Source: Terriglobia bacterium (GTDB taxonomy: Bacteria; Acidobacteriota; Terriglobia; 20CM-2-55-15). Taken from it: 64,000 bases of DNA. The notes beneath the pieces are model-generated. The model had not been told where the DNA came from. It made no database searches and saw nothing but the letters and a program-made list of their open reading frames with translations. The DNA lies in contig CAXWPJ010000011.1 in the NCBI GenBank assembly GCA_963664115.2, forward strand, positions 78,965 to 142,964. Direction: 5' to 3'. Shown one piece after another: positions 1 to 64,000 of the stretch; positions within the stretch are counted from its first letter, which is position 1; every line of letters starts with the position of its first letter. Both the position numbers and the translations under genes were made by a program.

Positions 1-343
1 AGACAGCCACTACAGCCAAAGCGATGAAAACGAGCTTGAGATAAAAGAATGGGTCCGTCAACCTCACGGTAGCGAAGGCGATAGTGAGCAACACTCCCGA
101 TGCCGCATTGATCCAAAACCCAACCCACATGATCGGGTAGTAGGCTTCCATGGATGCCATGGAAGCCGGACGTTTGCGAGATCCGAATCCCAGGACCCGC
201 AGATCGATGGTTGCGGAAACGCCCACTAAAAACGCCAATCCCACCGTGTGCAGTGCAAGAATCGTTGGAAAAGCCAATAGTGAGGGCGATTGGCGCACCC
301 AAACTCCAAGTGCCGTGGACTCGATCGAAACCAGTAGGTCCAT
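1..343 (-). CDS. DUF6644-like inner-membrane protein (runs off window start)
   Basis: Manual translation from ATG at 343: MDLLVSIESTALGVWVRQSPSLLAFPTILALHTVGLAFLVGVSATIDLRVLG...FYLKLVFIALAV. Hydrophobic, with the H-x-x-G and DLRxLG motifs. Not in the ORF track because it is open-ended. Confidence 0.7.
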   Translation of the reverse strand, partial: MDLLVSIESTALGVWVRQSPSLLAFPTILALHTVGLAFLVGVSATIDLRVLGFGSRKRPASMASMEAYYPIMWVGFWINAASGVLLTIAFATVRLTDPFFYLKLVFIALAVVAV

Positions 344-536
344 ATTTACCCGTTCAGTTGCCGGCTCGCTTTGCTAAGCTTCCCGGTCTCATGCCTTAGG
401 GCCGAGCCTATTGCGACTGAACATGTAGTCTATACACCACCGGGATCTGGCCTGTTGACGGACAGCCGAGGGAGTTTCTCCTCGGCGACCGATGGAACCT
501 GTACCGAGCCCCGGGCCGGGGGCCGCTGCCTCAACA

Positions 537-1565
537 TCACGGCATCACTGGCTGGATGCGGTGATGGGGCACCCAGATCATCGGGGTCTCGGCGCCCATT
601 TCAAAATCATGGCAGATCTTCGGCCGGAGTTCGTTCACTTCGTCCCGATACAGAAACCGTTCGAACGTCCATGGTTTCTGGTAGTAGACCGGATCGTTGA
701 CTGTGACGGCCCAGAGCATCGTGTTGTCGTCAAGTTTGCGGAAACGGTCGATCAAGTGTAACTGGTTGCTGGCCGGCAGACCTGCGCTGTCGATCCAGAC
801 GCGGTCGTTGACGCCGAAGGTTTCGACAACCAACGTATCTCCCTCCCAACGGCCGACGGATTGCCCATTCCAAGCGGCGAATGCCACCCCAAGTTCAGAG
901 TGGGGGCGTCCATCCATGAAAATCTGTCGCACGACCTCAGTGTGCATCTCGGCGAGGATCACGATTTGATCCTCCGTCATGACGAATTCCTTTGGGGAAT
1001 TGTTACTCAGCGGCCGGATGGGACCGTATGGAATGCAATCCGATCTCGGCCCATAGGAAGCGACAACTTCTCGATATAACTCGGCACCAAGTGGGGTTAG
1101 AACGATTTCCTCGCCCGGCAGCAGATCGGGGGTCACATCGAGTCCGCTGGAACCCGGTCTGCCGGACTGGATGTTGCTCAGCGAAGAGGGGTCTCCTGCT
1201 CGAGCCAGGTTTAGCTGGGCTGAGGCAGGCGTTTCATCCGGCCGGCCGCGCCGCATGTCTTCCAGGCCCTGGCGCGGGGGCTGCCCCCGCCATACGCCAC
1301 TAAAGTCCCGGGGGCCGGTATCTTTCGGGAATACTCCATCCTCTTCCCGCATGTAATGAAGATAGTCGGGCGTTTGATTCCAGTCGATGTCGGCCGTTGA
1401 AGCCAGGCTTTCCTGGGTTTCGAATGATGTCCAGGGTTCTATTGTAGATTGGGCCGTAGTTTGAGCCCAGGACCAGGATTCCTTCGCCGCGGCAGGCAGG
1501 TGCGTTAGAAGCAGACCCCCCAATACGGATACCACCATAAAGGTTGAGAGCCTGAAGCGCGTCAT
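537..1565 (-). CDS. uncharacterised secreted protein, 'WEGDTLVVET' family (paralog 1)
   Basis: Signal peptide from MTRFRLSTF with GGAG RBS. Motifs DFSGVW, CIPYGPIR, DGRPH, GRWEGDTLVVET, DPVYYQKPW and a C-terminal Cys. Confidence 0.8.
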   Translation of the reverse strand: MTRFRLSTFMVVSVLGGLLLTHLPAAAKESWSWAQTTAQSTIEPWTSFETQESLASTADIDWNQTPDYLHYMREEDGVFPKDTGPRDFSGVWRGQPPRQGLEDMRRGRPDETPASAQLNLARAGDPSSLSNIQSGRPGSSGLDVTPDLLPGEEIVLTPLGAELYREVVASYGPRSDCIPYGPIRPLSNNSPKEFVMTEDQIVILAEMHTEVVRQIFMDGRPHSELGVAFAAWNGQSVGRWEGDTLVVETFGVNDRVWIDSAGLPASNQLHLIDRFRKLDDNTMLWAVTVNDPVYYQKPWTFERFLYRDEVNELRPKICHDFEMGAETPMIWVPHHRIQPVMP

Positions 1566-1796
1566 AGTGTATCCCTCCTGGCGTTCCTTATTAGAGTTCC
1601 CGTAGCCAGACCCATTGAATGCTCTCTTGCGATGACCCAATATCTAAGGGCGGCGATATCGCCTCGGGGTTTAGCGCGCGGGATGCGGTGCATTGAAACA
1701 TGTTTAGCTGACGACTTGCAAAATAAAAACGGATAACCAGATGTGAGCCGCCCCAGGGTGTACGGCACACGGCCCGACCCAAGAGTCCGCTCTTGC

Positions 1797-1868
1797 CACG
1801 CAAAGGAGGCCATCGCCTTATGGATCGAGACAGCGAAGGCACACGGCGACCTGGTTCCGCATCCGTTG
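1797..1868 (+). pseudogene. HicB-type antitoxin C-terminal fragment
   Basis: HAKEAIALWIETAKAHGDLVPHP matches the HicB 'EAIxLWIETA...GDPIPEP' motif. No N-terminus and no hicA. Confidence 0.5.
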
Positions 1869-1964
1869 CCACGTGGGTTCTCACTGAAATACCTTCAGGA
1901 TGAAGGTTGTGTTTTCCAGTCTCCGAGGAAGTTTGTATCAGACCCACCATCTCTTTCAATTCTA

Positions 1965-1992
1965 TTGACATGCGAAATCGGCATGTTAGCCT
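1965..1992 (+). promoter_or_regulatory. putative sigma70 promoter with palindromic operator upstream of the TonB receptor
   Basis: TTGACA (1965) - 16 bp - TAGCCT. The inverted repeat ACATGC-N7-GCATGT (1968-1986) overlaps the spacer. Confidence 0.4.
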
Positions 1993-2101
1993 ACCCGTAT
2001 ATCGATTCCAAACACTTGTAGAATCTATGCGGATGTGGTTTTCGGGGGCGCTGCGTCCGCTGAAGACGGCAGCAAATCCCTAAGAGTGGAGGTCAACTTT
2101 C

Positions 2102-5100
2102 ATGAAGCGAACAATTCTTGCACTGTCTGTTGGAGCATGCCTGCTCCTCAGCGGCCCTAACCTTTGGGCACAGGCTTCGGCACAGATCAACGGATCGGTC
2201 ACCGACACGACGGGCGCGGTCCTGCCTGGCGTCGAGATCACCGTGACGCAGACCGAAACGGGTATCGGGCGAACCGTCCTGAGCAATGAGACGGGTGCCT
2301 ACGTTCTGGTAAACCTGCCTCTCGGCCCCTTTGGGCACAGGCTTCGGCACAGATCAACGGATCGGTCACCGACACGACGGGCGCGGTCCTGCCTGGCGTC
2401 GAGATCACCGTGACGCAGACCGAAACGGGTATCGGGCGAACCGTCCTGAGCAATGAGACGGGTGCCTACGTTCTGGTAAACCTGCCTCTCGGCCCCTATC
2501 GGTTGGAAGGGGGATTGCCGGGTTTCCAGACATTCGTGGAGACCGGCACCCTGCAGGTCAACGACAGACGCGTGTCCAATGTCGTGCTTGAAGTGGGGCA
2601 GGTAACGCAGACGATAGAAGTGCAGGCCAACGCCGCGCTGGTCGAAACACGGAACGTCGCGATCGGGCAGCTTATCGAAAACGAGCGTATCCTGGCGCTG
2701 CCCCTGGACGGGCGCAACATTCAGAGTCTGATCACATTGAACGGTGCAGCCGTCGATATGGGGGACAGCGGCAACCGCTTCTTCCCCGGGTCGCGGTTCG
2801 TCTCCCTCGGAGGAGCACCGCAAGGATTCGGCGTAGACTACACGATGGACGGCGCCCAGCACCTGAACTATGCCACCGGCATCAGCATGCCGACACCGTT
2901 TCCGAACGCCACACAGGAGTTCAAAGTGGAGTCGAGCGGCCTGACTGCCGATCGTGGTAAGGCCGCCTCGGTGGGAGTGGTGACCAAGTCGGGCACGAAC
3001 GCGTATCACGGCGATGTCTTCTGGTTCGTCCGCAACGATCTGTTCAATGCCCGGAACTATTTTTCGTCCGTGGGCAGCACCCTGAAACGGAACCAGTTCG
3101 GTGGCACGGTCGGCGGACCCGTGATTCAGAACAAGCTGTTCTTTTTCGGAGGGTACCAGGGGACGACGATCCGCCAGGATCCGGGCGACGAGCGGCAGTT
3201 TATTCCGACGGCGGCGGTGCTGGCCGGGGACTTCAGGGCCCTCAGCTCACCAGCGTGCAATGGGGGGCGTCAGGTGACGCTGGGAGCGCCGTTCGTTGAC
3301 AATCAGATCGATCCCGCGCTGTTCAGCCCAGCGGCCGTCAACATCGCCAACCGTTTGTTGGCCAATGCGCCAGCGCCGCAGGACGAGTGTGGTGAGGTGA
3401 CCTACGGTGCCCGGGTCCCGGAGGACCGCCAGGAGTACATCGCCAAGGTGGACTATCAGGTGACACCCAGCCATTCGTTGTTCGGCCGGATGCTGATCAG
3501 CGGCATCCAAATAGGCCATCCGTACGAACAGGATCCCGACAACATACTGCTGTCTAACGACGCGGGCTACGACAACCTGGCGCAGTCTTGGGCATTCGGC
3601 TCCACCTATTTGCTCGGCGCCAACAGCGTAAACTCTTTCCGCTTTGCGTACAATCGGTCGGCCAACCGCCGCGTCGGTTCCGTGATGGGGTTCAGCTACT
3701 GCGACGTTGGCGTGAAGATGTACTGCGGCTATGACCCGACGCATATCGGCCGTTTGCGGGTCAGCGGGGCGTTTACGATCGGCGCAACGACCGGATCGGG
3801 CGACGACGAGAATACCTACTTCCCGCAGGCCTATCAGTTCAGCGACGACGTCAGTTGGGTCCGGGGCAGCCACCAGTTTTCGTTCGGCACCGGATACACC
3901 TATGCCAAGTTCGGTTCGGTGAATCACTTCGCTTCCGCTGCCCAGGTCGATATGGATTCGATGGCGGATTTCTTTTTGGGCCAAACCGACGATTTTTTCA
4001 TGGGCACGCCGGCCGAGCTCTCCATTAACCAGAACTTCTTCTCCCTCTACGGAGCGGACGCCTGGCAGGCCACGCCCAATCTTACGGTGAGTTACGGCCT
4101 GCGGTGGGAGCCCTATCTGGCTCAGAACGTTCCCCTTGCGAACGTTTACACCTTCGAAATCGACCGGTTCCGGGCGGGACAGAAGAGCAGCGTCTTCCCG
4201 AACGCGCCCGCGGGCTTGATCTATCCCGGCGATGACGGGTTTCCGGATGGTCTGAAGGGCATCGAGAACCAGTGGGGGAACTTTGCGCCGCGCCTGGGCT
4301 TTGCCTGGGACATTCAGGGTGACGGCCGGACCTCGCTGCGCGCCTCTTACGCCTACACCTATGCGTTCGTTTCCGGCGATTGGCGCGACACCTACAACGG
4401 ACATCCACCGTTCGGGGGCCGGACCACATTGCAGGGCCGGACCCTGGACGATCCCTGGGCGGACGCGCCGGGCGGGGATCCCTTTCCGTTGAACCTGGAC
4501 GCGAGTGTGGCCTATCCGCCGGGGGGCATATTTGTGGGTGTGCCGACGGATTTGCAGACGCCCACCACGTCGTCTTGGAACGTGAGTCTTCAAAGGGAGG
4601 TCGCGGGTTCCTGGCTGTTGTCTGGGAGTTACATCGGGACCCTGACGACACACCTGTGGGCGCTGCAACCAATCAATCCGGCGTTGTACTTCCCGGGAAG
4701 ATTCGATGCGAACGGGGAATGCACAGCCGGGGGGTTCACGATTACAGGCCGGGCCGGAAGAACCTGCTCCACGAGGGGCACTACCCAGGCGCGCCGCAGG
4801 TTCAGCCTGGAACGGCCGGCGGATGGGCAGTTGATGTCCCATGTCTCGCAGATGGATCCGGGCGGAACGCAGTCCTACCAAGGCATGCTGCTGTCGGTCC
4901 AGCGGAGGGCCGCAAGCGGCGTCACCGTCAGCGGCAACTACACCTGGTCCCATTGCATTGGTCCGAATGCGGCCCTGGAGGCCATGGGTCCTCACGTGGA
5001 CAACACCTACAGCAACCCCGACGACCGGGATTTCGATCGCGGCAATTGCAACGCGGACCGGCGGCACGTCGTGAATCTGACGGCCGTGGCCGAAACACCG

Positions 5101-5595
5101 GAGTTTGCGAATCCGACGTTGCGTGCCATCGCGACCGGATGGCGGCTGTCTGGAATCTACCGGTTGTCTTCGGGAAGCCCGCTCAGTATCATCGCCGGCG
5201 GCGACCCTGCGTTGAGTGGCGTCGCTTTTCGCGGTGGCCGCATTCAGCGCGCGAATCAGATACTGGACGACGTGTTTGACAACCGGAATGCCGATCCGGG
5301 GACCAACTACCTGAATGCCGCTGCGTTCGCAAAGCCCGCGGCGGGAACGCTCGGCAACAGCGGCCGGAACAGCATTCAAGGTCCAGGAACCTGGGGGCTC
5401 GACGTGGCCTTGACGCGCGTGTTTCAGTTCGGTGACACCCAACGGATGGAAGTTCGGGCCGAGGCGTTCAACTTGACGAACAGCTTCCGTCCGGTGAATC
5501 CCGCGACCGAGCTTCGTACGTCGAGGACCTTCGGCATAATTCGGAATTCCTACGATCCCCGAATCCTGCAGTTTGCTCTGAAGTACGTCTTCTAA
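2102..5595 (+). CDS. TonB-dependent receptor (Oar-like, N-terminal carboxypeptidase-regulatory domain), frameshifted near the 5' end by a tandem duplication
   Basis: Signal peptide at 2102 plus GSVTDTTGAVLPGV. Body has LPLDGRN, TKSGTN, LKRNQFGGTVGGP, NFAPRLGFAWD and C-terminal PRILQFALKYVF. Confidence 0.9.
2161..2497 (+). repeat. 167-bp exact tandem duplication
   Basis: 2161-2330 recurs at 2328-2497 (period 167, CCT microhomology). The period is not a multiple of 3. Confidence 0.95.
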
Positions 5596-5616
5596 TCGAT
5601 AAGGATTAGGAAATTC

Positions 5617-5651
5617 AACGGCCTTCCTCGATACCGGGGAAGGCCGTTTTT
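5617..5651 (+). terminator. rho-independent terminator
   Basis: AACGGCCTTCC...GGAAGGCCGTT hairpin followed by a T-run, right after the TonB receptor stop. Confidence 0.85.
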
Positions 5652-5655
5652 ATTG

Positions 5656-5689
5656 GTGCGCCAGGCATGGCGCTGAGCGCCATGATGTG
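5656..5689 (+). mobile_element. 5' scar of a group IIC intron
   Basis: GTGCGCCAGGCATGGCGC begins 4 nt after the terminator T-run and matches the class C intron 5' end and its target preference. No RT ORF follows. Confidence 0.5.
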
Positions 5690-5820
5690 GCGATGGACAA
5701 CCGGGGAGCGACAGCGAACCGGGGGAAGTGACATGACCACGCCGTTCCCGACTGTGGGGTTGGTGGAAACGGTGTTTCAGATGGGACGCTCTATCACCGT
5801 CAGTCGTTGTTCAGAGATCC

Positions 5821-7176
5821 TCAATTGGGATAGCCGGCATCTTCGAGCACGGAGTCGAGCAATGCCTGCCTCTGGGCCGCTTCAAAGATCCGACCGTCCG
5901 CAACGACGGCCGCAACGCGCCTGAGGTTGCGAATCTCGGTCAGAGGATCCCCGTCCAGCAGAACCAGGTCGGCCAGCTTGCCGGCTTCTACCGTTCCCAA
6001 CGAATCTTCCATGTCCAGGAGTATCGCGGGGTACAGCGTCCCAGCTCGCAGCGCCTCCAATGGGCTCACACCGGCTTCTACGAACAGTACGAGTTCATCG
6101 ACGCCCGTGAATCCCGGGAGCCGGGTTCCACCTGCCGAATCCGACGAGGCAATCAGTCGTACCCCGGCCTCGGACGCCATCCGTGTGAGCCGCTGGCTGA
6201 GCTCGTAACGTGCCTGGGCGGTGGGCGATATTTCGTCGGGTAAGGTGCCAAACGAGGATCGTTTCGCAGGCTTCACATATTGAAGACGTGTTTCGGCCAT
6301 CAGCGGGCTGTCGGCGGTCAACGGCAGGGTGCCGATAAGCGTCGGACCGAAAAAGGTGCCGTTGTTCCGAAGCTTTTCCAATCCGTCTTCGCACTTCGGG
6401 ACATCGATCCGGCCCGCCCCCTGATCGTCCTCCGGGACACAATACGCAACGAGAGGGCCCAGGTGTTCAATACTGACCTGCCCTGCGTCCGAGGCCTCGA
6501 CTATGGTCACGGCGCGGGGAACGTGCCCTGCGAGAGGTATCCCCAGGGCCTGGGACCTCTCGGCAATAGACGCATAGATTTCCGGTGAGAAGTTTCCGTG
6601 CATTTTCACCAGGTCCATTCCCGCTTCCTTCAGCAGATCTACAACCAGCCGTCCCACCTGCGGTGTGGGTACCTGGATGGTAGTGTTCAGTGAGCGGGGA
6701 TTCGGCGCTCCTGCATCGAGCAACGGACCCGAGGCAACGATCCTGGGGGCCGCGATTCCCAGTTCCCGGATTCGCCGCCTGCCCTCCACGAGTTGTTCGA
6801 CAGTGCTGCCCATGTCGCGCACGCCGGTGACGCCGTTGGCGATGTACAGCTGAAACATGGCCATGCTGTCACCGTAGTCGATCCCGTAGTGGACAAACGC
6901 GTGCGCATGCATTTGCCAGAGCCCGGGGATCAGAAACTTCCCGCGACCATCGACTATTCGTGCGCCTGGAGGCACGTCGACTCCTGGGGCGGAACCCACT
7001 TCGGCGATCCGGTTTCCCTCGATTAACACGGTCCGGTCGGCCAAACGAGCGCCGGTCTCCACGTCAATCACGGTGACATTTTCGATCGCCGTTGACGTGT
7101 TCGTGCCCTGCGCCCAGAGGGTCGGTACACACGCGAGAACACAGATCAAACTAGCGAGGACAATCAAGCGATGCAT
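5821..7176 (-). CDS. secreted amidohydrolase family protein (Amidohydro_1)
   Basis: Signal peptide, GKFLIPGLWQMHAH, GVTGVRDMG, GTVEAGKLADLVLLDGDP. Confidence 0.85.
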   Translation of the reverse strand: MHRLIVLASLICVLACVPTLWAQGTNTSTAIENVTVIDVETGARLADRTVLIEGNRIAEVGSAPGVDVPPGARIVDGRGKFLIPGLWQMHAHAFVHYGIDYGDSMAMFQLYIANGVTGVRDMGSTVEQLVEGRRRIRELGIAAPRIVASGPLLDAGAPNPRSLNTTIQVPTPQVGRLVVDLLKEAGMDLVKMHGNFSPEIYASIAERSQALGIPLAGHVPRAVTIVEASDAGQVSIEHLGPLVAYCVPEDDQGAGRIDVPKCEDGLEKLRNNGTFFGPTLIGTLPLTADSPLMAETRLQYVKPAKRSSFGTLPDEISPTAQARYELSQRLTRMASEAGVRLIASSDSAGGTRLPGFTGVDELVLFVEAGVSPLEALRAGTLYPAILLDMEDSLGTVEAGKLADLVLLDGDPLTEIRNLRRVAAVVADGRIFEAAQRQALLDSVLEDAGYPN

Positions 7177-7285
7177 ACAGCCTCCCTCTTCAAACGAACA
7201 TTGTTTGTCTCAATTGGTCTGCAAGAATAAGCGAATCCAGCAGCTTCAGACTGCGGACCACGAGCGCTGAAACGAACGGAATGCC

Positions 7286-8356
7286 TTACAAGGAGAAGAT
7301 TCTCTCGGCGTTTTCCTGATAGATCATCCGCTTGTCGGCATCCGAAATCGGCGTCGCGTCCATCCAGGTGGTCCCCGGCGTACTGGGAGCGAAGGGGTAA
7401 TCGACGCCGAACATGATTCTCTCCGGTCCCAGGACCGAATGGACGAACATGAACACCGGATCCCAGAACATGGCGCTCGTAACGACTGCGAAGTTGTCCA
7501 TGAAGTACTCGCTGGGTCGGCGCGCGGTGGCGGGCATTCCGGGTCTTGTGGAGGAGATCACATCGAGTCGGCTGAGCCAGAACGGGACGCCTTCGCCCAG
7601 GTGTCCCAGGACGATCTTCAGGTTCGGGAATTGCTCAAAGACGTCGCTCATGAGCAGTCGAACCACATGCATGGACGTTTCCATGCCGAAACCCCACAGG
7701 GGCCCCTCCATGTTGTAATCGGCGACACCCTGGTATATCTGGTCCGGCGGGATCCTCGGATGCAGATAGACCGGAACGTCCAGGGACTCGGCGGCTTCGA
7801 GTATTGGCCAATATTTCCGCTCGTCCAGGAACTCGTTGTTCGTGTGCGAGTTGATCAGTATGCCGTTCAACCCTAGGGTCGAGATCCCTCTCTCGGCTTC
7901 CTGGGCGGCAGAGGCAGGATCCTGGGTGGCCACCGTGACCAGCCCGGCGAAGCGGTCGGGATACTGGCGGATCGCCTCCGCCAGTCTATCGTTCACAAGG
8001 CTTGCGAGCTCGCGACCCAGCTGCGGGTTGAATATCTGAACCCCGGGAGACCAGAGTGCGAGTATCTGCTTGTCGATGCGGGCCGCGTCCATCGTCGCGA
8101 TACGGCCTTCCCCCAGATCGGTCAGAGCATTCGCCATTGCATCTTCCAGAGGCGTCACCGGAGATGGCTGGCGATCGGGATCCTGGCGGACAAACTCTCG
8201 GATAGCGTCCAGAAACTCGGGAATCGCGAAGGTCTCTTCAGCAGCGATCCGCTGAAAGTTGGCGCCGCCTCCCTGGGCCGAAAGCTTCCCGGCGGCAGCG
8301 AGCGCCGATGAGGCCAGAGCCGCGTTCTTGAGAAATGCTCTTCGAGTTTGATCCAT
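7286..8356 (-). CDS. Tat-exported amidohydrolase_2, LigW/2,3-dihydroxybenzoate decarboxylase-like
   Basis: Likely start MDQTRRAFLK (twin-Arg). Motifs RIAAEETF, PVYLHPR, LGHLGEG, FGVDYPF. Confidence 0.8.
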   Translation of the reverse strand: MDQTRRAFLKNAALASSALAAAGKLSAQGGGANFQRIAAEETFAIPEFLDAIREFVRQDPDRQPSPVTPLEDAMANALTDLGEGRIATMDAARIDKQILALWSPGVQIFNPQLGRELASLVNDRLAEAIRQYPDRFAGLVTVATQDPASAAQEAERGISTLGLNGILINSHTNNEFLDERKYWPILEAAESLDVPVYLHPRIPPDQIYQGVADYNMEGPLWGFGMETSMHVVRLLMSDVFEQFPNLKIVLGHLGEGVPFWLSRLDVISSTRPGMPATARRPSEYFMDNFAVVTSAMFWDPVFMFVHSVLGPERIMFGVDYPFAPSTPGTTWMDATPISDADKRMIYQENAERIFSL

Positions 8357-8698
8357 ATTAATTCCCCTGAAAGTCCCTGAATATTTTTGATACATCCGCT
8401 CAGCCGACGACAAACGTCGTTTCGAGAGCAATGCGCAGGATCGCCTGGGGCCAACGATCGAACGATGTGATGACGCGATGCACTCGTTTTTTGCCCGATC
8501 ATGCCACGGTGCTGGCTGACAAGAGCCCAAGATTATACCAACAGCAAACTTATACCAACCAGAAAGTCGCCCTGCACACGGGAGTGAAATCGTCCACCGC
8601 CGCGGGTGAATTTCCAATGTTCTTGAGGACGACGATTACGGTGGTATGCTTGCGCAACCGTTCCCGGGAGAAACGCCTTTTTGCGAGGAGGATGACCT

Positions 8699-9790
8699 AT
8701 GAAGTCTTTATCGCGCCGGAGATTTGTTGGAAGCGTTGGCGCTCTGGGGGCGGCCGCGATTATTCCCGAAAGCATGTTCGAGGCGCAAAACGGGGTCGGC
8801 ATCACCGGCAAAATCGATGTCCACCACCACCTCACATCGCCGGCCTTCGTACGGTTCATGACCGAAAGTAACATCAGTGATTTTCCAGTTCGCTCACCGG
8901 CCGAAGCCATTGAGGATATGGACAGCAATGGCATTGCCATGGCGTTCACCTCGATGATCGGCCCGGGGATCTGGACGGGGAATCTCGATCGAACACGGAC
9001 GCTCGCCCGCGCATGCAACGACTGGGCCGCACGATTGATGGGGGACTACCCGGGGCGATACGGCATGTTCGCTTTGCTGCCCCTTCCCGACATCGACGGG
9101 AGCCTTCGTGAAATCGAATACGCCTACGAAACACTCGGGGCTGACGGCATCTATCTGTATACCAACTTCGGACACACCCGGTTTTACGGGGACCAGTATC
9201 TGGGCGATCCGATGCTCGCCCCGATCTATGAGGAACTCAATCGCAGAAACGCGATTATCTATGTTCACCCCAAAGACAACCTGTGTTGCCGCGAGGTCGT
9301 TCCAGGTGTGGACGGTTCCACGATCGAATACGGGACGGATACGACACGCACTATCGTGAGTTTGCTGACCAGCGGCACTGCGGCCAGATACCCCAATATT
9401 AGCTTTATTTTCGCGCATGGCGGCGGCACAGCACCTTATCTGATCGGGCGGATCGCCGGAGCCGAAGCCGCGTACCTTCAGGAAGGGGGTGTGGTGCGAC
9501 CGGGCGCGGCGGCTGCGCGCACTTCGGAGGCGATGCCGCGGGGACCGCTTCCCCAGATGCGAGAGTTTTACTACGACACCTCAAGCGTGGAGAATCCAGT
9601 GGCACTGGGAGCACTCAGAAAGCTCGTACCCGTAACGCAGATCCTGTTCGGAACCGATTTCCCCTTTGGTTCCGGCGCCGCGTCGCATATCCGAAACCTG
9701 GAAGCCTCCGGAGTGTTGAACCCCGCTGAGCTTCGCGCGGTCTATCGCGACAATCCCGCGAGACTTCTGCCCCGTTTGCGCGACGCTTGA
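8699..9790 (+). CDS. Tat-exported amidohydrolase_2 (ACMSD/6-methylsalicylate decarboxylase-like)
   Basis: SRRRFVG twin-Arg signal, IDVHHH, YVHP, AHGGG, FYYDT, FGTDFPF. Confidence 0.85.
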   Translation: MKSLSRRRFVGSVGALGAAAIIPESMFEAQNGVGITGKIDVHHHLTSPAFVRFMTESNISDFPVRSPAEAIEDMDSNGIAMAFTSMIGPGIWTGNLDRTRTLARACNDWAARLMGDYPGRYGMFALLPLPDIDGSLREIEYAYETLGADGIYLYTNFGHTRFYGDQYLGDPMLAPIYEELNRRNAIIYVHPKDNLCCREVVPGVDGSTIEYGTDTTRTIVSLLTSGTAARYPNISFIFAHGGGTAPYLIGRIAGAEAAYLQEGGVVRPGAAAARTSEAMPRGPLPQMREFYYDTSSVENPVALGALRKLVPVTQILFGTDFPFGSGAASHIRNLEASGVLNPAELRAVYRDNPARLLPRLRDA

Positions 9791-10082
9791 TCGGGGAGGT
9801 GATGTCGGCGACTTCGACCCTGCCGGTTCGATATTTCGCGCTGGCTTTGATCGCGCAACCGGCATTGATTTTCTGCAACGATTCTTGAGGGCTAACGAAA
9901 GGTTTTCCAGCATTTATTCCCGTCGTTATCCTTTGACGCAGCGTCTGGGTTCTTATAGGCTTTTGCCAGCTTTTTCACAGACACTGTTGAGGCAAGTTGG
10001 AGACACGATTGAGAGTGGCAAGGAGCCTCGGGTTCCAAGACGCACGGTGATTAATCAGTAAGCGTCCATCGGGAGAAGGATC

Positions 10083-10517
10083 GTGAGAAAAATCGTACCC
10101 TTCATAATCGCCCTTGTTTTTTGGGTCGAACCTGCATTGACTCAGACCTCTCCGTCAATTGTAGGCGCTTGGGAACGGACACGGCGTGAGCCACCCGCTT
10201 TGCCTGCTTTCATAATGTTCAGCGCGGACGGGTATTTCTCCATGACGATACTACCGGCGGGTCGTCCCGAAGGGAGCATACGGGAGTTGACGCGGGAAGA
10301 ATTGCTGGTTCGATACGAGCGTCTCGTGGCCCGGCGGGGACCCTATAGCATCGACGGCAACAGGCTGACTCGCCACGATGAGGCGCATCACAACCCGAAT
10401 CTGGTCGGCAGAACGAACCTCAACTTGTTTCGGATTGAAGGCGGTATGCTCATTTTCTCTTCGGAAGATGGCATCGACACCGAATGGTACCGGCGTATGG
10501 AACCGTACGCACCTTAG
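10083..10517 (+). CDS. secreted lipocalin-like domain protein
   Basis: Signal peptide, SIVGAWE (GxW motif), FSADGYF, GPYSIDGN. Confidence 0.6.
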   Translation: MRKIVPFIIALVFWVEPALTQTSPSIVGAWERTRREPPALPAFIMFSADGYFSMTILPAGRPEGSIRELTREELLVRYERLVARRGPYSIDGNRLTRHDEAHHNPNLVGRTNLNLFRIEGGMLIFSSEDGIDTEWYRRMEPYAP

Positions 10518-10666
10518 TCCGAGAGCTTCTCGCTGCGCGATTGTGCTGACACGCACTATCTTGAAAGCTGCCGCAGCTTGGATCCGTGCCTGAATTGGTG
10601 ACGGTTGCATCGAACTGAAACGACAATTCCGGTGAGGTAGATCTACTTGAGATTGGGAGGCTCTAC

Positions 10667-11509
10667 ATGACTATGCACCTGTTAAGCCCCGTGTTTTTGG
10701 CATGGATCGTTCTCCATGCGTTCGCTCCAGTTGTTTCAGGGGCAGTCCTCCAGTCGGGCGCGGAAGTGCCTGCGGTTGGCGCCTGGTGGTATACCGGTGA
10801 CGCGCCGCCCGCCGGATCGACTCCCGACCTGACCGGCGTTTTCTCCGGAGGCTCGAGCGGGGACTTGTCCCAGAGTACGCTGGAAGGCGAAGAGATGATC
10901 CTGACACAGTACGGCTACGACAGGTACCGGAGCGTCGATCATGCGAAGGATCCCAACACATTCTGCGTGCAGCCAGGTCCTGCCCGTATGATCATGATGC
11001 TCCATCCCGCCATGATCGTTCAGCGTTCCGATGCCGTGGTCATCCTTACCGAATCCCAGCGGACTTTCCGGATCATCTATACGGATGGCCGCCCTCATCC
11101 ACCCGAAATCGACGACTATCCCGAGTTTATGGGAAGCTCGATCGGCCATTGGGAAGGAGAAACGCTTGTCGTGGAAACTGTGGCGATCAATGATCGCACT
11201 TGGCTGGACACTTCCGGGCATGAACACAGTGATCAGCTCAGCATGGTCGAGCGATTTCGCTTACGCGATCCGAATACAATAGAACACATCGTCACCTACA
11301 CCGACCCGGTGTTTTTCGTGAGACCTTTCACAACGATTCGGACCTTCACCCGTGACATCGGTGACCGCATCATGGATCATTCGTGTGTGGACAACGAACA
11401 GGACATCGAACACCTGCGGCCACTGATAGGCGGTACAGGGCTCGATGTGGCGGTGTATCAGGACGAAGACGGTAATATTATCCGTCCGGAACCCCGCCCC
11501 GAACCCTGA
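10667..11509 (+). CDS. uncharacterised secreted protein, 'WEGDTLVVET' family (paralog 2)
   Basis: PDLTGVF, CVQPGPAR, DGRPHP, GHWEGETLVVET, WLDTSGHEHS, C-terminal HSCVD. Confidence 0.85.
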   Translation: MTMHLLSPVFLAWIVLHAFAPVVSGAVLQSGAEVPAVGAWWYTGDAPPAGSTPDLTGVFSGGSSGDLSQSTLEGEEMILTQYGYDRYRSVDHAKDPNTFCVQPGPARMIMMLHPAMIVQRSDAVVILTESQRTFRIIYTDGRPHPPEIDDYPEFMGSSIGHWEGETLVVETVAINDRTWLDTSGHEHSDQLSMVERFRLRDPNTIEHIVTYTDPVFFVRPFTTIRTFTRDIGDRIMDHSCVDNEQDIEHLRPLIGGTGLDVAVYQDEDGNIIRPEPRPEP

Positions 11510-11714
11510 GTGCCGGAAAATGGCTTGTACCGCGCTCGGAGCATCCAATGTGTCCAACCTTAAGAATCTGTTTTCGGCCGACGATCCCCACACGGGTTCC
11601 CAGCCGCAGCAATACCATTTGTTGTGACCCGCGGTCCGGATGATCCGGGATTCCAGCATTGGGCGTTAAAAGACAGGTTCTAGACGGAATTTCATCAACC
11701 ACCGAGGAGACGAC

Positions 11715-12875
11715 ATGCAATCTTCAGGTCATACACACAACGGCTACGCCGGTCATTTGCAAGAAAAGCGGACCCACCTGCGGCATCCTTCACGGCGGGA
11801 ATTTGTTGCCGGACTCGCGGGCGTGGCAGCAGGTGCTATCTTTCTTCCGCGTCCTTTTGCCGCACAGACGTCGCCACAGAACCGGATCGATGTCCATTGT
11901 CACTTTGTGCCGGCCGCCTATCTTGAGTTCCTGAACGCCAATTACCCCGACATGCCTCGATCCTATTCCCCGCCAGACTGGGAGGTGTCCGAACACATTG
12001 AAGAGATGGACCGGGGCGGTGTCCGAACGAGCATTCTTTCGCTTCCGAGACCCGGCATATGGTATGGCGAGTTGGAGGGAATCCGAACGATTGCACGGGA
12101 GTGCAACGACGCCAACGCAAGGCTAGTCGCGGACTATCCAGGCCGTTTTGGCATGTTTGCGACCTTACCGCTGACCGATATTGAGGGCAGCCTTCGTGAA
12201 ACGGAATACGCGCTAGACACGCTGAAGGCTGACGGTATCGCCATGAAGACCCCTTACGAGAACCTATGGCATGGGGACCCATTGTTCGCCCCGCTTTACG
12301 AAGAACTCAACCGGCGGGGAACCGTGGTTTACACCCACCCCCAAGATGCTGCCTGTTGTGCGGGCACCGTGCCGGGAGTCGGCTCGCTCGTACCAAATGT
12401 TGGTAATACGACGGTCGAGTACGGTACGAATACGACACGAACGATCGCGAGTCTTTTATACAGCGGCACGGCTGCGCGTTACCCGAACATTCGTTGGATA
12501 TTCTCGCATGCGGGAGGAACTGCACCGTTTTTGATCCATCGGTTCATCGGCGCCGGGCTCGCGCCGTATCTCAGAGACGGCGGCGTACTGGCCCCGGGCG
12601 CTTCTGAGCCCAGGGTGAGTCCGGAGATGCCGAGAGGGGCGCTGTATGAGCTCCAAAAGTTTTATTACGACACTGCGAACACCTATAACCCTGTGGCCAT
12701 GGGGGCGCTCCGGAAAGTGGTGCCCGTTTCGCAGATCGTATTCGGGTCCGATTTTCCGTACGGCTCCCCTTCAGTAATCGCTAATGGTCTTGCGGTATCC
12801 GAGGTATTCAACGCTCAGGAACTTCGGGCGGTCGACCGCGACAACCTGGCCAGGATTCTGCCGCAGGTTCAATAG
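11715..12875 (+). CDS. Tat-exported amidohydrolase_2, paralog of 8699..9790
   Basis: SRREFVAG, IDVHCH, SHAGG, FYYDT, FGSDFPY. Shares YPGRxGMFA and TAARYPNI blocks with 8699..9790. Confidence 0.85.
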   Translation: MQSSGHTHNGYAGHLQEKRTHLRHPSRREFVAGLAGVAAGAIFLPRPFAAQTSPQNRIDVHCHFVPAAYLEFLNANYPDMPRSYSPPDWEVSEHIEEMDRGGVRTSILSLPRPGIWYGELEGIRTIARECNDANARLVADYPGRFGMFATLPLTDIEGSLRETEYALDTLKADGIAMKTPYENLWHGDPLFAPLYEELNRRGTVVYTHPQDAACCAGTVPGVGSLVPNVGNTTVEYGTNTTRTIASLLYSGTAARYPNIRWIFSHAGGTAPFLIHRFIGAGLAPYLRDGGVLAPGASEPRVSPEMPRGALYELQKFYYDTANTYNPVAMGALRKVVPVSQIVFGSDFPYGSPSVIANGLAVSEVFNAQELRAVDRDNLARILPQVQ

Positions 12876-13162
12876 GAATTGGTCCGCGATGCGCATCGGT
12901 GGTCGTCGCGAACTGTCGGAGACAGCGCCAGGACAAGGCGCGCGGCCGGAGGGCGAATAGGCCTACTGCAACCAGTCAGAGCATTTCGGACGGGAACCGT
13001 TAAAAACCTAAGAGACACTTGCCTGATCCCGACGGTCTTAAGGAGGATCGAATGAAGGAGAAAGTGTCGGCAGAGCCAACTCTTGTGCCCTGAGTACAAG
13101 GGCAGGAGTTTCGATGTGAGAAACGCGGGGAAGAAACAAAAGCCCCCTCCCCGCGCAAAGGC

Positions 13163-14005
13163 CTAAAGTCCAGCTGCGGGATCCCGAACGCGACTGTTGA
13201 AATTGTCCACCTCGTCGACCGGCGCACAGTCTTCTTCAAAAACGCCATACCATCCCTGAAGGTCCGTCATCCTCGCGTACCAGGCGACTACTTCTTCTCT
13301 CGGGACGAGCCTGTAACTTTTCTGTTCGGCCACCCATGGCCGCGTGTAGGTCAGTGGATCAGTGATCGTCATCTCAAGTTCGATAGTATCGTGGTCGACA
13401 CGCGTGTAGCGCTCTACGACTCTTGTGGCTTCGCTGAGAGGGTAGCCGTTCTGGTCCAACCACGCTCTATCGTCGAAACCTGCCGACTCCACAACAAGAG
13501 TGTTGTCCTCCCATCTCCCGGCCGAGTAACCGTACCACCTCCGAAGATCGGGGTTGAAATTCTCGGGAAGTTCTCGTCCGTCCGTCCAGATCTCGCGAAA
13601 CACCCGATGCCACGAAAACATCTGCACCAGCAAATCCGGGGTTTGAATGAACTGAGTGGGCCGGGGATACAGCAAGGCGCGCGTCAGGCCCGCTGGATTG
13701 CACTCCCCGGTGGGATCGTTACCCGTTGCAGGAGGAACCTGGCGGGGGCCATACCCCGGCCGGTACGAGTCGAAGCGTGCCTGGCCTTCGGGGGTCATCG
13801 GGGGAGTCGTATCATCCCCGGGGCGCCGACTGATGCCCCGGCTCCCGCCGTTGCGCTCCCAGATTCCAGAAAAGTCGCGCGGATCAAACGGCGCGTCCGG
13901 GTTGGGCGCGGCTCTAGCAACAGAGCGATCCTGGGCGAGGGTGGCCGACGCGAACACCAACATCACGGCCAAGGTCAAAATCGTTGTGATGGAGCGACTT
14001 AACAT
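13163..14005 (-). CDS. uncharacterised secreted protein, 'WEGDTLVVET' family (paralog 3)
   Basis: DPRDFSGIW, CNPAGLTR, GRWEDNTLVVES, DPLTYTRPW, EEDCAP. Confidence 0.85.
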   Translation of the reverse strand: MLSRSITTILTLAVMLVFASATLAQDRSVARAAPNPDAPFDPRDFSGIWERNGGSRGISRRPGDDTTPPMTPEGQARFDSYRPGYGPRQVPPATGNDPTGECNPAGLTRALLYPRPTQFIQTPDLLVQMFSWHRVFREIWTDGRELPENFNPDLRRWYGYSAGRWEDNTLVVESAGFDDRAWLDQNGYPLSEATRVVERYTRVDHDTIELEMTITDPLTYTRPWVAEQKSYRLVPREEVVAWYARMTDLQGWYGVFEEDCAPVDEVDNFNSRVRDPAAGL

Positions 14006-14103
14006 GGGTCGTTAACCTCCAGATGCGTTGTCCAGAATCTGAAATTGAGCGGATACCGTCCGCATGGGCGGAGTTCCCCACGAAGTGTCAGTTTTCCCTG
14101 CCG

Positions 14104-14511
14104 TCATCTTTCTCTGCCGTCGTCCCGCTCCATGGTCCGGCCATCCGGCAGTTGGACCTCCGCCATGACTCCAGTCGGCGTGCCAGCCCTGGAGGGCGAT
14201 AGGATAACCGTGACCTCGTCTCCCGGCCTGATGGAATTCCTGCTCCAGCCGGCTTTGGACAAATGGAAGGGGGCGCTGATCTCACCGCTCCAGTGGACGA
14301 CGTTTCCGTCCTCGTCCGTCACATCCCAGAAAAGTTGAGCGTGAGGATTGGTCAGCCGCCATTGGGTCACGATTCCAGTGACGCTGACGCGTTTTTCCAT
14401 GTCGTAGGAAATGCTCGTTCCGTGGTGCGCGAAGACAGGCACCGAAACCACAAGTGAACCCGTACTGACAGCCAAAAGAACCGCAAGCAAAGTTATCGTT
14501 CTGTGCTTCAT
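14104..14511 (-). CDS. DUF6152-like secreted protein
   Basis: Signal peptide ending VFA|HHG...YD, NPH motif, PGDEVTV. Start MKHRTIT follows AAGGAG. Confidence 0.8.
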   Translation of the reverse strand: MKHRTITLLAVLLAVSTGSLVVSVPVFAHHGTSISYDMEKRVSVTGIVTQWRLTNPHAQLFWDVTDEDGNVVHWSGEISAPFHLSKAGWSRNSIRPGDEVTVILSPSRAGTPTGVMAEVQLPDGRTMERDDGRER

Positions 14512-14694
14512 TTTCGAATGCTCCTTGGTGAGATCCGGGAGATTGTCATCCATACAAACGCGCGCCCAGTCACGAGGCCTTCGATCTCGTAAGCCATTGA
14601 ACTCTATTTGAGAACACCCTCGACTGAGACTCATCGTCAAACACGAGGACTAAGGCGTCACTGTGTTCGGTTTAAACTGTCCTGTCACTTAACT

Positions 14695-15513
14695 TTACTT
14701 CACTTCACAAGGAGTCGGGTTCCACTTGGATCCGTCGGGCTCCTTCTTGAAGTTCGAACTTCGAATCAAGGGTCCGACGCGGTCCGAGCCCGGCAAGCCC
14801 CCTCCCGGTTGGGATCCCAGGTATTGTGGGTCGTCGACGATCGTGGACACGATCAGCCATGTGTCACCACCCGGGATGTCCGCACGGTGAAAATACTCCG
14901 TCACGACGGCGTTCTCACTGTAGGGCACACCGTTTCGCAGTAAGTATCCGGCGTGCATGCCTGTCGTCACAACCTTCAGATTGCCGCCTCGGGGAATACC
15001 GTTCTGGCCTCCCGCGACTTCCCACTGCGCCGACGAATACCCCTGCCACGTCGGCTCGGCACCGACAGGCGGTGAGCCATCAAAATGGAACAAGCGTGTC
15101 TGCATCCCCGCATCGGTGTCGATTCGCAGTGTGTTTTCGTCTTCCCAGGTCACATGCAAACGCGTTGGAATCCGCATGATGTTGCCTGCGCCATAAGCCT
15201 TGCACGCGTTCCCTTCGGCTACGTCCCGGGCTGGATCCCACTGATCGGCGACGCGGCGGCCTTCCTCGTTGAGCGGTATGGCCGGGAAACTGCCCTTTTC
15301 GGCGGTGAGCATTCGCCATCGCCAGTCTTCGGTGATCAGCGACACCCAGTATCCCGTCGGGTCGATGACAGCTTGCTCTTGCCCGGGCCGTGGGTCTGGT
15401 GGGGCCGGGCCGCCTCTCTGGGCAACCATGTACGTGGGGCTTCCAAGCAACACTATTGCCAAGGCGGCCAGGAACATAAACGACGTATGCCGGGGCAAAA
15501 TTCCGTAATTCAT
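14695..15513 (-). CDS. uncharacterised secreted protein, divergent member of the same family (paralog 4)
   Basis: DPTGYWV, CKAYGAG, WQGYSSAQWE, YLLRNGVPYS, DDPQYL, PTPC. Confidence 0.8.
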   Translation of the reverse strand: MNYGILPRHTSFMFLAALAIVLLGSPTYMVAQRGGPAPPDPRPGQEQAVIDPTGYWVSLITEDWRWRMLTAEKGSFPAIPLNEEGRRVADQWDPARDVAEGNACKAYGAGNIMRIPTRLHVTWEDENTLRIDTDAGMQTRLFHFDGSPPVGAEPTWQGYSSAQWEVAGGQNGIPRGGNLKVVTTGMHAGYLLRNGVPYSENAVVTEYFHRADIPGGDTWLIVSTIVDDPQYLGSQPGGGLPGSDRVGPLIRSSNFKKEPDGSKWNPTPCEVK

Positions 15514-15611
15514 TTTGGTCCTATCAATCGATCCATCAATTAAGGCAGGCCGACACCGGGTTGTCCCACGGTTCTCGCTCTTCCTACACTGCCCGTCGCG
15601 CGGGAAATTCG

Positions 15612-16025
15612 TCAGTCGACCACTTCTTCGGGGAGGGTGCCCCAGGACCACCCATCCGATGGCCGGATGACACTGAGCAGGCGTCCCCGATGGCTACCTG
15701 GGCTACGCGCTGGATTGAACACTACTTGCACTGCATCACCCACCTGCAGTCCGTCGCCTTCACCCCGGCGCATTCTGGATGCGGCCGCGCCCTCGATGGA
15801 CCATCGCTGCACGTCTCCATTCGTGTCTGGAGCTTGCACGTGAATAAAGGAGTGGGGATTGCGGAGCAAGAACTGCACGACTCTCCCTTCAATCTCTTGG
15901 GTACCGTCCAGGTCGTAGGTTGCTCCAAAAGAATGGTGAGCGTATGCGGGCGTAACAGACGCCATCCAAATTCCTGCGGCAACCATTCCGGCGACGGCGA
16001 GCCAGACAAGCGATTTACCTTTCAT
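15612..16025 (-). CDS. DUF6152-like secreted protein
   Basis: AYA|HHSFGATYD, RNPHSF, GDAVQV. Confidence 0.8.
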   Translation of the reverse strand: MKGKSLVWLAVAGMVAAGIWMASVTPAYAHHSFGATYDLDGTQEIEGRVVQFLLRNPHSFIHVQAPDTNGDVQRWSIEGAAASRMRRGEGDGLQVGDAVQVVFNPARSPGSHRGRLLSVIRPSDGWSWGTLPEEVVD

Positions 16026-16094
16026 GCGTACTGACCTCCTCGAGAAACTTCGACAGAACTTCGATGCTGCAGCGCCACGAAGAGCGCCTGACGA

Positions 16095-17177
16095 CTAGCC
16101 TTCGATGAGGCTGCGATACACCGACTCGACGAACCGGTCGGTGGTGCCCGGTTCCCGCCCGTAGAGCGGGTCAAAATCGAGAGTGAGTCCGGCCTCTTTC
16201 ACCTGCTCCAACGTCATGCCTTTTTCGATCGCGTTACGGATGCGATCACGAATCATCGTGACCATGTCGCGGTAGTACGCGACTTCCGTGAGGTCGCTGA
16301 TGCGTCCGTGCCCGGGAACCACCATCGTTCCACCTTGCGACCGGAATTCCGGGAAAATGAGATCGATAATACTGTTGATCCCGTCAAGCAGCCCCTGAAT
16401 GCTGCCTCCCTGCTCAAGGTCGATGACGGGGTATCGGTCAACTGCAATGATATCCCCCGTGCTGATCACGTCGGAGTATCGGAAATAAACGATGCTATCG
16501 CCGTCAGAATGCGCCGCCGGCATGTGGATGACCTGAACGCCTTCTCCATTGAAAAACCGATTCACCCGATGTTGTCCCTCAAGGTACGTATGCGTCGGGA
16601 CTGCACTCGGTGCCGGACGCTCCGGGGCATCGATCATCCGCAGCACGACATTGTCGTGGGCGATGACCTGTTCGCCACCGCCGAGCGGACGGAAAAAGTC
16701 ACTTTCCACGATCGCGCTGTTCCCTCCCATGTGATCTTCATCCAGGTGGGTATTGATGATGTAGCGAATGGGCCGGGTCGGGCCGGAGGGATCGAGCTGG
16801 CGGGAAAGCTCCCGAACCCTGGCGAGCACTCTGTCCGACATTTCCGCCACGCCCGTGTCCACCATCAAAACGCCGTCTTTGCCAACGGATAGAGTGATAT
16901 TCCCGCCGGCGCCGACCAATATGTACACATTCCCCTGGACGGGCCAAACATAGAATTGGTCGTCGTCGCTCTGAGGTTCCAGGGCATAAGCGGGGTTCCA
17001 GAAACAGAGGACCAGAGGCACAGCCATCAGCCATGTGACCCGGGCGAGCCAGACGCGGTTTGTACGGTTGTGGGGTTGTCGTCTCACTGTTCGCTCCGCT
17101 CTCTTTTCTCCCGAGGATTTAACTGGGCATTCGGGCCCGTTGAATGAATCAACCGATGAATTTCGAACTCCGGCCAT
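16095..17177 (-). CDS. MBL-fold metallo-hydrolase (cyclase-like, secreted)
   Basis: THLDEDHMGGN (HxxxDH), AHSDGD, TGD, VPGHG. Coupled to the upstream ORF by a TGATG overlap. Confidence 0.85.
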   Translation of the reverse strand: MAGVRNSSVDSFNGPECPVKSSGEKRAERTVRRQPHNRTNRVWLARVTWLMAVPLVLCFWNPAYALEPQSDDDQFYVWPVQGNVYILVGAGGNITLSVGKDGVLMVDTGVAEMSDRVLARVRELSRQLDPSGPTRPIRYIINTHLDEDHMGGNSAIVESDFFRPLGGGEQVIAHDNVVLRMIDAPERPAPSAVPTHTYLEGQHRVNRFFNGEGVQVIHMPAAHSDGDSIVYFRYSDVISTGDIIAVDRYPVIDLEQGGSIQGLLDGINSIIDLIFPEFRSQGGTMVVPGHGRISDLTEVAYYRDMVTMIRDRIRNAIEKGMTLEQVKEAGLTLDFDPLYGREPGTTDRFVESVYRSLIEG

Positions 17178-18052
17178 CAGTATTCAAATCCTTCCGGCCA
17201 CAACTCCTTCAACCGCTCGCGATACTCGGGATATAGGGTTTGGGCGCCCCCACGCAGGAGCTCAGGGGGCACTCCGATTTTCTCTCCATACTCGTCCAGA
17301 TAGGGATGCTCCCCTGGCATGAAATGCGGTACGAAGCCTTTCTCCCGCACTTCCTCGACAACAACCGGGCAGGGATAAGCGGGAAGCTGCTGCTGTGGCA
17401 GCCGAACATACGACATGTTTCGAATCAGGGGTTCGTCCAGATAAGGAGGGTCATCGATGACGACGGTCCATGTCAGGTAGTCTCCATGAACGAACAGGAA
17501 CTCCGTCATCGTCGCCAGGGAACTGCGTGAGATGCCATTACGCCGGAGGTAGTCTTCCTTCATGTGCGTGGTATGGACTACCAACATGTTCCCCTCCCAA
17601 TGCGCTGTGGAAAAGCCTTCCCAGGCAAGCGGAGCATGTTCGGGAGGATGCGGTCGATCATCCATATACATAAGTCGGTCTCGTGCAGACCGCAGCCAGT
17701 GCATCCGCCAGGCGATGAACTCCTGAGTGACGGGATCGACTTCTTTCCAGACGCGCAGTTCCGACGCGCCGAACGGCATGAAATCGACACCATGCGGACG
17801 GCACTGCCATTCGGGCAGCGAGAACACCGATGCGTCGTAGGTCTCGCCTCTCATGCGGGCGGCCTCGTTGATCGGCAGACCGGTGTAGTCGCCGTACACG
17901 GCGCCCCCGCGACGATCCACTTCGATATCTTCGTGACCCAGGTCGAGCCACTCTCCGGCAAAATCACTTTGAGCCGAGGCCGGAAGGCCAACCAGAGTGA
18001 ACACCAGGAATGTTGCTCCCACGATTATTTGAGCGCGTTTGAAGCTGTCCAT
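17177..18052 (-). CDS. uncharacterised secreted protein, 'WEGDTLVVET' family (paralog 5)
   Basis: DFAGEW, CRPHG, DDRPHPP, WEGFSTAHWEGNMLVV, YLRRNG, DDPPYL, YPC. Confidence 0.85.
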   Translation of the reverse strand: MDSFKRAQIIVGATFLVFTLVGLPASAQSDFAGEWLDLGHEDIEVDRRGGAVYGDYTGLPINEAARMRGETYDASVFSLPEWQCRPHGVDFMPFGASELRVWKEVDPVTQEFIAWRMHWLRSARDRLMYMDDRPHPPEHAPLAWEGFSTAHWEGNMLVVHTTHMKEDYLRRNGISRSSLATMTEFLFVHGDYLTWTVVIDDPPYLDEPLIRNMSYVRLPQQQLPAYPCPVVVEEVREKGFVPHFMPGEHPYLDEYGEKIGVPPELLRGGAQTLYPEYRERLKELWPEGFEY

Positions 18053-18471
18053 AGTCCTCCCTCAATGGATCGATCCAGCAGAAGACCCTACATTAACCGA
18101 TCGGGGGATACCTCGCTATCCATTTCTCAATCGGCTGCAGCGAGGGCTTGAAAATAGCGGTAAGCATATACACGTCATTGCCCCAGCGCCAAGACGAAGC
18201 TCTACTTTCAGTGCCATTATTCCTGGGCCATTTTGGGTGCTGAATGAGCAGTATATGGTCGAGAAAGTTGAGACCTGGAACACGCTGAGCTCGGCGACAT
18301 GTTGATCGACGTCACGCATGCGAACTGCCGGAATTTTCGCGGAATCAAATTGTCCACCAGGATTGTTCGGATTCAGGGCGGATTTCCTGCCCTTGATCTA
18401 ATCATCACCGACGCAAAGGCCAACGTGGCCTTGAGAATTGAGCCTGTAGAGCGACGCGGCTGCGGCGGGCG

Positions 18472-18511
18472 ATTCGAAGTTCGGCGCTCTATCCAGCTGA
18501 GCTATAGGCGC
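18472..18511 (-). pseudogene. tRNA-Arg(TCG) 5' half, truncated after the anticodon loop
   Basis: Minus strand reads GCGCCTA TA GCTC AGCTGGATA GAGC G CCGAA CTTCGAA, then unrelated sequence with no T-arm or acceptor 3' strand. Confidence 0.8.
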
Positions 18512-18647
18512 GTAACACCGAATCGTTCTACAACACGGCTGCCGACCCGATGACGGCTTCTCTCTGTGGGGCTGTAATGCCGCCTACCGGGCTCGCCAAT
18601 TAGGATGTGCTACCTTATACGATTCTCTTTTACGGTGAGGTGAATTC

Positions 18648-19559
18648 ATGCGCAATGTTGTCATTATTGGCTCGGGACCTGCGGGTCTGACGGCTGCCAT
18701 TTACGCGGCCCGTGCCGACCTCGAGCCGATTCTCATCGAGGGCTCTGAGCCGGGCGGGCAACTGACGCTGACGACGATGGTCGACAACTTCCCTGGATTT
18801 CTGGATGGTGTCATGGGACCTCAGTTAATGGAGGACATGAAGAAGCAGGCGAACCGGTTCGGCGCTGAAATCCTTACAGGCTATGTGGATCGTGTCGAGT
18901 TGGGTGAAAATCCCTTCCGGGTTTTCGTGGACAAACAGGAATTCGAGGCTAAGACCGTCATTATATCGACCGGCTCTTCGGCGAAATTAATCGGTTTGGA
19001 TAACGAGCGTCGACTCATGGGACACGGGGTATCCACCTGCGCGACCTGCGACGGATTCTTTTTTCGTGACAAGAAAATAGCGGTTGTAGGCGGCGGAGAT
19101 TCGGCAATGGAGGAGTCCACCTTCCTTACCAAATTCGCATCAGATGTTGCTCTCATTCACCGCCGGGACGAGTTCCGCGCCTCAAAGATTATGCAGGATC
19201 GTGCTTTGGCCAACGATAAGATTCGCGTTCTCTACAGCAGTGTTGTGGAAGATGTCCTGGGAGACGATGCCGTGACCGGGATCCGTGTTCGGAACCTGAA
19301 ACATGATGCCACCTCGGAGATCGACCTGGATGGTGTCTTTGTCGCGATCGGACACAATCCCAACACTGGAATATTTCGAGGTCAGATGGATCTGGACGAC
19401 AATGGCTATGTCGTGACGAGACCGGGTTCCACCCAGACGAGTGTTCCTGGCGTGTTCGCTTGTGGTGACGTTCAGGACCCGGTGTTCAAACAAGCCATAA
19501 CAGCGGCCGGCTCAGGTTGTATGGCTGCGCTTGAAGCCGAGAAGTATATCGAGGGTTGA
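18648..19559 (+). CDS. trxB: thioredoxin-disulfide reductase
   Basis: IIGSGPAGLTAAIY, CATCDG, GGGDSAMEE, VFACGDV. Confidence 0.97.
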   Translation: MRNVVIIGSGPAGLTAAIYAARADLEPILIEGSEPGGQLTLTTMVDNFPGFLDGVMGPQLMEDMKKQANRFGAEILTGYVDRVELGENPFRVFVDKQEFEAKTVIISTGSSAKLIGLDNERRLMGHGVSTCATCDGFFFRDKKIAVVGGGDSAMEESTFLTKFASDVALIHRRDEFRASKIMQDRALANDKIRVLYSSVVEDVLGDDAVTGIRVRNLKHDATSEIDLDGVFVAIGHNPNTGIFRGQMDLDDNGYVVTRPGSTQTSVPGVFACGDVQDPVFKQAITAAGSGCMAALEAEKYIEG

Positions 19560-19579
19560 GCGGTCTCGTTTTTACGGGC

Positions 19580-19978
19580 ATGGAAGAAACGGAACACATT
19601 TTTACGCGTGGTGAAGCCGATACGGCGCTGACCCAATTGCGGCCCCTGATGGAAGATCTGCGCGACGAGTGGGGTCGTCTCAAGTTGCTGAACCCGGAAA
19701 TTCAAAAGATTCGTGAAAAGGCTTCGCTCGATGCGTATAGCCCTTACGGAGTCGAATATGTGGAGTCGGCTTCTCATCTGATGCTTTTGATGGGGCAGGT
19801 GCGCGACATGGGTGTGCTCGTAAAGGATCTCGATAAGGGCTTGTGTGACTTCCCGTGTCTCAGAGAGGATCGCGTCGTTTATCTTTGCTGGCATCTCGGT
19901 GAAGATTCGATCGGATACTGGCATGACAGGGAAACGGGATTTGCGAGCCGGGAACAGCTGGAAGAAAGGGATCTGTGA
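19580..19978 (+). CDS. DUF2203 family protein
   Basis: GVLVKDLDKGLCDFP...VYLCWHLGEDSIGYWH...GFASR. Start uncertain. Confidence 0.8.
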   Translation: MEETEHIFTRGEADTALTQLRPLMEDLRDEWGRLKLLNPEIQKIREKASLDAYSPYGVEYVESASHLMLLMGQVRDMGVLVKDLDKGLCDFPCLREDRVVYLCWHLGEDSIGYWHDRETGFASREQLEERDL

Positions 19979-19988
19979 GGGCATTGCG

Positions 19989-20372
19989 TTGACGACACCC
20001 CCTGACAAGATATTCATATCCGATATCGACTGTGTCGCCGCGATCGGTGTGACCCCCGAAGAGCGCACAATAAAGCAGCGCTTGTCAGTCGACGTGGAAT
20101 TGGCGACCGACTTTCGCAACGCGGCTCGAAGCGATTCACTCAAGGACGCGCTCGACTACGCCGAGGTTGTGAGACTCGTCGTGGAACTTGCAGGCAGCCG
20201 TGACTTTCATCTCATCGAAACGTTTGCGGAACTCATTGCCGGCCGGGTGCTCTCGGACCTGAGTGGCGATAATATCCGGGTTGTGGTCCGAAAGCTGACC
20301 CCTGTTCTTTCCAGCCGAGTCCGATTCGTATCAGTGGAAATCGTCAGGGCGCGTGGAGCAGATGCCGTTTGA
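19989..20372 (+). CDS. folB: dihydroneopterin aldolase
   Basis: IGVTPEER...QRLSVDVEL...SDSLKDALDY...LIETFAE...RK. TTG start assumed. Confidence 0.9.
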   Translation: MTTPPDKIFISDIDCVAAIGVTPEERTIKQRLSVDVELATDFRNAARSDSLKDALDYAEVVRLVVELAGSRDFHLIETFAELIAGRVLSDLSGDNIRVVVRKLTPVLSSRVRFVSVEIVRARGADAV

Positions 20373-20630
20373 GATGCCAAACGACTTTGAAAAAAGGACT
20401 TCCCCGTCAGATTTGTGTTGAAGAAGTCGAAAAATCTGCGTTATTCTACCGGCGCTTCGTGTTAGCTTGGAAAAGTGGATCTGCTTGGATGTATGTGGTT
20501 CGAAAAGCTTGCACTTATATTCACTGGGGCCTCCGTTTTCCGACGGCCCCAAACTAGAGGAGATGTCTTCCCGGTAGGCTAAGTTAGGCCACAGGTAACG
20601 GGCAAGGCGAATTCGTTTTTAGGAGGCACA

Positions 20631-22763
20631 TTGGCTACCTCACTGCAGCAGACGACTCCGGTCGCGCCTACTAATGGCGGGACGGCTAAGATTCCGCTCC
20701 GCATGCGAACGATGAAGGCTTTCGATGCGGCCTTATGTTATTCCGCTGGCGTCGCCTTTGACGCGATCTACGCCGTCAGCAAGTATGACCCCAAGGCGGC
20801 CTTCACGCCGAAGTGGTCTGAGAAACCCTTGCAGAAGTCCTGGGAGAAGACCAAGCCCACCTTGGGATGGCCCCGCCAGACCGATTCACTCTGTCCCCAG
20901 TGTGTTCGGGAGGCGCGCGAAGCCATTGTGAGTGGACGGAAGGACTGGACGACGCTGCTTCACGAGAAAGTCGGCGAAGTGAAAGCCGATATTGTGGAGC
21001 GCGACGGACAGGTTTGGATGGTCAAGGAATGCCCGCAGCACGGCAAGATCGAAGACATGATGGCGGTCGATGTCCGGTTCCTGGAATGGATTGAGAAGAA
21101 CTTTCCGGGGCGCGATATTCCTTCGCACAACGACAAGGATCTGCACAATCACGGCAGCAGCACGATTAAGCACGGTCGCGGAAGCGTTCTCACGGTCGAT
21201 CTGACGAACCGTTGCAACATGATGTGTGACCCCTGCTTCATGGATGCAAACCAAGTCGGTTATGTCCACGAACTCACCTGGCCCGATATCGAAGAGATCA
21301 TGGACAATTCCATGAAGATCAAGCCGCGCCGCCAGATGTCGATTCAGTTTTCCGGCGGTGAACCGACAATGTCTCCGTTCTTTCTGGATGCTGTTCGATA
21401 CGCTAGAAAGCTTGGGTTTTCCAGCACCCAGGCAGCCAGCAATGGTATCGAGTTCGCCAAGAGCAAAGAATTCTGCCGGGCAGCTGCGGAAGCGGGCCTC
21501 CGATATGTGTACCTGCAGTTCGACGGGATCGGCAACGATGCGAACAGTCACCGGCAGGTCGGCAACTTGTTTGACGTGAAGTTGAGGGCGATCAATAACC
21601 TGCATGAAGCGGGCATGGAAATCATTCTGGTGGTCACGCTGGTCAACGGAGTCAACAACGATCAGGTGGGCTCCATCCTTCGTTTCGCGATGGACAATCC
21701 CAAGAAGATTGCCTTCATTTCTTTCCAGCCTGTTTCTTTCACCGGGCGGGACGAAGAAATAACTCCGGAACGCAGGCTCCGCCAGCGCTATACGCTTTCG
21801 CACCTTGCCCACGACGTCAAACAGCAGGTGGGCATCACCGAACCCACCCGGGATTGGTTCCCGCTTTCTCTGATGGGCTCTTTCGCTGATTTTGCAGATC
21901 TGGCCCACGGTGCGGAACGGGAATGGGGACAGGTCAGTTGCGGCTGTCATCCCAATTGCGGCGTGGGTACGGCCTTGATGATTAACAAGGAAACCAAGGA
22001 AATGGCACCGGTGCCGCAGTTCCTGAACATACCCGGGTTGGTGAGCGACATGCAGAAAGTCACGGATGCGGGTCGCGGGAAATGGGCCTCGAATGCAATG
22101 ATGGGCCTTGCGCTCCTAAAGCACTACAACCCCTACCGGGCGCCCGCCAGCCTGACTTTGGCTGACCTCTTCAAGAAGTTCGACAAGTCGTTTGGATTGA
22201 CCGGCAAGGATTACGGAAAGATCGTGGGCAAGGACAGGCTCTCGGATGTCGAGAAGCGGCGTTCCGATCCCTGGAATTTCCTGTTTGTCGCCGGGATGTG
22301 GTTCCAGGACCTGTTCAACTATGATTTCCGGCGCACCGAGATGTGCATCATTCCGTATGCGACACAGATGGGAGAAATTTCCTTCTGTGCCTATAACACG
22401 GGGGTCGGTTGGAGGAACATCATCGAGAACATGTACAAAACGCACACCGTAGCCGAGTGGTATAAGGAAAACGGCAAGCACAGCGTCTATGCCGGAGGCA
22501 AGGAGGTGGAGTTGGAATCCATAGAACACGGCCTTGTCATCCAGGCGGAAGACGCTGACCGGGTGCGTGACCGTGGAGCACTCCCGTTGACGGCTGCAGA
22601 CGAAGAGAAACAACAGCGGAAGGCAGAGCGGGAAGCGGCCAAGACCCGCGAAATCTACGAAGAAATGGTTCTCGGGAAGAAACCCAGCAAGCTCGATTTG
22701 ATCAAGATTGAGGTGCTGAATCGAAAAGAAGAACAGGAAGCGGCAATGTCCGCAACTAAGTAA
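20631..22763 (+). CDS. radical SAM protein, tetraether lipid synthase (Tes/GDGT-MAS, MJ0619)-like
   Basis: TDSLCPQC...KECPQHG N-terminal metal site, CNMMCDPC radical SAM motif, CGCHPNCG, MWFQDLFNYDFRRTEMCIIPY...FCAYN. Confidence 0.8.
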   Translation: MATSLQQTTPVAPTNGGTAKIPLRMRTMKAFDAALCYSAGVAFDAIYAVSKYDPKAAFTPKWSEKPLQKSWEKTKPTLGWPRQTDSLCPQCVREAREAIVSGRKDWTTLLHEKVGEVKADIVERDGQVWMVKECPQHGKIEDMMAVDVRFLEWIEKNFPGRDIPSHNDKDLHNHGSSTIKHGRGSVLTVDLTNRCNMMCDPCFMDANQVGYVHELTWPDIEEIMDNSMKIKPRRQMSIQFSGGEPTMSPFFLDAVRYARKLGFSSTQAASNGIEFAKSKEFCRAAAEAGLRYVYLQFDGIGNDANSHRQVGNLFDVKLRAINNLHEAGMEIILVVTLVNGVNNDQVGSILRFAMDNPKKIAFISFQPVSFTGRDEEITPERRLRQRYTLSHLAHDVKQQVGITEPTRDWFPLSLMGSFADFADLAHGAEREWGQVSCGCHPNCGVGTALMINKETKEMAPVPQFLNIPGLVSDMQKVTDAGRGKWASNAMMGLALLKHYNPYRAPASLTLADLFKKFDKSFGLTGKDYGKIVGKDRLSDVEKRRSDPWNFLFVAGMWFQDLFNYDFRRTEMCIIPYATQMGEISFCAYNTGVGWRNIIENMYKTHTVAEWYKENGKHSVYAGGKEVELESIEHGLVIQAEDADRVRDRGALPLTAADEEKQQRKAEREAAKTREIYEEMVLGKKPSKLDLIKIEVLNRKEEQEAAMSATK

Positions 22764-22784
22764 GCAAGCAGATTCTGCGAGAAG

Positions 22785-22814
22785 AAAAGGCGGCCCGTTC
22801 GGGCCGCCTTTTCT
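22785..22814. terminator. rho-independent terminator (bidirectional-looking)
   Basis: AAAAGGCGGCCCG TT CGGGCCGCCTTTT. Confidence 0.85.
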
Positions 22815-23010
22815 ATTGTTCCGTAGCAGACCTCGGCAGAAATTCGGTGCTTAACAGTTTCGTCCTGCTCCGGTCGTCTTCTTTCACTGACCACTGACGC
22901 CTCGGCTGCTGCGTCTTTGCTCTGAATGCGGTCCACCCGCACCGTCGGACCGGTGGGGGTTGTTTCTAAGAACTGCTTCAACATTCCGTAATTCACAATT
23001 AGCTTCTCCA

Positions 23011-23070
23011 TCAGGATGATGGAGAGGGTCGCCGGTCGTTCAGGATGATGGAGAGGGTCGCCGGTCGTTC
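23011..23070. repeat. 29-bp tandem repeat x2
   Basis: TCAGGATGATGGAGAGGGTCGCCGGTCGT occurs twice back to back in an intergenic region. Confidence 0.9.
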
Positions 23071-23157
23071 GGCCCAACGCGCTTGACGCGACAGAGACGG
23101 TCGGCCGATTGAATGACCGAGCGAAATCTTAGAGTCGCAATCTGCTGCTCCGGAACA

Positions 23158-23649
23158 CTAGATCCCCAGGACTTTCCGTCCCTCTTCAGAAATCCTCTCT
23201 GCAGTCCACTGGGGTTCCCATACCACCTGGATCTTCGGATCCGGGAAACCCGCTTCCTGGAGTTTTGTCTGGATGTCGAGGCTGATCGTTTCGCTCGATG
23301 GGCAACCGGGAGCGGTTAACGACATCTTGATTTTGAGTTTGTCGTTTTCCAGATCGACATCATAAATCAAACCCAGATCGACTATGTTCAGCGGTATTTC
23401 CGGGTCGTAGCACTCTTTGAGTACTTCCATCACGAGGTCCTCTGGGCTCAGCCCAATGAGCTCGGGATCTCTGAGTTTGCTGACGGGATTTTCGTGTTCA
23501 GGCTTCTCGGGTGGAAGCGGTGGCCGGTAAGTCAAATCGACATCGGGCTCCCCCTCTGCTGGTATCGTTACCTGTGCCTGCTTCCGGTTTGCGTATATGA
23601 GTCCAACTATGAGCAGAATCGGTACCGTAAACAGCAGGTAAAAAAGCAA
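23158..23649 (-). CDS. SufT/DUF59 Fe-S cluster assembly factor with N-terminal membrane anchor
   Basis: DPEIPLNIVDLGLIY, SLTAPGCP, VWEPQWT. Confidence 0.85.
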   Translation of the reverse strand: MLFYLLFTVPILLIVGLIYANRKQAQVTIPAEGEPDVDLTYRPPLPPEKPEHENPVSKLRDPELIGLSPEDLVMEVLKECYDPEIPLNIVDLGLIYDVDLENDKLKIKMSLTAPGCPSSETISLDIQTKLQEAGFPDPKIQVVWEPQWTAERISEEGRKVLGI

Positions 23650-23947
23650 TTCATTCTCCTTATGACCTATGGATCAGCCAGGATCTCGACCGAGAGAGTC
23701 CACTGTTACAGAATTTGAGGGATGTTGTCAACGCCGCCCGGCTCGGGAGTGACCCGACCCTTGCTGGTTGTCAGGAAGGGACTTTGGGGCGTGCCGATTT
23801 CTGCTGATCGGGACACGAATTGCCGTGTGGGGTATCACGCGGGGCCCCGAGAAGTTTGCTATAATAATGCGTTGCGCCAACCAGGGATTAAGCGATGCAC
23901 GCTCGATCGTGTGTCACGAAGACCTTAAGACAAGGGGTTAAAGACAT

Positions 23948-24451
23948 ATGGCTTCCGTCTCCGCGAAAGCGCTCAGCCAGCCCACAATCGAAGTTGCTTC
24001 AGGGCCATATACCGTCGCCAGTACCACGATCAAGTTCGACACCGAGGATAGGATAGAACTGTTCAACCTGACCCAGCAGATGCGAGACTTCGTCGGCGCA
24101 TCCGGTGTTCAAGTCGGCCAACTGACTATTGCTTCGATGCATACCACTTGCGCCATCTTTGTTAACGAGTGGCAGGACGCTTTGCTGTTCGATATTGAAA
24201 CGGAGCTTGAAAACTTGATCAGCCGGGGAGCGTATTACAGGCACAACGATCCAGAATGGTCGGACTGTGACCGCAACAACGCGGATTCGCATCTGCGGAC
24301 GCTAATGTTGGGTACCCACGTGACGCTGCCGGTGGACGATGGCGACCTCGTGCTGGGAGTATGGCAAAGCGTGATGATGGCGGAACTCGACGGCCCCCGT
24401 GAGAGAATCATCCGACTACAGGTGATGGGTACTCGATCCGGAGCGGAGTAG
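23948..24451 (+). CDS. yjbQ: secondary thiamine-phosphate synthase YjbQ (UPF0047)
   Basis: HTTCAIFVNE, YRHN, NADSHLR, LGVWQ...ELDGPRER. Confidence 0.9.
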   Translation: MASVSAKALSQPTIEVASGPYTVASTTIKFDTEDRIELFNLTQQMRDFVGASGVQVGQLTIASMHTTCAIFVNEWQDALLFDIETELENLISRGAYYRHNDPEWSDCDRNNADSHLRTLMLGTHVTLPVDDGDLVLGVWQSVMMAELDGPRERIIRLQVMGTRSGAE

Positions 24452-24507
24452 GCTGCTCCTGCGAAAGCGACCGCGGCTTCGGCAGAAAATTTAAGAGGAG
24501 AATCATA

Positions 24508-24855
24508 ATGGCAGTAACTGAGTCGACAGCTATTACCTTGACGACGAGTGCGGCGGAGAAGGTGAAAGAGATTCTAGCCGGCCAGGATGAGGATTACGCC
24601 GGGTTGCGAATCCAGGTCGTCGGTGGCGGATGTTCGGGTTATTCCTACCGCATGGGTTTTGACAAAACCTGGAACGAGGATACGGATCAGGTACTGGAGT
24701 TCGACGGCCTGAAGGTATTTATCGATCGCGCCAGCATGCTCCAGGTTGCCGGTGCGGAAATCGACTACGTCGATGGTCTCCAGGGTGCCGGTTTCAAATT
24801 CAACAACCCGAACGCCACAGGTACTTGCGGTTGTGGCGAATCATTCAGCACATAA
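24508..24855 (+). CDS. erpA: A-type Fe-S carrier (HesB/IscA/ErpA)
   Basis: GGGCSGYSY...FNNPNATGTCGCGESF. Confidence 0.9.
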   Translation: MAVTESTAITLTTSAAEKVKEILAGQDEDYAGLRIQVVGGGCSGYSYRMGFDKTWNEDTDQVLEFDGLKVFIDRASMLQVAGAEIDYVDGLQGAGFKFNNPNATGTCGCGESFST

Positions 24856-25003
24856 GCCCTCTTGACCGTGGCTGTTGAACGGTAATTTCGATTGGCTTCA
24901 TCGTCCGGATTGCGATGGGGCCTTTCTTGTTTGTTGGGTCACGCGAAGAGCATTCTTGTGTTTGTGGCCGATTCAGGCAATCATCGGTAAGCGTATCTCA
25001 CCA

Positions 25004-27076
<2,073 letters not shown>

Positions 27077-27084
27077 GAGGAATT

Positions 27085-27261
27085 AACCGCAGAGGCGCAA
27101 AGACGCAAAGGAAGAATAAACAGGACTGAGTTATCTGCGTCTAGCTCGACCGGCAGTAGTTGGGTTAACAACATGGTTGTTAGAAACCCTCAGAAGTTGC
27201 TTCGCTGATTCTTATACAGACTATCTCTTCCTGATTTTAGCGTCTTTGCGCCTTTGCGGTG
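27085..27261. repeat. MITE/REP-like element with about 25-bp terminal inverted repeats
   Basis: ACCGCAGAGGCGCAAAGACGCAAAG at 27086 and its near-perfect reverse complement TTTAGCGTCTTTGCGCCTTTGCGGT at 27236-27260. Confidence 0.7.
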
Positions 27262-27307
27262 AAAATTCCCAACCACAGGACGGGGAGGGTGTTCCAGTGC
27301 GGGCAGG

Positions 27308-28225
27308 CTACTTGGAGTCGATGACGAGTTCGGGATCGGAGATGATCACCCGGGTGTGGGGTGGGACCGAGCGTGTCAGCCAGACGTTGCCGCCGATTAC
27401 CGAACCTTGACCGATGACGGTGTCCCCGCCCAGGATCGTGGCGCCGGCGTAAATCACAACATCATTTTCGATCGTCGGGTGTCGTTTTTTCCCCCGAACG
27501 ATCTGTCCCTCTGTGTCTTTCGCAAAGCTCAAGGCACCGATCGTCACGCCTTGGTATAGCTTCACCCCATCGCCGATCACAGTCGTTTCACCGATGACGA
27601 CACCCGTTCCATGGTCGATAAAGAATCCCTTCCCCACGGTAGCGCCCGGATGGATATCGATGCCGGTCCGCGAATGTGCGTACTCGGTCATGATGCGGGG
27701 CAGCAGAGGGACTCCAATCCGGCTCAGTTCATGGGAAACGCGGTAGACGCTTATCGCATAGATAGCCGGGTAAGCGAAGATGACCTCATCGGTGCTTTTG
27801 GCCGCGGGGTCGCCATCGTAAGCCGCCTGAACGTCTTCGGAGAGCTGTCTGCGCAAGTCCGGAATCCTCCCGAGTAGGTCCAGTGACTGATCCTCGGCAA
27901 TGGAATAGCAGTGTGTGCAGAGATCCTCGGAGAGTTCACATGCCGGCCGGACACTACGGTAAATTTCTTCGCTTAGCCGGGTGTAAATCGAATCGAGCAG
28001 GTCCCCGATGTGGTAGTCGATATTCGACTCTTCGAGATGTTTTTCACCATGGTATCCGGGATAAATGACTTCGAAAATGTCGTCCAGAATCTGGATGACA
28101 GAGCTTTTGTCTGGTAGCGGGACGACGTTCAGGTGCTGGAGCTTGGGTTCCAGTCTGCCGTAGGTATCCAGAACTGCCTGCGCGATATTACGAACCTCGC
28201 CGCGCTTTTTAAGATGTTCCCTCAT
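27308..28225 (-). CDS. cysE: serine O-acetyltransferase
   Basis: GDPAAKS, TGIDIHPGA, FFIDHGTGVVIGET, KRHPT and hexapeptide repeats. Confidence 0.92.
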   Translation of the reverse strand: MREHLKKRGEVRNIAQAVLDTYGRLEPKLQHLNVVPLPDKSSVIQILDDIFEVIYPGYHGEKHLEESNIDYHIGDLLDSIYTRLSEEIYRSVRPACELSEDLCTHCYSIAEDQSLDLLGRIPDLRRQLSEDVQAAYDGDPAAKSTDEVIFAYPAIYAISVYRVSHELSRIGVPLLPRIMTEYAHSRTGIDIHPGATVGKGFFIDHGTGVVIGETTVIGDGVKLYQGVTIGALSFAKDTEGQIVRGKKRHPTIENDVVIYAGATILGGDTVIGQGSVIGGNVWLTRSVPPHTRVIISDPELVIDSK

Positions 28226-28264
28226 GTGAGTAGAGCGCTCTCTCTGCGCTCGCATCGGATTCTT

Positions 28265-29455
28265 TCAGGACTTCCAATTTTCCAGCGTATGTTTGATGTC
28301 GGCCATGAAGCCGTCCGCGACGGCGCCGTCAATGATTCGATGGTCGAACGACAACGCAAGGTAAACCATGGATCGCACCGCGATCGCTTCGTCAACAACC
28401 ACGGGCCGGCTTTCGATACCGCCCATTGCAAGTATAGCAACCTGAGGTTGGTGGATGATGGGGATTCCAAACAGACCGCCGAAGTTGCCTGGATTCGTAA
28501 TTGTAAAAGTTCCTCCCTGAACTTCATCTGGTAGAAGTTTCTTGGTTCGCGCACGCTCACCCAGGTCGGAAGTCGCTCTTGCAATGTCGAGCAGCTTCAT
28601 TTCGTCGGTCTTGGGTATCACCGGAACGATCAATCCGCCTTCCAGGGCGACAGCGATCCCGACGTTTATCGCTTTTTTATGTATGACGTCGTCACCGTCG
28701 ACGGACGAATTGATTATCGGAAACTTACGGATCGCCTTGGCAACGGCCTGGATGAAGAATGGAGTAATCGTCAGATCGACGTCCGATCGTTGAAACTCGG
28801 GTTTCAGCACCGCCCTGGCGTTCAAGATGGCGGAGCAGTCTACTTCGAAAACAGTGGCGACGTGAGCTGAGGTGCGTCTGCTTGCAGTCATGTGTTCCGC
28901 TATGGATTTCCGCATCGCAGTCATCGGCACGCGCTCACCGGCGCTTTCGTTTGCCGGTGCTTTTGCTTCCTCACGCTGTTCGATAAAGCTCTGGATGTCC
29001 CGCTTCGTAATGCGTCCGCCTTCGCCTGTACCCTTGCCTTCCATCTCGGAGAGATCAATGCCGTGATCCCGAGCCATCCTGCGGACCATCGGGGACGATG
29101 GGACACTCGTACCACCCGGTGGTTTCGAGGCGGAGGAGACGGGCGTGTCCGCATCGGATTTTCCGCTGTCCCCGGTCGTCGGTGAGGCTTTCCGGTCAGA
29201 GACCGCGTCACTTCCGGTACCGGTGATCAGCGCGACCACTGTGTTGATTTCGACCGTCTCGCCTTCCGCGATGAGGATTTCTTTCAGTGTGCCCGAAGCC
29301 GGTGAAGGAATTTCCGAGTCTATTTTGTCTGTTGAGATCTCGAAAAGAGGTTCGTCACGCGCGATCGTATCGCCCGGTTGTTTGAGCCACTTGGTGACGG
29401 TGCCTTCGAAAATGCTTTCGCCCATCTGGGGCATGATTACCTTAGTTTCAGACAT
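28265..29455 (-). CDS. 2-oxoacid dehydrogenase E2 (dihydrolipoamide acyltransferase)
   Basis: Lipoyl domain EISTDKID, E3-binding SSPMVRRMA...GRITKRD, catalytic SFDHRIIDG. Confidence 0.95.
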   Translation of the reverse strand: MSETKVIMPQMGESIFEGTVTKWLKQPGDTIARDEPLFEISTDKIDSEIPSPASGTLKEILIAEGETVEINTVVALITGTGSDAVSDRKASPTTGDSGKSDADTPVSSASKPPGGTSVPSSPMVRRMARDHGIDLSEMEGKGTGEGGRITKRDIQSFIEQREEAKAPANESAGERVPMTAMRKSIAEHMTASRRTSAHVATVFEVDCSAILNARAVLKPEFQRSDVDLTITPFFIQAVAKAIRKFPIINSSVDGDDVIHKKAINVGIAVALEGGLIVPVIPKTDEMKLLDIARATSDLGERARTKKLLPDEVQGGTFTITNPGNFGGLFGIPIIHQPQVAILAMGGIESRPVVVDEAIAVRSMVYLALSFDHRIIDGAVADGFMADIKHTLENWKS

Positions 29456-29518
29456 GAAATCCAGGTCCTCGGTCCTTGGGAACGACGCCAGTGGGTTCCA
29501 TTTGGGTGGACCAGGTCA

Positions 29519-30493
29519 CTAGTAAGCGTTCAGTTCCCGCGCGACCCGAACTACATCGGATACTTTGGGCAGGAAGAACTCTTCCAGAGGCGGGCTGTAG
29601 GGAACCGGTGTGTCGGGGGCCGTAATCCGACGGATCGGCCCATCCAGATGATCGAACGCTTCTTCAGAGATCGTGGCCGCAAGTTCACCCGCAAAACCTC
29701 CAGTTCGCGTGTCTTCGTGGAGGAGAATGACTTTGTTCGTCCTTTTGACGGACTCGAGCACGGTTTCTTTGTCGTAGGGCAGCAGGGAACGCAGATCCAC
29801 GACCTCGACATCGATGCCTTCCTTTTCCAATTCCTTAGCGGCATCCAGGGCCACAAATACCATTGCACCGTAAGTAATCACGGAAACATCGGATCCACTC
29901 CGACGTATCGCGGCCTTTCCGATCGGCACCGTATAGTCTTCGTCGGGCAGCTCGGCTTTGATCCGTCGATACAGGAATTTGTGTTCGAAGAAAATTACGG
30001 GATCGGGATCCCGTATCGCGGCTTTCATCAAGCCTTTGGCGTCGTATGCGGTGGCTGGACAGACGACTTTCAATCCCGGGGTGTGTACGAAGTACATTTC
30101 CGGATTTTGGGAATGGAACGGTCCGCCGTGAACCCCGCCTCCGCTGGGCCCACGCACCACGATCGGCACACCGGCGCTCCAGCGATAACGGCACTTGGCC
30201 GCGAAATTCGTGATCTGGTCGAAGGCGCACGAAATAAAGTCGGCGAACTGCATTTCCGCGATCGGGCGCATCCCCATCATCGCCGCTCCAATGGCCGCGC
30301 CGACAATGGCCGACTCGGATATCGGCGTGTCGATGACCCTGTCTTCACCGAACTCGTCCATCAGCCCGGCGGTTACCTTGAAAGCCCCGCCGTAAACACC
30401 CACGTCCTCACCGAGAACGAAGACACTCTCATCCCGCGCCATCTCTTCCCAGATGCCCTGCCTGATTGCCTCGAGGTAAGTTGTTGTTGCCAC
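29519..30493 (-). CDS. 2-oxoacid (probably branched-chain) dehydrogenase E1 beta
   Basis: GEDVGVYGGAFKVT, DTPISE, EMQFADF, FHSQNPE. Confidence 0.95.
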   Translation of the reverse strand: MATTTYLEAIRQGIWEEMARDESVFVLGEDVGVYGGAFKVTAGLMDEFGEDRVIDTPISESAIVGAAIGAAMMGMRPIAEMQFADFISCAFDQITNFAAKCRYRWSAGVPIVVRGPSGGGVHGGPFHSQNPEMYFVHTPGLKVVCPATAYDAKGLMKAAIRDPDPVIFFEHKFLYRRIKAELPDEDYTVPIGKAAIRRSGSDVSVITYGAMVFVALDAAKELEKEGIDVEVVDLRSLLPYDKETVLESVKRTNKVILLHEDTRTGGFAGELAATISEEAFDHLDGPIRRITAPDTPVPYSPPLEEFFLPKVSDVVRVARELNAY

Positions 30494-30499
30494 CGGTCG

Positions 30500-31516
30500 C
30501 TAGTCCTCGGAATACACGTTTGTCAGGCAGTCTGCCGGGTTTGGGTACGGATCTTTCTCGGCCAGAGCGACTGCTTCGTCGATTTCACCGATGACCTTTT
30601 CGGTGAGCTTCTGAATCTCGGATTCGTCGAGCACGGCCTGTTCGATCAGGGAGGTCTCGAACCGCTGGATCGGATCTCGTTTTTCCCAATCCTCGAAAAG
30701 CTCTTTTGGAACGTAGCTGGCGTTGTCATGCGCCGAATGTCCGGTCATGCGGAAGCTCTTGCATTCAACCAGACTCGGTCCTTCGCCGTTTCTGGCCCGC
30801 TCGATCGCCGCCGAAACGGATGTTCGCACCGCAACGACGTCGTTGCCGTCTACGATCTCCCCGGGCATGCCATAAGCGCTGGCCCGGTCAGCCACGTGTT
30901 CCACGGCCATCTGACGGTCCAGCGGTGTTGAGTAGGCGTATTGGTTGTTGTTACAGACGAATACAACCGGGCATTTCATGACCGTCGCCATGTTGACCCC
31001 TTCGTGCCAGTCTCCGCGGCTGGTCGCGCCGTCGCCGAAGAAACACACAACGACGCGTTTCATTTTCCGGAGCTTGAAGGACATTCCGATTCCGGTGGCC
31101 ACAGGCACGCTGTCGCCGAGCATGCTCACGAAAGCAATGATGTTGTGCTCGAGCGAACCCATGTGCATGTTGCCGTCCTTGCCCTGGGTCGGTCCTGTTT
31201 TCCGGCCCATGTACTGGGCCAGAATTTCGCGCGCTGTCATTCCACGCATCAAGAAGGCAGCCATGTCCCTGTGAGATACGCTGACGACGTCATCGTGGCC
31301 CAGATCGATACAGGAGCCAACTGTAATGGCTTCCTGGCCGCGGCCCACATATACGCCGCCCACGATCTTTCCCTGACGATAGAGTTTCTTCTCGATTCTG
31401 TCCTCGAGTTCGCGCGTCAGCTTCATGTAGTAGAGCATGTCGGTGAGCGTGTGGGCGCCCGTGGGGTGGGAAGGCGTAGACTCTCCGACGGCCGATTGAG
31501 ATTTGGAGGTTTTCAC
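30500..31516 (-). CDS. 2-oxoacid dehydrogenase E1 alpha
   Basis: GQEA, TPP motif GDGATSRGDWHE...NN, RMTGHSAHD. Confidence 0.95.
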   Translation of the reverse strand: MKTSKSQSAVGESTPSHPTGAHTLTDMLYYMKLTRELEDRIEKKLYRQGKIVGGVYVGRGQEAITVGSCIDLGHDDVVSVSHRDMAAFLMRGMTAREILAQYMGRKTGPTQGKDGNMHMGSLEHNIIAFVSMLGDSVPVATGIGMSFKLRKMKRVVVCFFGDGATSRGDWHEGVNMATVMKCPVVFVCNNNQYAYSTPLDRQMAVEHVADRASAYGMPGEIVDGNDVVAVRTSVSAAIERARNGEGPSLVECKSFRMTGHSAHDNASYVPKELFEDWEKRDPIQRFETSLIEQAVLDESEIQKLTEKVIGEIDEAVALAEKDPYPNPADCLTNVYSED

Positions 31517-31689
31517 GGTTATATCCGCTCTCTCGATTTGGCTTTTGGGTCGGTGACTGAGGGCCCAACATATCCCATAAGAGGCATGCTTTTCAAGCGT
31601 GGGCAGGTCCCTTAAAAGGTTGACAAATCAATTTTTCCAGCGGGCTGTGCTGGCAGGCAATAGTCGTGATAACAATCCCTTTGGCGACG

Positions 31690-32148
31690 TCATTTCCTCC
31701 TCGCCTGCCCACCGTAGCGCTCAAGCAATTCCAGATTGAAAGGCGCGTGCCCCGGATTCGGTTCAAAGCCCCGGTAGATCGTATGGCAGGCATAGCAAAC
31801 CGCTACTTCACCGACCAAAAAATAAATTATGGCGTCCACCACAGCGGTGCCTATCAAAGCCAGCATCGCGTAAAAGGCGTTTGATCGGGCAAAAAGGACT
31901 ATGCTCGCCCCTACGCCAATCACAACGATTGCAATGCCGAGCGCTCGGTTGAAATCCTTTTGGATGTAAAGGCTATCGTGTCCACAGAGGGCGCAGCTGT
32001 CGACCATTCTGCCTGTTCTGAGCGATTCGCTCGGTCGCAGCATACAGTCCTGATCACATTCAGGGCATTTCAAATTGGCCGCTTCCTGGGGGGGCGTTTC
32101 CAGTTCCCATTCACACTTAGAGCATTTGAAATGTATAATTTGACCCAT
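31690..32148 (-). CDS. membrane protein with Cys-pair (zinc-ribbon-like) motifs
   Basis: Start MGQIIHFK, four CxxC pairs, YIQKDFNRALG and two TM helices. Confidence 0.7.
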   Translation of the reverse strand: MGQIIHFKCSKCEWELETPPQEAANLKCPECDQDCMLRPSESLRTGRMVDSCALCGHDSLYIQKDFNRALGIAIVVIGVGASIVLFARSNAFYAMLALIGTAVVDAIIYFLVGEVAVCYACHTIYRGFEPNPGHAPFNLELLERYGGQARRK

Positions 32149-33007
32149 GCGATTCCTTCTCAGCGCAGCGATTATAGCGCTCCTTTCGGACTCCGTGGGG
32201 TCTGCCCAGTCGCTGGCCGATGTCGCCCGAGCCGAACGGGCCCGGCGGGCGGGTTCATCGATTGAGGGCGTCATCTACACGACGGAGCAGGTCCAGTCCC
32301 GATATCCACCCGCGGTAGCGGCTTCTCAAGCCGTCGAACCTGAATTACTCGGTTCCCTGGAGGATCTGCGGGACAGTCTCCTGCAGTTCGGGGCGGACGC
32401 GGCTGAGCCGACCGCAGGACTCCTGGATGCTGGGACGGGTTTATCCGGCGGTATGGTCGAAATGCTGGAGGCCTTTGAAGCCGGTTCACTCGAGGAAATC
32501 CAACGTCTGGAGACCGAGCTTGCCAATCCCTCAACTTCTGCAGAGGAGAGATCGGCACTCGAGTCCGAACTCCTGGATGCACAAGAGGTCCTGTCTGAAG
32601 TGCGCACGGAGTTGGTTCCAGCCAGGCTGCAACTGGGGGAACTGGAGGCGGGGCGGCAACAGCTTGACGCCACGCGGAGCGAGATTGAAGCCGCCGGATT
32701 TTTCCCTTCAACTGAAGACGGAACCGTAGCTGCTGACGGCGAAGAGGCCTTGCTGGCATGGCAGGTCGCCGTTGCCGGGCAACGGGAACTAGTCCAGAAC
32801 CTCGCCGACAACGCAGTGCGGCAATTGCTGGAAATTACACGTTTGCGGGGACTTGTGACCGCACCCACCGGGTCGCAGCAGGAACGCAATGTGGCTCAAG
32901 TAGAACTTGGAATCGCGGATAGTCAACTGACGGACATTCGAACGGCATTGGACGAAGCCCGGATTGAGCTGGAACGTTTGGAGGCCGAGAGCCCGAGCCA
33001 ACCCTAG
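32147..33007 (+). CDS. secreted coiled-coil hypothetical protein
   Basis: Signal peptide followed by AQSLADVARAERARR. Heptad-rich body. Confidence 0.7.
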   Translation: MRFLLSAAIIALLSDSVGSAQSLADVARAERARRAGSSIEGVIYTTEQVQSRYPPAVAASQAVEPELLGSLEDLRDSLLQFGADAAEPTAGLLDAGTGLSGGMVEMLEAFEAGSLEEIQRLETELANPSTSAEERSALESELLDAQEVLSEVRTELVPARLQLGELEAGRQQLDATRSEIEAAGFFPSTEDGTVAADGEEALLAWQVAVAGQRELVQNLADNAVRQLLEITRLRGLVTAPTGSQQERNVAQVELGIADSQLTDIRTALDEARIELERLEAESPSQP

Positions 33008-33026
33008 CCTACCTTAGCCCTCGAGG

Positions 33027-34637
33027 ATGCCCCCAACAAATCCACAGACCCATTCGAGATCCAACGGACCTCTGCGCGATTCCGGTGATCAAAGCACCGA
33101 AGACGTTATTAGAAACGGGCCCATCGGAGAACTCCCCAAGGCGGGAAGTGCCCCTTTGATCGAAATGCGGGGAATCTGCAAATCGTTTCCGGGTGTGCGT
33201 GCGCTCGACGATGTTTCCCTTGCCGTCGACGCCGGCGAAGTTCATATGCTGCTCGGGCAGAACGGAGCCGGTAAATCGACGCTGATCAAGGTGCTGTGTG
33301 GGGCGCATTCTCCCGACGCGGGCGAGATCCTGATCGATGGCCGGCCCGTGCGTATCCACTCCACGGCCGACGCACGCCGATTGGGCATTGCGGTCATCTT
33401 CCAGGAGTTTTCTATTGTTCCCTGCCTCAACATCGCTCAGAACATTTTTCTTGGTCGTGAGTTCAGAGGACGGTTGCCGGGTCTCCTGGACCAGCGCCGG
33501 ATGCATGCCGAGGCCCGGCTTCTGCTCGACAGCTTGAGTATGAAACTCGACACGCGGACGCGTGCGGACACCCTGGGTGTGGCTGAGCAGCAGATGGTTG
33601 AGATAGCCAAAGCACTCTCCCAGAACGCACGCATCCTGGTGATGGACGAACCTACGGCCGCGATCTCGGATCACGAGATCGAACGCTTGTTCGAACGCAT
33701 CCGGGGGCTCAAGCAGGACGGCATTGCGATCATTTACATTTCGCACCGCTTGAAAGAAGTGTTTGCGATCGGAGACAAGATCACCGTACTCCGGGACGGC
33801 CGCAACGTTCGTTCGCTTGAACCTCGGAACACGAGCATGGACGAGTTGGTGCAATTGATGGTTGGCCGCGGGGTCGAGGCTACGAGTGCTCAAACCGTCG
33901 CACGCGAACCCGGAGAGACCGTGCTCGATGTGCGGAACCTGAAGGCTGCGAATGGCGTTGACGGAGCGAACCTCAAGGTGCGGGCCGGGGAGATCGTTGG
34001 ACTTGCTGGCCTGGTCGGAGCCGGGAGAAGCGAACTGGCGCGCGCCATATTCGGGGCCGACCGCGTTCTCAGTGGGGAAGTGCGGCTGAAGGGCTCCCGG
34101 TTAAAAGGCAATCCTGCCGATGCTGTGCGCCGTGGCATCGGACTCGTTCCTGAAAATCGCAAGGAAGAAGGCCTGGCCCTGATTCGTTCCGTTCAAGACA
34201 ACCTGTTGGTTGCAGGTCTGGGCCCTCTGTTCCCCGATCGCTGGTACCGGTTCAGAAAGGCAGCTCAGGTGGTTGCTGGTCTCATCGATCAGCTTAGAGT
34301 CGTGACACCATCGCCGGGAAGGCTCGTGAAGTTTCTCAGCGGTGGTAATCAGCAGAAAGTGGTTATCGGCAAGTGGCTGAACGCCAGCACACGGCTCTAT
34401 ATTTTTGACGAACCCGCTCGTGGTATCGATGTCGGAGCCAAGGCGGAAATCTTCGGGCTGATAGAAACACTGGTTGCCAAAGGGGCCGCTGTGCTGATGA
34501 TCAGCTCTGAGCTGCCTGAAATTGTTTCTCTTTGCGATCGGGCATACGTGATGCGCGACAAGAGGATCGTTGGAGAACTGCGTCATAGCGATTTGACGGA
34601 AGAAAATATTCTCAAACTGGCCATGCACCATGGGTGA
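33027..34637 (+). CDS. monosaccharide ABC transporter ATP-binding protein (RbsA-like)
   Basis: GQNGAGKST, MDEPT and a second NBD with LSGGNQQKV. True start may be downstream. Confidence 0.93.
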   Translation: MPPTNPQTHSRSNGPLRDSGDQSTEDVIRNGPIGELPKAGSAPLIEMRGICKSFPGVRALDDVSLAVDAGEVHMLLGQNGAGKSTLIKVLCGAHSPDAGEILIDGRPVRIHSTADARRLGIAVIFQEFSIVPCLNIAQNIFLGREFRGRLPGLLDQRRMHAEARLLLDSLSMKLDTRTRADTLGVAEQQMVEIAKALSQNARILVMDEPTAAISDHEIERLFERIRGLKQDGIAIIYISHRLKEVFAIGDKITVLRDGRNVRSLEPRNTSMDELVQLMVGRGVEATSAQTVAREPGETVLDVRNLKAANGVDGANLKVRAGEIVGLAGLVGAGRSELARAIFGADRVLSGEVRLKGSRLKGNPADAVRRGIGLVPENRKEEGLALIRSVQDNLLVAGLGPLFPDRWYRFRKAAQVVAGLIDQLRVVTPSPGRLVKFLSGGNQQKVVIGKWLNASTRLYIFDEPARGIDVGAKAEIFGLIETLVAKGAAVLMISSELPEIVSLCDRAYVMRDKRIVGELRHSDLTEENILKLAMHHG

Positions 34638-35592
34638 GACCTCCCCCATTGCGGCCGATGCCGGCCAGAGACGGCGCAGGGCGAGGGTCCCGGGTGTTGC
34701 TTATCTACTGGCACTGATGCTGGTGGTGTTTTCTGTCTTCGGGACGCGTTTCGCCTCCGTTCCGAACCTGCTCAACATCGGAACGCAATCTTCGATTCTG
34801 CTGTTGCTGGCATTGCCCATGACGCTGATCATCATGGCCGAAGGCCTGGACCTGTCGATGGGTGCGGTGCTTGGATTGAGTGGCATTGTTCTGGCGATGG
34901 CGCTGGTGGAAGGGTATTCGATCACTGTTGCCCTGCTGGGGGCTTTGCTTGTGGGTCTCGTCTTTGGAGTCGCGAACGGTTTGCTGGTCACCGTTCTCGA
35001 GATGCCGCCTTTTGTCGTCACTCTGGGAACCCTGGGTGTGGCCCAGGGGGCCGCGCTGGTTGTGACTGACGGGCAGAGCGTTGTGGGTATCGGACTGGGG
35101 CTCTCTACTCTCTATTCCAGCACCTGGGGAGGCCTCCCCTTTTCGGTGCTCGTGGCCGCGTCGGCCTACTTCGTATTTCACTATCTCTTGTACCACACAC
35201 GTTTCGGTACCTACGTGTTTGCCATTGGTGGCAATCGTGAGGCCTTGATTCTTGCCGGCGTGCCGGCACGGCTGTATCAGGTATCGATATACGCCCTTGG
35301 AGGGATGATGGCCGGGTTCGGAGCGCTGCTCCTGACCGGCCGTATGAATTCGGGTCACCCGACAGCGGCCATTGGCATGGAGTTCGACGCGATTGCCGCC
35401 GTCATCGTCGGGGGCACCCGCTTCGAACGTGGCGACGGCTGGTTGGGGGGCACAGTGCTTGGCGTCCTGGCCGTCGGTGTACTTAAGAACGGACTGAACG
35501 TGCTAGCCGTTCCGTCTTCACTTCAGGTTGCCAGCATCGGAGGCCTGGTCATCGTTGCGTTGCTGATCGATTCGATCCGGGGGCGCGCATGA
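34630..35592 (+). CDS. ABC transporter permease (RbsC-like)
   Basis: GLDLSMG, PPFVVTLG, GGNREA, AIAAVIVGG. Confidence 0.92.
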   Translation: MGETSPIAADAGQRRRRARVPGVAYLLALMLVVFSVFGTRFASVPNLLNIGTQSSILLLLALPMTLIIMAEGLDLSMGAVLGLSGIVLAMALVEGYSITVALLGALLVGLVFGVANGLLVTVLEMPPFVVTLGTLGVAQGAALVVTDGQSVVGIGLGLSTLYSSTWGGLPFSVLVAASAYFVFHYLLYHTRFGTYVFAIGGNREALILAGVPARLYQVSIYALGGMMAGFGALLLTGRMNSGHPTAAIGMEFDAIAAVIVGGTRFERGDGWLGGTVLGVLAVGVLKNGLNVLAVPSSLQVASIGGLVIVALLIDSIRGRA

Positions 35593-36569
35593 CCCGCCCC
35601 GGCGCGGCAGAGGTTGTCCACAACGGACTGCCCGTGAATGTCACCGCCGTCGGATACCGCTTGATCGGCGTGCTGTGCCTCGGGATAGCGCTCGCGCTGT
35701 CCACGGATGCTTTCCTGACTGTTCCAAATTTGCTCAATGTGTTGCGGCAGGCGAGCTTGATCTTCCTGATCGGATCGGGCCTTACGCTGGTCATCGTGAC
35801 GGCAGGTCTCGATCTGTCCGTTGGGGCGACCGTCGGACTGAGTGCATGTCTGGCAGCGGCGGCGATTCAGGCCACGGGCACGATCACGCTGGGTATTGCG
35901 GCCGGTTTGGGGTGTGGTCTGCTGATAGGCGTTCTGAACGGGTTCATGGTTGCCTTGTTGCGGCTCCCACCCTTCATAGCGACTTACGGCATGCTTTGGA
36001 TGGTATACGGGATCAACTACTGGTATATGGCGGGCAGCACTATTTACGGTTTTCCTCCGGGATTCCGGAATCTGGGAAGTGGTTACCTGCTCGGCATCCC
36101 GATTCCGGTCTATCTGACGGTTCTGTGTATCCTTGTTGGCGGAATGTTCACACGCTACACTACCTACGGCCACGACGTGTACGCGCTCGGAGCGAACCGG
36201 GAGGCGGCGCGTCTGTCAGGTATTCCCATACGCTCCCGCCTCATGCTCGTATATACCTTGAGTGGCGCGATGGCAGGCCTCTCGGGAGTGGTCTATCTGG
36301 CACGGCTGAATTCAGCCGAAGCCGGCATCGGCGAACCCCTCCTGTTGCCCGCGATCGCGGCCGTGTTGATCGGTGGTACGTCCCTGTTTGGTGGAGTGGG
36401 CAGTCTCTCGGGCACTTTTATTGGTGCGCTGATATTGACACTGGCACTGAACGGAATGAACCTGCTGACGATCAACGCCGACTGGCAACCCTTGATCACC
36501 GGTGCGATCGTCTTGCTGGCAGCCTGGATCGATGCTTCAACCCGGAGGCGCGCGCAAGAGCGCGCATGA
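35589..36569 (+). CDS. ABC transporter permease (RbsC-like), second
   Basis: GLDLSVG, PPFIAT, GANREAARLSGI, AIAAVLIGGTS. Confidence 0.92.
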   Translation: MTRPGAAEVVHNGLPVNVTAVGYRLIGVLCLGIALALSTDAFLTVPNLLNVLRQASLIFLIGSGLTLVIVTAGLDLSVGATVGLSACLAAAAIQATGTITLGIAAGLGCGLLIGVLNGFMVALLRLPPFIATYGMLWMVYGINYWYMAGSTIYGFPPGFRNLGSGYLLGIPIPVYLTVLCILVGGMFTRYTTYGHDVYALGANREAARLSGIPIRSRLMLVYTLSGAMAGLSGVVYLARLNSAEAGIGEPLLLPAIAAVLIGGTSLFGGVGSLSGTFIGALILTLALNGMNLLTINADWQPLITGAIVLLAAWIDASTRRRAQERA

Positions 36570-36615
36570 GATGGGGGGACATCTGGTGAAGACTCAATAT
36601 GAACAGGAGGAATCC

Positions 36616-37629
36616 ATGAAAGAGGTATTCGCAAAGCTAATGGTTGGGGTCCTCCTTGTCGGAATACTGACGGCGTGCGCTTCGAACGGACTCGATGAAG
36701 GCGCGGGTGGTGAGGCCGGCGACGCGCGGGAAACCATAGCGGTGTTCACCAAGAACCAGACCAACCCGTTTTTTGAAACCGTGCGCACTGGGGCTGAAAA
36801 CGCGGCAGCGCAAATGAATGCTGATGTCGTCCATTACGTACCCACGCGACCCGACAGCATACCGGAACAGATGAGCCAGATCGAGGACATCATCATCAGC
36901 AGACCGGATGCGATTGTTTTCACCCCCGTGGATTCCCAGGCGATGGTTCCGGGCATCCTGATGTTAAACGTCGCCGACATCCCAATCGTAAACATTACCG
37001 ACCCCGTAGCGGGCGGCGATGTCGTCAGTTTCATGGGTTGTGACGAATTCACTCTTGCGCTCAACACGGCACGCTACCTTTTTGAGCGACTGAACGGGAG
37101 CGGGAACGTGATCATCCTGGAAGGCGTAGGCGGTTCCGTAAACAGCGCCAATCGTGTTGGGGGATACATGACTGCGCTCGAAGACTTCCCGAATATCACC
37201 TTGTTGGCTTCGCAACCGGGAAATTTCCAGCGATTGCAGGCGCTCCAGGTGATGGAAAACCTGATTCAGACCTATCCCCGGATCGATGGCGTGCTAGCCG
37301 CCAACGATTCGATGGCTCTAGGTGCGATCGAGGCTCTGGATGGGGCCAACCGCACCGCCCTTGTCGTCGGCCTCAATGGAACGAAGGAAGCGGTGGATGC
37401 CATCAAAGCGGGAACCCTGCTGGCAACCGGAGATTGCGATGGTTTCAAGCATGGATGTATGGGTACGATGGCCGCCGTACGGCACCTGCGCAACCTGCCA
37501 GTGCCCGCGGAGTTCAACTTCGCGGTTACCGTAATCGACGATACAAACTACGGAAGTCTCGACTTGCCCGTGGAGCAGCGTGTCTGCCCGGCATGGGAGA
37601 GTGTTGAAGGAATAGTGGATGGTGAATAA
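36616..37629 (+). CDS. sugar ABC transporter substrate-binding lipoprotein
   Basis: Lipobox LTAC, NPFF, AANDSMALGA. Start follows GGAGG. Confidence 0.9.
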   Translation: MKEVFAKLMVGVLLVGILTACASNGLDEGAGGEAGDARETIAVFTKNQTNPFFETVRTGAENAAAQMNADVVHYVPTRPDSIPEQMSQIEDIIISRPDAIVFTPVDSQAMVPGILMLNVADIPIVNITDPVAGGDVVSFMGCDEFTLALNTARYLFERLNGSGNVIILEGVGGSVNSANRVGGYMTALEDFPNITLLASQPGNFQRLQALQVMENLIQTYPRIDGVLAANDSMALGAIEALDGANRTALVVGLNGTKEAVDAIKAGTLLATGDCDGFKHGCMGTMAAVRHLRNLPVPAEFNFAVTVIDDTNYGSLDLPVEQRVCPAWESVEGIVDGE

Positions 37630-37631
37630 AA

Positions 37632-37677
37632 GCGTGAGCGATGGAACCCGAACCCAGGGCCACTGGAGCCACAATCC
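37632..37677 (-). pseudogene. degenerate tRNA-His(GTG) 3' half (att remnant)
   Basis: Minus strand GGATTGTGGCTCCAGTGGCCCTGGGTTCGGGTTCCATCGCTCAC. Shares 23 identical bp (CCACTGGAGCCACAATCCCAGGG) with the copy at 50636. Confidence 0.75.
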
Positions 37678-38309
37678 CAGGGGGCGTTGCTTTCCACCTT
37701 TCGCAGAACGTTTTCACTCGGTCTCGAATCCGATTCCATAGCCAATAAGCCCTTCAAAAAAAGAGCTTCGAGCATAAACAGAGAATTCCAGTTGACAAAA
37801 ACATGTACACGAATCGAAGCTTGGAGCATCTTTCGTCGCTGAGGCTCAGGGAAGGGCACGACAATATAGGTGTTTTCCCTGAGTCATTTCTTGACTGGGA
37901 CTTTCCGGCATTTTTCGGCCTGTCCGTCAGTTCAGCGTAGCGAAGGAATCACAATACTATGGCTGGCAGGAAGCAAGCCGTGGGCATTGAAGAACTCGGT
38001 GCCCACACCAGAAAGGATGCTGGAATCTCCATCGGGTCTCCCACGACCCGCAGATCTTCGCGTACTCGACCTGTGCGCAAATTCAGCAACCCACCCGAGA
38101 CTGTCTCCGGTGGAGCATCTCGCTTTTTCCTTTCAGCCCTGAAGAATTCTGGGGCACGCCTGTGAGATCCCAAGACAGCTCGGGATAGGTTTCCGAGCGA
38201 GTTGGGTGTAGACCTCATGGCCGGCTCCTTTCAGTTTGCGCCAAGGATTGTCCTTGCGGACGATCGCTTACGGTCCCACGGCGCAAACTTTGGAGATAGG
38301 GAGAAACGC

Positions 38310-40805
38310 ATGATATTCGGTCTCAAAAAGATGTCGTCATCGATTGTGTTGGGCGTGCTGTTGCTACACCTCGTGCCCGCAGTAGATGTAGTTGCGCAGG
38401 ATTCCACAGGTACCGTTGCGCTGGATCCTTTAGATTCTACTTATGTGCAGGATTCCGCGGAAGCGGCTGCTGCGCGGGATCGTATCGAGGTCATCATCCG
38501 GCTGGACGGCTCAATGGAGAAGGTGCGCCGACTTGTTGAATCGTTAGGGGGAAACGTGACCCGCGAATACCGTTACCTGGGCAGCTTGCTTGCTGAAGTA
38601 CCCACCCGCGTGCTGGAGCGCTTGAAGTCAGCGGCGGCGGTTAAACAAATGTTCAGAAACAGTCCGATCCAGGCGCCCGAGCTCGTGTGGCCGTTCGGGG
38701 GACGTGAGGTGGCAGAAGCTGCCAGCCCGGATGCGCTGGCGAACATCAACTCCAATGGATCGACGCCGATCACAGACGTGGTGACCTATGCCCTGGCCAA
38801 CCCGGGCTCTTACATCATCAACCACGATGCGGATAATGTCCGGGAGTTGCATCAGGCCGGTCTGACCGGCGAGGGCGTGATTGTTGCCGTTGTCGATTCT
38901 GGACTCCGACCGAATTTTGGACACTTCGATGAGGGCACGACCGTAATCGGATGCGAGGATTTCGTTGGCGATGGTAACGGCTGTATCGATCGCAACAACG
39001 ATGGTCACGGCACGGCGGTCGCGGGAATCATTGCGGCTGGAGCCGAGTTTCATTTCCCTCCCAGTAACGTGTTCCTCCAATCGGTCTCCATTCATGCCCC
39101 CGATGCGGCCCTGGATCGTCTACCCAACCCGGCTCCGGACACCGTCGCCATGATTGGAAGCGCCCCGGACGCACAGATCTATGCTTTAAGGGTTTTCGGC
39201 AACCTTGCCGCCTCGAGTACCGCAACCATATTGGAAGCCATTGACAGGATCATCGAGTTGAAAACAGTAGAACTCGTGGATATTCGCGTCGCGAACTTCA
39301 GTCTCGGCCGCCGGACGATTTATGCAGGACTGGACGACTTCGATCAGGAATTTGAGATTCTCCTTGCTAACGGCATCGTGCCGATAGTCTCGACTGGCAA
39401 TGCCGGTCCAGCACTCCTTACGACTGCCAGCCCGGCCAGTGCTTTCAGCGCCATCGCTGTGGGCGCGGGCAGTCTGGTCCACCAGGACCGCATCGTGGGC
39501 GATGTGGGGTTCTTTGGTGCGCCGGGCCCCGGCGATACGTTGCGTCCGTTCGCTCCAGGGCAGACCGCGTGGTTCAGTTCGCGCGGGCCGCACGCAGATG
39601 GCCGTCAGGGACCTCAAGTCATGTCCGATGGTTTTGGGGTCTACGGAGCCGGATTGGCCAATCAAAGTGGCAACGTCAGTCTCGTTAACGGAAGCAGTTT
39701 CAGCGCACCCAACGTTGCCGGTATTGCGGCCCTGCTCTGGGAAGATCTTGATAACCATTCTGTCCCTTCCAACGATCTTTCCGCCACACGCATCCGGAAC
39801 GCCATCGTTGGAAGCGGTAGTGGTGCGATCATCGTTGGTGGCGAGACACCCGACGATCAGGGGAATGGGTGGGTGGACGCGGCCGCCGCCCTCGGCAACC
39901 TGGCGAAATCTGATGAAACCTTGCCGCCACCTCCGTCGCCGGGAATTCTCGTAAAAGACAACATCGGCAAGACATTGGCGGGCGTGGGAGACATAACATT
40001 CCTTGAGAATCTGGAACCCGGCGACCGCCAGGATGTCATCTATGAAGTCCTTGCAGGGGATGTGGGATTGAGGGTCTCGCTAACCAACATATCGACGGGA
40101 ACAATGTGCCAAGGTCCAGCGCCTTTTTTTGGTAATGAGCTTCAGTTGGCCATCCACTCCGCCAAGACATCCACCGCGGGACCCTCGGGACAGTATTATG
40201 ACCTGAAACCGAACGAAGGATTTGAGCACGCGTTTATTGGACAATCGGACCTGGACGGCAGCAATGTTTCGGGTGTGTTGCCGGGGGCCTGTGACATTGA
40301 CGGGTGTTCTTTCGACCTGCCGACTCCCGAACCGGGACTTGTCCGCATCAGCGTCAGTGGTGCAACCACAAACGGTTGTGACATGTCGGCACATGTCGAG
40401 ATCCCTTCATTTACACCGGGCCCATTACCTATCCCTCTGCTGAATACCGGAACGGTTCTGGACCTTGACACGATGTTTGCGGGTTCGATCATTGTGAATT
40501 CCGGAGACGCAGAGATAGCGTTCGAGCTCTCGTGGGACAGTAACTGGACACACTACGTCGGGAACGACCTGGAACTCCTGGTTTTCATGCCCGGATACCC
40601 AGCCCCGCTGCCGCTCGGCCTGACTCTCAACGCGCCTGAGAAGTTCATCATCAATTCGGAAATCCTGACGGCTCTTCTCGGAGCGCATCCGCCCGTTCCG
40701 CTTCCGACGGGGACTTGGACCCTGTACGTTCAGGGATTCGAGGTCAACGAGGAACTTGGAGAATTCTGGGAACTTCGGGCCACGATTGATGGCGTTCCAC
40801 AGTGA
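38310..40805 (+). CDS. secreted S8 subtilisin-like serine peptidase with C-terminal beta domains
   Basis: Catalytic triad VVDSG / HGTAVAG / GSSFSAP, plus an I9-like propeptide. Start uncertain (38202-38331). Confidence 0.88.
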   Translation: MIFGLKKMSSSIVLGVLLLHLVPAVDVVAQDSTGTVALDPLDSTYVQDSAEAAAARDRIEVIIRLDGSMEKVRRLVESLGGNVTREYRYLGSLLAEVPTRVLERLKSAAAVKQMFRNSPIQAPELVWPFGGREVAEAASPDALANINSNGSTPITDVVTYALANPGSYIINHDADNVRELHQAGLTGEGVIVAVVDSGLRPNFGHFDEGTTVIGCEDFVGDGNGCIDRNNDGHGTAVAGIIAAGAEFHFPPSNVFLQSVSIHAPDAALDRLPNPAPDTVAMIGSAPDAQIYALRVFGNLAASSTATILEAIDRIIELKTVELVDIRVANFSLGRRTIYAGLDDFDQEFEILLANGIVPIVSTGNAGPALLTTASPASAFSAIAVGAGSLVHQDRIVGDVGFFGAPGPGDTLRPFAPGQTAWFSSRGPHADGRQGPQVMSDGFGVYGAGLANQSGNVSLVNGSSFSAPNVAGIAALLWEDLDNHSVPSNDLSATRIRNAIVGSGSGAIIVGGETPDDQGNGWVDAAAALGNLAKSDETLPPPPSPGILVKDNIGKTLAGVGDITFLENLEPGDRQDVIYEVLAGDVGLRVSLTNISTGTMCQGPAPFFGNELQLAIHSAKTSTAGPSGQYYDLKPNEGFEHAFIGQSDLDGSNVSGVLPGACDIDGCSFDLPTPEPGLVRISVSGATTNGCDMSAHVEIPSFTPGPLPIPLLNTGTVLDLDTMFAGSIIVNSGDAEIAFELSWDSNWTHYVGNDLELLVFMPGYPAPLPLGLTLNAPEKFIINSEILTALLGAHPPVPLPTGTWTLYVQGFEVNEELGEFWELRATIDGVPQ

Positions 40806-41003
40806 GTCGTCATCCAGGATCGAATAGAAGAAGGGTGGCTCTACTCGACTTTCGAAAATAGACCGATTTACGGAACGGACACGCGTTTCGCAAGTTCTTC
40901 TGGGCAGTTTCTGGGTGTGGTTTAATATCCGTTCACGAGAACAACCGGCTGCGCTGCGAGCCGAGTCTCGCACGCACCGGATGGTGCCCAAAGGAGGACG
41001 GGA

Positions 41004-41681
41004 ATGATGCAGACATATTTTGAAGAACTGATGGTGGGAGCCGTGGTTGCGGTCGCGACTCTATTGATCGCGCCGATTGTGGCGGCCCAAACGCCCGTTC
41101 CCCGACCGGTCATGCCCCCTGCGCTTCCGGCGGTGCATGTGGTTGATGTGATGACGGGGCAGGGGGCGGCCGAGCTCGAGGTACAGTGGAAGACGATGGA
41201 GGCGAAAATTGTCGAGCGGGCGCCGATCGACGCAGCGCTTCCCGGTTACACGACTGCGTACGATATTTCGCCCCATGCCGGCGAGACGGGCTTCGACGAT
41301 TCGCATTGGCCAGCAATTGAGGCAGAGGACCTTGCGGCACGGCGCAGCGGTGGACATGTCGCTTTCATTTGGTACCGTACTGACCTGACCATCCCCGAAA
41401 GGATTGGAGATTTCGAGACGGCGGGCACAAAGGCGGTGCTGACAGTATTGGTCGACGATTACGCTGAAGTCTGGGTTGATGGGCAAATGCCGCGCCAGGC
41501 CGGCTATCCGAGTCCGGCGACGATTCAGGGCTTCAACATGCCGAACCGCGTGACGCTAACCGATGCCGTGCGGCCGGGCGACAAATTCGAAATCGCTGTG
41601 TTCGGCATCAACGGACCGATCTCGGTTGCGCCCGCGAACACAGTGTGGTTCCGCGAAGCGCGGCTTGAATTTTATCGGTAA
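41004..41681 (+). CDS. secreted protein with galactose-binding-like (GH2 N-terminal-type) domain
   Basis: FDDSHW, WYRTDLTIP, VDDYAEVWVDG. Confidence 0.65.
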   Translation: MMQTYFEELMVGAVVAVATLLIAPIVAAQTPVPRPVMPPALPAVHVVDVMTGQGAAELEVQWKTMEAKIVERAPIDAALPGYTTAYDISPHAGETGFDDSHWPAIEAEDLAARRSGGHVAFIWYRTDLTIPERIGDFETAGTKAVLTVLVDDYAEVWVDGQMPRQAGYPSPATIQGFNMPNRVTLTDAVRPGDKFEIAVFGINGPISVAPANTVWFREARLEFYR

Positions 41682-41938
41682 GATTGCACCCTCCCCTTGC
41701 GGAGGGTCATTGGCGAATGCGCCTTGGAGTGCCGGTTCCCGTTATCACCAGCCTGTGAGGCCAGGTCTCAGATCGCCGGCTTGCGGGAACGTCCTCCGTT
41801 GAGACCACAAACGGGGCAGTCAAAATTGTTCGGACAGAAGGGAGCATGTTTCCTGACAGCCGTGCTCACCATTAAACACGGAACGTCTCACCAGCCCCAC
41901 ACCCGGACCTCATGCCCTTTCCTGTGGATCCAGTAAAG

Positions 41939-42886
41939 TTACAAACGTTCCTTGAGTTTGTCGATGAGTGCCTCGATAACCTTCTTGCCTTCGGGTGATG
42001 CGCCTTCGTACTGCGTGATCAGATTCTCCAGGTTCACCCCAGCGAGTGCCGCCGGTTTCCTTCTGACGCTGTCAAGTCCGACCTTCGGAAGAATAGCGGT
42101 GCTGACACGTTCGAGCGCTGAGAACAAGAAATCAGAGTTATAGCCGGCAATAAATGCCAGAGCGGACGAACTGATTTCAATAATTCCAGTGCCTGTGCTC
42201 ACTTGGGAGATGATGATCTTGACCACTCCGCCGGCAACGAGGCCGAGAAGCAGTCGGTTGTAATACTCTGGAATCCGCAGCGTATCGAAGGTTCGATGGT
42301 GTAGCTTCTGGTGGGCAGACCGTAAAAGAGTCGTGAGTGCTCCAAGACCACCGTAAGCAAATGGCACAATCGAGCGGAGAACCTCTGCCAGCATGTGCAG
42401 ACGAACAAATCCGTCGTTAGTATCCGGATCCAAGGGGTAGAAGCGCTGAAGCAGATTGTCGTAGTTTTCGGTGGCTACGACGACAACGGCGAGTGCAATT
42501 GTCCAGAGCCAGAGTTTACGAGACCACATCATTGCTTTGGATCTGTTGCCGGGCGCCCACAGACGAACATTGCGCCCATGCCCGTCGTCGGTCGCTCTCA
42601 AACTCGCCGCGGTGACCGGGGCCAGGCACTGCACTAAGTCACGGTACGCTCTTTGAAACCGTTCCTGGGACTTCGCCTCGGTCTTTTCATCCTTATCCGG
42701 CGGCCGAACAACAAGGTCGGTGATCAGGCTATCCGGCACTGATTCGCCGCTTGCGAGTGCGAACTCGAGAAGCAAATTTGCATCTTCCATCTCGCCCACG
42801 ATCCGTTCGTGTTGAATACTCAGAACTTTATCAATCAACGCATCGCTCGGAATCTCAGTCGATGACGCAATATGGTCGTCAGTCAT
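41939..42886 (-). CDS. hypothetical multi-pass membrane protein
   Basis: About four hydrophobic segments (GGLGA, LLGLVAGG, ALAFIAGY). Confidence 0.7.
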   Translation of the reverse strand: MTDDHIASSTEIPSDALIDKVLSIQHERIVGEMEDANLLLEFALASGESVPDSLITDLVVRPPDKDEKTEAKSQERFQRAYRDLVQCLAPVTAASLRATDDGHGRNVRLWAPGNRSKAMMWSRKLWLWTIALAVVVVATENYDNLLQRFYPLDPDTNDGFVRLHMLAEVLRSIVPFAYGGLGALTTLLRSAHQKLHHRTFDTLRIPEYYNRLLLGLVAGGVVKIIISQVSTGTGIIEISSSALAFIAGYNSDFLFSALERVSTAILPKVGLDSVRRKPAALAGVNLENLITQYEGASPEGKKVIEALIDKLKERL

Positions 42887-43107
42887 TTAGCTTCCTTGTC
42901 CCGTGCGCGCCACGCTCCACCGAAACCACCGTTACCAATTGCGGACCAAGTCCTGTAGCGGCCGGGCTGTTGGCGGGATTGCATCGTTGTTTTAGCCTGT
43001 CTCTCACTGAACCGTGAAAAACTCGATAAAAGATACTAAAGAAGGGATTTAGAAGCAATCAAAGTCTCACTTCCTGTAATTGTTCAACGAACATGCCATC
43101 CGTTGAA

Positions 43108-44718
43108 CTATGGGGTGGTGGACGGCGGTCTGCGATGATTGGTCGCCTGCTCGTACGCAAAGGCGAGCTTTATCATCGTCCCTTCGTCGTACGGCCTTCC
43201 CATGAAGGTGATCCCGGCGGGAAGGTCGTCTGTCGTAAACCCGGCCGGAACCACGATAGCGGGAACGAACACCAGGAAGGTATTTAAATATGGAATGCCT
43301 TTGGTATTGACGTAAGGCGGATTGACGCCATCGGCGATGAGCGTGGGCTGATGCTCCACTGCCTTATAGACGATCGCATCCAGTTCGTTGTCCGCCATGA
43401 CTTTCAGGAAGTTGGTCATCAGTTTCTCTCGGGCCACTACGGACCGGCCATGCCTTTCCGCATCCGTAAATGCCGTTAGCCGGTTTCGAGCGTACCGAAA
43501 CACCTGAGGGAAGTCCCCCGACTGAGTCATCTCTTCAAGAGACGCGAAGGGTGGATCAGCGCTTCTCCCGAAGAATAATCTGAAGGCTTCCGCCGTCATT
43601 TCAGTGGAATTTGAGGCCTGCAATTCCAGCGACTCCTTCAGTTCTGGAATCACGATGGGATCCACCACTACAGCCCCTGCGACCTGCAGCTCTCCGATGG
43701 CTCTGTCGAAAATCGGGGTTATCTTTGCGAAGTCTTCCGAATCCGGCTCTGAATCCCGGCCCATCGACTCGCGCAAGACACCGATGCGCGCTCCTTGCAA
43801 ACCCTCGCTGTCGAGGAAATCGGTGTAGCTATCCGGCACATGGCCGACGCCCCGGGCCGTGACCGGATCCTCCGGATCGTAGCCAACCATTGCATCCAGA
43901 AGTTTAGCCAGATCCGTCACCGTGCGAGCCATCGGGCCGAGAGACCCATTGAGCTGTGGCCAACCGTCAAACACACCGGTTCGGCTGACCAGGCCAGCCG
44001 TGGGTCTCATCCCTACAATGGAGTTCCAGGTCGAAGGCCTGCGGACCGATGCGAAGCCCTCCTGGCCCACGGCCACGGTCGCGAAGTTCGCAGCCACGCC
44101 TGCACCGGATCCACCTGAGGAGCCGCCCGCCGTTCGATCAAGCGCATAGGGGTTTCTGGTCGAGCCAAACAGCGAACCATGCGTGTCGCCTCCGCCTAAT
44201 TCTCCCAGAGTGGTTTTCGCTAGAATGATTGCTCCGGCTTCTCTCAGCTGTTCGATGACGAAGGCATCTCCGTCTGGGTAGTAGTCTTCAAAGAGAATCG
44301 AGCCCAGGGTCGTCCGCATCCCTGCGGCATTCACCTGATCCTTCAGAATCACCGGGATGCCGTGTAGCGGCCCAACAAATCCGGATGTTTCGAACGCGGC
44401 ATCCAATCGATCCGCTTCCCGGAGAGCCGCAGCATTAACCGAAATGATTGCATTGATGGCCGGACCCTGTTGGTCGTAAGTCTCGATCCGGTCCAGATAG
44501 AGCTGGACCAACTGATGTGCCGTCAGAGTTCCGGCGTTGTAGGCCTCGTGAATATCTTCAATCGTGGCCTCTACAAGTTGGAAGGGCTCGTTCTGCCCGC
44601 CAGCACTTTGAGGCCTTAGCGAGAAAAGAAAGAGTGATCCGAAAATCAAGGCCAGCGCCACTATCGGCCTGGCAGGCCTGGAACCCATGCGTCTCATATT
44701 CCAACGATCCAACATCAC
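43108..44718 (-). CDS. secreted amidase (amidase signature family)
   Basis: GPLHGIPVILKD, TRNPY, GGSSGGSG, SVRRP. Confidence 0.9.
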   Translation of the reverse strand: MMLDRWNMRRMGSRPARPIVALALIFGSLFLFSLRPQSAGGQNEPFQLVEATIEDIHEAYNAGTLTAHQLVQLYLDRIETYDQQGPAINAIISVNAAALREADRLDAAFETSGFVGPLHGIPVILKDQVNAAGMRTTLGSILFEDYYPDGDAFVIEQLREAGAIILAKTTLGELGGGDTHGSLFGSTRNPYALDRTAGGSSGGSGAGVAANFATVAVGQEGFASVRRPSTWNSIVGMRPTAGLVSRTGVFDGWPQLNGSLGPMARTVTDLAKLLDAMVGYDPEDPVTARGVGHVPDSYTDFLDSEGLQGARIGVLRESMGRDSEPDSEDFAKITPIFDRAIGELQVAGAVVVDPIVIPELKESLELQASNSTEMTAEAFRLFFGRSADPPFASLEEMTQSGDFPQVFRYARNRLTAFTDAERHGRSVVAREKLMTNFLKVMADNELDAIVYKAVEHQPTLIADGVNPPYVNTKGIPYLNTFLVFVPAIVVPAGFTTDDLPAGITFMGRPYDEGTMIKLAFAYEQATNHRRPPSTTP

Positions 44719-44937
44719 ATTCTCCTTTTTGAGTGCCTACCCAGCGAGTCGTTGCTTTCGTAACTGAAAAGTCTTGCGCCTGATTCCAGTGCCATCGATC
44801 TGCGGCTAAAACATCCTCTGCAAAGCCTGGAGCGCTGCAACCGCCCGCAGGCCATCCAAGCCAAAACACTCCATCAGCTTTGTCATATTTCGTCACATTT
44901 TTGAAATCGACTCTTCAGGTTTCTTCCGTTTCCATAC

Positions 44938-45735
44938 CTATCGTTCCGTGATCCCGCCGGCGGGCTCCCTTACGGTCCGTCTATAGAGTGCCTCGTCTGA
45001 GGGAACACAAAAATACTCACCCATTTCTGTTCCCGGACTCAAGCTGACGGTGGCCTCCGTCACCCAGGGTCGCGTGTAGATCTTAGGATCGTCGATCGTG
45101 AGCCTTACCTCCAGGCTGCTATAGCTGGGACGACGGTAACGCTCGATCACTTTCATGGCATCGGAGTGCTGATGACCCTGCGTATCCAGCCAGCTTCTTT
45201 CGTCGAATCCGATTGATTCGACAACGAAGGTGTCACCCTCCCAGTTGCCAATGGAGTACCCCAGCCACCGGGGCTCAGGGCTTTCCGGAAGCCCACGTCC
45301 GTCCGTCCAGATCGTACGGTGTGTGTGATACACCTCAAAGAACTGAAGAGTCCTGTCGGGAAGATGAATGAACTCCATCCCGTAGTTGTAGTTCAGCCAG
45401 CGGGGATAACCCAAAGGATCGCAGATCATCATCGGGTCGTTTCCCAGTGGCACGGCTCGAGGCCCCATCCCGGGCTTCGCGGCATCGAACTTGGCTTGGC
45501 CCTGGGCCGTCATCGGAGGAACTTCGTTGCTTAAGCGCACTCCCCCTCTGCCCCAAACTCCCGAAAGGTCGCCCGGATCGAACGGCTGATCCGCAACATT
45601 CCCGACCGCCTCCCGTTGCGCATCAGTCTGGCAGCGTGGGCAGGGCAGCCAGGAGCCGTTCTGAGCCAGTACAACGGACGACATCATCCAGACGGCCGCG
45701 CCTGCGATAAGGACGCTCACAAAGTGATTTCGCAT
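44938..45735 (-). CDS. uncharacterised secreted protein, 'WEGDTLVVET' family (paralog 6)
   Basis: DPGDLSGVW, CDPLGYPR, GNWEGDTFVVES, WLDTQGHQHS, EYFCVP. Confidence 0.85.
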   Translation of the reverse strand: MRNHFVSVLIAGAAVWMMSSVVLAQNGSWLPCPRCQTDAQREAVGNVADQPFDPGDLSGVWGRGGVRLSNEVPPMTAQGQAKFDAAKPGMGPRAVPLGNDPMMICDPLGYPRWLNYNYGMEFIHLPDRTLQFFEVYHTHRTIWTDGRGLPESPEPRWLGYSIGNWEGDTFVVESIGFDERSWLDTQGHQHSDAMKVIERYRRPSYSSLEVRLTIDDPKIYTRPWVTEATVSLSPGTEMGEYFCVPSDEALYRRTVREPAGGITER

Positions 45736-45893
45736 GGTGTGCAAACTCCTTCCGTGTTCCAAGTGGGCGGTCACCGATCCGAGCGACAGACCCATAGCGA
45801 TAAAACATCTCCCGACCACCGGTGATATTCACAGGCAACCACAGGACCGATGTCCAACCGACTGCGGCACTCGCGATTTTCCCGCTGTCGTGA

Positions 45894-46382
45894 TTAACGC
45901 TGGTCCTCTCGCAATCTCGATCGGTCTTCAATCAACACATTGCCGTCTGAAGCCACAACTTTGTAGAGCAGTCCGGCAGGAGTGCCGGCCCTTGAAGGAA
46001 GCACGCTGACAGTAATTTCGTCTCCAGGGTTGAGCGTAGTCCGGCTCCATCCAAATTCACCGGTCATCGAAAAAATAGAGGATGTTTCAGCGGTCCATTC
46101 GACGGCATTGCCATCGGCATCCTTCACTTCGTAGATGATGAAGCAGTGCGGATTTCTCCACACCCATTCCTTCACGATGCCATTCATTGTGATGAGCTTC
46201 GCGATGTCGGTGTCATACGACACCGCGGATCCGTGGTGGGCGAACAGTGGAAGCGGGGACAGCGCAATTCCGGCGACCAGGACAACACACAGGACCATGA
46301 AGCCGACACCTGCGACTCGTCTGGGGTTCACGCCACACCTCCTGACTTTAGTATCTAGATTAAATGTTCCGAATCTGGCCAT
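45894..46382 (-). CDS. DUF6152-like secreted protein
   Basis: LFA|HHGSAVSYD, WRNPH, PGDEITV, PSRAGTPAG (shared with 14104..14511). Confidence 0.8.
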   Translation of the reverse strand: MARFGTFNLDTKVRRCGVNPRRVAGVGFMVLCVVLVAGIALSPLPLFAHHGSAVSYDTDIAKLITMNGIVKEWVWRNPHCFIIYEVKDADGNAVEWTAETSSIFSMTGEFGWSRTTLNPGDEITVSVLPSRAGTPAGLLYKVVASDGNVLIEDRSRLREDQR

Positions 46383-46410
46383 TTTGCCGCTGGATGAACT
46401 CTCCTAGTCG

Positions 46411-47382
46411 CTACTCCCTCGGCGCATCTTCAGCTCCCCGTTCCTCAGCCCGAGCTGCGGCGAGGATGTGCGCCATGGCGTAGTTGCCTTCGTGGCAAGC
46501 GTATTCGTAGATCGGACCCTCCGTGGTCTTCATTGGGATCTCCCCGGACCATGGACTTGCGAAGGATTCTGGATCGTCGAGGCTGAACTGATACAGAAGT
46601 GTGTTCTCATCCACACGCTCGAAGCGCTCCACCACACGGAGGTTCTCGCCGGACCCTCTGAAGTTGGTTTGGTCGGTGAAATTGGTCGTTTCCACAACCA
46701 GGGTGTCGTCCTCCCACCGTCCGCGCGAGTCTCCCATCCACAGCCGGACGTTTTCGGGCAGGTGGGGACTCCCGTCGAGGGGAATGATCCGAGCGTCGTG
46801 TATCATCTCAATGAAAATAACAACATGATCCTGGGTCTGTACGATCTGGTAGTTATTGTTGTAGCCCCCTGGAAGCATCGGCGGCCCGTTGTTGCCGCGT
46901 GTGATACACCGGTCGTTCAAACTCCGGTCTTCGGGGCCATCGGCGGGATGGAGCCTTCTCGCTTCCGCGCGGTCGTCCGCTCTCGCCTGCGCTTCCGGAG
47001 TTAAGGGAGGGATTCTTCCGTCCGGTGGATCCACAATCAGCGAAGTGCGCCCGCTCGATACAACTGCGGTTCCACGATCCCACCAAAAGTCGTTGTAGGC
47101 CCGTCTCAGATCGGCCTCAGGGTCGCTGTTGCGCCGATCCGCATCGTTTCGTTCGCTCGCCTGAGCTTCGTATTCGGCTGCTTCCTCTTCGGTAAAGAAC
47201 GCCTGATCTTCGAGTTCACGCGGACGCTCCAAGGGTGTCACAGTGGCGTTCGTCCATATGCCCTCAAGACTTGGCTGGCCGTCTGGTGTACGGGGAACCT
47301 GACCGGCAGAGGTGAGGGCAAACAAGACCAATGTGACTGCGGCTCGTAGAGGATAAATTGAAGCGTAAGGTCGATGGCTCAT
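46411..47382 (-). CDS. uncharacterised secreted protein, 'WEGDTLVVET' family (paralog 7)
   Basis: PRTPDGQPSLEGIW, TPLERP, RTSLIVDPPDGRIP, GRWEDDTLVVET, YEYACHEGNY. Confidence 0.85.
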   Translation of the reverse strand: MSHRPYASIYPLRAAVTLVLFALTSAGQVPRTPDGQPSLEGIWTNATVTPLERPRELEDQAFFTEEEAAEYEAQASERNDADRRNSDPEADLRRAYNDFWWDRGTAVVSSGRTSLIVDPPDGRIPPLTPEAQARADDRAEARRLHPADGPEDRSLNDRCITRGNNGPPMLPGGYNNNYQIVQTQDHVVIFIEMIHDARIIPLDGSPHLPENVRLWMGDSRGRWEDDTLVVETTNFTDQTNFRGSGENLRVVERFERVDENTLLYQFSLDDPESFASPWSGEIPMKTTEGPIYEYACHEGNYAMAHILAAARAEERGAEDAPRE

Positions 47383-47865
47383 ATGAAGCCTCCCTGTTCA
47401 GTATTGGGCGATGAAGCCGAGGTCGCTCTCAAAAACAAATCATACAGAACAAAGCGCTTAGCATCAAACAACGTCTGAGCTTCGGTTTCCCTTTGTTCTC
47501 AGGGGCAGTGCGAAGTCAAAGCCTCGCCCTGCTGGTACAATTCCCGCGAGCCCCACGCCGTGAATATCTCGGGAAACAACCACCCGACTTGGGCCACCTG
47601 ATCGTCATGGATTGCCCCGTCTGTCGAACGTTCTATTACTGTTTGAAGGACTCGATGAATCTAACCATAGGAAGGGGTTGGCGGCAAACAGAATCTCAAC
47701 TCCCGCCAAAAGGCATGTCGGACGTTCAGAATCAGGGGGCGGCGAGCGGTCAAGGTCCGCCAAGATGACTGGTCAGGACTTGAGAATCAGATTCACGGTC
47801 GCTTACGGAACGAACACTCGTTCCTTCAGTTCTTCAAATCAGCAGCAGTCGCACGATTGCTTTTA

Positions 47866-48963
47866 TCAGCCGTCGCTTTCGTCATCCTGGGCCAGCTGAG
47901 ATTCCATTCGGGCCACGAAATTCGATTCAGACTCAGCCGTAGACTTTCCCGGTGGTGGCACAATCGAGTCGGGCGCAGCTTCAGCATCCGTCTCATCCCC
48001 GGACACACTGTAAAGCTGGGGCGCACTGCGGTTGACGTGTAACTGGAAAACGTCTGGCCGGTTGTAGTGGCCGGCGAAATCGTGGCGCAGTTTCATACCG
48101 ATGCCCACTTCCAGGTTGCACTGGGCGTAGAGTATTCCCTCTTCAGGACCCAAAGGGCCGGCCAGGATACGGCTGTTGGGTCCGACGATGAGGCTGCCCC
48201 CAGAGGAGTCGGGATTGCGCAGGAATTTCTCCCCCTCGGGTCCGACCTGGAGTTTTACTATCATGTCATCGTCGACTGTGCCGCAGGCGGAGACCACGAA
48301 CGCTTTGCTCATCTGGGCAAAGGCTTGTGAATCCACCGCAACTCGATTACGCAGCGGGTCACCGCTGGTCGGAAAATGGTTGGGCCAGCTCATCACATGA
48401 ATACGGCTGCCTTCCGCCGTCAGTCCGAACACTGCCAAGGGATTAGAGTTTTCGCCGCAAATCAGCCCGCTTACCGGCCCGAACTCGGTCTGAAATGCCC
48501 CAAAGGTATCGCCGAAGCCGCCCATGTGCACGAGGCGTTCGCCTACGGTTGGCATCAGCTTCTGGTGCTTGCCGACGAGTTCACCGTCCGGTCCGATCCA
48601 GATCTGAGTATTGAACATCGTGCCGAATGTGTTCGGCAGCTTCTCGCACACCCCCATCACCACATAGGCGTTGGCGTCCCGGGCGGCGCTTGAGAGCGCT
48701 TCTGTCTGGGCCCCCGGAATCTCCACCGAGTTCTTGAAAAGCTCGATTGCGAGCTGGTTGGCGATCACGCCGGTCGCTGGATGGTGGTGATACCAGACCG
48801 GGTGAGCAGGAATGAATCCCTCGGGGAAGGCAATGATTTGAGCGCCATTGGCCCCAGCCTCGCGGATCAGGCGGCACGCCTTGTCGGTCGAGCCTTCACG
48901 ATCCAGGAACACTGACGCGGCCTGCACGGCGGCCACCTTCACATCAGGGTATTGATCGCCCAT
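47866..48963 (-). CDS. nitrilase / carbon-nitrogen hydrolase
   Basis: Triad FPEG, HQKLMPT, LICGEN, plus DFAGHYNRPDVF. Confidence 0.9.
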   Translation of the reverse strand: MGDQYPDVKVAAVQAASVFLDREGSTDKACRLIREAGANGAQIIAFPEGFIPAHPVWYHHHPATGVIANQLAIELFKNSVEIPGAQTEALSSAARDANAYVVMGVCEKLPNTFGTMFNTQIWIGPDGELVGKHQKLMPTVGERLVHMGGFGDTFGAFQTEFGPVSGLICGENSNPLAVFGLTAEGSRIHVMSWPNHFPTSGDPLRNRVAVDSQAFAQMSKAFVVSACGTVDDDMIVKLQVGPEGEKFLRNPDSSGGSLIVGPNSRILAGPLGPEEGILYAQCNLEVGIGMKLRHDFAGHYNRPDVFQLHVNRSAPQLYSVSGDETDAEAAPDSIVPPPGKSTAESESNFVARMESQLAQDDESDG

Positions 48964-49491
48964 GGTCGACTCCTATGAGACGCTATTATGCTTTAAGTGG
49001 GTCTCCCGGCAAGGCAAAGCTGGGGGTAGAGGCAAGAAAAGTCTCAATCCCATCAACAAACGCTATCGTCGGAGTCGAAAAGCCCCCGCAATCCCCCAAT
49101 CCTCAACTACCGCCAAGATAATCTGTCGTTACCTTGAACCCGAAAATCAGGGAACCGGCGCCCGTTCCTTCAGTTTATGGGACGCTTCTGAGCACTGAAG
49201 GCCTTCAATCGTCTCTTTGTTCTTGCGGTTAGGTTCAGCGGAGTCGCGTGTAAGGTCTTCTTACATCACGGGATGTCCCTGCAAATCCCTGGCAAAGATG
49301 GCTGAACGCGATTGTCGCCGAACCTGGCTCAACTTCTGGATCACGCGCTGGGAACGCTTCCCGCGCGCTCTGCGCCTGGTGGCAGGCGGGCGCCGCGATT
49401 TGCCAATTGACTTAGATGATTCAGAATTAGCGCGAGCAGTGATATCCTCGACGCGCTGAAAGGTGCTATCAATGGAACAAAGGAGCCATCA

Positions 49492-50418
49492 ATGGAAACA
49501 ATGGAAACAACGGAAAAAATGAAAATTCCCGCGGAAGCGGTAGAGTTGTACACGAATTATATTCACGGAGAGGTCAGTCGTCGTGATTTCTTGGCTGGGG
49601 TGAAGCGATTCGCCGTCACCGGGCTTACGGCCGCCGCGCTTACCAAAGCGTTGATGCCGGACTACGCGCTGGGGCAGCAGGTTGCCAATGATGACGAGCG
49701 GATCACGGCGAGCTATGAGAGCGTGCCCTCACCCGATGGGAATGGATACATCCGGGGCTATCTCGTCCGACCATTCGGTGCCGATTCACGCAGCGAGACA
49801 CCAGATCAACTGCCCGGAGTTCTTGTCATTCACGAGAATCGGGGACTGAATCCGCATACCGAGGACGTTGCACGGCGCTTCGCCCTGGAGAACTTCATGG
49901 CGTTTGCGCCTGATGCGCTGACGTCGGTCGGCGGTTATCCGAGCGACGACTACGAAGGCGGCGAGCTATTTCGCACGATTGACCGCCCCAGGATGACGCA
50001 GGATTTTGTCGCCGCCGCGCAATGGTTGAAAGCACGTCCGGACTGCTCCGGGAGCATCGGCGTCACCGGTTTTTGCTTCGGCGGTGGTATGTCCAATACC
50101 CTGGCTGTTCTGCTGGGAGCGGATCTGGCCGCGGCCGCCCCGTTTTATGGCGGCGGGCCCGACGAGGCCGACGTGGCGAATATCTCAGCGGCCATGCTCA
50201 TACACCACGGCGGGCTCGATGAACGCCTGGTCACCGCATATCCCGCGTATGAGGCGGCAATGCGAAGAAACAACGTCACGCACGAGGGCCACATTTATCC
50301 GGACTCCGTTCACGGTTTCTTCAATGACGCCACGCCGGCCCGCTACAACAGGACCACGGCTGAGGAAGCATGGACGCGCACAATTGAATGGTTCAATCAG
50401 CACGTGCGCGGAGCCTAG
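49492..50418 (+). CDS. dienelactone hydrolase family protein (YghX-like, Tat motif)
   Basis: SRRDFL, HENRGLNPH, GFCFGG, HGFFND. Confidence 0.9.
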   Translation: METMETTEKMKIPAEAVELYTNYIHGEVSRRDFLAGVKRFAVTGLTAAALTKALMPDYALGQQVANDDERITASYESVPSPDGNGYIRGYLVRPFGADSRSETPDQLPGVLVIHENRGLNPHTEDVARRFALENFMAFAPDALTSVGGYPSDDYEGGELFRTIDRPRMTQDFVAAAQWLKARPDCSGSIGVTGFCFGGGMSNTLAVLLGADLAAAAPFYGGGPDEADVANISAAMLIHHGGLDERLVTAYPAYEAAMRRNNVTHEGHIYPDSVHGFFNDATPARYNRTTAEEAWTRTIEWFNQHVRGA

Positions 50419-50635
50419 GCTCAAGCCGGAAGGGATAGCCTGCAGGGCCGGAGTGGTTTCGAAGGCGTGTCTCTCAAGACGATCTCAAAGGGATCACCGC
50501 GCCTTGCCATCCCCGGTCCTCGCCCGCCCGTAAAGTCATCGACGACTTTACGGACGGGCGGGAAGGGAGTCAGGGGAACTGCTTTTTCAGCCTCTCGCCC
50601 GACCTCTGCTAACTGGAAAATTGTTCACCTGAAAA

Positions 50636-50681
50636 GGGTGAGCGAAGGGACTTGAACCCTCGACCACTGGAGCCACAATCC
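50636..50681 (-). pseudogene. tRNA-His(GTG) 3' half (att remnant)
   Basis: Minus strand GGA TTGTGGC TCCAG TGGTC GAGGG TTCAAGT CCCTT CGCTCACCC: anticodon loop, T-arm and acceptor 3' strand. No D-arm. Confidence 0.88.
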
Positions 50682-51042
50682 CAGGGTCGTGGGTTCTATT
50701 TTTTAGAACGGTCTCGCATCTTCATCTAACGTCAACTACTTACGAATTCGTAAGGCGCTTCATCAGACAACCTGGAATCACCTATAAATAGGCTGGAGTT
50801 GTACGGGTTTGGATCGTTCCCGTCCGTCGCGGGCAAAGTCTTGGGCAAAGTGGCGGCTTTGGCGAGCCGGATCGGGCCAACTTCAACAACCGACCCGGGG
50901 GTACCTTCAAGGCGGCTTGGAACCCCACCCCCTTGTTTGGCCCTTGTTGCCCACCAAATTGCCCACCTGAATTGCCCACCAAGTTGGAAAGAGGAAGCCT
51001 TCCAAGTGGTGTGGGGGAGATGTGGAAGGGAAGTGTTGGTAT

Positions 51043-51074
51043 GGGATCGAACCCGCGACGTCCAGCTTGGGAAA
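51043..51074 (-). pseudogene. tRNA-Gly(CCC) 3' fragment (att remnant)
   Basis: Minus strand TTCCCAA GCTGG ACGTC GCGGG TTCGATC CC. Confidence 0.75.
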
Positions 51075-51196
51075 CGAATCTAGAACTGTAAACTAATTAT
51101 TTAGCGTCGTCCGCGTCAATTCTTGGCATCGAAAACAATGGCTTTTCCGGCGTTCCACGCTTAATAGAGCACAAACGGAGCACACCGGAAAACAGA

Positions 51197-51229
51197 CGGA
51201 CTTCAACCGATGACCTCCTGCGTGTGAAT
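51197..51229 (-). pseudogene. degenerate tRNA-Val(CAC) 3' fragment (att remnant)
   Basis: 25 bp (51205-51229) identical to 52744-52768. Confidence 0.7.
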
Positions 51230-51509
51230 TCCTTATAAACACCTTATGTTGTTGGTTCTAAGCGGTTCTGGTTTGGGCTCAATACAGCTAATTCGGGGTG
51301 TTTGGCAGTATCTTGTTCGCAGTTTGTTCGCAGCGATCCCTCATTCCGTGGAATAGCGATCGAAGGGAAGCGGTACTCAAGGAAGCAAAGGTAGGTCAAG
51401 CCCCTGTTGGGTTTGTCGGGAAGAGCGTGCGGTCGCCAAACAGCCCTTCTGTTTGGCGATCCACGACTCGGCGTTCCCGGTCGTGGAAAGCGACCGGTCC
51501 TACACTGCC

Positions 51510-52541
51510 CTACGGCAGGTGCTCGTTGAGGCCCGTGGCGACTTGGCCTGTGCCACCGCTGACGCTGGAGTGGCGGCCTGTCGCCCCGTTTTTGAAGCCT
51601 CCACTCACCGAGGCGCCGAGTCCGGTCGCCTGGTTGTTCAGTCCACCGCTGACCGAGGATGAATGCGCCAGGGCTCGATTACCGTTCCCACCGCTGACTA
51701 CCGAAACGGACCCGTCCGCAAAGTTGTTAACGCCGCCTACGACAACCGCGCCAGATGATCGAGCCACGTTAATCGAACCGCCTGTAACGCTGGAATAGTC
51801 TCCAGACGTCGAGTTGCCGATGCCGGCCGTGATCGAGGAATATAGGCCGTTCGCGTTGTTGACAACGCCCGCGATAACGGACGCAAAGCCGGCATTCGTG
51901 GAGTTTCGGAATCCCCCGACGAAGCCTCCGTACGACGAGTAGTTGGACTCCTGCCCGAGGACGAGCATGTGCGATCCGCTGCGATTGTCGCCTCCACGAG
52001 GTCGCAGTTCGTTGTAGCCAATGATCAGGTTCCCCAGCCTGTTCGTCGTCGCGGTTGAACCGAGCCCGTTTTCGATATGCAGGTTGGCCCCTGTGATATG
52101 AACGTTGTTGCCCACGCGGCTGAAGTGGACGAGCAGGTTTTCCAGATCGTCGATTCTGACTTCGGCCACCGCGAGAGCCGCGTTAAGGCTGGCGATGTTG
52201 GCATCAATCTGGGACAGATCAATCGCGTTCAACTGGTTCTGGAGCGTCGTGATCTGGCCCTGCAGCACACCGACCTGACTCTGAAGTTGTGCGTCTTCCG
52301 CTTCCAGGTTGGCGACGCGGCCTGCGAGCCCATCCTTGTGCCCGGAGAATTCCCGGAGTCAGGACCAGGATGAGAACAAGGGAGAGAACAGTCAGAATTT
52401 TCATGGGGCCTCCTGCCTCGAGGTTGCGGTTTGGATGCCTCGGCGTCTCGCCGCTGTCGTCCGAGTTGCCTTGAACCCGGCGAATTCCCGGAGTCAGGAC
52501 CAGGATGAGAACATAGGGAGAGAACAGTCAGAATTTTCATG
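51510..52541 (-). CDS. secreted coiled-coil plus Gly/Asn-repeat (beta-roll, adhesin/fibre-like) protein; 5' end duplicated and frameshifted
   Basis: Signal peptide MKILTVLSL... present twice (starts 52404 and about 52541), a heptad stalk, then about 14-aa SVSGGxxNxA repeats. Confidence 0.65.
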
Positions 52542-52725
52542 GGGCCTCCTGCCTCAATTATGAGAGGTTGCGGTTTGGATGCCTCGGCAGTCTCGCCATG
52601 CATGATCCCGAACACGGCGAATTACACCAGTACCATAGGAGCATATTTCGAGGAAGAGCGGCACGTCTTCCCGGGGACACGCTAGGCGGGCCAGACAGAC
52701 CCTCCTAGGTTGTTGAAACTAGGAA

Positions 52726-52767
52726 TGGGATCGACCGGGCTCGAACCGATGACCTCCTGCGTGTGAA
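52726..52767 (-). pseudogene. tRNA-Val(CAC) 3' half (att junction)
   Basis: Minus strand TTCACAC GCAGG AGGTC ATCGG TTCGAGC CCGGT CGATCCCA, followed by an IHF-like TTTCAACAACCTA. Confidence 0.88.
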
Positions 52768-52983
52768 TCGGGGTTAGGGCAAACGCTCTAGCCCCTTCCC
52801 TTCCAAGCAATTACCGTTAGAACCGTTGCCCCGCCTACCTTTGAGCCGATTCCAATGATTACAGGAGTTACGGTGTTGTCGGTGAATGTCAGTCAAGTAT
52901 GACGCCCCAACTGACACAAAAACTGACACAGTGATCTTTGATCGCCACACTGGCGACACCAGCGGGAGCAGGGCAGCGCCACG

Positions 52984-53005
52984 CCGCGACGTCCAGCTTG
53001 GGAAA
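52984..53005 (-). pseudogene. short tRNA-Gly(CCC) fragment (att remnant)
   Basis: 22 bp identical to 51053-51074 (CCGCGACGTCCAGCTTGGGAAA). Confidence 0.7.
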
Positions 53006-53331
53006 TTGGCTGTCGATTGAAAACAAAGAACATCCGCGTCCATGGTGTTCATTCCGAAGCACTAATTTGCTGGGGTTTTCGTTAATTCGATTTGGGATCG
53101 TTCTTAACGCGGTAGAAATGCGGTAGAACTTTCAATTCGAGAGGGATAAGGGGCAGGCTTTCGCTGGGCTACTGGCGTACTCGGAAACGAGTGCGAGACC
53201 CTCCTCACATTCTCGGACTGTCCGACAGACCTTACATATCTACACTCCAGAATCACGAGAGTCCACGTCGCGATTCCCGTTGAGAAGTTTGGGGTGAGGG
53301 GAAGTGACCGGCTGAGCTATATTGATTTCAT

Positions 53332-54756
53332 ATGACCAAAGCGAAAGCCAAAGCGAAATTCAGTGTGCCCGACGGTGCCGGTGGTCTTAAGCAGGTCAAA
53401 GACTATCGTTTCGATCAAGGTGATTGGCCAATCCGTTTCGAGGTGCCCGAGGACGAGGCCGATGCTTGGTTGCAGTATCTTTCTGCCGAGTCCCGACGGC
53501 GTGGGTGGAGTTCGGCGGGTAGCAGTCAGTTGGAGGCGAAGGAGAACAGCGGCAGCATCACTATTACGACGCGTGGGGAGGATCCACCAGGAGAATTGGT
53601 GATCATCTGGGAGCGCAAACGTGGCGGACCCATCCAGGTCCGAGCGCGACCAGGCGCATCGCCTGCGCTAACTCTCGATGATACGTACGAGTTCTTTCGT
53701 TCCATCAATGACCGAAGCAGCGCGGGCGCGACCGAACAATTTCACCAGGGAGGGTACCTCTATTACGAAGGACTTCCATGGTGTGGTGAACTGTGGCTCG
53801 CTAACACAATCAGGCTTGGTCCCCCTTCACAGCAATACTCAGAAGCTTTGATTGGTCCGCGCATCATCCTCGTCGATGCGCTTGTCAGCGGCACGGACCG
53901 TGAAAACTCGGCCCCTCATTTCAGCGTTTTGCTTCGAGAACTGTCGGTGTTTCTCAGCGTCGTCATGGGAACGCTAATCCGTGTTTCTCAGAACGGGGGT
54001 CGAGGTTGGACTTGGACCACGGGACTCGACGGTCACGTTCAATCTGAAGTTCGAGAGCTAGGTTATTTGGAAACCAACGTCAGTAAGGATATGCCTTCCC
54101 GAGGAGACGCAGGGGCGGTTCCGTTGAGGCAGGTTCATCGCCCGGACTTCTCACAGCCTGGTATCGACGGAAGTACGAATGAAGTTCATCCCCCCGCCGA
54201 CGTGATTGACCTTTGGCAGACATTCGTGGATCTGCCTCAGACCCTGCAACGACAGTTCCTACAAGTTGGGAGCACGTGGCAGGCTGCTCTGACTCTCGGT
54301 CACGAGTATGAAACAACCAGGTTCGCGCTGATGGTATCGGCTTGTGAGTCATTGAAACCTTGGGGAGATCAGTTCCGAAGACACAATATGTACCATGTGG
54401 TGGAAGCGTTACTGGGGAAGCCTCGGGCCGAACGTCTCCGAGAGCAATGGTTCAAGGCACAGGATACTCGGAACGTCCACTTCCATCTGGGCGAATTCCG
54501 GGGCTCTGAATTCGTTCCCCCCATGATCATGTCGAACTTTGATGATCCGACATTCAGACAAGCGAGCGACGAACTATGGCTGATTACTCAGGCTTGTATG
54601 ATCGCGTGGCTTCGTTGTCGCGGTGACGTTCCGCTGACTGCCGTCACACGTCACAATAACTGGAAACGCTGGGTTCGGCAGAATGCACTGTGGATAATGC
54701 CGTTGGGTATCGGCATCGGAGTAATTCTCGGCTGGATTCTCAGCATGTTCTTGTAA
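53332..54756 (+). CDS. putative HEPN-domain protein with C-terminal TM helix
   Basis: RFALMVSACESL helix followed by RNVHFH (RxxxxH). Hydrophobic C-terminus. Confidence 0.6.
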   Translation: MTKAKAKAKFSVPDGAGGLKQVKDYRFDQGDWPIRFEVPEDEADAWLQYLSAESRRRGWSSAGSSQLEAKENSGSITITTRGEDPPGELVIIWERKRGGPIQVRARPGASPALTLDDTYEFFRSINDRSSAGATEQFHQGGYLYYEGLPWCGELWLANTIRLGPPSQQYSEALIGPRIILVDALVSGTDRENSAPHFSVLLRELSVFLSVVMGTLIRVSQNGGRGWTWTTGLDGHVQSEVRELGYLETNVSKDMPSRGDAGAVPLRQVHRPDFSQPGIDGSTNEVHPPADVIDLWQTFVDLPQTLQRQFLQVGSTWQAALTLGHEYETTRFALMVSACESLKPWGDQFRRHNMYHVVEALLGKPRAERLREQWFKAQDTRNVHFHLGEFRGSEFVPPMIMSNFDDPTFRQASDELWLITQACMIAWLRCRGDVPLTAVTRHNNWKRWVRQNALWIMPLGIGIGVILGWILSMFL

Positions 54757-54806
54757 GCACCATGCTCAGAATCAGGATTATCAGCAACACAAGGAAGGCC
54801 CTCCCC

Positions 54807-55232
54807 ATGAACGAATTACCTAATGAATTGATCACTGGCACTGCAGGAGAGCTATTGGTTCAATTGAGGCTTCTTCAGTATGGTGTGCAGGCAGCAGCTC
54901 CTTTGAAGGACACCGGTAACGATCTTATCGCAGTGCGCGGCGATGTCTTTCGGGCCGTCCAGGTTAAGACGACGGGAAGCCCGGGCAAGCCTTGGTCGAG
55001 GGACGGTCTTCAAGAGCGCCAGTTTCACATTCTCGCTCTCGTTCGTTTGGCAGGCAACGCAAGCGGCTATGACTTGGAGGAATCTGAAGTCTATCTCGTG
55101 CCACACGACGATATGCCAGTTAATGGTTGGCGCGAACTTGAACTGGAAAAATACGTGTTGAGCCGGGACCTCGTGGACGCGCTGTTTGATGGCAGGACCG
55201 TGGATTCGGGACCTGCTGAGGCTGTGGTGTAA
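54807..55232 (+). CDS. small PD-(D/E)XK endonuclease
   Basis: GTAGELLV...DLIA...VQVKT motif. Confidence 0.75.
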   Translation: MNELPNELITGTAGELLVQLRLLQYGVQAAAPLKDTGNDLIAVRGDVFRAVQVKTTGSPGKPWSRDGLQERQFHILALVRLAGNASGYDLEESEVYLVPHDDMPVNGWRELELEKYVLSRDLVDALFDGRTVDSGPAEAVV

Positions 55233-55247
55233 GACGAGCTGGTTGGC

Positions 55248-55826
55248 TTAGAGTCTTTGAAGATCTGCTGCTACGGTCCCTTTGTTCACTCCCAGAATTT
55301 TCCCTATCTCCCGATAGCTCTTGCCCTCATCCCGCAACCGCTGAGCCTTCATTCGATCAAAGATCCGTCGAGGCCTCCCGTGAGCCTTCCCTTCCTTCCG
55401 AGCCCGCTCCAGCCCCATGGCAACACGTTCCTTAATCAGTGACCTTTCCAATTCAGCCACAGCACCTAACACCGTGAAGATCATCTTGCCCATTGGCGTT
55501 GACGTATCGACGCTCTCGCCAAGGCTCAAGAAATCCACGCCCAGTGCCTGAAACTCTTCCAACGCCGTTACCAGATGCTTGGTACTCCTGGCGAACCGAT
55601 CAAACCGTGACACCAACACCGCGTCAATTGTTCTTGCCCGCGCATCCTTCATCAACCGGTCTAGGGCTGGGCGTCGATCCTTGCTGCCACTCACACCCAG
55701 GTCTACGTACTCTTCAGCGATGTTAAACCCACGGTTGTTGGCGTATTCCCTCAGTGCTACAAGCTGTGTCTCGGGATTCTGGCCATTGTTCTTCGTCGAT
55801 ACGCGGGCATATAAAGCAACTCTCAT
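55248..55826 (-). CDS. serine recombinase (resolvase/invertase) with C-terminal HTH
   Basis: ALYARVST, RPAL, SRFDRFARS, DTSTPMGK, ERSLIKER, GRPR and an HTH. Confidence 0.95.
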   Translation of the reverse strand: MRVALYARVSTKNNGQNPETQLVALREYANNRGFNIAEEYVDLGVSGSKDRRPALDRLMKDARARTIDAVLVSRFDRFARSTKHLVTALEEFQALGVDFLSLGESVDTSTPMGKMIFTVLGAVAELERSLIKERVAMGLERARKEGKAHGRPRRIFDRMKAQRLRDEGKSYREIGKILGVNKGTVAADLQRL

Positions 55827-55992
55827 TCAGTTCTCTCCTGTCCATCAAACATCTGTTTGTTGGCCACCGAAATCGGTAGAGTCTACCCGTTTGTTATCAG
55901 GCCCGATCGCCGCACTCGGCGAAGGGGTTTTTTGGACACGCTCAGCAAGGTCATGTGGGGAACAGCCCGTAGACCGTCCCCGTAGACTGCTG

Positions 55993-56539
55993 TCACTTGT
56001 TGTCACCTTGCCGTCCAGCCTTCAGGATGCTGTCAGCCGCTTTGAAGATCCGTTGAGCCGACCGCTCTGGGATCTCGGCTCCTGATAACCAGTTCTGGAT
56101 ATATCTCCGGCAGTATTCCGCACCGGGCAAGCTGAGGGACTCCAAACAGATCAGGGCCACAGACTCGGCTTCGGCTTCCTTGAGTGAGCGGGGTAGGGTG
56201 TCGCCGTCGTTCATGGTTGCGGATTCGGTATGGCCCAGGACCACATGCGCTAGTTCGTGAAACGTGGTTTTATCTGGCATGGTGGCCACGGGGTTGATGG
56301 CAATGGCATGACCGCTCGCATAGCCTTGGGTGTTGCCGTTCGGGCTCTCAAAAGGTAGCTCTTCAACGTGCAACGCCTTCAACGCGGTTTCACGGTCCCA
56401 GCTGGGGATCGGACCGCGCTGTACGTCGTCGCCGTCGGTTTGACTCACTACAAACCAGTTTCGGCGGTACACGAACGTCTGACGGACCTGTTCTGTGTCG
56501 TCGCCATGGTCATCCGTGACCGTCTTCTTATAGGTGACC
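55993..56539 (-). pseudogene. ArdC-like antirestriction/ssDNA-binding protein, 5' part removed at the IS256 junction
   Basis: WFVVSQTDG, TTFHELAHVVLGH zincin motif, EAEAESVA...YIQNWL. Confidence 0.75.
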
Positions 56540-57924
56540 GAGTTATAACCGAATCTGGTGTTTGAGGGATTGAATAAGAGCGGCGTATCTGGTTGATTTG
56601 TTGTGACAAAACTTCAAAGCAACCATAGGAGATACGCCACTGTGAGCAAGAGTAACGTGAATGGACCGGAAGGTCGAGAAACGATTGAGGATCCAGTAAC
56701 AGAACTACTACGAGTTGGGGCACAGCAACTGATCCAACGCGCAGTGGAAGCCGAATTGGCAGAGCTGCTATCCCAGCACGGTGGCCGGCGAACTGAGACA
56801 GGAAACGCCGGGGTGGTACGCAACGGTTATCTGCCGGAACGCGAACTGCAGACGGGATTGGGTCCGGTAACAGTCCAAATCCCGAAGGTCCGTGCCAAGA
56901 CGGGCGAAGCTGTGACGTTCCGATCGGCCCTGGTACCACCGTACATTCGGAAGACGAAGTCGCTGGAAGCAGCGGTGCCGTGGTTGTATTTGAAAGGCGT
57001 TTCCAGCGGCGAGATGGGTGAGGCCCTAAAAGTTCTTGTCGGTCCCCAGGCGCAGGGTCTGTCGGCGAGCACGGTATCGCGGTTGAAACAGGTTTGGGGC
57101 GAACAGTACCGCCTCGGATGCGAGGAGCGTTTGGATGCAGATCGCTGGGTCTATGTCTGGGCCGACGGCATCTACAGCGGACTTCGGGCGGAACAAACCA
57201 AGTTGTGTGCATTGGTCGTGATCGGCGTGAATGAACGCGGAGAGAAGCGTTTCCTGGCGATCGAAGACGGTGTACGGGAATCGACACAGAGTTGGCGCGA
57301 GGTCTTGTTGAAGCTGAAGTCCCGTGGGATGAATGTTCCGAAGTTGGCCATCGGTGACGGTGCGATGGGGTTCTGGGCCGCACTGGAGGAAATCTATCCC
57401 GAGACACGTCAACAACGTTGCTGGATGCACAAAGTCATGAACGTCCTCAACTGCCTGCCCAAGTCGGTCCAGGCGAAGGCGAAACAGGCCCTGCACTCGA
57501 TCTGGCAGGCCGAGACGAAGGCAGACGCCGAGAAGGCATTCGACTTGTTCATTGAAACCTATGAACCGAAGTATCCGAAAGCCACACTCTGCCTGCAGAA
57601 AGACAGAGAGGAACTGCTGGCCTTTTACGACTTTCCGGCCAAGCACTGGCAGAGCATCAGAACGACGAATCCCATTGAGTCGACCTTTGCCACCATTCGA
57701 CACCGAACGAAGCGATCCAGAGGTTGCCTGACACGGGATGGCATGCTGCACATGATGTTCAAACTGGGCCAGTGCGCTGAGAACAATTGGCGACGATTAC
57801 GAGGATTCGATGATCTGAGCAAGGTAATCATCGGAGTGAAATTCAACGATGGTGTCGAAGCGACACAAGTCGATCAGGCCGCCGCTTGAATCAATCTCCT
57901 AAACACCACTTTTGACAATAACTC
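56540..57924 (+). mobile_element. IS256-family element, copy 1 (1385 bp)
   Basis: TIRs GAGTTATAACCGAATCTGGTGTTT / AAACACCACTTTTGACAATAACTC. No matching target-site duplication. Confidence 0.95.
56603..57889 (+). CDS. IS256 (Mutator-type DDE) transposase
   Basis: RNGY, WADG, IGDGAMG, QRCWMHK, RTTNPIES. Confidence 0.95.
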   Translation: MTKLQSNHRRYATVSKSNVNGPEGRETIEDPVTELLRVGAQQLIQRAVEAELAELLSQHGGRRTETGNAGVVRNGYLPERELQTGLGPVTVQIPKVRAKTGEAVTFRSALVPPYIRKTKSLEAAVPWLYLKGVSSGEMGEALKVLVGPQAQGLSASTVSRLKQVWGEQYRLGCEERLDADRWVYVWADGIYSGLRAEQTKLCALVVIGVNERGEKRFLAIEDGVRESTQSWREVLLKLKSRGMNVPKLAIGDGAMGFWAALEEIYPETRQQRCWMHKVMNVLNCLPKSVQAKAKQALHSIWQAETKADAEKAFDLFIETYEPKYPKATLCLQKDREELLAFYDFPAKHWQSIRTTNPIESTFATIRHRTKRSRGCLTRDGMLHMMFKLGQCAENNWRRLRGFDDLSKVIIGVKFNDGVEATQVDQAAA

Positions 57925-58357
57925 GACTTCGGCTTCCGTTCCTTCACGTAGCCTTCAATCAGCTTCGTTACCACGCTCCCCATATCCACATCCTGCAGAT
58001 ACGCATTTCAGCTTGAAGGCCTTGTGCAGTTCCTCGGGAATCCGAATGCGTTAGCATTTTCATAACAATCAATATAGGCACGCGCTGTACTGATGTCAAT
58101 ATATAGTTATGTCATTCGGCGCAATCAGAAGGAAAATGGCTAGTATCCGGCAGCCCGGCCCTTACGGTCAAAACGCGAAGGGTTTGCTCGCAGACGGTCG
58201 ACGAGTGGGCAGGGCCAGGGGGGTGTGGGCCCTGTTGGGGGTGGGGTCTTTTGTGTACGCACGACATTACCGCGAAAAACGTTGGTGGCGAAAACTAAGG
58301 TCAACATTCGGAGTTGTGACCGTCCTCAAGCAAATTGAATCACCGCTGCCTAAGCAA
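57925..58357 (-). repeat. inverted duplicate of 63528-63951, including a damaged parG-like gene (57925-58063)
   Basis: The reverse complement matches 63528-63951 with scattered indels. Confidence 0.9.
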
Positions 58358-58367
58358 CTCGAAGAGC

Positions 58368-60395
58368 CTAGTCGTGAGTTCTGTTCCGGTAGAGTCGTTC
58401 GCAGTTTCGGTTAGTCTGGACGGTAGTCATGTCACGGTGCAAGAGTTTCAAAGATCCAGACTCAAGGAGAAATATGTATTCGTATACCGGCATGACCTCA
58501 ACCGTGGGTTGGGGGCGATCCGCTCGGCTGCGCTCCTGTCTTTCTCGAGTTATTGTCAAAAGTGCCGTGTTTAGCGGGCAGATTGATTCAAGCGGCGGCC
58601 TGATCGACTTGTGTCGCTTCGACACCATCGTTGAATTTCACTCCGATGATTACCTTGCTCAGATCATCGAATCCTCGTAATCGTCGCCAATTGTTCGTCA
58701 GCGCACCTGGCCCAGTTTGAACATCATGTGCAGCATGCCATCCCGTGTCAGGCAACCTCTGGATCGCTTCGTTCGGTGTCGAATGGTGGCAAAGGTCGAC
58801 TCAATGGGATTCGTCGTTCTGATGCGGGTCTGCTAAGTGCTTGGCCGGAAAGTTCGTAAAAGGCCAGCAGTTCCTCTCTGATCTTTCTGCAGGCTAGAGT
58901 GTGGCTTTCGGATACTTCGGTTCATAGGTTTCAATGAACAAGTCGAATGCCTTCTCGGCGTCTGCCTTCGTCTCGGCCTGCCAGATCGAGTGCAGGGCCT
59001 GTTTCGCCTTCGCCTGGACCGACTTGGGCAGGCAGTTGAGGACGTTCATGACTTTGTGCATCCAGCAACGTTGTTGACGTGTCTCGGGATAGATTTCCTC
59101 CAGTGCGGCCCAGAACCCCATCGCACCGTCACCGATGGCCAACTTCGGAACATTCATCCCACGGGACTTCAGCTTCAACAAGACCTCGCGCCATACTCTG
59201 TGTCGAGTTCCTCGATGTGACCGTGCTTCGATCGCCAGGAAACGCATTACTCTCCGCGTTCAGTTCACGCCGATCACGACCAATGCACACAACTTGGTTT
59301 GTTCCGCCCGAAGTCCGCTGTAGATGCCGTCGGCCCAGACATAGACCCAGCGATCTGCATCCAAACGCTCCTCGCATCCGAGGCGGTACTGTTCGCCCCA
59401 AACCTGTTTCAACCGCGATACCGTGCTCGCCGACAGACCCTGCGCCTGGGGACCGATCAAGAACTTTTAGGGCCTCATTCCATCTCGCCGCTGGAAACGC
59501 CTTTCAAGATACAACCACGGCACCGCTGCTTCCAGCGACTTCGTCTTCCGAATGTACGGTGGTACCAGGGCCGATCGGAACGTCACAGCTTCGCCCGTCT
59601 TGGCACGGACCTTCGGGATTTGGACTGTTACCGGACCCAATCCCGTCTGCAGTTCGCGTTCCGGCAGATAACCGTTGCGTACCACCCCGGCGTTTCCTGT
59701 CTCAGTTCGCCGGCCACCGTGCTGGGATAGCAGCTCTGCCAATTCGGCTTCCACTGCGCGTTGGATCAACGTTGCTGTGCCCCAACTCGCTAGTAGTTCT
59801 GTTACTGGATCCTCAATCGTTTCTCGACCTTCCGGTCCACTTCACGTTACTCTTGCTCACAGTGGCAAGTATCTCCTATGGTTGCTTTGAAGTTTTGTCA
59901 CAACAAATCAACCAGATACGCCGCACTTATTCAATCCCTCAAACACCAGATTCGGTTATAACTCAGTCTTTCTCTGCATTCTGCCGGTGAAATGCCACCG
60001 CAACTTAGGCCATCAGACAGCGCCCCGAACAATCCACCTAAAGTAGTGCCTTGCTGTCGCTCTATCCGAGTGGCCTCTGGGATAGGGTGTCTTGCTAGAA
60101 TCACCTCCGCTTCAAGCGCCGAATCGACTATTTCAAGCCGAGGCCTACTTTGTTCCGCGTTCCAGCCCGAAATCTCGCGTTCAAGATTCCTGAAAACGTC
60201 AACGTCGAGTCCGACCGACAGATGCACGCGGAGAGAATCGCTGGGGAAATTAGGCGGTCCACTGGCTATCGTAACAGGTACTCCGGACAGCGAAGGCAAT
60301 CGGCTTCCTATTAGATCCAACTCGTCGGGGCTCTGAAGCGACAGTACTAGCAGAATGACTGATAGCAGTTTCTGTTCCTCCTTCCCAGATTGCAT
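58368..60395 (-). pseudogene. hypothetical exported protein interrupted by IS256 copy 2
   Basis: Removing the IS and one TSD restores the frame ...SPAECRE|RQERSRADRPQ...RTHD*. Confidence 0.65.
58547..59964 (-). mobile_element. IS256-family element, copy 2 (inverted, many frameshifts)
   Basis: Same TIRs. GTCTTTCTC occurs on both flanks (9-bp TSD, offset by 1 nt on the right). Confidence 0.92.
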
Positions 60396-60450
60396 ACAGC
60401 TTGGGCTATAGCCTATGGTGTGAATATAGGCTATAGCCAATGCTGGGCGC

Positions 60451-60666
60451 ATGTCCAACGACATTTGTGTCGCGTTCGGCAAACGCCTACGGCAACTCCG
60501 CAAGAAGCAGAGCTGGTCGCAGGAAGAACTCGCGTATCGTGTCGGAATGGATGTCAGCTACTTGAGCGAATTAGAGAACGGAAAGAAGGAACCCTGCCTG
60601 ATCAAGATGAGTGACTTGGCGGGAGGACTCGGCACCGACCTGTCCAAGCTGCTGCGGGATCTCTAG
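60451..60666 (+). CDS. XRE-family HTH regulator (C-protein-like)
   Basis: FGKRLRQLRK...SQEELA...YLSELENGKKEP. Confidence 0.9.
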   Translation: MSNDICVAFGKRLRQLRKKQSWSQEELAYRVGMDVSYLSELENGKKEPCLIKMSDLAGGLGTDLSKLLRDL

Positions 60667-60812
60667 AAAAACAGAAACTCGACAGCAGTCGTTCGCCATC
60701 GAAACCGCGACTTCCCAACCCCACTTCCCGTCGATAAACCAGCCGCGCGCGTAGTCCAAGCCCTCTCCTGCCGTGCTTTGCCATCTAGCACCCGACCTGC
60801 AACCACAGTCAC

Positions 60813-61040
60813 ATGCCAATCGCTCTAATCGCAATCAGCAAAGCCACAGCCCTCCAGGTACAGAGTCAGATCCTCGGCTGTGAACAATGTGCGGACGAAG
60901 CTGAGATACCGCTGTGCTGGCTATTGGATGATGCGACGGGGCGGGATGGGACGACGTACTGACTACTTGCTGTCAGAGGCCGCGAAGTGCCCGAAGTGTA
61001 TGGGCGAGGTTAGCGAGAAGACGTTGGTGGAGTGGTGTAA
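60813..61040 (+). CDS. small zinc-finger-like protein (CxxC...CxxC) with one frameshift
   Basis: MPIALIAISKATALQVQSQILGCEQC...EIPL, then a frameshift near 60957, then TDYLLSEAAKCPKCMGEVSEKTLVEW. 3' end uncertain. Confidence 0.5.
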
Positions 61041-61102
61041 TTCAAGCTACCACCTTCCCAGTTCCCTTGACTCCGTTCCGGCCCGTACCATAGAATCCGC
61101 AC

Positions 61103-61313
61103 ATGGAAATCACGCTCAGCACTCACGTTGAACAGCCTGGAAGAAAGGATCGCACCTGCAGCACCAATCTGTGTTCTTGTAGTCGCGGGCGAGGGAATAC
61201 CTGCGATCATAGGCGGTTGTGGTGACGATGGCAGTGGCGTACCCCCGAACGTTGTAATCATAAGACCGGACGGCTCAATCATCACGCCAACGGCGTGCAT
61301 TGATCCTAACTAA
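61103..61313 (+). CDS. leader/core peptide 1 (about 69 aa after removing one extra C near 61136)
   Basis: MEITLSTHVEQ-LEERIAP AAPICVLVVAGEGIPAIIGGCGDDGSGVPPNVVIIRPDGSIITPTACIDPN. Confidence 0.7.
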
Positions 61314-61322
61314 AGCTAAGTA

Positions 61323-61522
61323 ATGGAACTCGAACTAAGCACTCACATCGAGGAACTGGAACAGCGTATAGCACCTAGTACGGGCCCGATAACCTGCTTG
61401 ACCGTTAATGCCGGAGAGGAATGACCACCGACGGTTGTATCGGCAGTCCGCTGCCCCAGCCGTGGATCATCATCAACAAGCATGATGGTACGTGGTTCGC
61501 GCCGAATATCCGCTTCCTGTAG
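61323..61522 (+). CDS. leader/core peptide 2 (33 aa as sequenced; about 66 aa if one G is restored near 61419)
   Basis: MELELSTHIEELEQRIAP STGPITCLTVNAGE(G)MTTDGCIGSPLPQPWIIINKHDGTWFAPNIRFL. Confidence 0.7.
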
Positions 61523-61532
61523 TGGAGGATCA

Positions 61533-61715
61533 ATGGAACTCAGCACGAACATTGAAGAGTTAGAAGACCGCATCGCACCGGGTCAGGCACCTTTCTGTAT
61601 TGCAGTGACTGCAGGCGCAGGAGCCGAGTTTGACAGTGGCGAGGTGTGCAACGGCAGCGACGAACGGACGCCTCCAGAAATCATCCTCAATGGTGAACTA
61701 ATTCGTCATCCGTAG
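61533..61715 (+). CDS. leader/core peptide 3 (60 aa, intact)
   Basis: GGAGG RBS. MELSTNIEELEDRIAP GQAPFCIAVTAGAGAEFDSGEVCNGSDERTPPEIILNGELIRHP. Confidence 0.8.
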   Translation: MELSTNIEELEDRIAPGQAPFCIAVTAGAGAEFDSGEVCNGSDERTPPEIILNGELIRHP

Positions 61716-61938
61716 ATAACCTGCCCGCTACCGGCCTTTTGCCTGTCGTTCCTCGATACGCCCCCAATGAGCTATATTCCCTTCGATTTCAACGGGATAC
61801 TGCCACAACCGAAGCTCGACAATTCTCAACGTCCGACAAGGTCGTTTAACAGGCGTTGAGAATTTGACAGCGCCTAACTCCGTCCTCTAGTATGTTTTAG
61901 CGTGTTTATAGCAGTTATTTTAGCTACTCACTTTAAAC

Positions 61939-62025
61939 ATGGAATCTGGCACCAAACTCGGTCACTACGAGATCTCAACGCTCTTAGGTAGGGGTGGACA
62001 TGGGGGCAGTGTGGCCCGCTCCCGA
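61939..62025 (+). pseudogene. N-terminal stub of a Hanks-type Ser/Thr kinase
   Basis: MESGTKLGHYEISTLLGRGG-(frameshift)-MGAVW is the Gly-rich loop. Nothing kinase-like follows. Confidence 0.6.
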
Positions 62026-62142
62026 CAATCCAGCAGGAGGCAAGAACGATTGAGCGATCGAAAAGCGGTTGGAGATATCGAGTTAGAACAGAATTTATCG
62101 CACTAGTGCTCTGTCGGGCTATGCCTCCTCGATACGGATCTG

Positions 62143-63527
62143 GAGTTATAACCGAATCTGGTGTTTGAGGGATTGAATAAGAGCGGCGTATCTGGTTGAT
62201 TTGTTGTGACAAAACTTCAAAGCAACCATAGGAGATACGCCACTGTGAGCAAGAGTAACGTGAATGGACCGGAAGGTCGAGAAACGATTGAGGATCCAGT
62301 AACAGAACTACTACGAGTTGGGGCACAGCAACTGATCCAACGCGCAGTGGAAGCCGAATTGGCAGAGCTGCTATCCCAGCACGGTGGCCGGCGAACTGAG
62401 ACAGGAAACGCCGGGGTGGTACGCAACGGTTATCTGCCGGAACGCGAACTGCAGACGGGATTGGGTCCGGTAACAGTCCAAATCCCGAAGGTCCGTGCCA
62501 AGACGGGCGAAGCTGTGACGTTCCGATCGGCCCTGGTACCACCGTACATTCGGAAGACGAAGTCGCTGGAAGCAGCGGTGCCGTGGTTGTATTTGAAAGG
62601 CGTTTCCAGCGGCGAGATGGGTGAGGCCCTAAAAGTTCTTGTCGGTCCCCAGGCGCAGGGTCTGTCGGCGAGCACGGTATCGCGGTTGAAACAGGTTTGG
62701 GGCGAACAGTACCGCCTCGGATGCGAGGAGCGTTTGGATGCAGATCGCTGGGTCTATGTCTGGGCCGACGGCATCTACAGCGGACTTCGGGCGGAACAAA
62801 CCAAGTTGTGTGCATTGGTCGTGATCGGCGTGAATGAACGCGGAGAGAAGCGTTTCCTGGCGATCGAAGACGGTGTACGGGAATCGACACAGAGTTGGCG
62901 CGAGGTCTTGTTGAAGCTGAAGTCCCGTGGGATGAATGTTCCGAAGTTGGCCATCGGTGACGGTGCGATGGGGTTCTGGGCCGCACTGGAGGAAATCTAT
63001 CCCGAGACACGTCAACAACGTTGCTGGATGCACAAAGTCATGAACGTCCTCAACTGCCTGCCCAAGTCGGTCCAGGCGAAGGCGAAACAGGCCCTGCACT
63101 CGATCTGGCAGGCCGAGACGAAGGCAGACGCCGAGAAGGCATTCGACTTGTTCATTGAAACCTATGAACCGAAGTATCCGAAAGCCACACTCTGCCTGCA
63201 GAAAGACAGAGAGGAACTGCTGGCCTTTTACGACTTTCCGGCCAAGCACTGGCAGAGCATCAGAACGACGAATCCCATTGAGTCGACCTTTGCCACCATT
63301 CGACACCGAACGAAGCGATCCAGAGGTTGCCTGACACGGGATGGCATGCTGCACATGATGTTCAAACTGGGCCAGTGCGCTGAGAACAATTGGCGACGAT
63401 TACGAGGATTCGATGATCTGAGCAAGGTAATCATCGGAGTGAAATTCAACGATGGTGTCGAAGCGACACAAGTCGATCAGGCCGCCGCTTGAATCAATCT
63501 CCTAAACACCACTTTTGACAATAACTC
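62143..63527 (+). mobile_element. IS256-family element, copy 3 (1385 bp)
   Basis: Same TIRs and identical translated transposase as copy 1. No matching TSD. Confidence 0.95.
62206..63492 (+). CDS. IS256 transposase
   Basis: 428 aa, identical to 56603..57889. Confidence 0.95.
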   Translation: MTKLQSNHRRYATVSKSNVNGPEGRETIEDPVTELLRVGAQQLIQRAVEAELAELLSQHGGRRTETGNAGVVRNGYLPERELQTGLGPVTVQIPKVRAKTGEAVTFRSALVPPYIRKTKSLEAAVPWLYLKGVSSGEMGEALKVLVGPQAQGLSASTVSRLKQVWGEQYRLGCEERLDADRWVYVWADGIYSGLRAEQTKLCALVVIGVNERGEKRFLAIEDGVRESTQSWREVLLKLKSRGMNVPKLAIGDGAMGFWAALEEIYPETRQQRCWMHKVMNVLNCLPKSVQAKAKQALHSIWQAETKADAEKAFDLFIETYEPKYPKATLCLQKDREELLAFYDFPAKHWQSIRTTNPIESTFATIRHRTKRSRGCLTRDGMLHMMFKLGQCAENNWRRLRGFDDLSKVIIGVKFNDGVEATQVDQAAA

Positions 63528-63813
63528 TTGCTTAGGCAGCGGTGATTCAATCGCTTGAGGACGGTCGCAACTCCGAATGTTGACCGAGTTTTCGCCACCA
63601 ACGTGCGCGGCTGTGTGCGTACACAAAAGACCCCACCCCCAAAGGGCCCACACCCCCCTGGCCCTGCCCACTCGTCGACCGTCTGCGAGCAAACCCTTCG
63701 CGTTTTGACCGTGGGCCGGGCTGCCGGATACTAGCCATTTTCCTTCTGATTGCATTACCGAATGACATAACTATATATTGACATCAGTACAGCGCGTGCC
63801 TATATTGATTGTT

Positions 63814-63963
63814 ATGAAAATGCTAACCATTCGGATTCCCGAGGAACTGCACAAGGCCTTCAAGCTGAAATGCGTATCTGAGGATGTGGATATGGGGAGC
63901 GTGGTAACGAAGCTGATTGAAGGCTACGTGAAGGAACGGAAGCCGAAGTCCAAAAAGAAGTAA
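63814..63963 (+). CDS. ParG-like ribbon-helix-helix protein
   Basis: MKMLTIRIPEELHKAFKLKCVSEDVDMGSVVTKLIEGYV. Confidence 0.75.
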   Translation: MKMLTIRIPEELHKAFKLKCVSEDVDMGSVVTKLIEGYVKERKPKSKKK

Positions 63964-64000
63964 CTCAACGAAAGCGGCCCCGCCCGGTGCGACAACGAGT

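Follow-up and report, generated by a model that had tools for sequence, protein, structure and literature searches.

Tandem ExLExRIAP leader peptides in a Terriglobia bacterium and a candidate RRE/M50/HlyD fusion for their export

The tandem peptide genes and their mobile setting

The window analysed here, 64,000 nucleotides from a Terriglobia bacterium, is the tail of contig C11 (78965-142964) in an assembly of 4.89 Mb, 12 contigs and 97% completeness. Near its end lie three small co-oriented ORFs, each separated from the next by 9 bp (Table 1). A sequence-only reading had described a tandem array of peptides with a common leader, and the array is real: the leaders are as quoted there, and the two frameshifts of the window are missing both from another copy of the locus, on contig C5, and from contigs of four runs. 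All of them (3/3) contain the segment C-x-x-V-x-A-G-[EA]-G, and the second Cys, announced at 14-17 residues further on, was measured at 16 (ORF1), 14 (ORF2) and 17 (ORF3); ORF1 has a third Cys close to its C-terminus. The proposal that these are genuine leader-plus-core precursors is supported.

Table 1. Features of the peptide locus and related genes elsewhere in the genome. Positions without a contig prefix are those of the window.
Feature	Position	Strand	Remarks
IS256-family copy	58546..59965	-	Target duplication; absent from C5 copy of locus; incidental
XRE-family HTH regulator, 71 aa	60451..60666	+	Pfam HTH_3, E 3.3e-13
Small ORF with two CxxC pairs	60813..61093	+	92 aa on C5; window copy broken by assembly errors
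Sigma-70-like promoter	61067..61096	+	6 bases upstream of ORF1 start; 10/12 consensus match
ORF1	61103-61313	+	69-aa precursor: 18-aa leader ending IAP, 51-aa core
ORF2	61323-61523	+	66-aa precursor: 18-aa leader, 48-aa core
ORF3	61533-61715	+	60-aa precursor: 16-aa leader, 44-aa core; GGAGG ribosome-binding site
44-bp imperfect palindrome, variant-spacer type	61820..61864	+	Two 18-bp arms, 6-bp spacer
Promoter-like site and broken start of Ser/Thr kinase gene	61864..62106	+	C5 counterpart: Pkinase, E 3.6e-29
IS256-family copy	62140..63530	+	Incidental
Second copy of locus	C5:301730-297835		Without either window frameshift
Stand-alone leader gene	C5:58869-58672		Same core type as the three tandem genes
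Decayed leader copies	C10:414596 and C12:439300		
RRE/M50/HlyD fusion orthologue	C4:46544-44265		HExxH and LDG motifs intact

Two of the ORFs are hidden in the window by single-base frameshifts, as had been pointed out: there is one extra base near 61136 in ORF1, and one G is missing near 61417 in ORF2. The G is present in the contigs of all four runs compared. The ORF1 frame is likewise restored in 4/4, with the one-base deletion listed in three of them; for the remaining run, X3, only a substitution is listed, yet its contig shows the same 7 gaps as that of run X1. Both frameshifts are assembly errors: the C5 copy and the four runs' contigs lack them, and an adjoining IS256 copy is burdened with errors in like measure. 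For ORF3 no run (0) lists a frame-breaking change, ORF2 is present in the protein database at its intact 66 aa (P0001), and the stops that give peptides of 60-69 aa are confirmed in the C5 copy and run contigs. Four runs labelled sponge metagenome, sharing only 6-13% of words, were left out of this comparison, and a sponge habitat is therefore not claimed. Between the leaders of ORF2 and ORF3, 13 codons show 8 synonymous and 2 non-synonymous changes.

Errors abound in the contig tail from 58500 to 62200: over 1.4 kb, the middle IS256 copy shows 26 gap openings, versus 0 for two neighbouring copies. The tail differs from C5 in IS content and in the DNA past the palindromic site: the window has an extra IS256, ORF2 is split by an IS1380-like element on C5 but not in the window, and the two copies run into different DNA after 61853, inside the 44-bp palindrome. 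The tail is a strain variant or a chimeric read, and the window probably represents a low-coverage variant of the C5 locus.

Upstream, the XRE regulator is as proposed. The zinc-finger ORF of the earlier reading, with its Cys pairs, is intact on C5, while searches of Pfam and NCBIfam gave it no family match; its 3' part is repeated at several genome positions. A promoter search found 3 sites versus 1.3 ± 1.2 in shuffles, which is weak taken alone; the spacer of the promoter in front of ORF1 becomes 17 once an extra base at 61087 is corrected, and a transcript of the peptide genes from it would be leaderless. The same promoter and first codons (61066-61113) are reused by different small ORFs at C10:414505 and C12:24888, and one run contig type links the ORF1 promoter to the palindromic site across other cargo.

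The array had been placed on a mobile element, a claim that needs dividing. The flanking IS256 copies are generic, there being 49 full-length copies in the genome, together with ~70 copies of a PF13701 element that we take to belong to the IS1380-like family. What does speak for mobility is a set of plasmid or ICE remnants upstream (a resolvase, an IrrE-like fragment and RHH/ParA remnants) and, at a distance of 105 bp downstream, a palindromic cassette-boundary site of 44 bp. A second such site lies at about 47750 in the window. Across the genome the palindrome has 252 hits (222 at E<1e-4; reversed control 0) in 48 clusters, and the sites bound arrays of 0.3-6 kb units; close pairs are co-oriented in 120 of 172 cases. 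They are tied to the starts and ends of Ser/Thr kinase genes, and 13 of the 27 variant-spacer sites precede a kinase start. A count per genome gave 117 sites here; four congeners have 72, 36, 8 and 0, and the 36 remaining genomes yielded 1, making the site nearly genus-specific. Two sites enclose a unit of 636 bp that is filled by the stand-alone leader gene on C5, and a leader gene of one congener also sits in such a unit; the cassette status of the three tandem genes is only partial, since they have the site on one side only.

Recombinases adjoining the sites are either Xer-like or part of an IS91-family element with a tyrosine recombinase; five of the six copies of the latter recombinase-plus-transposase element lie 176-371 bp from a site. 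At C5:52189-53139 (L002:3190-4140) a single Xer-like tyrosine recombinase stands between two oppositely oriented variant-spacer sites. The genome's one true IntI (440 bits, cut-off 265), at C9:714608-715549 (L158:5594-6874), is accompanied by a row of small same-strand ORFs and is ~196 kb from the nearest listed site. An integron reading was dropped for want of an IntI integrase beside the arrays, which look like a cassette system of another kind.

The leader family and a candidate partner in trans

Small ORFs of related genomes were searched with a profile HMM of the leader, as the sequence-only reading had proposed. True copies, from which the HMM was in part built, score at least 26.6 bits, versus 9.2 bits for the top scorer among 112,915 reversed ORFs, so chance does not account for the matches. 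At E<=0.01 the leader is found in 19 of 24 genomes of the same family and in 0/16 genomes from other families of the class; it is thus a family-wide trait, and the cores behind it within the family are very diverse. This genome has four further whole leader genes, one being the stand-alone gene on C5 and the other three coding for short Gly-rich peptides on C6 and C10, besides two decayed copies. The Gly-rich peptides are in tandem (L003:9756-10406 on C6; C10:411000-411165) between pepA and queD, each region having ribosome-binding sites and hairpin terminators of its own, and similar peptides adjoin pepA in several relatives.

A scan of species genomes for the exact pattern IEELEERIAP gave 58 loci in many phyla, with tails from 4 to >1,400 residues behind the leader; the pattern forms the N-terminus of three large proteins, and two of the hits (L097, L121) are chance matches within ordinary proteins. 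The 8 loci from a single-protein scan share the leader only, their cores being rich in Gly/Asn/Pro, and several are in runs of four or five. As such tandem runs are common elsewhere, an array is an ordinary layout for this leader. Leader-profile scans of metagenome and viral contigs yielded 0 confirmed loci. In another precursor type (L027:9740-10225, P0025-P0053) a unit of leader plus NHNET-type core is repeated three or four times; these adjoin TPR and kinase-TPR genes. In several phyla, leader peptides carry repeated YEGQPGNQG cores (L028:9034-10087, L074, L083, L119, L124), and one of these adjoins a TIGR02466 2OG-Fe(II) oxygenase.

No maturase was seen in the neighbourhood of the peptide genes, in agreement with the earlier remark that processing would have to be in trans. 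Inspection of leader neighbourhoods in relatives turned up a candidate: at the queA-clpB locus, beside leader ORFs, lies a gene that joins an RRE-like domain, an M50 protease and an HlyD adaptor. Its orthologue in this genome is on C4, far from the peptide genes on C11. The gene order at queA-clpB in relatives (L047:1081-8998, L049, L050, L052, L057, L032, L035) is conserved, running from the fusion through a tiny leader peptide and then a membrane HD-GYP/GAF/GGDEF protein to a large kinase; the tiny peptides have cores of 7-10 residues that vary between genomes, and the arrangement resembles peptide pheromone signalling. Neither the tiny peptide nor the HD-GYP/GGDEF sensor was found at the fusion locus of this genome.

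The best NCBIfam match of the C4 fusion is the daptide leader peptidase (NF041824; E 1.7e-67, profile positions 5-361 of 379), at 228 bits, under the cut-off of 300. Its RRE drew no hit from Pfam PqqD, and the profile of the fusion family shows a weak likeness to lasso RREs (E 0.54-0.65). The fusion gene is found in 20 of the 24 family genomes. Leader and fusion occur together in 18 of these, both are missing from three and three are discordant, kin not being independent in this count; the three genomes with neither all belong to genus g3 and are 98-100% complete, and two of the discordant ones are 68% and 81% complete. A fusion gene adjoins 6 of 20 hand-picked leader loci, and conversely a leader ORF lies within ~0.7 kb of the fusion in 6 of 20 fetched fusion loci, the other 14 being of paralogous type (3), at a contig edge (5), IS-broken (3) or without a peptide (3). 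An RRE/M50 gene is in the available flank of 29 of the 58 IEELEERIAP loci, and among the 22 loci whose flanks span the full 12 kb the number is 9; the chance of such a gene per 12-kb window is ~0.6%, as estimated from this genome. Since most leader genes sit apart from the fusion, action in trans would be normal in the family.

A complex prediction of the RRE and M50 parts with the leader scored 0.44, versus 0.00 for the best control, which is weak support: the mark is reached by 116 of 157 solved pairs and by 2 of 215 mismatched pairs, and at <=0.60 by only 18 solved pairs plus both mismatches. The runs of this prediction agree in at least 72% of contacts and the partner pLDDT is at least 47; the result may reflect the solved RRE-leader complexes that exist. 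M50 proteases usually cut membrane-embedded helices, and the leader here is acidic and soluble.

On these grounds we think it probable that the leader is bound and cut after its proline, and that the module behind it leaves the cell through the C4 fusion and a TolC, forming a disulfide outside with no tailoring enzyme involved. The three genes would yield precursors of an acidic ExLExRIAP leader and a module of ~45 residues; the RRE-like domain of the membrane fusion likely binds the leader, its M50 part likely cuts after the leader proline (IAP), and the module likely travels by way of HlyD and one of five TolC-family proteins to the outside, where the two cysteines would form the disulfide. 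The five TolC-family loci all lie away from the C4 fusion, next to which neither an ABC ATPase nor a TolC is encoded.

This genome also has a paralogous machine with its own channel and motor. At C2:654956-671898 (L046:2957-19899) a cluster groups a TonB receptor, TolC, HlyD, GAF-HlyD, M50-HlyD and a SecA-like protein with a LEPR-XLL giant of >1,950 residues, which amounts to a pump-less secretion system with a second SecA. Handling of the tandem peptides by this machine would exploit a complete cluster (TolC, HlyD, GAF-HlyD, M50-HlyD and SecA-like ATPase) and leaders that are alike (ExLExR), the exact IEELEERIAP leader of three large proteins adding to the case. We nevertheless hold it to be quite improbable: identity of the C2 protease to the C4 clade is no more than 27-30%, and short leader peptides adjoin that clade, whereas none was found at the three fetched loci of paralogous type. 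The giant protein, scoring 34.3 for NF012209 (LEPR-XLL; cut-off 17), passes the LEPR-8K cut-off; the tandem peptides miss LEPR-8K and match 0 families, which also speaks against the C2 machine. The resemblance to the LEPR-XLL motif remarked on earlier is meaningful, given the M50/HlyD cluster beside a LEPR giant and the large proteins begun by the leader, but it does not place the peptides in that family.

The lack of an adjacent ATPase and TolC would also fit a core that is released by cleavage and stays periplasmic or cytoplasmic with HlyD as a scaffold, or peptides that act as decoys titrating the protease; three tandem copies of one leader could saturate the RRE. We give this the smallest credence of the readings weighed here. 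The full HlyD hairpin is retained in the C4 fusion, and the core is conserved independently of the leader, recurring in lipoprotein-like and double-glycine forms, and is therefore not filler.

A conserved core behind four kinds of N-terminus

The cores had been called hypervariable; profile and pairwise alignments contradict this, the three being homologous. On sequence and structure prediction the core is one conserved small beta module of ~45 residues. AlphaFold2 modelled ORF2 at pLDDT 75.8 and pTM 0.49, with a leader helix at 2-16 and strands at 25-29, 33-35 and 48-52; Foldseek gave the model no match at E<=0.001. The three peptides found no family in Pfam or NCBIfam, and in the ESM Atlas all hits to ORF2 stayed under 0.9, with none for a core.

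Core profile searches gave 9, 50 and 25 hits. A core HMM built from 30 of 62 fetched short proteins found 40 of the 62 at >=22 bits. Sorted by our own hydrophobicity and motif rule, the N-termini of these 40 are leaders in 29 (3 from this organism), Sec-like in 4, lipoprotein-like in 5 plus 1 borderline, and of double-glycine type in 1; the core thus occurs behind three other kinds of N-terminus, starting a few residues past the end of every tag type. Pairwise comparisons, which do not depend on the HMM, confirm the homology: Sec-like P0065 and leader-bearing P0014 are identical at 26 of 36 positions (72%), P0020 and ORF1 at 21 of 47, and P0040, with its double-glycine leader, and ORF2 at 19 of 52. 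The giant proteins P0017, P0031 and P0032 were dropped as core homologues, being repeat-driven false matches.

This occurrence of one core behind signal-peptide-like N-termini is the best argument that the leader is likely an export tag cut at or near its proline, and it suggests that the widespread ELEERIAP leader is functionally equivalent to a signal peptide. Among 30 cores, uncorrected for relatedness, the Cys pair is complete in 16 and missing in 13, with a single Cys in 1; since the two residues are gained and lost together, as the partners of a disulfide would be, we predict that they form one. Export and a disulfide, both suggested beforehand, are accordingly likely.

The same observations bear on the idea of a classical RiPP, whose leader would recruit a tailoring enzyme in trans (a radical SAM protein or similar) to the cysteines. 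Other leader-bearing proteins do match daptide and ammosamide leaders weakly (NCBIfam E 0.01-0.04), one SPASM-domain gene lies at C9:1200890, and a TIGR02466 2OG oxygenase adjoins one relative's leader gene. Yet the genome has 0 PqqD hits and 0 YcaO hits, the Cys come and go as a pair, and signal-peptide-like forms of the core would bypass cytoplasmic leader-dependent enzymes, so that a tailoring enzyme would not be needed. We judge a tailored RiPP very unlikely, and with it the earlier notion of a core that depends on radical SAM or YcaO chemistry.

The core was found in 0 of 34 family genomes (13 candidates scored per genome) and 0 of 400 phylum genomes, and for that reason it appears to be patchy acquired cargo. 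Nor was a core of this type seen beside the fusion gene at the 58 pattern loci (0/58), so the link between core and fusion rests on the leader. The peptide genes would then be horizontally acquired cargo, plugged into a family-wide machine.

As to what the module does, the suggestion of a toxin fares poorly in its cationic form, the cores being acidic (2 K+R, 3-7 D+E in ORF2, ORF3 and the stand-alone C5 gene). Our best guess is that the released module is an extracellular ligand or binding module, most likely not a membrane-killing toxin, given that lipoprotein-like forms would sit on the surface and that relatives pair leader peptides with a membrane sensor. An extracellular signal or ligand is a possibility that we entertain tentatively, surface binding, metal binding and a matrix role sharing what remains.

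Possible decay, known systems and meaning

Several parts of the system are damaged. An IS256 copy removes ~26 C-terminal residues of the C4 fusion, and this junction is the only form seen in 4/4 runs; the fusion is IS-broken in G001, G002, G004 and G013, and three relatives beyond these four have a stop or frameshift in it, which may be read errors. The IS1380-like element splits ORF2 on C5. In runs X5 and X6 a 2-bp deletion affects ORF2, while ORF1 is interrupted by foreign letters, perhaps, from contig ends only, an insertion in X5; a 19-base motif from the letters at the X5 break had no exact match in the assembly. With ORF1 and ORF2 broken in some populations, the system may be decaying in this lineage.

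One could go further and hold that the pathway is dead here, the fusion inactivated and the peptide genes relics eroded by IS elements. The truncated fusion in every run, the two independent breaks of ORF2 and one of ORF1, the decayed leader copies, the IS-broken fusions of relatives and the missing sensor genes at the fusion locus would all fit. However, the protease is whole, as is most of the HlyD part, with no frameshift; ORF3, the stand-alone C5 gene and the three Gly-rich leader genes are whole; and with so many IS256 and IS1380-like copies, hits are expected in any dispensable gene. We consider a dead pathway unlikely, while taking it more seriously than the other alternatives.

The proposed pathway has partial counterparts among known systems. 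Peptidase-containing ABC transporters of the C39 type, with HlyD and TolC, export double-glycine peptides. Likeness lies in the proposed coupling of leader cleavage to export through an adaptor and TolC, and in P0040, a core with a double-glycine leader. Here, however, a zinc intramembrane protease is joined to the adaptor, where C39 systems join a cysteine protease to the ABC pump, and an ATPase is not adjacent. The three tandem leaders end in IAP rather than a double glycine, and C39 genes are found at two genome loci. As regards type I secretion, HlyD domains in the C4 fusion and TolC-family loci elsewhere are present, whereas a dedicated ABC ATPase beside the C4 gene is absent.

Daptides are a further close system. 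According to the available part of the daptide preprint, their leader ELExMEAP has Pro at -1 and is removed by an RRE-peptidase (bioRxiv 10.1101/2023.03.08.531785). Compared with MpaA/DapA and MpaP/DapP as presented there, the leader end AP, E(-8), L(-7) and an acidic residue at -6 are shared, as are several tandem precursors and leader removal by an RRE plus an M50 protease, here predicted. The differences are that the protease here is HlyD-fused and distant, that R/K-I replaces M-E at -4/-3, and that the core is a predicted beta module, the daptide core being an aliphatic helix. The three peptides share E/Q-L-E..AP without M(-4), daptide_123 hits none of them, and instead of daptides' invariant C-terminal Thr they end in N, L and P. 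The tailoring genes DapB/C/D/M (dehydrogenase, aminotransferase, methyltransferase) are absent beside the peptides and beside the C4 gene.

LEPR-XLL (NF012209) is described as a domain of 24 aa at the N-terminus of giant proteins associated with T1SS (bioRxiv 10.64898/2026.03.19.712371); the portion of that paper available to us makes no mention of M50. Common ground is an ExLExR-type N-terminal motif and, in this genome, a cluster with a paralogous M50/HlyD fusion; the tandem peptides differ in their 60-69 aa, lacking a very large repeat-rich body, and in belonging with another fusion clade. Eep/RseP is an M50 protease that matures peptide pheromones of Gram-positive bacteria by cutting hydrophobic signal peptides (PMC10202637); HlyD and RiPP have 0 occurrences in the part of that review at hand. 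As far as these excerpts go, the likeness is that of an M50 protease releasing small extracellular peptides, relatives' leader peptides standing between the fusion and a c-di-GMP sensor; Eep works without HlyD, and cores here have 44-51 residues, not 7-10.

The leader, the RRE/M50/HlyD fusion and the core found no description in the literature searched, which included few subscription papers; supplementary RRE tables of the daptide preprint may list the family. Judged from sequence, the system would work as a daptide-like pair of leader and peptidase coupled to export of type I kind, and falls outside daptides, LEPR-XLL proteins and peptidase-containing transporters alike. The locus contributes the swappable folded cargo and the arrangement in trans.

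More broadly, ExLExR leaders (ELEERIAP, LEPR-XLL) may, speculatively, be the signal of an undescribed double-membrane secretion route in which an RRE/site-2-protease/HlyD protein replaces the ABC peptidase-transporter, with cargo from 4 to >1,400 residues and genus-level cassette exchange at the 44-bp site; we lean against this wider reading without dismissing it. This copy of the locus may itself be on the way out. The core behind four kinds of N-terminus is nonetheless a natural swap experiment that places the leader cut site, and the role of the fusion is directly testable with a 60-residue substrate. If the reading is true, it would account for the LEPR-XLL motif of giant proteins, which has long lacked an explanation, and provide a short tag by which small folded proteins could be secreted, and cassette exchange would give these bacteria a plug-in library of secreted modules.
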